Shown here one piece after another: positions 1 through 64,000 of a stretch of DNA of 64,000 nt (its first letter is position 1; each line of letters starts with the position of its first letter). The DNA comes from Hormiphora californensis (taxonomy: Eukaryota > Animalia > Ctenophora). The DNA lies in the NCBI GenBank assembly GCA_020137815.1, contig CM035356.1, positions 5,642,001-5,706,000 on the forward strand. Reading direction: 5' to 3'. The notes under the pieces were generated by a model. The model did no database searches and was not told where the DNA came from. It was given only the letters and a program-made list of their open reading frames with translations. The position numbers were made by a program, and so were the translations under genes.

Positions 1-65
1 CCCTAAAAAACCAATTGTGTGGCTCACACCGCATTAAATTTAATGTGAGGGCCAGCAATTATTAC

Positions 66-24904
<24,839 letters not shown>

Positions 24905-27480
24905 GTCATAATAGCTTCAACACGATCCTTCACCATGCTAAACAAAGATGCAATGATCAAATTAGGAACAGCTGGGAAGTCACCCCACGAAGGGTACCAC
25001 CCAACTACCACAATGATTTCCCTGCTCATCTCATTCTTCACTCTTCAAATTAGGAAAGGTAGAACACACTGGATTTGTTATAATATAACTCTCAATAGCG
25101 AAGCTAGTCTCAATGAACCAATGTGGAACTATTAGTGTTTCATTAAATTTTCCATGTAATGTGCAACACTACAGCTGATAGCGAGCTGGAGCAAAAACAA
25201 AAGATCTGCTGGTAGTAGCAACTTGAGTTAATACAATGCACTCAAACAATAGATATGTCACAGTCTGTGTGTCTGTGTGTACATGAGCTATTAACCATTG
25301 TGTGATTCTTAGTAACGCTTCTTTAACATTTATTATTCTAATAATGTTAAAGAAGGATCACATAAAGCTAAAGCACTCATTAGGTTCAAGGGTACATGCA
25401 GTAAACTGCAGCAAACTGTAAAGGGTTCATTCAATATATAAGCACCGAGTAGGTTCAATAATAACAGAGATTTCCTACTGTACACAACAGAAACCTGTGG
25501 CTGTTATAGTGGAAACGCGTCGCTGCGATTGAAGTTGATCTTTAGTGAACAAGTACAGGCCGGTACACATGTGTGTTATAGACGGATCGTGCTACAATTG
25601 AAGCCGATATCTGCAGTATAGTGGAAACGTCGCTACCTACGAACAAGTACGAACAAGTACAGGCCCGGAAAGTGTAAGCGTGTCCTGGAGTTTACACTAG
25701 ATATATGTGTCCTCAAACGTTCCGTAGGTAGTATGTTATACTACCATAATAACAACACTTTTCAACACTTTTTGTAGTATTATATAGCCTAAACTATTAT
25801 ACTATTATTCTACAAACAGGTGTAAACTAATCAATAATCAATCAATTCTCCGAATCCAGGTATTTGCCACGTTTTTACTCCGTTTTTACAAAAAGATTTC
25901 GCCCCGAAATTCGTGGGGCGAATTAAGAATTGGTGAGGCAAAGTTGACGCTAGTAAACGACGCGACGTGTTTACTAGGGGAGGGATGGGAAGGTGCTGGA
26001 AGTTTGGTGAGAAGTTGAAGCTAGGTCACTATAGCAGCACTGCAGTCGGGTGGGTGGGAATTGGGAAAGGAGCATTCTGCAGGGCATCATCACAATTTCA
26101 TCATCGCAGTTGTATCTGGAGTTTTTATGAACAATCGCATAAATTTATAAAACGGCCATTGAGTAGGATTAATTTATAGAGATAAATTCCTGATGCATCT
26201 TAATGACGTCTGACGGACAACGGACCATTATCTCAAAAATACCCATATTTCTAGACTCTTTCGTGCTATTTACTGGTTAACTCGTTTTTCACCTTAACTA
26301 GCACTCTCTATACTGCTCTCTCTCTTAAGCACTCTCTACCTATGAATTATGATGTGGTAAAAACCGTTTGCTGCAGATGTCTATAGTATGGTCCAGACGT
26401 ACAACAAATACTACTACTACAATTAGTCTTTTCAGTCTAACTAGAAACCCATCAAACGCTAATGTCTCAAGATATAGGTATTCTGCTGCACGTTCCCCCG
26501 TAATACGTGCTACTCGTGTGTACATGTGAGCAGTAGAAGGCAGCATCAAGGGCTCAAAGACTGATGCTGCTGCAACAACCTCAATACTGTAGTTTACTCA
26601 ACAAGGTACGTAGTAGCTGCACTCTGCAGTCACCAACAGTATAGCTGTAGTCATCAAGTACTGCTGCAGCAGTAGTGTGTGCGTCTATCAATATAATGAG
26701 GAATGTTTAGTGGGTATTTGCGTATTAGGGGCGGGGGACCAGATCAGTCATCAGAGAGAGTCCGAACAAAGCAATTCTATAGGGAAATGTAAAATTGTTA
26801 CAAATGGGTTTTGGCTAGCAACAATAATTATAGGAGTAAAATTCCATTTAGCGAGATCGTTTTACAACAACGCGGACTGCTGAAACATACCCCATTGTTC
26901 AAGTTTAACTAAGTAGCATAAATGCTTGGTGCTTGCACTACCTGCAGCAAAATGCTTGCACTACCTGGTAAAATATATTATACTGTTATAATATCATAGA
27001 TTATAATGAGTTGATTAGATTGGAAGAATTCAAGTTGAACGCGGCTAGTAAATTTTGACAGCTAAAGAGATTATGCAGAGAGTGAAACCTCGCCAATCCA
27101 ATTTATCCTTCATTATCTTTTTCAGACATATTATATATCTTCTAATATATATAAAGTCAGATTGCTTGAAGTTGTCACCCCCCCCCCCCCCTCTCGTGTG
27201 CTCCTTTTCTTGAGTGCCTATCACGTGTTAACGTGATGAATATCATATGCACATGAGTTTAGTGGTGACAACTTCAAAAAATCCGACTTTACAACCTCCT
27301 TCCTCTCTCCCTTCCCCCTCCGAAAGTAATATAATAAATCTAGTTTAAACTTTGCACCTGTCACGATTTTGAGAGTTTCAAGAAAAACTAGCTGGGCACA
27401 GAGCGTACTCAACAGAGCATTTCAAAGGTTGCTGTCAGTCTCAGAAGGAAAAGAACCAAGAGGAGAGATATCGGGATACG

Positions 27481-27632
<152 letters not shown>

Positions 27633-27751
27633 TAGGGGAGAGAGAGTGAGGATAGAATAGAACCAAGACGTTAATATACCAGACAAGAACGAACAGTGTT
27701 ACAAGATTTTGCGTGCCCTAATTACACAATAGATATCAAGCGCTGAATCTG

Positions 27752-27804
<53 letters not shown>

Positions 27805-27829
27805 GTCTCTCTATCTCTCTGTCTCTCTA

Positions 27830-27860
<31 letters not shown>

Positions 27861-28481
27861 GACAGTCTGACACCGGTTGGCTGTGATTTATATGACCAAC
27901 GCGAAACTTAGCTTAAATAAAAACGAATCTTTCGGGAAAGGGTAATAATTTTAGTACATAGGTTGCATATCTCAAAAGACGGTTAATCAGGCGGCTCGAT
28001 TTTTTTTGACTAAACGAGTCCCAAATTGAACTTAGTACTTTTAATTACATTTGATGGCCGTTCCTTATTTGAAGATTTCAAAAGCTAACTCAATAACCAT
28101 TCCAATTTCAGAGACGGTTATATGTAACGGAAATTTGTAACCGCCTTCGTGGGAGCTTACATTGCATTTTGGCTTTGTGCCATCATTCTCAGCACACTAA
28201 AAATGTTTGTGAAGATGAAGCACTAGTATAATCTGGAAATTTGATGAAGGATCATCATACTTCCGATTTAAATTTACGATATATTGACTAACTGTCGTTC
28301 CCGACTAGACGATATATGTCATTTAAGTAACTTGAGAAATCAAAATTGATCACTTGCCCGGGGCAAATTGCCCAGTAAGTTATTGAGGTAAAAGATGTTG
28401 AATATATGCCAGGAAATTAAAACAAGTTAGTTAACCAGCTATAAACCGTTAAGCTACTACAGGTGTGTACAGTTATCTACA

Positions 28482-28536
<55 letters not shown>

Positions 28537-31134
28537 CCAAAATAAAGGAAGAGAGAAAATGGAAAAAAAGGGGAAAAGGGGGCAAGAGAGGAGGAGGTTG
28601 GGAAAAAGGGGGGAAAAAGGCGATTAAAAACGAGGAAAAAGGGTAAAAAAGCACCATGGCCCCAACGAAAAGGGGGGAAAAGGGGAGAGGGGCACTCGAT
28701 TTCTATTTTGAGGGGAGGGGCCCCCCGGAGAACCGGTTGGCCCTTTTGGTTTAAACCGGCGAGAAGGGGTTTCCAAAAAGTAGGAGGATGCGGGCGCTCG
28801 CGTTTGGGGGGAAGACCTTTTAAACCCACCGAGGGGGGTTTTAACCCGGGGAAAAGAGACGCTATTTTCAAAAGGAGGAAAAGCCATTGACCGGGAAAGA
28901 GGGGGCCCCGGGGGAAAAACCCAAAAGGAGGGGAAAAAACAGGGAGAGAGGGGGGGCGGGGAAAGGGGGGAGAAAAAAGGTTTTTTGGGGAAAAAAAAAA
29001 GGGGGAAAATAGGGGAAAGAAAAAGGGGGGGGGAAAAAACCCCCGGGGGGCGGGGGGCCCCCGGGGGGGGGGGAAAAAAGGGGGGGGGGGGGGCCCCCCC
29101 CCGGGGAGAAAACCCCCCCGGGGGGAAGGGTTGGTTGGAAAAAGCCCGGGGACCCCGAAGGGGGGCCCGGGGGTTGGGGGAAAAGGGGAGAGAAAGGAAA
29201 AGAGGGTTAACCCGGGCCCGGGAAAGAAGTAGACAACGGCCAAACCAGCGATTTCTGTTTGGAAAAAGGGAGGGGACCCTGCTGAGAAGATGAACCAGGA
29301 GAAAGACACGAGAAAGAAACGAAAGAAAACCCGACGGGAATACAGGGAAAAAATGAAAGGTAGAGAAGGCGGAGAAAAGGAAGAGAGAGAAAACGAGAGA
29401 GAGAGAAGGATTTTGGGGAGAGAGAGAAGGAGGAATTTTTCCCTTTTGGGCCTTTTCCCCCCCCCCGGGTCAAAAGGGCCCCCGGGAAAAAAGGGGCCGT
29501 TGGAAAAGGGAAAGGGAGCCCTGGGAAGCATTGTTTGGCAAAGTTAAATTTTGGAAGGATAAGTTTCAGAGTCCCATAATATTTATAATAACTAATCTAA
29601 GTAATAGAAAAAAATTTGGGGGTCCAAACACCTTTTGGATCAAGAAAAGAGAAAGGCAAAATTTGTTTAACCAATCAAACAAGACAACAAATGTATGCCC
29701 GGAAAAAGGAAATTAATTACCCCCTGAAAGGGATTTCGAGATATTGCATCCCCGATTTAACAAAATGAATATGGTTTTAAAATTTAAAAAAATTATAAAC
29801 TTGTCCAAATTTCCCTTATACCTTAAATTCTATTCGTTATTTCCGTAAAACCCTTTTCAAAAAACCCAAAAAAATTCGATTCCATGAAACCGGAACTGCA
29901 GAGACCCCCCACACGTGCCATGACAAATGAATGGAGAAGAATAAACCTGAATATAATGGTACTTTCTGGGAATTACGGCTTGCTGCTGGGAGCTTCGTTC
30001 AATATAATAACTCTAGTGGATATATAGTAAAACCGAGGAAAATACAGGTGTTAACGGACTGTAAATGCGGTGAAGACGAATAGTTGTCGAGAACTAGACG
30101 ACTGGTAATTTAGTCAGCACATGTTGTAAACATGTCCCCACGTACACAGATCTGTAGCTGTGTGTAGCACCTTTAACACATACCATGTGTGTCTAATGAT
30201 AAGGTGAGAGAAAAAGGAAAAAATATGACTAGACTAATTATTAGGAACAACTTCAAGTGAAAAACAAAACGATATAGGAACGGATTTTCCGAAAGTTTGA
30301 CTTTTGAGACCTGATATAATTTCTCTCATCCTATGGCATTCCAAAAATACCCATGATTTGACACAATTATGAGTATATGGCAAGGGAAGACAATGGTCAA
30401 ATTATGTTTAAATTAGATTTGAATGAACACAGGCAATACAAATCGGCTTAAAGAATATAAAACACATGGCGAAGAAAACAGATATATATGCGTGGACATC
30501 ATACAGATCATATTATGCAGTATAGAATATAGAGGCACACAAAAGCGGGAGTTGTCGAGCACTGATCTTTAGTTAGTGCCAACAACAACCCACAACAAAC
30601 AAAACTTAACACACAATAAACAAACCAACTTATTCTCAGGAAGGAAGATGCCAGGAAGAACGTGAGACGTTTGCAACGCCAGCTACTTTCAAGCTCAAGA
30701 CATCGAAAGAGGTAATAATCAAAATATCATGGTCACGTCAAATTATAAAGTTAATCAGATTATCATATTGAAGGTCACTTGAGTTCGTTAGCCAGACTAT
30801 CGTCTTATTTGGAGTCCGTGAGTACCATTACCATCACGTTATGTGGCACCAATTAGTTGTGCACATTACCATCACATCTTTCAAATTAGTTGTACGCATT
30901 ATCATCACATCGTTCAAATTAGTTGTACGCATTACCATCACATCGTTCAAATTAGTTGTACACATTATCATCACACCGTTCAAATTAGTTGTACACATTA
31001 TCATCACACCGTTCAAATTAGTTGTACACATTATCATCACATCCCTTCTTTTCATCTTCCTCCTCTCCCTTTAGCTTACTGATATACCTCGCCTCAGCAC
31101 TCACCTCCTTCCTCTCTCCTCCAAGACTATAATT

Positions 31135-33699
31135 CTAGTATGCCTCCCCTTCTTCCCCTTCTTCTTCTTCTTCCTCATCATTTTCCTCACCACCTTCATC
31201 ACCACCCCTTCCAGCGCCATCTTTTGGTCCTCCAACTCCTCGTCCAACTTCTATTCCTAGATATTCCTCATATAAATGCCCCTCATCCTCCTCCTCCTCT
31301 TCACTAACCAACATCTCCCCCTCACTCACCAACATCTCCTGGTCACTGCCCCCTGTTATATCGTTGCCATAGAGACGGTTAGTGATCACCGGCCCGGACA
31401 TTGGTGGTATAACCAGTGGCGGGATCCCCTCGTATCGCTGTGCAGGATGTGGGGCTCTGCGTGCCCTTCTGTACCAGAGTGCCGCACCACCTGCCATTCC
31501 AATCACAACAATCACAACAATCCCAACAATTATACCACCAAGTGTACCATTGGGAACACACCCGATAACCGGTATGGTGACACCTCCTTCACAGGATGCT
31601 GCCGGGGTATCATCCTCAACTCTCTTAATCTCACCGTCACCTTCACCATTATCACCATCTTCATCATCACCAACATCACCATCATCACCATCTTCACCAT
31701 CTTCAGCACTTTTTTGTTGCGGTGGAGGAATGTAACACGGCATATCTGGTGTGCACTCCACACACAGCCCTCTCTCTCCATTATACACCTCATCCACTTC
31801 CACGCAGCCCTCAAGACAATCTAAACTAATGTGCAGTGAGAACGGATCCTTGCTCACTCGGGTTGGGGTGTCAGTCGAGTTGTAGAGGTGACATGTGGTG
31901 TCAGTTAGTACCACTCGGGTGCAGTTACCATTCATAATGCACTCGTCCAAACACTCTGAGGGGAGTGTCACTCCATACAAAACTTCCCCCTCCTCCCCCA
32001 CCTCTCGTCCTTCCTCATAACATGGATCCTCGTAAAAGCACTCCTGTCCGCCGAGATCAGATACCATCTCCCGTTCACACTCCAAACACTCAATAGCCCC
32101 AGGGTTCTCACCAGTACGTCCCAACGGGGCACATGACACACTCTCCCAGAGTAGTGGTTGTAAAACTCTCCTGCGTCACATTGTGTGCATGTGGTGGTGC
32201 AGTTCCGCGTTTGGCTATCCTCCCCCACACAGGTATCCCCGTAGCAGTACGGTTCCGTGCACTCACGAACCCGGCTTGATTCACCCGAAATCACCATGAC
32301 TTCATCTTGGAAACACTGACACTCACTCCAATCACTCCACGGCAACCACCTCCCGTGAAGGGTAGTACAGCACTCATCGTGACAGGACTTTGGCTCAACT
32401 CCAGCACCATCACAGAGCTCACCATAACATGTTGGGGCTGGGGCCGTACAATTCCGATCCCGAATACGGTACCCCCGCCCAATAGTGTGGTCACACTTAC
32501 AATCATGCCAATCGCTCCACCCTGTCCAACCACCGTGAACCGTCTTGCAACAATCGTCATCACAGGACTTCTCCTCTCGATCCGTTCCCGTACAGTTGGC
32601 CCCATAACAGGACGGTTCGGGGGAATTGCACGACCGTATCCGTTCCTGTATTCCAGTTCCGTCACCGTGGTTACAGGTACACTCGCTCCATTCTCCCCAC
32701 TGGCTCCAAAGTCCATCTATGGTCATGCAACATTGATCATCGCACCCATTCTTTTCATCACTATCCCCGAAGCAGGCTGCTCCAAAACACGACGGCGGTG
32801 GATTTGAGCACGTCCTATTCCGGTACCGCTGCCCCGTTCCCACATCATGGTTGCACACACACGCCCCAAACTCACTCCAAGCCGCCCACGCACCCGGTAT
32901 ACTCACACAACAATCCTCATCGCACTCGACCCCCGACTCTGAGCTGGGACCATCACACTCACGTCCGTAGCAGTGAGGTGATGGATTCGTACACTCCCGA
33001 GATCTGGTCCTAACTCCCGTGCCGTCAGCGTGGTTGCACACACAATGCCAGGCGTTCCAGTCAGTCCAGCCTCCGTTGACAGTCTGGCAGCATTGATCGT
33101 CACAGTTCCCGTAGCTGACGTATTCTCCTGGACAGGTGCTACCGTGGCAGTCTGGGGCTGGGCTCGTGCAACTACGAACCCGGGACTTGGATCCTGGGGT
33201 AGGGGAGAGGGAAGGGGTTTTAGAGTAGTTTAGAGGATTTTGGAGCTAATTGTTTTGATGTGGGGTAGATGGAACATTGGAATGGATTATGGCTATCATG
33301 ACTTGTTTATCAAATATCTGATATGGCCTACTATATACTACTACTATAAACATCAAATTTACCTGTTCCAGTGGTGTATGTGCACGAACACGAACCCCAA
33401 GCACCCCAACCGCTCCACGCTCCGTGAACTGTCAGGCAACAATCATCATCACATGACACATAGATAGTATTAGATCCTCCACATTGAGCACCTCCATTTG
33501 AAGGGTACGGATTGTTACATGACCTAGATTTCCACCATGTTCCCGTTCCAGCTTCGTGGTTACAGGAACAAGATGACCAACTAGTCCAACCGCCCCAGCC
33601 ACCGTTAACCGCTCGACGACGACGACGACGACGACGCCAGCCGCTTGAAGGCGTGGCAAGAAGGAGAAAGATCACCAAAACGAAGAAAATATTTTTCAT
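31135..33699 (-). CDS. Type I membrane protein: signal peptide, poly-Arg, 7 thrombospondin type-1 repeats, Cys-rich ephrin-receptor-like (GCC2/GCC3) repeat, PAN/apple-like module, acidic linker, TM, acidic Tyr-containing tail; apparent frameshifts near 32110-32150
   Basis: Exon 1 33699-33363 (phase 1, GTAAAT donor), exon 2 33193-31135. Seven WxxWxxW..C..R.R.C..P.P...G..C.G repeats. CxxCPVGTY..GAIECLEC is restored by removing two single extra bases. ECLDECIMNGNCTRVVL...CHLY; TM GGIIVGIVVIVVIGMAGGAALWY followed by RRARR. Confidence 0.85.
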
Positions 33700-36064
33700 T
33701 TTGAGAGAAATGGGATTTTTAGATCACTACAAGCCATAGATCACTACAAGCCATACCCATATTTCATCTCAGATAACTATGTACTCAGCAAAATATTTGA
33801 AATATATACATTCCATCTTGCCTAGTGTCATGTTTAGGTGTGTCTATTGCATCTAATCACGATTGTCGATGAGCAGGAACAGCGGGATGGTAACAGCAGC
33901 AGGAGCTCAAGAAAACGACACAAAATCAAAATGTCAAGGCGAAATATGGTGGTCTTGTAACCACTGATAAGAGCTAAAACATGAATCAAAAAGTGTAAAA
34001 AAGCGTAAAAAGGTGTAGATTAGGGTAGATTAGGGTAGACCGGGGCAATTCGAACCACCGGGGAAATTTGAACCATGTGCTGCCCGTCTCTCACCTAGTT
34101 AAGCTATCATAATGACGTCATCCTATCTCCAGAAGCAAACTGCTCGTTCGAGCCTGCCCGTTGCCACTAAAAAGGCTCTAGATCTGGTTTAAGTTGGCCA
34201 ATTTCAGATTTGAAAAAACTAGCTGAAAATTTTTAAAGGTTGACAAGATACCTAAAACTTTTCGGTTTTCGTCTGATTTCGATTTGTCATTGATTTTAAG
34301 CATTTTTTCAGGATTTTTTGTCGTCTGGAAAGAAATTCGAAATATGGGGGTCTACCGATATTGTCAGCACTGGGTTTACTGGGCACACTCACTGCGACTC
34401 GCAGATCGAAATTCACGTTTCCGGTTCCCAAAGCCGGTGAAAGGACCGCACCAGCTGCCTTGAGTTGATCATATGTCTGAAAAGAAAGTCGCACAGGCCA
34501 CTGCAGAGCCCTTATTAACAAATATGTATTGAGTACAGGGACCCCCATGAGGGCAGATTCCACCTTTTGCTTCACAAACTCAGCCCACTGCTTCTTCGGA
34601 CATACTGGAGCTGCAGGATCATCTCACTCAAGTTTAATGTCCACATAATGCTTCATCGGTAACACCGGTTCTGGTTGATCCTCAATTCCACTGTTCCCAT
34701 CCTCTTTCTTATCCAGTATTTCCGATACTTTGTCCTTAACTCTCCTTTCAATGGTTGCTAGAAGATCAGTCTTCAGGCTTTCGAAGCTTTCCTTCAACAC
34801 CTCCAGGGGTTCCCTGGGGCCTCCAGGGAACCTGCATCCATCGTTGAGCTGGGGCCTCCAGGGAACCTGCATCCATCGTTGAGCTGGGGCCTCCAGGGAA
34901 CCTGCATCCATCGTTGAGCTGGGGCCTCCAGGGAACCTTTATCCATCGTTGAGCTAGTGCCGCTTTCAATCCGGGTTCTGGAGCTGTTGGGTATCAATGC
35001 ATATGCTGACGCTAGAAGACCCCACATCTGCTCTCTGGTTGGGCCACTTGGACTGTTAGGAGGAGGATTAATGTCCCCCTCAAGCAGACGATTCAGAACA
35101 GAGCTACCCTTACACTTAGAATTAATTATCGTACTCTCAAGAGCTCTATCAAACTCTTTACTATTCGTAATCCATGAAAATTATTCATCCTAAAACACCT
35201 GGCTCACACTCCTGGACAGAGATAAATCCGAACTCAAAACACTCACAGTACGTTCTTAATAAGCCCACAGAGATTCATGTAACTAAATATTAATAATAAA
35301 GATATTGAAGATTGGAAACTAAACTCTGACACGGATCAATCGATTATAAGTGGAACACTCAAATTAATTTGTTTAAGTAGTGTTGAAAAGTTTGAAATAA
35401 ACAAACAAACAAAACAACAACCAACAAACAGTTCTCTTGGGATATCCTCAACCAAGCTGGTACACCAATAAAATTGGGTTGTCGAGACATTAAAAAACAG
35501 TGGATCAATTAATGGCAAACAGAAGCAAATAGTCAAAAACAAAATATCTATCTTTAAGTTGCTTTAAAGATATGATATTATATTAGCCAAAACTACATTA
35601 TTAGATAGAAGGATACACACGTGTGCCCTCAACTCATTGTACTGAATAAAGAAAAAAGAAGAGGAACTATTTCAAGAAGATAGATTGTTATGTTCTAACC
35701 CTCCCTTTACATTTGTAAACACAGTCTAGCCAGGCAAAAAATAGATACAACCCTCTTAATATCAGTATAGATCATAAGTCATAAAGGCCTACGTGGACGT
35801 AATTCTTGATGTTTGTAGCCAGGCAAATATTAACAATCAAGAGATCGAATGAGAAGAATAAGAACAAAGAAAGGGAGGAGGAAAAGGAAAGAGAGAAAAG
35901 AAGGAGAAAGAAGAGAAGAGAGGGGAAAAAAGAGAGAGGAAAGCAACAGAGAAGAGAGAAAAGAAAGAGAGAAGGAAGAAAGAGAGGAGAAGAGGGGAGA
36001 GAGCAGAGAAAAGAGAGAGGGGAGAAGAGAAGAGGAGAGAGAGAGAGAGGAGAGAGAGAGAAAA

Positions 36065-36095
<31 letters not shown>

Positions 36096-36186
36096 AGAGG
36101 GGAAGAGAGAGAGAGAGAGAGAGAGAGAGAAGACTGAAAAGAGAGAGAGAGAGGCAAGAGAGAGAGAGAGAGAGAGGAGAGAGAGG

Positions 36187-36226
<40 letters not shown>

Positions 36227-36566
36227 AAGAGAAGAGAAGAGAAGAGAAAAGACAAGAGCAGGAGCAAGCAATAAAGAGATAGAGAGAGAGAGAGAGAGGA
36301 GTGAGAGAGATACGAGGAGAGGAGAGAGCTAAAAGAAGAGAGTAGGGGCCCAAGAAAAGAGCGCGAAGAAAAGAGAGAAGATAATCGAGAGAGGAAAATA
36401 GCTAGATTTGCCTTAAAGGAAGTTCTTCTAGATCCATCTCCTCTCGAAACCTTAACTCATAAAAATNNNNNNNNNNNNNNNNNNNNNNNNNNNNNNNNNN
36501 NNNNNNNNNNNNNNNNNNNNNNNNNNNNNNNNNNNNNNNNNNNNNNNNNNNNNNNNNNNNNNNNNN

Positions 36567-37040
36567 AAATTTTTTTTAAAAATTTTTGAAAAAAATTTTT
36601 TATAGAATGTTTGCCCCAATGCTTTTTGATCGATGCTCCCCGTAAATTTTCAGAGAAAAAGTTATTTTGAAATTTTGATACTTCCTCACCCCGCTTAGGG
36701 TGCCCAGATTCGGCATGGTATCACGTATCGGTTCGTTTCGAACCATCTAATTAGCGGCATAACACGTGATAAGATGCACCGATTCGAAACACGATTCGAA
36801 CGTGGATGGTATACCTTAGCAAAATTTCATAACTTTTTTTTGCAAAATCGGGGGGTGGTTTACCTTAGAAAAAGTTTTTACAATTTTTTTAAAAATTTTA
36901 AAAATTTTCTATTTCTAATGACAGAAGCAATGATCATATTGTCATCAATAAATGTATACTATACAGTTAGAGGTGTCTTGGTATAGAATTTTGGACAAAA
37001 GTAGGATTTATGGGTAGGGTTTATGGGTCAAATATGCTCT
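36567..37040 (-). mobile_element. Partial copy of the internal sequence of the 53307-54238 element, next to the gap
   Basis: Reverse complement shares blocks such as GAAACGAACCGATACGTGATACCATGCCGAAT, GGGCACCCTAAGCGGG and AAGACACCTCTAACTGT. Confidence 0.65.
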
Positions 37041-39097
37041 ACCCCGATATACCGGGCACCCCGATTTACCGGGCAAAATGGCTTCCCCCGAGGATCCCGG
37101 TAAATCGGGGTCCGATTGTACTATATTATGTTGAAACCATACTCTAATAGTAGAGTCTGAGACTTTATCTTTCTGAATTTAATAGAATAAAATTATAGAC
37201 AGAAAGTTTATTTTGGTACCTATTTTTGCTGTTTTTGCTCTTTTTTACCCCAACTAAATCGATTTTAATAAGAACTTTAATAAGAACTTTAATAACTATT
37301 ATGTATCGGGCAAAGAATGAATTGAATAATGAATTGAACAGCGATCGAAGCAACCAACATATTATGTAACTGTTCGAACGAATGAAATCTTAAAAATGTG
37401 CCGACTTTAAATCAAATCCATTATAACAGTGCTGCTTGTAGTCGTATTACCGTAATGGAAATACAGTAATGAGACGCGCACGTTGCATAACACGCGGCAA
37501 AAAGTGCAGCACGTACTAGCGCCCTGATCGGCCACGGTTGCGTGTCGTCTTACTGTATCTCCGTTTTCCATTACCGTTTTCCCACTACAAGCGACCGTGT
37601 ATGGCATGTATATCAAAACCATTGAGCAAGAAAAACTCCTTTTTATATTTAACGACATTGACAAATATGATATCAATACTTGATCGAAAGAAGGGATTCC
37701 CTTCTCTTATAGTTCACACATATCATGATCAATCAGTGTTCACTATGCAGCAGAGATATGTTAACGTCATAGCCAGGACTTTGTGAAAACTACGGCATCA
37801 TAAGGACATAAGATTTATTACCGCGGTGCACTGTTATACCATACCTATATATCAATCAGGTACAATTTGATCTGTATCAGTTTGGAAATGGTCATCGTAC
37901 TTCCTCGAGGTTAACTTGGATGCACAACTTCATTTAAATAACTAATTTGAATGGCGATACGGTACAAATTAATATGCTTCCCAACCACTACTATGATAAA
38001 TCTTGCCCCAACTCACATTATAATGTTGACAGATCAATGAGCATGTATATTATGGCGGCTCATGTGCGGGATGGATCTCGGTCATCAGTGGAATGGTGGT
38101 ACCAACAACTATGTAATTACTATAGCACACTCATCCAAGTGATCAGTTAAACTGTATCATGGGTCAACAAGTCATGCTAATCGTAACACTGAAAAGTGCC
38201 CCGGTTCAAAAAAAGGGGGGGTCCAAGACAGGCCCCGATCGAATTTTGGTCCTATCTATAGTATTAAACTGGCAGCATCCTGATCTAAAATAAGCAGAAT
38301 TTTCAGCATTTTAGTCCGCCTATGTGCTGAAAATTCCTCTCAATCATATCAGATACACATGCAGAGAGATTCTTATTATTGCAGTACTGCAGCAGTGTGA
38401 ATGAGAGAGAGAGAGAGAGAGGGGGAGAGGGGAGGGAGATGGAGAATATGTGTTGGTTGGCGCCAGTTGTGCGTAGTGCACCGACAACAGTCTAGAGGGG
38501 GAAAGGGGGAGATTAGAGAGATTCATACATTACCATTGCAATTGACTTGGCTCTCTCTCTCTTTTTCAGCGCGACCAGTTCAACCAATCTGCTGAAAATC
38601 GTGCTGAAAACTGACCATTTCAACCAATCTGCTGAAAATCGTGCTGAAAACTGTTGTCGGTGCATTACGCAAAACTGGAACATTCCCCAGCATATTCTGT
38701 CTCTCTGTCACACACAACCAGCACATAATATCCCCAGATATCTCTCTCTCTCACTCTTCAGTCTTTCACATTCACTGCACCACCTATATTTTCAGCAGAA
38801 TTTTCAGCACATAATATGTAGATGAAATTTTTGAATTGTAAAAATCAGCATTCTCGTTAAAAAAAAATCAGCATCCTGGGAGACATTTCTTTCCAATTGG
38901 TTGGCAAATTTTGAATTTTCGAACGGGGAAGACAGGTAGACTGGAATGATAACTAAAATATAGACACTAGACAATGAGTAGACAGGGAGAGGTGGTAGAT
39001 AGGGCTAGAACGTAAAAGAGATTCAGAGAAGCAATGAGAGAGAGAGGGAGAGAAAGAGAGCGATAGAGAGGGAGAGAAAGCGAGCGAGAGAGAGAGG

Positions 39098-39249
<152 letters not shown>

Positions 39250-39871
39250 AAGAGAGCGAGAGAGAGAGGGAGAGAAAGAGAGCGAGAGGGAGAGAAAGCG
39301 TGTTAGACAGATGATGGAAAAGGGTGAGTGAGATTAGCGCAAAGGACCGATTATATACAGCAAAGCAGTGCACACACACACACACACACACACACGAGGC
39401 AAAGACTATATTATAGACATACAAATAATTTTCTAGCTAGCACCCAAAATGTATGCCTATTGTCAAGTCAAGAATCCTTTTGGTGTGAGCCGTGAGGCGT
39501 GATCATACTTTTTGGACCCAAAATTGAAAAATAGCTATAGATATTTCGCGAAAGTGTCCCGGTTATAATCCTTCAGCCGGTTTTAGGACGATCCAAGTAC
39601 TTTTTATTTTGGACACAGCCACGCACCAATTATAGTGGTCTTGACTATTAGGATGGTTTACAACTAAACGTAGTTCAAGCACATAATTCCTACATAATGA
39701 ATTAAATTTAAACGCTGCATCAAAATTAAAGGCGACCTTTTTGTAAATCTGTGAGGAGGAAGGAATTACAGTTCTTTCTGAGTGTGAGGATTCGATGGAA
39801 ATTTCTGATTTTCTCTTGGAACCGGAAGTGAAGGTGTGCAAAAGACATCTCTAATTATCGAAGGGATTGCC

Positions 39872-39944
<73 letters not shown>

Positions 39945-39948
39945 TAGT

Positions 39949-39983
<35 letters not shown>

Positions 39984-40890
39984 TGAGAGCGAGAGAGCAA
40001 TTAGAGGCAGGTATTATACGAGGTGATTCCTTGCAGAACGGAAATTAGAAGTCCAAAAGATCACCCACTACCCAGTAGTGACCATAGAAAGCTTGTGAGA
40101 AAGAGAGAGAGAGGGTGAGAGTGAGAAAGAGAGAGAGAGTGAGAGAGAGAGAGAGATGGCGAGAAATAATCTATTAAATTGGATAGGGAGAGTAGGAGAA
40201 TGCTAATCCAACATGCCAATGTGGTGTTAGTGATTGGAGAAAAACCTACGAGCTGCAAGGGCGTGATCAATGTAACAGAAAGATCAAGAGAAGTAAAAAG
40301 AGAGATAAGAATAAAGTAGGTTGTGCATCATCAGTCAAGGAAATGTCAATTTGAAGAATAATCCAACTAGGATTTACTGAGCTGCCTTTAGTAGTGGGCG
40401 CCCATTTTCACCAGAAATTATGGAACGAATCTATGCAATTGTCGTAAAACCGGTTGAAAGATAACCGAGACACTCTCGCCAAATGTCATAGCTATTTACA
40501 AGATATGGTACGACATTCAAGAAACATCTATGTCTCTATAGCCAAAAAACCGTCCAAGAAAGTATGATCACTCACCACAGTAACACTGCCTTTAACATAC
40601 AAGTGAAACATATTATATTTTGTTTTTCCTAAAAAGTTACGTTCTCTTTTGTAGCTTAGTTTGTTGAGCTTAGTAAAGAGATAAATCAACTCTATTTGAT
40701 TTATCTCTTTGCTAAGCTCAAGATAGCATTTCCTTATTTTGCTCCTTTTTTCTCTGCATCTCTCTATCTGCATCTCTGCTGTATCTCTCTATCTCCATCT
40801 CTCCTGCATCTCTCTATCTATCTTTTCATTCTCCAATACTGCTTGTAATAAGTATAGCGGTAACCACAATTTACACCAAGTAAGCCAAGA

Positions 40891-42968
40891 ACAATTAATA
40901 TGACGTGATCAACTGCTATAGCCCAACTGTTCATTCTGAGAATTCTGATACAAAGATATTATTTGCCGTACTGCTATATGAGGTAACTCCAACCCCCCAG
41001 TTTCATCTCCTTGTTTAACATGGGAGTTACCAAGGGAATCCACTGAGTTCGATTAATCTAGGCACATACCCACAGTACTATTCGAATTGGCATATCTTTA
41101 TATCAGGAATCTCGGATAGCAACAATCCTTGTGTTTTATTGCTATCTGAACAGATTAGGCGTATAGACAGGGCTCTTATTATCAGCAGTACTCACGTATC
41201 AATGGTAATGTATTAATTGCACTGAACTGCTGTAGACATCACCCACTCACTTCATACACACACAACACCCACACACATGACCAAGCCTGTACGACAGGTT
41301 ATTGATCACCGGCTGTATTACAGCACGAGAGAGCCGTCACTAGTATCGTGCAGTGATCCGAAGATCATGATAACAATTAATATGACGTGATCAACTGCTA
41401 TAGCCCAACTGTTCATTCTGAGAATTCTGATACAAAGATATTATTTGCCGTACTGCTATATGAGGTAACTCCAACCCCCCAGTTTCATCTCCTTGTTTAA
41501 CATGGGAGTTACCAAGGGAATCCACTGAGTTCGATTAATCTAGGCACATACCCACAGTACTATTCGAATTGGCATATCTTTATATCAGGAATCTCGGATA
41601 GCAACAATCCTTGTGTTTTATTGCTATCTGAACAGATTAGGCGTATAGACAGGGCTCTTATTATCAGCAGTACTCACGTATCAATGGTAATGTATTAATT
41701 GCACTGAACTGCTGTAGACATCACCCACTCACTTCATACACACACAACACCCACACACATGACCAAGCCTGTACGACAGGTTATTGATCACCGGCTGTAT
41801 TACAGCACGAGAGAGCCGTCACTAGTATCGTGCAGTGATCCGAAGATCATGATAACAATTAATATGACGTGATCTCTCGTGCTGTAATACAGCCGGTGAT
41901 CAATAACCTGTCGTACAGGCTTGGTCATGTGTGTGGGTGTTGTGTGTGTATGAAGTGAGTGGGTGATGTCTACAGCAGTTCAGTGCAATTAATACATTAC
42001 CATTGATACGTGAGTACTGCTGATAATAAGAGCCCTGTCTATACGCCTAATCTGTTCAGATAGCAATAAAACACAAGGATTGTTGCTATCCGAGATTCCT
42101 GATATAAAGATATGCCAATTCGAATAGTACTGTGGGTATGTGCCTAGATTAATCGAACTCAGTGGATTCCCTTGGTAACTCCCATGTTAAACAAGGAGAT
42201 GAAACTGGGGGGTTGGAGTTACCTCATATAGCAGTACGGCAAATAATATCTTTGTATCAGAATTCTCAGAATGAACAGTTGGGCTATAGCAGTTGATCAC
42301 GTCATATTAATTGTTATCATGATCTTCGGATCACTGCACGATACTAGTGACGGCTCTCTCGTGCTGTAATACAGCCGGTGATCAATAACCTGTCGTACAG
42401 GCTTGGTCATGTGTGTGGGTGTTGTGTGTGTATGAAGTGAGTGGGTGATGTCTACAGCAGTTCAGTGCAATTAATACATTACCATTGATACGTGAGTACT
42501 GCTGATAATAAGAGCCCTGTCTATACGCCTAATCTGTTCAGATAGCAATAAAACACAAGGATTGTTGCTATCCGAGATTCCTGATATAAAGATATGCCAA
42601 TTCGAATAGTACTGTGGGTATGTGCCTAGATTAATCGAACTCAGTGGATTCCCTTGGTAACTCCCATGTTAAACAAGGAGATGAAACTGGGGGGTTGGAG
42701 TTACCTCATATAGCAGTACGGCAAATAATATCTTTGTATCAGAATTCTCAGAATGAACAGTTGGGCTATAGCAGTTGATCACGTCATATTAATTGTTATC
42801 ATGATCTTCGGATCACTGCACGATACTAGTGACGGCTCTCTCGTGCTGTAATACAGCCGGTGATCAATAACCTGTCGTACAGGCTTGGTCATGTGTGTGG
42901 GTGTTGTGTGTGTATGAAGTGAGTGGGTGATGTCTACAGCAGTTCAGTGCAATTAATACATTACCATT
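40891..42968. mobile_element. Concatemer of a 482-bp structured non-coding unit (about 2.04 direct + 2.27 inverted copies) with a 12-bp TSD; putative retro-integrated circular RNA
   Basis: Period 482 (unit starts 40891, 41373, 41855; inverted landmarks 41879, 42361, 42843). Inversion junction at 41873-41874. TAAGCCAAGAAC at 40881-40892 and 42968-42979. Extensive internal self-complementarity; no ORF of 60 aa or more. Confidence 0.8.
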
Positions 42969-43216
42969 AAGCCAAGAACGGGTCACTCGTTTCTCTCTCT
43001 ATATCCTCTCCCCTTCTATCTATGTAAGATATCAACCCAGGAAATGGTAGTACATGGTACTCTTCAAGCCGTGATTTATTTTTGAACACAGAGGTAGAGA
43101 ACAAGCACTGTTCTTTTAAAGCCGATAAAGAAATACTGCTTTATTTATTTGGGTCCACACTCCACAGTGAGTCCACAATGTGTCTATAATGTGTTCTTTG
43201 AACACTGTTAATATCG

Positions 43217-43446
43217 GGTCAAGGGTTGTTGGCTATGGCTGGGTCCCGGGTCGAATCTCGGTTCGGGATCTAAGGCAAGCTGTCTAGTTGACCAAGCTAT
43301 AAATTGGTACAGCTTGGGCTGGATAGTCACGCTACCCTGCACAGTTCACGTAGGGCTGCCCCCCCTACTGTAAGTTTAGTAAGTACCTCGGTACGGAGTG
43401 GCATAGGGCTTAGAATCAGAGATAAGCACCGCAAGCTTATCCAGTG
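43217..43446 (+). mobile_element. Probable tRNA-derived SINE
   Basis: B-box-like GGGTCGAATCTC in a tRNA-like head; CCAAGCTATAAATTGGTAC and GAGATAAGCACCGC resemble conserved central domains of metazoan SINEs (from memory, not searched). Confidence 0.45.
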
Positions 43447-43891
43447 ATTGGGACAGATCTACCCTTTGAGTTTTGACAAGCGGTTACCCCCGAGCAGCCC
43501 GGTAAATCGTGGTCACCGGTCTTACTAAAATATCATACCCCTGAGCAGTCCGGTAAATCGCGGTCCGACCATATTTGTATAGTCAGTTATCTGTATTTTG
43601 TCACTAGCAGCTCCTCGTGCTTGTAGCGAGACTTTTACACGCTCACTTGTGCACTACTGGATCAACTGCGGTACAGTGGTACATCCGGGTTGGGGGTATA
43701 AATCTATGCGACTTTTACTTAGATAACAGATCAAAGCTCAACCGCTGTTCAGTGATGATCTAGCCGACTATAAACTGGTACTTGAATAGTTCTGCAATGT
43801 GTTGTCCCTATTCAATTCAGTGTTCTGCTATGTTTTGCCCCATTCAATTCAGTGTTACCCAATTAGTTATAACTCAATACTATATCCCAGA

Positions 43892-44188
43892 ATGAAGGTA
43901 TTCCTTGTTGCCCTGATCGCCCTCGTGGCCATGACCGCTGCCCGCCCCCATCTGGCCCTCTTCGAGCACGGACACTTCAGGGGAGGCCGCCACAACATCC
44001 ATGCACCTCAGTCATGGGTTGGAGGATTCAACGATAAGGCTTCCAGCGCCCATGCTATTCGCGGTAACTGGGACTGCTTCGAGCACGGACACTTCAGAGG
44101 CCGACGCCTGAGAATGCCCCAGGGTTCCCGCAGGCCTGGCATGCCCGGTGGATGGAACGACGTTATCTCCTCTTGCCGTCCCTTCTAA
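43892..44188 (+). CDS. Secreted single-domain beta/gamma-crystallin (98 aa), intronless CDS
   Basis: Signal peptide MKVFLVALIALVAMTAA, then two tandem halves (LFEHGHFRG..FNDKASS and CFEHGHFRG..WNDVISS) matching Greek-key F-x6-G and N-D-x-x-S-S motifs. AG acceptor 1 nt before the ATG; AATAAA at 44294. Confidence 0.9.
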   Translation: MKVFLVALIALVAMTAARPHLALFEHGHFRGGRHNIHAPQSWVGGFNDKASSAHAIRGNWDCFEHGHFRGRRLRMPQGSRRPGMPGGWNDVISSCRPF

Positions 44189-45777
44189 ATTTCATATTGC
44201 ATGTGAATTTTATTAACGAATTTGAGTTAACTAAGCTGTTTAATTGTTTTCCGTTGGGGGGGGGGGGTGTTATTAAAATTAACTAAGCCTCAAAATAAAT
44301 ATTTATGCAATACCTGCTCGTTTTCCTTACCATACCAACTACCTAGGAACTCCCTGACAAATCCATACCAACTACCTAGCAACTCCCTAACAACTCCCTG
44401 ACAACTCCATACCAACTACCTAGCAACTCCCTAACAACTCCCTGACAACTCCATACCAACTACCTAGCAACTCCCTGAATACTCCATACCAACACCATAA
44501 CAACTCCCTAGCAACTCCATACAAACTCCCTAGCAACTCTCCGGCAAAGGTGGTTGGAGGGAGGTTAGAAAACACCCGTGGAATGAAAAAAAGAAGATTA
44601 AAAGCAGCTGCTAGCAGGGCAACTGGGCAAGTGATCTCCGCCAGAAATATATACGCAATACCGAACAACAAACACGACTCGAGATGCTCGTCTTACAGAA
44701 GCTTGTATGACATTTCAAGAGGGTGTCTATATCTATTATAATACATGCATGCCTCTATATCAAGAAGTAAACAACATGTACACACATTACTGGTGAATAC
44801 CACGTGTCTCGGCGTCTCGCTATCTGTCCCCCCTCTCTCTCACTCATGCAATGTGTTCACATAAATATGTTCGGTAGACAATGAAAAATATATTAAATTA
44901 CATAGTATATATATAATTCGGATTTAAAACACACTCAGTAGCCGCGGCAATGGTCGAGGGAAGGGTTTAATAAAAAGTTTCTTTAGAAAATATCCTGTGA
45001 AATGAAAAAGTATTAAAAGTTATGTTTATAACACGCCCTGCATGTAGTTGCCCTGGTTACTACATTAGTTGTCCTGGTTACTACATTATCATGAACAGCA
45101 ATTTAAATCAAGAACATCACAAACAAAGATTGGAAAAGCATTGACGACTATTTTAATTTCGAAACCGTCGTGTGATTTGTTTCCTGCAATAAAATCATTG
45201 TCTCAGTTGTCCATAAACTACTATCAACTATTTTAATTTGTTTTTCAATGATCCTTATTCATGACAACCTTGTTTTGACACAATGACACATTGTTTCAGA
45301 GCAGTATAAGAGACAAAGAGCTAAACAGTCCCCTGCAGCACAAGATACATCGGTATAACACAACCGCGGTGGTGACATTACATTGTCAATTAAAAACACC
45401 GCAAATTTAATTTTAACTGCACGGGCAAAACGAGATACGGTTCTATTTTTAATCAACAACAGAGCAAAACGGCAAAAAATAAAAGATTCTCAGACATTAT
45501 AAGATGTATCCATCTAAAATCTAATACACTGCAACTGGAAACACAGCTTACCGACATAGTTACCCATACCCGGGCGGTTTGCGGTTTGCTCAGCGTTTGG
45601 CTAAGTGTGCTGGAAGCACACAGTGAACGTGCTGCAGCTGTTATAGCAGTTGGCACATGCGTCTAAATGTAGCACAATGGAGATTAGTGCTTGTACTACT
45701 GCTGCAGCAGTGGCAACTGCAGCAGACAGCTCGGGTAATGGGCGTGCATTCACCTCGCTATGAAGAACAGAGAGAGA

Positions 45778-45835
<58 letters not shown>

Positions 45836-46469
45836 AAGAGAGAAAGAAGGAGAGAGGAAAGAGGAGAGAGAGAGGAGAGGAGAGAAAAGAGAGAGAAAGA
45901 AGAGAGAGAGAGAGAAAAGAGGAAAGAGATGGGGGAGAGAGAAGAGAAAAAAGAGAGAGAAAAGGAAGAGAGGAAGAGAGAGAAAGAAGGGGGGGGGGGG
46001 GAGTGAGAGAGAGGGAGAGAGAAAGAAGGAGAGAGAAAGAGAAAAAAGAGAAAGAGAGAGAGAGAGAGAGAGAGGGGAAAGAGGAGAGAGAGAGGGGGGG
46101 AGGGGAGAGAGAATACAGGGGGAGAGATGGGTTAGACCAGGATAAGCACAGGCTGTTGTGGAGGATAATGTTCAATTGACACGGCTCTTACTACTATCCT
46201 GTATCTTTCTCCTTTTTCCTTTCTCTTTCCCTTCCCCCTCTCTCTCCCTTTTCACTAGTTTTTTTTGATTATCTCTTCTTTTTCTCAAACTTTCCCTCTC
46301 CCCCCCCCCCCCCCCCTTTTTCTCTTCTCTCCTTCTTTTTCTTTTCTCCCCTTTCCTATTTTTTCCCTTCCTCCTTCCCCCTTTCCCTCCCTTTGTCTGT
46401 AGTTTCTCTCTCTCTTTCCTCCCCCCCTCCCCCTCTCTTTTTCTTTCTCTCCTTCTCTCCCTCTCTCCC

Positions 46470-46500
<31 letters not shown>

Positions 46501-46765
46501 CTCTCTCCTCTCTCTCTTCTCCATCCTCCCCCCCCCCCCCTAAACCTCTCCCCCTCTTCTCCTTTCCCCCCTCCTTGTCGTAATCTCTTCTTCCTCCTCT
46601 CTTCTTAAAAATAGACTTTCCCCTCCCCCTCTACCCTCCCTTCTCTCCATCCCGTAGTCTTAGGTCTTTAATCTCAATCTTCTCTTCTCGTCTCTTCTGT
46701 TTTCTCTTTCTTTTCGGGTCTCGCTTGGGACTTGGCCTTAAACAAGGACAGGACGGACAGGGAAC

Positions 46766-46987
46766 AGAGACAGAGACAGAGACAGAGACAGAGACAGAGA
46801 CAGAGACAGAAACAGAGAGACAGAAACAGAGACAGAGACAGAGACAGAGACAGAGACAGAGACAGAGACAGAGACAGAGACAGAGACAGAGACAGAGACA
46901 GAGACAGAGACAGAGACAGAGACAGAGACAGAGACAGAGACAGAGACAGAGACAGAGACAGAGACAGAGACAGAGACAGAGACAGAC
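46766..46987. repeat. (AGAGAC)n microsatellite
   Basis: Direct inspection. Confidence 0.95.
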
Positions 46988-47355
46988 ATTACCTGTCGAT
47001 TCATTTCAGAGACAGAGTTGATTTATTTCTTGGAGCCTCATCCTCATGACTCGATACACTTCTTCTTGGAGAGCAGCAGCTCCTGTCCCTACCTGTCATG
47101 GGATACCTCTGATTACCATCCTCAGCCATCATTCTATGTGGGATTCTACACACGCCAGCAGAGGGAGAGATCCATGTGCCAGCTCTTCTTGTGGGTGCAG
47201 TTGCTACTTGCAGGTATGTATCCGTTGTATCCGTTGTATCTTGATCTTCATACAGAGGCTGACTGTTGAACAATTGATATAGTCCTAGGACGTACTCTTC
47301 TTATTATATATACAATTTCACTGATTCTTACCGGGATTACTACTACTATAAGATA

Positions 47356-50300
47356 ATGGCAAGGATTTTACGAAAGGCCGTTGCAATCTTCACTTTGTTC
47401 GTGTTTTCCTATCTATGCTTCACAATCGTCGACCCCACTGTTTTTCTTCTACAAAATTCATCATTGACAGGTTAGTCCTTTTATTTGGCGTCATAGCAAC
47501 CATGTTCCATGGTTACCATGGTTACCATGGTTACCAGTATAACTTTCAGATGATACCAAGAGGCATTCTAGGGAATTAATAACAACAAACTCAATTCGAG
47601 ACTATTGTAAATCAGTTCTTCGAGTTCCTTACAACTACACCCAGTAAGAAATTGGCATGATGACGGGAGGATATTGAGGCAGTATGCATGCAGTATGTTT
47701 CTAAGCTGTAATTACCATGGTTACAATGTAATCTAAGATTCTGTTTGACTCGTTTCATGGCTGTTTTTTGTTTAATTTTAATCACACAACTAGCTCCTGC
47801 GTGCCCTGCGATTCAATTCAATCTACAGCTACCACCATGCACACGTATCATTATGAGGGCTCTATTCGTAGAATCTGAATAATACATAGTTGCAGTTGTA
47901 GATCCCAATAATATGGCCCTAAACACTTATATAATGGCCCTATATACAGCGCTCTTTCCATTCGTAAATTCTTGCAGGCAGCAGAAAACTTTACTAAACT
48001 ACCCATTGTATATTTTAGTCTACTACATGCAGTCCCTACACAGCATGACAGTCCCTAACAATGAAACTGTATCATTATCACATATTACGGGCGTCTCGTC
48101 CCAGCCTTAAACTATTTTAGATGTTTCATTAATCGTCTATAAAGAACTCGACTATTATACATTCGTTCTAAAAAGCTGGTTTAATCGTAACTTGTGCGTA
48201 ACATTTCTCAGTTGTCTGACGTCTGTATATAATATGGCATTTTCAAGAAAAGTTATACTGTGCATTCCGGTAGTTTTTTGTTTTTGTCTCCTCGTTGTCA
48301 TTTTACTGAACTTCAACCATAAACAGCAACCTATCTCCAGCCTTACTCTCACAAGTAAGAAAAACAGTAACGAAATAGAATTTTCAACAGTTTATAGTAC
48401 TGCTTCATCAAAATATCTATACTCGAACTCCTTCATCAAACTTTTCAGCGGACACAAATCGGAAGGCTGTCACGACAAGCACAGTTAGAGAATATTGCAA
48501 AAGAGTTCTAAAAGTACCATACAACTATTATAGTACACTGTAAGATATTCTGAATAACTGTAAGATTGCTAAAACTATGCTAAAACTATGGTTCACTCGC
48601 TAATGCAACATCAAGCATAAGTTTATTTATTTTTAAATGCTTTTGAATATGAAATGCTAATAAGTAATAAGTTAAGTCGTTTACTGCTAATGGACGTAGC
48701 GCCGTTTTAAAGGGCAAGCTAACCTCAAGAGAGAGATAGAGAGAGGGAGAATTTATCTGGCCTAGCAATTGTCTAAATTGCCGCTAGTCTTTCGCCGTCA
48801 CCACTTCGAACACGCACGCTGCTGTATTATAATATACTGAGCTGATTCTTTGACTGCAAATGAACTAAACAGACAACTATACACTTTATTTTACCGTCCC
48901 AAAAAAACAAATAACTGTTTCAGGGAAGAGAGCGATGAGCCGCCAGCCGACCATTACTACTCAAAACTAAACTACTTCGCTAATCATCTTTATATCAACG
49001 ACGAATACAAGTTCATGTACCTCGCCGTCCCTAAGGTAAGTTTAAAAGTCCTAAAATGTATTCTAATTCGTCTTGTTCAGCCACGAAAGATTTCTTAGTA
49101 AGAATAAGGTTTAAGACAAATAACCTCTCAATTTCCTGGAATATTCGGTCACATTATTTCGACTCGACTCGAAGGCTTGAACTGCTTCGAACTGCTTCGA
49201 GCCTTCAGGTCACACAGCACAGCCAAAACGGATGTGAGAATCATATAATGATAGTGTTACTCCCCCAATGTCCATTATGACATAGCTCACCGATATTATA
49301 TAGGTACATTAAACCAAATAATTTGTCGTCCGATAGCCGATATATATTTACTAGACGGGGAAGTAGTAATGCATCCGATCATATTGTACTAGCGGTCTAT
49401 AAAATGAAGCAGTCACTGAATAATATACGCTTAAATATATGTTCTTTGTCTGATCCTTTTACCAAACCCACCCACGAGGCATAGGGCCCCCTATTATATA
49501 TTATATATCCTATAGGGATATATATCACATAGATTATATCATATATACTTACCCCGACGGAATGATATATATTGTATACTAAAAGGGGGAGCTGGGCTGA
49601 TTCCACGAACTATAGTTCGACTGTTTCCCCCAATGGAAATTCTTTGAAGGGACAATCCAGGAATTGCTGATGGTTACCCCCCCCCCCCCCCATCCACATG
49701 CCATATCCCTTGGTTACGAAGTCATCCCTTTGTTTGTTTCAGGTTGCATGTAGTAACTGGAAGAAGTTGATGTTGCAGCTCCGAAATGTGACTGATGAGG
49801 GCACCCTGGCCTGGCCTCACGACTTTAACAAACACAAACGGCTGGTAAAATAAAATTTTGCTTTAAAAATGAGTACATGATTCTTAGAATTCTATTTTTG
49901 GGCTTCATCGCGACAGCGCAAACTTGATACTTGTATCATTTTACTAAAATTATAGTGTATGCGGTAACCATTTTACATACTACTGAATACTCAGATCTCA
50001 ATACCAATCAATAGGTTGACTTACCGAGAGAAGAGTGGAAAGCAGCGTTACAAGATTACGGGTACTTCAAATTCCTGTTTGTAAGGAACCCTTGGACTCG
50101 CCTGGTGAGTGGAACACCTCCTTATAAGGACAAAACAAAGTCCAAAGGACCAAATTTGGGCATATTAATTTGGGCAAATATATCAAACAAAATTTGGGCA
50201 AATCAAGGAAGACATTTAACACAAGTTAACAACCACAACCACACAGGTGAGCGCGTATGTGGATCGCTTTACAAGACACGATAAGTGGTGGTATGGGTAC

Positions 50301-50708
50301 ATTCAAAAGTAAGTATACACACTACGCAGGGTCCATTGTTCAGTGCAGCTCCTGTTGGTCCTGATCGTGCTACCCTTTTTTCTCAAAATAAGAACCGAGA
50401 TTATTGGCATGATCAACAGTGGTGTTATGTGGGCACTGATAATTATCACGGCTGATAACAGTAACACGAGTACCTACTACATTTCATAGCAGTTCAAAAT
50501 AAAGCGTGATCGCGTCTTAATTAATTAATTACATAATAACATAATATAAAATTGGAATGGGAGTCCATATAATTATTGCATCAAGATGGTACTTTACAAC
50601 AGCTGTATCATAGACTTGGACTATTATAATGAGTTTTACATAAAAAGATAGGAGAGGAGGACGGGGGAAAACGATATGAAGATAGGGAGGCAGATGGAAA
50701 GAGAGAGT

Positions 50709-50764
<56 letters not shown>

Positions 50765-50765
50765 A

Positions 50766-50809
<44 letters not shown>

Positions 50810-50826
50810 TGAGAGAGAGTGAGAGT

Positions 50827-50874
<48 letters not shown>

Positions 50875-50875
50875 A

Positions 50876-50908
<33 letters not shown>

Positions 50909-53900
50909 AAGTGAGAGAAAGTGAGCGAGAGAGAAAGAGAAAGAGATAAAGAGAGAAAGAGAGAGGGACAGAAAGAGGTTTAATATGATGACTGCAAGAT
51001 CTACATAATCAGATTGCACTGTTACAAACTCACAAGTGTGTTACAAGTGTGACACCCTAGACAATGACGCAGAAGAGACAGTGATAGCAACAGACAGGGA
51101 GAGAAATGGAGAGAGAGAGAGAGAGAGAGATAGAGAGATAGATAGAGATAGAGCGGGGATTCCATACTAACAATTCCAGCTCATTCTCTCGACCGATAAC
51201 ATTATCCAAATAAATTATGAGTCTACTTTCTCTTGACATCTGGTACGATTATGTTTCCTAATTCCTGCTCTCTTTTTGGATGCTTTGAACACATGCGAGA
51301 TCGGATGATCTGATCATCTGACGCTCTGTAATTTATATTGTAGTTGTAAACTGTACACTTCAGGTCTTGTGAGTGTGTACAATGCAAATCATTTCATGGT
51401 TCACTCCAAAATCAGTAATGGAGTGGACACCTATGTATAAGTGAAATCGAAGTCAGTCGCTGTGCGCCTTCCATCTCGTCACCAAAACTACCCTGTAATT
51501 TATATTCAATTTAGGACGGAAGGTAAACGAATGATTCAGAGATACAGAGCGGGTGCGGGAGTGGATGAAATTGCTGCTGGTGCTGATGTAAGGTTCGCAG
51601 AGTTTGTCCAGGACATCCTGGCACATCAGGACAAATCGCCAGACAACTTCACCGCCACCGTACGTTTTATAGTCAGGCTGGTCAGACTTCTCGATTTACC
51701 TGATCCCGGTAAATCTCGAGGTCTGGTAAATCTCGAGGTTAAATATTATAGCCCCTTCTTCCACCCCCGAACACAAAGGTAACGACACATTACCAACCCT
51801 AACCCCCGGTATTTAAAACGGTTGAAGAGAGTTACTGTATGCAAATACCCGGAATGCCTCCATCAGCTCTTATCATAGAGAGTGGAGCACTTGACAAGAC
51901 AGATTGTCTCACACTGCACTCTCCGAACTGAATGCAGCGTGCGTGATGTTATAAGCAGTATCATGACAACTCATAGAGGGGGGCCTCTATCACCGCGTTA
52001 GAAAATATCAGGCAATATGAGCTGCTTCTTTCACCACGGAATGAACAAGTAATGAGCCGCACAGTTATATTTATATCATATACTTCCAAAGACCTTCTAG
52101 AACGTCTATAGAAGCTTCTATAGTTATTTACAGTAATCTTCCTAAAACCATACATCAGATGCTTATTTAGTTATTTACAGTTTAGGCAGAGTATGCCCCC
52201 CTCTCTTATCCTATGATATTCAATATACGACCTTCTGAAGTTATCCCTTCTTATCTTACAAGCTAAGTAGCGCTTCTAAAAAGAAAAGGCATGGTATTAG
52301 TGGGGGGGGTTAGAACGTGGGTACCCAATTTGTCTTTCTCCTTACAGGTAGTAGGATATACAAGTAAAGAAATTAAGCGGCAGGGTGCAAGAGGGGATGT
52401 GAAGCGTATCAATTTGACTGTTGGAGCACAATTCATTTAATTCAGGAGCACACTTTGAACTAATACACAATCAACTAAACCAAATGCAGGAATGAGCTGA
52501 TGATTCTTCTCTCGTTCTTCCTTCTCTATAAGTTGGACTCATGAATAGAGGCAGTGTGATATTTGTTTGCTGCGACCAAGTGGAGATAAATATGAGAGAG
52601 TGTCTCAAATTCCATGGTTCATGCTAAAAGGAGAAACCACAGTGAGTACCCCTCACTAAGTAATTTACATAAGTAGTCCCATTATACCCGTTTACATAAA
52701 CTGTGGTATATAAGCATGCGAAGTAGTAAGTTATGATACCTGTGTGAACAAGCGGTTGTGGTGAAAGCCGCTTATGATTATAGACTATAACGATCCCGAA
52801 ATCGTCCACCGCTCCCAACCTATATACGATATCCCAAATACCTGCCAAGTTTCCACCCGTCTCTTATACACCCCGGGGTGCGCCGTCACTCTCCTGTAAT
52901 GCGGTTTAGGGTCAAACCGCTGGAGTGTAAGGTGACTGCGTCCCAATCCCCGATCGGGAACAATTATACATGCCAAGCCAACCTTCCCCCTTACGTCCTA
53001 TGCTGATAACCCCTTCCTTCTCCAACCTTGACGAAAACTGGAACCCAGAGTTCTACATAGCAGGATTGTGTCATCCTTGGGTGAACTTCGATCTTATTGC
53101 TCGGTAAGTGGGACTGTATTTGACCTTATTGCACGGTAAGTGGGACTGTATTTGACCTTATTGAACGGTAAGTTCGCTAGATTTTAGGCCCCCCCCCCCC
53201 CCCAGATTTTAGGTGAGACACAGACTGTTATACTTCAATAACGTGACAACGTGTTCTAAGATTTATAGTATAACTATGGCTAAAAAGTAAGCACTCGATT
53301 GTAGTACAGTCGGACCCCGATTTAGTGGCATCATCGGGGGGAAAAATCCTGCCACTAAATCGGGGTGCCACTAAATCGGGTTAAGCCATATTTGGCCCAT
53401 AAAAACCTATTTTATTCCCAAAATGCTATACTAAGACTAAAGACACCTCTAACTGTTATAAATTCAACTGTGGTGGCAATGCCACAGCCCCAAAAGTCAC
53501 CGTGTTTTCTTTTATAATATGCAATATTCATGTATTGATGACATGATCATTTCTGATTAGAAAAAGAAAACGAAAAAATAAATTTTTCAAAAAAAATTGT
53601 GAAAAATTCTCTAAGTTAAACCAGCCCATCCGATTTGTGTTTCGAATCGGTTCAGCTTACTGGATGTCCTGTCGCTAATTAGCGGGTTCGAAACGAACCG
53701 ATACGTGATACCATGCCGAATCGGGGCACCCTAAGCGGGTTTGCCTTGTTTGAACAAAACAAAAGCGGGTGAGGAAGTATTAAAATTTCAAAACAACTTT
53801 TTCTCTCAAAATTTATGGGGAGCACTGATCAAAGCATTGACAATCGTATTGTAAAATTTTGCAAAAAAGTTTTTGAAAATGTTTCAAAGGAATTATACCC

Positions 53901-55375
53901 GCCACGTTCGAATCGTGGTTCGAAACGGTGCGTCTTATGGCATGTCCTGCTGCTAATTAAACGGTTCGTAACGAACCGATACGTGATCCCCATGGGGCTA
54001 TTGAATCACAAGTTTACCTAACGTTAAAATTTCGATTCGATGGGGATCACGTTTCGGTTCGTTCCGAACCGTCTAATTAGCAGCAGGACATGCGATAAGA
54101 TGTACCGTTTCGAACCACGATTCGGACGTGGCGGGTATAATTCCTTAGCAAAATTTTCAAAAAAATTTTTGGGGGAAAAATACTGCCACTAAATCGGGGT
54201 GCCACTAAATCGGGGGCCACTTAATCGGGGTCCGACTGTATAGGGCAAAACACAACTAAAAAGGGGGCTAGATAACTAGAATTATATAAAGCTGCAGAAT
54301 TATATGAAGCTGCACAGATTCAGATAGTACAGTCGAACCCCGATTTAACGGCCCCCGATTTAACGGCACTCCAATTTGACGGACTCCCTTTCCCCCGAGG
54401 ATGCCGTTAAATCGGTGTCCGACTGTACTGTTCCCACGAACATTATGTACTATGTACCCTATAACTACCAGCAAAGACACTAGGACCTCAGTAACAGCTG
54501 CTGCAGAGTGGTGGAGATAGGGACAGAGACTAGACAGGGACAGATAGGGACAGAGAGGGAGAACGAGGGAAAACAGGGAGAGTGAGAGACAGATGGAGAG
54601 ACAGGGGGACTGGGAGAGACAGAGGAAGAGAGACAGAGAAAGAGAGCTAGGCAGAGAGACAGACAGCTGTCTGTTTTTGCTGATAAACACATCGCATTCT
54701 CTCTTTCTCTCTGTCGACAGAGACAGAGAGACAGACAGACAGAGAGAATGAATGCGATGTGTTTATCAGCAAAAACATAAGGTGCATTCAGATCACATTA
54801 GACAGGTCATTGGGAAGAGAACCCCGACATAATGTGGTGTCGATATATTGCATTTCGGGGCATTCATAAGTCATTTAAAGCTGTTTTATGTAGTTTTATG
54901 TAGTTTCCTGTTTCATCAGTACTAAACTGATTAATCTGTCTACTATTCAGTAATTATGGCATTTCAATATAGGTATGAGGACCTAGATACGGCGTCGGTT
55001 CACATTTTCAACAAAGTCGGTCTACCACCGCAGTACGAGACCTTCCCAAGACCATCACGAAACAGCTCAACGGTCAAAAGAGCAGTAAGTAACACTGAAC
55101 TATCTCTGTCTCAGTTTTCTTTTTCAGTTTTCTAACTCTGAACTTTCTCTCTCTCCCTCCATCTCTGCATTCGTTTTTAGATTTCAGTTCTCCTCTCTCT
55201 CTAAGTCTATCGCTTCATTCCTCTCGAAAGTCTGAAACGAGATAAGAGAAGAAAGAGCGAGGCAGTAGAGACAAGAAAGAAAGAAGATATAACTCCCTAA
55301 TTATCGAGATATCTAGCTCTATCGCTCTCTATCTCTCTCTCTATCTATCTCTCTCTCTATAGCTATATATATCTA

Positions 55376-55412
<37 letters not shown>

Positions 55413-58259
55413 TCTCCCCCTAACTGTACTATTTCCAAGTGTCAGGACATGTCTGGGGGGTTTAAAAACTCTTTCTAAACACCCAGCCGCACCTTCAACC
55501 ATGTGGATAGGTTGTCTAAATAGTAACACGTTAACTCATTCAAACGACAGCTCAATTTTTCATACACTAAGGATGTTCAATACATATAGCGAGACAGTGG
55601 AAAACTGATTTAATTCCATACTAACTATTCCTCACTGGTTAACGACCGCGGAATTAGTGGGGAGTGGGAATACTCGAGACTGTAAACCAAATTTGAGCAA
55701 ATTGAAAGACGAGGTATATGACGTTTGTCGTCTAAGAAGAAAAATCCCCCCGCCAAAGCACCAAGCAAGCTAATAAAGCCCTCAAGTCACCATGATAGGA
55801 GACAGAGCCTGTCTCGAGACAAGACGCGTACCAAAGCAGCAAGTAAAAATAAATGATAAAGCCATTCAATAAAGCTGCAATCAAGTCTCAGCTGCTTTGT
55901 ACAAACCCATTTTATCGCTAAAACGAGTGGTCGAGCTAGGCAAGTGCAATTGCAGTAGCTCCTGAAGTATCCTCGAGACGCGTACAAAATCAATAACAGA
56001 ACAAAGTGGCTGGACGAGTGTACTATCTCACACGCGCGATGTACATGACGCGCAGCGTGCTAATCTGTGCGCTGACAAGGAACAGCTCAGCAGATTGGTG
56101 ATGACATCCCGTACGCGGCTAGTGTAGGGGTGGCTGCATCACCAACTCAGCAGATCATGTCCGATCATTTGACAAGCTGTCAAGTGATTCTATTCGGGGC
56201 CCTTCTAATTCAAGAAGGGCAGCCGCTCCAGGAATAGAATCACCAAGTTGAACTCTGCCATGTCTTAATTTATCTTGTTGAGTAATGTCGCAATTTCCTC
56301 TAACCCGCCACCCGTATATTAGAAGAAGATGTCACAATTTACGGTTTAATTAAATTCTCAGTCTAGCCTACTGCAATCGCATACAGCTTCATCCTTGTAG
56401 AAAACCCAAAACCCTTGTTGAGTAAGGGGTGGGACAACAAAAACCCCAACAATTTGGGGCAGCTGTCAAAGCTGTTGCAACAGTCCTCACATTCACACTC
56501 ACATGGTTTTACCTCTCCTAATTCAAAATGATAATAGACGCGAAACCGGAAGTTGTCGGTTCAATCCCGGCCCTAGCCAGATATTTCTCTCTTAAGGGTA
56601 CGCTAACCAAATTTTTTTTTCGAGTGCAGGGAAATCTCTCACTGTAGGGTTGTAGGCCATGCCAAGGAGACCTCAAATATGCAATTTGAGCTCTCAAGTC
56701 GAATTCATATTTTTGCTACAGCTGTTTAAAAAATGTACTGAAAATACGTTTTTTGCATCTCGAAAAATTTTTTTTAAAGATATGAGCATGAAAATTTGGG
56801 GATTTGAAGAGGACATGAAGGTGAATAACCACAAAAATTTTTTTTGCAATCCGAGCTGATTTCCGGTCCTGAGATGGATTTATTTTTTTCCACTTTAACG
56901 CCCTATTTGGCAAAGTTCCGAAAACATGTGAAAGCTGTAAATTGGTGAAAAGTTGCGTCTAACGATTATCTAAGTGGCCATAAATTTTGGGCGTGTCCTT
57001 ATTTGAGGTGTGTCGTACAGATTTTTTTTTGTGAAAGCCGTCATTTCAGAAATAAATAAATTCCCTGTATCTCAAAAACGGCTGATCGTAGAGACCTGAG
57101 ACTATGCTTAAACGATTCAGAAGGTCCGATTTTGGGGGGGTCTTCTGAGAGACATTTTGCTCCTACTTCAACCGTTTTTGCTGTAATTGCGAAAAACGAA
57201 AACCCATCTTCGCCATCGTGGATTTTTTGTGATTTTGTTTTTGATGATTATCGGGACCCATATGGACCAAATAGTGAAGGAATTAGCTTGTTAAACTTTT
57301 TTCCATAGTTTCGGCCCTTTCTTAGCTAAAATTCCCTAATTACAGGATATTGGAGTTTAGCCTTTGCCCTTTTCATAGAATTTGTTTTTCGCAATTACAG
57401 CAAAAACGGTTGAAGTAGGAGCAAAATGTCTCTCAGAAGACCCCCCCCAAAATCGGACCTTCTGAATCGTTTAAGCATAGTCTCAGGTCTCTACGATCAG
57501 CCGTTTTTGAGATACAGGGAATTTATTTATTTCTGAAATGACGGCTTTCACAAAAAAAACTCTGTACGACACACCTCAAATAAGGACACGCCCAAAATTT
57601 ATGGCCACTTAGATAATCGTTAGACGCAACTTTTCACCAATTTACAGCTTTCACTTGTTTTCGGAACTTTGCCAAATAGGGCGTTAAAGTGGAAAAAAAG
57701 AAATCCATCTCAGGACCGGAAATCAGCTCGGATTGCAAAAAAAATTTTTGTGGTTATTCACCTTCATGTCCTCTTCAAATCCCCAAATTTTCATGCTCCT
57801 ATCTTTAAAAAAAAATTTTCGAGATGCAAAAAACGTATTTTCAGTACATTTTTTAAACAGCTGTAGCAAAAATATGAATTCGACTTGAGAGCTCAAATTG
57901 CATATTTGAGGTCTCCTTGGCATGGCCTACAACCCTACGGTGAGAGATTTCCCTGCACTCGAAAAAAATTTTTGGTTAGCGTACCCTTAAACATGATCAG
58001 ATATTCCAAGACAATGATATCCTGATATCAAGATAATGATATCCTGATACATATTTCTCTGCGCCCAGGTGTGATATTTGATCTCTCTGATATTTCTCTC
58101 TGATATTTGATCTCTCTCACTCTGCAGGTGATTGAGCTAGCCCTACTGGATGATGGATTATTGGGGAGGTTAAAGAGGCAACTCCAACCAGATATGGATA
58201 TGTTGGGTTACACTGTTCCTCTACAACTTCAACACATCCTTAACAACAGGAACATTTAA
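47356..58259 (+). CDS. Golgi carbohydrate sulfotransferase (Sulfotransfer_2; CHST8-14/HNK-1ST family-like) with two alternative N-terminal cassettes
   Basis: Cassette A 47356-47470 + 47550-47643; cassette B 48234-48354 + 48449-48539. Common exons 48924-49035, 49743-49844 (VPK|VACSNWK, 5'-PSB), 50015-50104 and 50247-50308 (FLFVRNPWTRL|VSAY, 3'-PB), 51515-51659 (VRFAEFV), about 53027-53103 (LCHP..FDLIAR; acceptor unclear), 54973-55084 (YEDL), 58128-58259 (DMDMLGY, stop). Confidence 0.88.
53307..54238. mobile_element. Non-autonomous Tc1/mariner(pogo)-type element
   Basis: TA|CAGTCGGACCCCGATT...AATCGGGGTCCGACTG|TA; subterminal GCCACTAAATCGGGG repeats; internal palindrome at about 53890-54150. 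Confidence 0.75.
54330..54425. mobile_element. 96-bp MITE of the CAGTCGGACCCCGATTTA family
   Basis: TA|CAGTCGAACCCCGATTTAACGG...CCGTTAAATCGGTGTCCGACTG|TA; decayed relatives near 37050-37118, 43486-43570 and 60523-60630. Confidence 0.75.
56596..57986. mobile_element. Non-autonomous TTAA-targeting element with about 600-bp TIRs (Kolobok-like termini)
   Basis: TTAA|GGGTACGCTAACC...GGTTAGCGTACCC|TTAA; spacer of about 190 bp; purine-purine 5' terminus rather than the CC of piggyBac. Confidence 0.8.
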
Positions 58260-59387
58260 TATTATATTGGTCTATTGGGTAACTAAACTCTGCTTATATT
58301 AGCACTTGGTAGTAACCATGGTAACGTGGAAAGTTACTTTACGAGGCCTTAATAAGGCCGCCTTATACTTGGTAATTAAAGTGCTCAAACAATAATCACA
58401 GCCCGTGACTGAAACACATAGAGAAATATTTGGACACATGTCCAGTTTGTTGTACATAACCTGCAAGTCTGCAACTTTAAACGTTTTCTGGTTTGCTGGT
58501 TAAGCTGGATTGGAGGGATTCTAACTTGGATCCCTTGCGATTTCCGAATTTAATTATTAGTTTTATTCTCTGTTGGATTCATGTGATAACACGTTTATTG
58601 TAATTTTGGAAAAGTAGGTAATACTACTAACATTTCAACAGCCCTTACAACAGCAACAAAATACAGAGTTTACAATTTAAATGAACACATGTTTGCGTGA
58701 TTTTGGAAATGGATGGGAGATGGCAATAATCAAACTCCAAATGGCTAAGTTCTGAACTATTAATTATACGCCGCGAAGTACCCAGTTAGTAGTTACAGGG
58801 TTATTCAAGGTTCAGACTGTCTGAGCAGTAATATAACCTCTGCAGAGCTCTGAGAGGTTATTCCCAACCCCTCGAACCCTTCTGAAGAACGGAGAATAGA
58901 ATGAGTGGTAGTTTTCCTACCATTGCCTTTTGTGCCCAAAGCGTTGGTACTCGACTAGCACCAATATAATTATTGAAGTCCAAAATCACAAATGTTAATC
59001 ACTCACAATTCCACGCAAAACTGAGGGGAACCATGACAGACATACTGAATTACATACTGAATTATGCACAGGTACTGCCTGTCATGGTCCCCCTGATCAG
59101 CACTGTATCACAGGATACATTGAAAAAGCATTCACTCAGTTGAAAAAGCATTCACTCAGTTGAAAACTTGAAAAGTCTTATATTTCGCAGAATTTATTCC
59201 TGCTAAGTTAAATAACTGAATTTAGGCTACTTGAAGATTCAGAGAAAAACAAAATCATTGCACGGTATTACATTAAATTGTAGTCTTTATCTCAGTTCCA
59301 ACTGTCCCTATCCTCGATAGTTTTCCCACAGCGGCTCTTATAGCTCCAAGATCCTGCTCGTCACCATGACTACAACAATGCAGTTCA

Positions 59388-61263
59388 TCACGTGTAGGTA
59401 TACCTGAGGTACAGAGCCAGTCCTATCATCATGCTCACAACACTCATACCCCCGAGTATCAGGGCGCCCACCCAATAGGTAAAATACTCCAACATGAACC
59501 CAGCGAGGCCCTGTCCCGCGAAACAGAACGCCAGGAACCCAATCAGCCACGTTCCTCCAATGAACATCTCTTGGTCCGCTGTAATGGCCCCGGAATGTCG
59601 TATCTGGACCTTTTTCATGGCGGATAGTGTTGCTATGGTGATGAGGGGATCTCCAAACCCGGCCAAGAATGCAGCCGGGTAGGCAGTGATGGGGGAGAGC
59701 CGGTACAGGGGCCGGATATACTCCACAGGGAACATTAACAGGACACCAACCCCCACACAGAGACTCCCCAAGAACATCTGGGAGTAGGGTGAGATCTTGG
59801 GTCCCTTGAGGAGGAAGGCTGAGGTGGCACTACCAACCACCATCCCAACACTAACGGTAGAGAGGACCAGACCACCCTGTGAAATGGGCACGTGGAAGAA
59901 TATGTTTAGGTAGGGGGTGATGGTAATTTGGAGGTACCCGTACACAATATTAACCAGCATGGTACTCAATAACGGTAGAGTAATCCACCAGGAGAGTTTA
60001 GAGCTGTGCCGCTTCTTCCCTATTGGGACTGTTCCATAGTCGTTAGTCTTGAGCAGCATGGGTTCCTTGAGGAGTTCTGAAGAGTCCCCGGTCAGGCTCT
60101 CCTCGCTGGATGAAGCCGCTATCCCACTATCATGGTCACTCTCGCTCTCCTCAGAGCAACTGGCGCTGTGGGAGGGACAATCTGGGATGAAGAAGTAGGT
60201 CATTGTGATGGGCAGGATGAGCATCGCCGTTACTAGGTAGAAGGGAGCGTTGTACCCGAAGTAGTCGTACAAGGCACTGCCCATGGCTGCACCCAGACCG
60301 TGTCCCGCGTAGACACCAAGTTGCGTCATGGAGTTGACCGAGTCGAAATCACGGGTGAACTGACTCCGGCAGAGGTCAATGAGAAGGAGACACCGGGGGT
60401 AACCAAGGAAACCGTTATAGATTCTCAGGGCGATATTGAGAGTGACCAATAGGGACACGTCTTCGGTTATGTACCTGGAAAGAAAGTGAAGATTAAAAAA
60501 TACTTCCTGTGTTGATCATGTGCAGTCGGACACCGATTTACCGGACCCCGGATTTACCGGGAGGTTATACTTAATAGTAGTTGACCCCAGTGGCCGATAT
60601 ACCAGGCAAAACCATTTTTCCCAAGCATCATGTCATGTTAATACCTGTATGTTAGTATACATCCCAGGGGGTATAGAAGGTTGAGGGTCTGGTCCCATTG
60701 CAGGAGGGTCTTTGGAGTGAACCGTCTTAGCAGAAACTCTGTTGTGCGGGTCATGTAGGCCAAGAGAAACCCTGCAAACATACTCCCCCCGATCAGACCA
60801 TAGTACTTTGGTTCAACGTTTTTTTCCGAGAAACTGTCTGCCAGAAATCCGTACCTGTTTGGTGGGCGAGGAGGGGGTAAAGTAAACATAAAGAGATAGG
60901 TCATGGTGTGTCATATTCTAACCATTCAGATTAAATGCCACATATATAGTCAAACGTATCCAGATAGGCTGACAGAAACACAAGTGACAGAAAGGACCTT
61001 GACAGAAAGGACCTTGACAGAAAGGACCTTGACAGAAAGGACCTTAACAAAAAGGACCTTGACAGAAAGGACCTCAACAAAAAGGACTACGACAGAAAGG
61101 ACCTTGGCAGAAAGGACCATGACAGAAAGGACCTTGACAGAAAAGACCATGACAGAAAAGATTACCTGACAGCTGCAGTGAGGGACCCGCTGAAGCTGAT
61201 AACGAGGATCGTTATAAAGGACATCCAGTCTCTCCAGTTGTATCTTTGAGAGTATGTTACCAT
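59388..61263 (-). CDS. Major facilitator superfamily transporter, SLC18B1/vesicular amine transporter-like
   Basis: Exons 61263-61166, 60854-60645, 60474-59388, all with phase-2 junctions. About 12 hydrophobic segments, GLGAAMGSALYDYFGYNAPF motif, and a long acidic/Ser-rich central loop. Confidence 0.82.
60986..61160. repeat. 15-bp minisatellite TGACAGAAAGGACCT in MFS intron 1
   Basis: About 11 copies next to the donor site. Confidence 0.9.
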
Positions 61264-61964
61264 GGTTACCACTATTCTGGGATGCTAGGGGGAGCTGGGG
61301 TTAGTTACTTAGTTAGGCACTGTAATTGATTTACATAATGGGACTGTCTCCCAATAACAGGGACTGTCTCCCAATAACAGGGCAGATACTTTGGACTGGA
61401 GTAGTTCAAAATACTGCCAGAGACAGTGCAGCCCTTTCGACATGATAAACTATGTAGAAATAACACCGGCAAATAATGTAGTACTTGACTATTAAAGCAT
61501 GAACAACGCAAAACAAACAGGGTGGGCCGGATGGAAACAATTTACATGGCTGATTGTATAGATACAAGCATAATGATCACTGCCACTATACTTCCTCGCA
61601 CATATATGCCAGAGCATTGGCCTGACACTGTCAGAGCATTGGCCTGACAGTCAAACCAATCAGCTGTGCAACTCACAACCAATCAAAACTCTACCAAAGA
61701 CAGACTGCGTCTCATCTGCTGATGGGAGTTGGGTCGGATGGCTTTTCTATTTCTTCCTGGTAAAATTATAAGGAAGGAATTTTACTTGGAGAAGCGAGCT
61801 TTAGGGGCCGCCCTGCTGCGGCTCTTTGTTGATAGGCAATCCCATATTTCTAGGAAACTATAATACCTGGAGCATAGGGTATCCCATGTTTTCTTAGGGG
61901 CATCTCTCTTTTCTCCCTTTTCTTTTTCTCTCTCCCTATCTCACCCTATCTCTCTCCCCCTCTC

Positions 61965-62028
<64 letters not shown>

Positions 62029-62456
62029 TCTCCCTCTCTCTCTATATCTATCTTTCTCTCTCTCTCCCTCTCTCTATATCTATCTTTCTCTCTCTTTCTA
62101 TCTCACTAAGCGTATTTGGGAATGACAGCATGATCCTTGGCAGAGAATTACTTGGAAACACATACAAATCCTTCTAAGAATATCACTGCAGCCCAACGAG
62201 GCCAGGGGGTGGGAACAGCTCTAGATTTTCTAGGTAAGCAAACTCACGTACCAACTAAGAAATGGGATACTTCTAGGAGGAGGTCGATATGCAAAAGGAA
62301 TTCATCCATGAATCATGATACACAGGTCTGAATATGGTGTGACCTAAATAATAAACCTACTACCTATAGCGTAGCTAGAAGGAACTAGGATTAGGGCATT
62401 AAGTTCCCATGGGCTCAGAGCTGCTCTATAATTTGGTTATCTACAACACAATACCG

Positions 62457-62656
62457 GGATACTAAATACCAGCTCCATATATTATGTTGTATAGAATTAC
62501 ATTCAGTATATCCCATATCGAGTTAGCTGTAGTAGGATACAGTATCCTAGTATCGGATACTAGGATACTGTATCCTACTACAGCTAACTCGATATGGGAT
62601 ATACTGCATGTAATTCTATACAACATAATATAATATGGAGCTGGTATTTAGTATCC
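62457..62656. repeat. About 200-bp near-perfect palindrome
   Basis: GGATACTAAATACCAGCTCCATAT...ATATGGAGCTGGTATTTAGTATCC with nested TAGGATACAGTATCCTA palindromes. Confidence 0.85.
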
Positions 62657-64000
62657 GATACTAGGATCTGCATCATTCTCAGTGGAAGGGAGATATAGCT
62701 AGGATCAACTTAATAGCTGTTATGTTTTAACCATCCTTTGTAAAAGAAGGGCGGAGCGCACGGAAAGAGGGTCGAGCTGGGCAATTTGATTCTCAACAGT
62801 GCGCTCAGATGGGGTCCGCGGCATTGAAGGAACAGTTGTCAGAGCATTGGCCTGACAGAGGAACAGTATTCAAGACAAGAAAACAATAACTTACATCGCC
62901 ACAATCGATTTGAAATGAGTGAGCGGGTTACGCGGATATGATTCGTTTGAAATTTGAATGGAAATCATCAAAAAGAGCATCAAAAAGAGCATCAAAAAGA
63001 AACATGTTTCACTTGTTTTGTTCAAACCTTTTTAGGGGACAAGGCAATGTTTCACAACAACCGATGACAATTCATATTCAATTCTTCATACTCATAGATT
63101 TCTAGTTGAAGTTGTTATTCATTTGAAAGCTGCTATATAACACATGATTCAAGAAATACAATAACGTTTTCACACCTTGACACATCTGGCTACAAGTCGA
63201 CGAGATGCTGTGACAGAGAGGAGGTCAGAGAAATATAGGGGGTCTAAAATGAAGAATAGATTTCCCACGAACAAAGACGTAGCACATTTGTCGCTAAATC
63301 ACGAACAACCGTTGCACTTCTAATCCAATGTTTCATTTAATACGCGTTTATTAACTTGATATAGCCGTGTTACAAAAATTGTAATACAAATCAAGGCATT
63401 GTATTTGTCCACGCCCTCTACAAAACTAAATAAGCGGCTAAAGAGCTGTACAATTACAGACCGATCAATAAACGTGATAACTGAGAAATATCTTTGGAAA
63501 CAAAATCGAACACCTGATCTTGAACAGTTAGATAATATCAAGTGATAACAGCTGTTGCACAGACCGTTGAGGTAAACTGTTAAATCAGATCACTGAATTC
63601 CAAACAAAGTAAATTCAATGGATCGCTGGCTCGCGAATTGTTGTTTGTTACAAAATCAATTAGCTTAACACAGTGTACAGGTCAACATCATGAGTTGTCA
63701 ATGGTTGGGTAAACTATTATAGGTTCACGTACCAAAACTATGCGTATGCTGCATATTGAATTCTCGAAGTCTCCATTGGATTCCCGGAAAACCCCCTTAA
63801 AACAACACACCTATAGTGAGATGTCAGGTGAGGCTGTTATATCAACATTTGCTTGTCTAATTAGGGTTTTGTGAGGAAGTTTTGTTTGGCAGATTTATAG
63901 AGATGGGGATGGGGTAATAAAAAACAATTGGCCGTTTAAATCAAATGATAAATATCAAGGACTGACGACGTCCATGGACTGTCAGAGCATTGGCCTGACC

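Follow-up and report, generated by a model that had tools for sequence, protein, structure and literature searches.

Animal non-LTR retrozymes are tandem, structured, non-coding units measuring a few hundred bp, with a GC content below 50%, a type I hammerhead and a target-site duplication of more than 4 bp, for which a circular intermediate copied to multimers and a Penelope partner have been proposed (PMC7229834; bioRxiv 10.64898/2026.07.22.740005); the reverse transcription of retrozyme circles into multimers is a published model (PMC7761336). The hammerhead motif is the starting point of retrozyme searches (bioRxiv 10.64898/2026.07.22.740005), so that circle-based elements without a hammerhead stay invisible to them. 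Insertions of Penelope and Poseidon are tandem and inverted, with duplications of 8-10 bp and no poly(A) (PMC3846280), and a Penelope protein was shown to cleave both strands of the target, to extend each of them and to begin copying at an internal site of the RNA (PMC11167929). Naiad Penelope-like elements are present in ctenophores and are without canonical hammerheads (PMC8557442). Further points of likeness are offered by the twin and dual priming described for L1 (PMC2837659), by pseudogenes derived from circular RNAs (PMC4897178) and by viroids and viroid-like RNAs (PMC11888127). (All of these sources except PMC11167929 are cited from excerpts.)

The locus compared here is a two-armed insertion at positions 40881-42979 of a 64,000-nt stretch of the genome of the ctenophore Hormiphora californensis (assembly GCA_020137815.1, contig CM035356.1), the whole stretch being referred to as the window. 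Within it, two inverted arms consist of identical 482-bp units, 2.04 units in the left arm and 2.27 in the right. The insertion shares all of the retrozyme features listed above (its duplication measuring 8-12 bp, its circular intermediate and Penelope partner being likewise proposed) except the type I hammerhead, which was not found in the ctenophore unit; in addition, the excerpts of PMC7229834 and bioRxiv 10.64898/2026.07.22.740005 contain no account of two-armed inverted insertions, and the two papers have 0 mentions of ctenophores. A reading of the DNA made earlier without database searches (the sequence-only reading) had called the element viroid- or retrozyme-like. Membership among the non-LTR retrozymes is not upheld because the defining hammerhead is missing, and no known ribozyme was found; the element works like an animal non-LTR retrozyme without being a member of that group.

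Regarding the Penelope-like elements, the locus shows the combination by which Penelope derivatives are recognised, namely a tandem and inverted insertion, a duplication of about 8-10 bp and no poly(A), in common with Penelope and Poseidon. The internal start of reverse transcription and the extension of both target strands by the Penelope protein (PMC11167929) recur in the inferred mechanism, and the ctenophore host and the lack of a canonical hammerhead are shared with the Naiads. In contrast to Penelope-like elements as they appear in the excerpts, the unit has no ORF, complete and identical units are present more than twice in each arm, and neither a palindrome at the inversion nor a fixed 30-40-bp tail was seen. 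The architecture is less singular than the sequence-only reading implied, since the excerpts of PMC3846280 and PMC7761336 hold precedents in Penelope inserts and in the retrozyme multimer model. Two inverted cDNAs from two target ends, bounded by a duplication and joined through a short overlap, are also known from L1 (excerpts of PMC2837659), but the present locus is without poly(A) and its arms overlap fully and exceed unit length, whereas L1 leaves an internal deletion. Pseudogenes derived from circular RNAs cross the circle junction and are without poly(A) as well (excerpts of PMC4897178); the ctenophore unit differs in having no parent gene or exons, in being multimeric and in having diverged subfamilies of its own. 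Viroids and viroid-like RNAs are similarly small, non-coding, structured and apparently circular (excerpts of PMC11888127), whereas the ctenophore units form an inherited DNA family with no ribozyme and no evidence of RNA-RNA replication or infectivity. A viroid proper was rejected: the unit is non-coding, as a viroid is, but it is present in the genomic DNA of 3/3 samples, and viroids have no DNA form.

The combination of no known ribozyme and no Pol III head, a ctenophore host, an apparent empty site and a closed loop in an RNA-labelled library is distinctive. Among the papers listed in the literature searches, none links ctenophores to mobile elements with circular RNA; the one mention of ctenophores there is in PMC8557442 (excerpts), whose list of ctenophore Naiads may, like published circular-RNA catalogues, bear on novelty.

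Structure of the insertion and its target site

The features of the insertion are listed below, the unit being numbered so that U1 is window position 40890. Both arms were delimited by periodicity and a repeat finder.

40890..41874, plus strand: left arm, 985 nt, 2.04 periods, from U1 round to U21
41873..42968, minus strand: right arm, 1096 nt, 2.27 periods, reverse complement of U312 round to U443
41873..41874, no strand: inversion junction, a 2-nt overlap at which U21 (left arm) meets U443 (right arm)
40881..40892, plus strand: left copy of the target-site duplication (8-12 bp), which shares its final 3 nt with the beginning of the left arm
42968..42979, plus strand: target-site duplication, right copy; its first base doubles as the first base of the right arm
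40890..41371, plus strand: one 482-nt unit, 41.5% GC, non-coding, no known ribozyme

Both arms are exactly 482-periodic with 0 mismatches and no sub-period, which bears out the earlier description of identical units (about 2.04, then about 2.27 inverted) in circularly permuted arms; only the start of the left arm had to be moved, from 40891 to 40890. The junction overlaps (left end 3 nt, inversion 2 nt, right end 1 nt) likewise agree with the microhomologies that had been read by eye. On the two strands of the window together, the flanking 12-mer has no occurrence other than those at 40881 and 42968; a repeat that is anchored in this way on either side would arise by chance with a probability of about 8e-8 if it is 12 nt long and about 2e-5 if it is 8 nt long. 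Because arm and duplication overlap at the ends, the duplication measures 12 bp if the overlapping bases paired as primers and no less than 8 bp if they did not. Of the 12-bp duplication claimed in the sequence-only reading the 12-mer on both sides therefore stands, the duplication itself being 8-12 bp long. That reading had also named fixed ends as the mark of a satellite or a DNA transposon. Neither fixed termini nor terminal inverted repeats were found, the family having no common start or end place, and satellite DNA or a DNA transposon with fixed ends was ruled out; displayed loose ends, described below, map across the unit.

The right arm is 171 nt longer than the left arm could have templated, and in the opposite direction the surplus is 311 nt. 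As neither arm can be contained in the other, a simple fold-back copy is excluded, and self-priming by fold-back was rejected on these arm lengths. The strands that continue the two target 3' ends share unit polarity, and both were therefore copied from the complement; two primings on one template polarity are needed. The earlier proposal that both target ends primed on a template of the same polarity, the reverse complement of the left arm, is thus in line with arm polarity and with the arm-length excess.

Regarding the flanks, a 285-nt contig of run X4 (sample S2; depth 128.9) covers 42968-43148 and continues into 95 nt of non-unit sequence, and the left flank 40833-40874 has the same depth of 128.9 as the right-flank contig. 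To judge from these matching values, and not from displayed letters, a single X4 contig apparently spans the empty site, the allele that the sequence-only reading had proposed to look for in other individuals. The same pattern was seen in X5 (sample S3; right flank only), where a 247-nt contig leaves 96 nt over. In X2 (sample S1, which may be the source) position 42968 is exactly where the flank contig starts, and this is what the presence of both a filled and an empty allele would produce. The insertion appears to be polymorphic among individuals and young, and from its apparent polymorphism the family is probably still active.

Several other sequence features lie close to the insertion. A motif resembling a splice donor starts one base before the left duplication (40880-40884) and a pyrimidine tract follows the right one (42990-43028), so that the empty site may lie in a short plus-strand intron. 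A 58-nt palindrome with 26-nt arms (96% complementary) is located at 40664-40721, 160 nt to the left of the insertion. A second multi-copy family, rich in variants, adjoins the insertion at 43150-43450 (X2, X4 and X5, with depth reaching about 1e4-3e4) and is followed by 30-nt direct repeats at 43485 and 43536.

The repeat family and the closed loop in run X12

Twenty-four runs were listed as candidates, which include no RNA run of the organism itself; contigs were placed on the locus for 7/24, and X13 and X17-X20 (small shares) were left out. The unit or part of it was present in 20/24 listed runs, including DNA of the organism and several marine metagenomes, and it is multi-copy in the genomic DNA of 3/3 organism samples listed. 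Summed contig depth, which is no copy number according to the warning of the tool, reached about 1e4-9e5 over the unit, compared with 129-378 over the unique flank (X2, X4 and X5; one unit plus right flank). Mean depth per contig at four variant sites was 32-141 times that of the flank, a ratio read as roughly tens to low hundreds of units. In X4, 876 records fall on the unit stretch, 159/876 of them only partly; about 150 records per DNA run lie partly on the unit. A pattern scan of metagenomes yielded 21 loci, none of them (0/21) with similarity past 39 nt, and was taken as chance.

Sites at which many molecules start or end were not found anywhere across the unit in the analysed runs. There were 613 loose ends, of which 24 were displayed; apart from adapters or variants among them, these are spread over the unit. 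Clusters of displayed ends near the left start of the locus (4 contigs at U482 in X2, 5 at U480 in X5) are a hint of a preferred start within what is a selection of rows. Diverged relatives of the unit have about 79-93% identity. Head-to-tail variants with internal deletions were found as well: U156-U376, where 221 nt are replaced by 17 nt (X4, X5), and U301-U332, where 32 nt are replaced by 1 nt and the basal stem U294-300/U337-343 is kept (X5, depth 882.7). Opposite-strand joints at other unit positions made up 2/11 of those listed for one unit plus right flank and 3/6 in a second placement, one being common to both; they comprise U235/U76 (X1, X2 and X4), U74/U12 (X1 and X4) and one each in X15 and X16. 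The geometry could be read in three other joints, two of which are as at the locus (X1 record 6, X16 record 10) and one opposite (X15, depth 2). The expectation of further copies with different permutation points was borne out in these runs by the multi-copy family, its scattered ends and the other inversion joints.

All four unit copies of the locus share the letter at U85 and at U157, whereas another letter accounts for 69-91% of summed contig depth at these sites (X2, X4 and X5; four run-site pairs). Minority letters in all four copies favour the view that one type of template molecule was copied repeatedly, and not a mixed array. They also bear on an assembly artefact, in which the array or the inversion would not exist as such. 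Its case is that the inversion joint of the locus, U21/U443, is absent among the 11 joints listed, from runs including the probable source sample, that the window has a 100-N gap (36467-36566), and that consensus calling could homogenise units. Polishing would, however, favour majority letters, and with the duplication at both ends, the apparent empty site in X4 and the branch at 42968 in X2 an artefact is extremely improbable.

Run X12 is a marine library with the record text METAGENOMIC RNA-Seq RANDOM, for which RNA is a guess of the tool. The whole unit is covered at a depth of about 900; 9/9 contigs lie wholly in the unit and 0/9 exit onto other sequence, a 468-nt contig (depth 911.9) crosses from 41371 to 40890, and the flank of the locus has no cover. 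The X12 content resembles a single closed sequence, about 485 nt long, that dominates over others. This closed pattern, set against the 876 records of X4 (159 partial), makes X12 unlike bulk genomic DNA. Since the head-to-tail joint also stands in the DNA run X4, the joint alone proves nothing, and the contigs carry information on neither strand nor covalent closure; the loop could stem from circular RNA, from circular DNA that was amplified, or from a uniform array of great length. Six of the seven listed X12 substitutions against the unit are common alleles of the genomic family in X4. In X15 and X16, on record as RNA, unit traces only were seen (depth about 2-10), and X21 and X22 (RNA, same sample as the DNA run X10) had next to no unit words, which is no proof of absence. 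Of the circular RNA that had been expected in RNA-seq, the closed loop at a depth of about 900 in an RNA-labelled library stands, with RNA there being a guess and the other RNA runs holding traces.

Two templates other than a circular RNA were weighed against these data. The first is a linear transcript spanning several units of a homogeneous tandem array, inserted by two-ended retrotransposition with no circle. It agrees with the lack of a circularisation signal in the unit, with the acceptance of unprocessed RNA by the Penelope protein in vitro (PMC11167929) and with the occurrence of the head-to-tail joint in DNA. However, to leave nine X12 contigs at about 900 without entry or exit, the array would need great length and uniformity, and the roughly 150 partial records per DNA run and the copy ratios of 32-141 fit many short loci better; a linear template is unlikely.

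The second is a DNA circle of small size, either eccDNA or single-stranded, on which rolling-circle synthesis would have run while a staggered break was repaired. Break repair also leaves junction overlaps of 1-3 nt, with which those of the locus are compatible, and the library of X12 could consist of amplified DNA. On the other hand, a single-stranded template is required for repeated inversions of one geometry, the clean duplication of 8-12 bp points to an endonuclease of an element, the fold of the unit is better than that of shuffles, and there is no exact match in it to the CRESS-type nonanucleotide. A DNA circle is accordingly quite unlikely to have been the template.

Coding capacity, ribozymes and fold of the unit

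The longest stop-free frame of the unit is 65 aa and no frame is open round the circle, in agreement with the earlier statement that the block has no ORF. Eight frames of 34-65 aa gave no Pfam match above cut-off. The 65-aa frame contains a word resembling a reverse transcriptase motif and was discarded as a remnant of such an enzyme, having no Pfam match above cut-off and no Atlas hit.

Rfam was searched up to an E-value of 10 with two full units on both strands. There were six matches, none of them a ribozyme: a match to mir-187 (E 1.6e-4, 31 bits against a threshold of 58 bits) was set aside as the fold-back stem at the inversion, the remaining five had E-values of 0.21-3.1, and the whole window had none at gathering score. 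Descriptors for the core motifs of hammerhead, HDV-like, twister and hairpin ribozymes were also searched. No hammerhead core with up to one mismatch (0, both strands) was found, which matches the by-eye result of the sequence-only reading, and cores with two mismatches or with the 3-8 pair swapped (for 3-8 covariation see PMC4209133) occurred at shuffle level only. An HDV-like loop look-alike on the minus strand proved on inspection to be without the first P1 pair and the J4/2 motif, and the descriptor search gave no twister or hairpin core in the unit. Regarding promoters, there is no Pol III B box even with one mismatch and one 11-mer resembling an A box; ARAGORN found no tRNA head at default settings and giant-intron noise only when relaxed. 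With neither Pol III A and B boxes nor a tRNA head in the unit, a tRNA-derived SINE was ruled out.

The unit is predicted to fold strongly on both polarities. Linear folds gave z values of -4.0 and -5.3, and circular folds against 40 shuffles gave about -4.2 (plus) and about -4.3 (minus), with branched structures in which 60% and 68% of the nucleotides are paired. The predicted structural features are as follows.

40913..41170, no strand: predicted long imperfect hairpin, U24-U281, on both polarities (circular folds)
41183..41232, no strand: predicted stem-loop, U294-U343, with an interior that varies or is deleted among family members
41225..41346, no strand: AC-rich unpaired tract (U344-U388) with small hairpins, the segment most often kept by long diverged relatives

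Of the pairs with a probability >0.5 (129 on the plus and 126 on the minus strand), 72 are common to the two polarities. The segment 41225..41346 is a candidate cis element, as inferred from its retention. No strand preference emerged from the fold (8 G-U pairs plus, 13 minus), and 11 variant sites looked up for strand choice point both ways. The inferred cDNA 3' ends U21 and U443 (window 40910 and 41814) border the same predicted plus-strand multiloop.

A non-coding unit structured on both polarities, together with one dominant closed sequence in X12, is what would be expected of a viroid-like RNA that replicates autonomously in ctenophores and has left its endogenised footprints as the genomic copies. 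Against it, the family is present in the DNA of 3/3 organism samples with relatives at 79-93%, as for an inherited element, and the listed X12 substitutions are mostly (6/7) common genomic alleles in X4. Furthermore, neither strand has a ribozyme, the fold is branched with 60-68% paired, 482 nt lies above the viroid range of 220-450 nt (PMC11888127, excerpts), and the unit had 0 matches in viral contigs and no match in phage records. Such an RNA is decidedly improbable, and nothing supports the infectious or autonomous viroid-like agent that the sequence-only reading had considered.

The copies could also be pseudogenes of a back-spliced host circular RNA from one master locus, for which there is a mouse precedent without poly(A) (PMC4897178, excerpts) and to which two donor-like motifs on the minus strand of the unit would be suited. 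This origin is very improbable, given the strong fold, the lack of a coding frame or protein match, and the separate master that each diverged or internally deleted head-to-tail variant would need.

Proposed mechanism and genomic surroundings

With moderate confidence, the locus is read as a non-autonomous element that passes through a circular RNA intermediate and was inserted by target-primed reverse transcription from two ends, likely by a Penelope-type enzyme. Tandem genomic copies would be transcribed and processed to unit-length circles, either by an unrecognised ribozyme or by a host nuclease and ligase. An endonuclease would cut the target with a stagger of 8-12 nt, and each target 3' end would anneal over 1-3 nt to an internal site in the RNA (U1-3, U312), no poly(A) being involved. 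A borrowed reverse transcriptase, probably from a Penelope-like element, would then extend both ends, each priming likely running more than two rounds along the small circular RNA. Both cDNAs would be of left-arm polarity and their template the reverse complement of the left arm, be it one circle primed twice or two identical circles. The two cDNAs would finally join through 2 nt, followed by fill-in. A Penelope-type partner is probable in view of published Penelope biochemistry and insertion structure; among the ORFs of the window, 0/9 scanned match a reverse transcriptase.

A wider and doubtful proposal is that ctenophores have abundant circular RNAs of 482-485 nt, closed by a new ribozyme class or by a ribozyme-free host pathway, perhaps copied from RNA to RNA, and rewritten into DNA by two-ended rolling-circle reverse transcription; these would be a hammerhead-free counterpart of the retrozymes, matched to the hammerhead-free Naiads. 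If the X12 loop is RNA, the family offers a direct test of circle formation in a tandem element that has no known ribozyme, for which the genome already carries a unit dimer usable in a cleavage assay, and of the idea that enzymes of the Penelope type, primed at both target ends, copy a circle in a rolling manner. Circular-RNA mobile elements would thereby extend to ctenophores.

Elsewhere in the window, a rhodopsin-family receptor is encoded in two frames at 7711-8815, a protein with thrombospondin type 1 repeats at 31968-33723, a beta/gamma-crystallin-domain protein with a signal-peptide-like start at 43790-44188, and an MFS-type transporter at 59388-60515 (the gene at 59391-60512 has 10 relatives, of which the best, and the sole one with a species name, is from Mnemiopsis leidyi with 63% identity). 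The stretch 28473-29596 is rich in homopolymers and resembles low-quality sequence. A minisatellite with an 11-bp period and a 44-bp higher-order period is located at 44328-44539.

Follow-up and report, generated by a model that had tools for sequence, protein, structure and literature searches.

A very abundant, protein-free 482-nt repeat of a ctenophore that may spread like an animal retrozyme by way of a folded RNA

The animal non-LTR retrozymes, as described in the relevant sections of Cervera and de la Pena 2020 (PMC7229834) and bioRxiv 10.64898/2026.07.22.740005, are tandem, non-coding units of a few hundred bases with a G+C content below 50% and a target-site duplication (TSD) of more than 4 bp. 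They are present in high copy number, have a self-paired fold and form short multimers, and they are proposed to be mobilised by Penelope-like elements. The retrozyme model, as given in the part of PMC7761336 that treats it, has multimeric cDNA copied from circular templates. The retrozymes of bioRxiv 10.64898/2026.07.22.740005 were found, according to the portion that describes their discovery, by requiring a hammerhead, and cleavage was seen in one of the nine elements tested. Penelope-like elements typically insert in tandem and inverted arrangement, and one group of them, the Naiads, occurs without canonical hammerheads in the ctenophores Beroe and Mnemiopsis (excerpts of PMC8557442). The 5' inversions of LINE-1 are attributed to twin priming, a model for which, in the wording of the extract of PMC10760644 used here, experimental validation is lacking. 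The W-elements of Schistosoma mansoni are satellite-like and dispersed, and hammerheads have been reported for four of their families and not for most (PMC8490949, sections on these families).

The window, a 64,000-nt stretch of Hormiphora californensis DNA, contains an insertion of about 2.08 kb built from a tandem, non-coding repeat unit of 482 nt (40892-41373, G+C about 0.42). The first-pass annotation had the length of the unit right and set its end one base short, at 41372. The insertion holds 2.04 units followed by 2.27 units in reverse complement, that is, about four copies in two opposed arrays, with 0 mismatches to the unit over both arms. Its parts are the following.

40881-40892, plus strand: left TSD TAAGCCAAGAAC, 11-12 bp, whose final 3 bases double as unit sequence (microhomology)
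40890-41874, minus strand: left arm, 985 nt, 2.04 units; the sense of the putative RNA is minus here
41873-41874, no strand: inversion junction, an overlap of 2 nt
41873-42968, plus strand: right arm, 1096 nt, 2.27 units, reverse complement of the left arm, with its outer end at unit position 41201
42968-42979, plus strand: right TSD, the second copy of the 12-mer TAAGCCAAGAAC

The unit shares 3 bases with the left TSD and 1 base with the right TSD. No poly(A) was found at the insertion, and an LTR arrangement is absent from its sequence. The two outer ends lie at unit positions 40890 and 41201. As they thus differ and neither is the inverted copy of the other, the insertion is not a terminal-inverted-repeat transposon and does not fit a DNA transposon of the Foldback/MITE kind.

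With its non-coding tandem unit, low G+C, TSD well beyond 4 bp, high copy number, self-paired fold and short multimers, the repeat resembles the animal retrozymes. It exceeds the range of 150-450 bp given for them in the text available from PMC7229834 and lies within the 51-972 bp given in that of bioRxiv 10.64898/2026.07.22.740005. Opposed arms are not described in the portions of these two sources that were at hand, and the word 'inverted' has 0 occurrences in that of PMC7229834. Unlike the retrozymes, the unit carries no type I hammerhead, and its circular RNA is putative. Since it fails this defining test, it is not classed as a non-LTR retrozyme, however much it may work like one. The insertion combines tandem copies with an adjacent inverted copy, the mark of a Penelope-like element or a non-autonomous derivative of one; it is like the Naiads in these partial tandems and in having no canonical hammerhead, and unlike them, as far as the excerpts of PMC8557442 describe them, in its clear TSD and in a unit without an open reading frame (ORF) for a reverse transcriptase or GIY-YIG nuclease. 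It shares with the LINE-1 inversions of PMC10760644 (passages on twin priming) the TSD, the inverted arm and microhomology at the junction and the internal priming site; it differs from them in the missing poly(A) and in a template that would be made of a small non-coding unit, either multimeric or circular. The W-elements are a looser parallel, a likeness by description only: one copy has a possible TSD, while concatemer inversion and a circular template are not described in the parts of PMC8490949 concerned.

The unit does not code for a protein, the longest Met-started ORF on the unit circle being 37 codons, and no reverse-transcriptase family was matched by any of the 64 window ORFs scanned, a selection taken in part from 94 listed ones. 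Protein-coding sequence is present around it. About 820 bp to the right of the insertion lies a single-exon ORF of 129 aa (43799-44188, plus strand), which has a beta/gamma-crystallin domain and begins with a hydrophobic N-terminus. A rhodopsin-family GPCR runs across two overlapping frames at 7711-8815 (plus strand), from a sequence error or a pseudogene, and a protein with thrombospondin type 1 repeats occupies two long overlapping frames at 31135-33245 (minus strand); the second frame matches PAN weakly and probably contains a membrane segment. One protein of the window has 63% identity to a Mnemiopsis leidyi protein, which alone among its 10 hits bears a species name and points to a ctenophore host.

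The unit or a part of it was found in 20 of the 24 sequencing runs listed. Six of the 20 are DNA runs that come from three samples of organism A, and the others are marine metagenomes. It is a very high-copy genomic family: the contig depth summed over the unit is about 50,000-870,000 in runs X4 and X5 vs 129-383 in unique flank bins, figures that are not copy numbers and give an order only, about 1000-fold unit over flank. At least 99% identity is shown by 621 of the 883 family contigs in X4; 262 of 883 there and 287 of 1076 in X5 are less than 99% alike. As most family contigs are this similar, identical genomic arrays may exist. Among the variants is an internally deleted unit, seen in X4 and X5 as a 221-nt replacement at 41044-41266, and a unit in X5 that lacks 41190-41221, a 32-nt deletion of a hairpin tip by which the basal stem is kept. 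An AUCCUU variant forms the majority in X4 and about 1% in X5; in a possible pseudoknot it would pair with the loop of the branch hairpin at 41115-41146. In other samples, loose ends lie at many unit positions (among 15 of 305 rows), and these scattered ends, together with the differing outer ends of the insertion, mean that the family has no fixed termini.

Contigs were compared with the left flank plus one unit in 4 of the 24 runs. A contig of X5 (record 15) agrees with the left flank as far as 40892, where the left TSD ends, and then runs on for 139 non-unit letters. This sample thus appears to be without the insertion at 40892, as at an empty site, judging from the left-flank side, which is the side compared, and it is probable that the insertion is present in some animals and absent in others. 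It is very improbable that the inverted concatemer is an artefact of assembly or long reads around a collapsed repeat. The window has a gap of 100 N (36467-36566) and a stretch of G/C runs resembling low-quality sequence (28473-29543), and a contig spanning the insertion was not seen in the 4 runs compared, but the flanks of the two sides differ and the TSD is precise, an independent contig departs from the window at this TSD, and run X1 contains 98% of the sampled words. The repeat family is real irrespective of this reading. Assembly polishing could also have erased differences between the copies.

The first-pass annotation proposed that the unit folds into a closed, branched RNA rod with a second domain, selected as RNA on the minus strand. 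The fold is indeed better than that of shuffled sequences, with circular z of -3.3 (plus) and -5.05 (minus), each with 0 of 60 shuffles as good, and linear z of -4.3 and -5.3, respectively. In the circular fold of the minus strand 68% of the bases are paired. The signal is confined to the rod, a region that was picked after the fold had been seen; shuffles fold about as well as the second domain does (z -1.3 plus, -0.4 minus). The following features can be distinguished along the unit.

40913-41170 (also delimited as 40911-41172), minus strand: rod domain, a long and imperfectly paired hairpin; z is -7.5 for the minus strand and -4.75 for the plus strand
41115-41146, minus strand: branch hairpin on the rod, 11 bp including one U.G on the minus strand, 8+2 bp on the plus strand
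41183-41232, no strand: hairpin whose basal stem has 7 bp and whose tip, at about 41196-41218, is variable
41233-41277, no strand: CA-rich tract, unpaired on the plus strand; UG-rich on the minus strand, with weak pairing via G.U
41354-41367, minus strand: cUUCGg tetraloop hairpin with a 5-bp stem, within the 39-nt gap 41333-41371

All the complementary stretches named in the annotation are present in the sequence, and three of the helices, 40916-40933 with 41147-41166, 40938-40967 with 41089-41113 and the hairpin 41115-41146, pair at p>0.5 in the circular ensembles of both strands. The pairing of 40982-40990 with 41023-41031 is recovered on the plus strand (p 0.82), and the minus strand takes another register. 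The stretches 40892-40900 and 41211-41219 are complementary at 9/9 positions, yet they do not pair at p>0.5 in either RNA ensemble. In the second domain CCTG-tacga-CAGG (41285-41299) pairs at p>0.5 on both strands; CACTG/CAGTG and TGCTGTA/TACAGCA, as partnered in the annotation, do so in neither ensemble. The closure of this domain across the unit junction, to which the annotation drew attention, carries no information, because position 40892 is set by the edge of the insertion and a tandem unit closes wherever its start is placed. An 18-nt stretch at 38521-38538 matches the variable hairpin tip at 94% (E 0.18), probably by chance.

The genome to which the window belongs is rich in palindromes. 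Among 76 background windows of the same length, z reaches -7.5 or lower in 6 of 152 strand-values and -4.75 or lower in 10 of 152; the 6 lowest all come from 3 windows that fold strongly on both strands. The minimum in a separate set of 24 background windows is -5.7. The windows at about 301-562, 9901-10162 and 53901-54162 have z from -10 to -19 on both strands and are likely MITE-like palindromes. A near-perfect hairpin with arms of 26 bp and a loop of 6 nt lies at 40664-40721, 160 bp left of the insertion, and two similar blocks (9169-10720 and 20205-21711) consist of arrays of 11-nt period in opposite orientation around an AG/TC-rich middle and are foldback-like with internal tandem repeats.

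With equally good palindromes so common in the window (3 of 76 at z <= -7.5), the unit could be a DNA-level satellite that arose from a decayed, MITE-like palindrome and was moved as rolling-circle DNA, as extrachromosomal circles or through repair synthesis; its RNA fold would then be a by-product. This origin agrees with folds calculated with DNA parameters, which are equally significant on both strands (z -5.0 plus, -4.4 minus), and with the lack of significance in domain 2; the complement of the UUCG loop on the plus strand would presumably be a C-GAA-G DNA mini-hairpin, which also counts for it. It is nonetheless unlikely: the 11-12 bp TSD and the arms running inward from the target ends suit target-primed synthesis, the outer ends are not mutual inverted copies, and a rod-like 3:0 pattern of wobble pairs was seen in 0 of the 76 background windows, only 1 of which has three such loops.

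The minus strand is probably the RNA, to judge by the cUUCGg hairpin, the better fold of the rod and the geometry of the arms. The sequence GAUC-UUCG-GAUC is present on the minus strand at 41355-41366 as had been noted, and a cUUCGg loop on a 5-bp stem was obtained in 0 of 3000 minus-strand shuffles, in 1 of 3000 plus-strand shuffles and at 0 sites across 123,600 nt of background; relaxed to cUNCGg on a 4-bp stem, the motif was obtained in 8 of 3000 shuffles. The other argument of the annotation, that stem mismatches are A.C on the plus and U.G on the minus strand, holds at 4:0 for the 1x1 loops of folds computed without G.U pairs (40924/41157, 40951/41100, 41123/41138 and 41281/41305), a count with a one-sided chance of 1 in 16, but comes to 4:4 in a strand-neutral alignment of the rod arms. 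The G.U argument for the minus polarity is therefore weak. G.U pairs make up 8 of 129 pairs in the plus fold and 16 of 146 in the minus fold, and ensemble diversity is 65 on the plus vs 104 on the minus strand, the plus fold thus being the better defined. A difference between strands as large as that of the rod occurs in 7 of 76 background windows, and the strand asymmetry of the fold is modest. Taken together, the polarity proposed earlier is moderately supported by the tetraloop, rod and geometry, against which stand the near-equal z of the DNA-parameter folds and the neutral 4:4 count.

The geometric part of this argument was that twin priming predicts a minus-strand template, and it depends on both arms having been primed at the ends of the target. 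Inward synthesis from both ends gives DNA of plus sense (left-arm orientation) in both arms, so the template would be of minus sense. Opposite-strand joints recur in other samples. In our reading, inversions of the minus-template class are found in the window, in X16 record 3 and at the loose ends X5 41366 and X4 41284; X15 record 1 is of the opposite class and one joint of X4 is unclassifiable. Selection of the structure as RNA, which the annotation had inferred, finds no support in the substitutions: none of the 10 listed is two-sided, and 5 of the 10 lie in one hairpin tip. At 40953, a firmly paired site, the pair survives only on the plus strand; the substitution at 41281 turns the U.G of the minus strand into U-A; at 41196, 41205 and 41211 a weakly predicted pair survives only on the minus strand. 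The other substitutions lie at weakly paired or unpaired sites.

Known ribozymes were sought in several ways. Rfam searches at E<=10 on 2401, 281 and 341 bases returned no ribozyme family. The type I hammerhead elements that define a non-LTR retrozyme (CUGANGA, GAAA and UH in each unit) were not found together, CUGANGA being on neither strand of the unit and GAAA occurring a single time overall, and a hammerhead descriptor with one core mismatch allowed gave 0 matches. Descriptors built on motif words found no HDV-like, twister or pistol core; words of other small ribozymes gave three isolated one-mismatch matches on the minus strand, without partner elements. The consensus cores of the HDV-like, twister, twister sister and TS-like, pistol, hatchet and hairpin classes are likewise not found in the unit, nor are the TS-like loop words given in the part of PMC11620745 from which they were taken. 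A hammerhead-like scaffold on the minus strand (41232-41183) was rejected, having a non-canonical core and appearing in 116 of 1500 shuffles and at 40 background sites; the right arm stops 12 nt before its notional cut site, an observation given no weight. A match to EBV sisRNA-1 in Rfam (18 bits vs a gathering score of 58) was also rejected and is due to the composition of the CA tract. For an array of structured RNA genes or a tRNA-derived SINE there was no Rfam or tRNA match, and the Pol III A and B box patterns are absent. The idea that the unit contains an unrecognised self-cleaving or ligating ribozyme thus received no positive support from the Rfam, descriptor and motif-word scans. It is correspondingly doubtful, to a greater degree than a DNA-level origin, that a ribozyme of an undescribed class cuts and closes a circular-RNA retroelement of ctenophores and that the locus captures two reverse transcriptases as they travelled around a single RNA circle, each having started at one end of the target break.

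The unit was present in six RNA-labelled runs, all environmental and none of organism A, with word shares of 0.14-0.40. One DNA run that holds the unit (share 0.56) shares its sample with two RNA runs, and these contained 0.00 of the words of the unit. Two seawater RNA runs gave 2 and 3 short contigs at a depth of 2-8, which may include DNA and show neither strand nor level. Given its size, rod-like fold on both strands, lack of ORFs and presence in these marine RNA-labelled runs, the unit could be imagined as a viroid-like circle of the animal that replicates as RNA and has been copied repeatedly into the genome. This is highly unlikely, as the DNA depth is huge and near-identical copies occur in three samples of the same organism, whereas RNA depth is a trace only, no ribozyme was found on either strand and viral contigs gave no match beyond one of 21 nt (0, 0 and 1 matches, the last by chance). 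There were 0 matches to the unit in prokaryote genomes. Homologues were sought in metagenome contigs through a 16-nt pattern, and none extends among at least 119 loci, the best extensions among the matches listed being 22-25 nt and one weak 47-nt match at 79%; the pattern is too short for this to be evidence of absence.

The TSD, opposed arms, microhomologies, identical copies, variable ends and probable presence and absence between animals suggest target-primed reverse transcription from both ends of the target. Insertion by way of RNA, from a minus-strand template that was either a circle or linear, is likely. Our preferred, tentative reading is that the unit is a very abundant protein-free ctenophore repeat that may spread like an animal retrozyme through a folded, likely circular minus-strand RNA, without a known ribozyme. 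Genomic tandem copies would be transcribed in minus sense, and unit-length RNA would be excised and circularised by a nuclease of the host or of an element, or by an unrecognised ribozyme. An endonuclease and reverse transcriptase acting in trans, most likely of a Penelope-like element, would make staggered nicks 11-12 bp apart. Both target 3' ends would then prime on the RNA, each copying slightly more than two rounds, and the two cDNAs would be fused at the 2-nt microhomology into the opposed concatemer. Two enzymes going slightly over two rounds each on one circle would give arms of similar length and perfect identity. Penelope-like elements are the likeliest helpers by analogy, because of their tandem and inverted insertions and their occurrence in ctenophores without canonical hammerheads (PMC8557442, in the sections cited above). 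Against this retrozyme-like reading stand the missing ribozyme and the trace depth of RNA.

A circular template is also opposed by the 39 nt (41333-41371) that separate the end of the right-arm copy from the start of the left-arm copy, which fit twin priming on a linear multimer; on a circle, so small a gap would arise by chance in about 16% of cases. A homogeneous satellite array could have given a linear read-through minus-strand RNA, 4.4 units long or more, that entered the target by ordinary twin priming; no circle or ribozyme would be required, and the fold would only stall the enzyme or stabilise the RNA. The first cDNA would have stalled at 41332, the 39-nt cUUCGg module would have been skipped, and the second would have been primed just past it. 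The skipped 39 nt are exactly the cUUCGg hairpin and a neighbour hairpin, and the microhomology, which amounts to 3 nt where the left, internal priming took place and to 2 nt where the arms join, is as in the twin-priming model of the excerpt of PMC10760644; no ribozyme was found, and no abundant RNA in the runs examined. This course of events is possible, if somewhat doubtful. It requires a source array of more than 4 identical units, it is at odds with the absence of poly(A), it leaves the rod and the cUUCGg loop of the unit unexplained, and the similar lengths of the arms (985 and 1096 nt) are those to be expected of two enzymes working together on one circle.

A search of the open-access literature, with subscription papers and repeat databases outside its scope, found no description of such a ctenophore element. 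Since retrozymes have been found by searching for hammerheads, repeats that act like them without a ribozyme would have been missed by that route of discovery. If cleavage of the RNA is proven, the unit would represent a new ribozyme class; a circle formed without cleavage would point to a ribozyme-independent route. The insertion also keeps the priming geometry of the integration step proposed for retrozymes.
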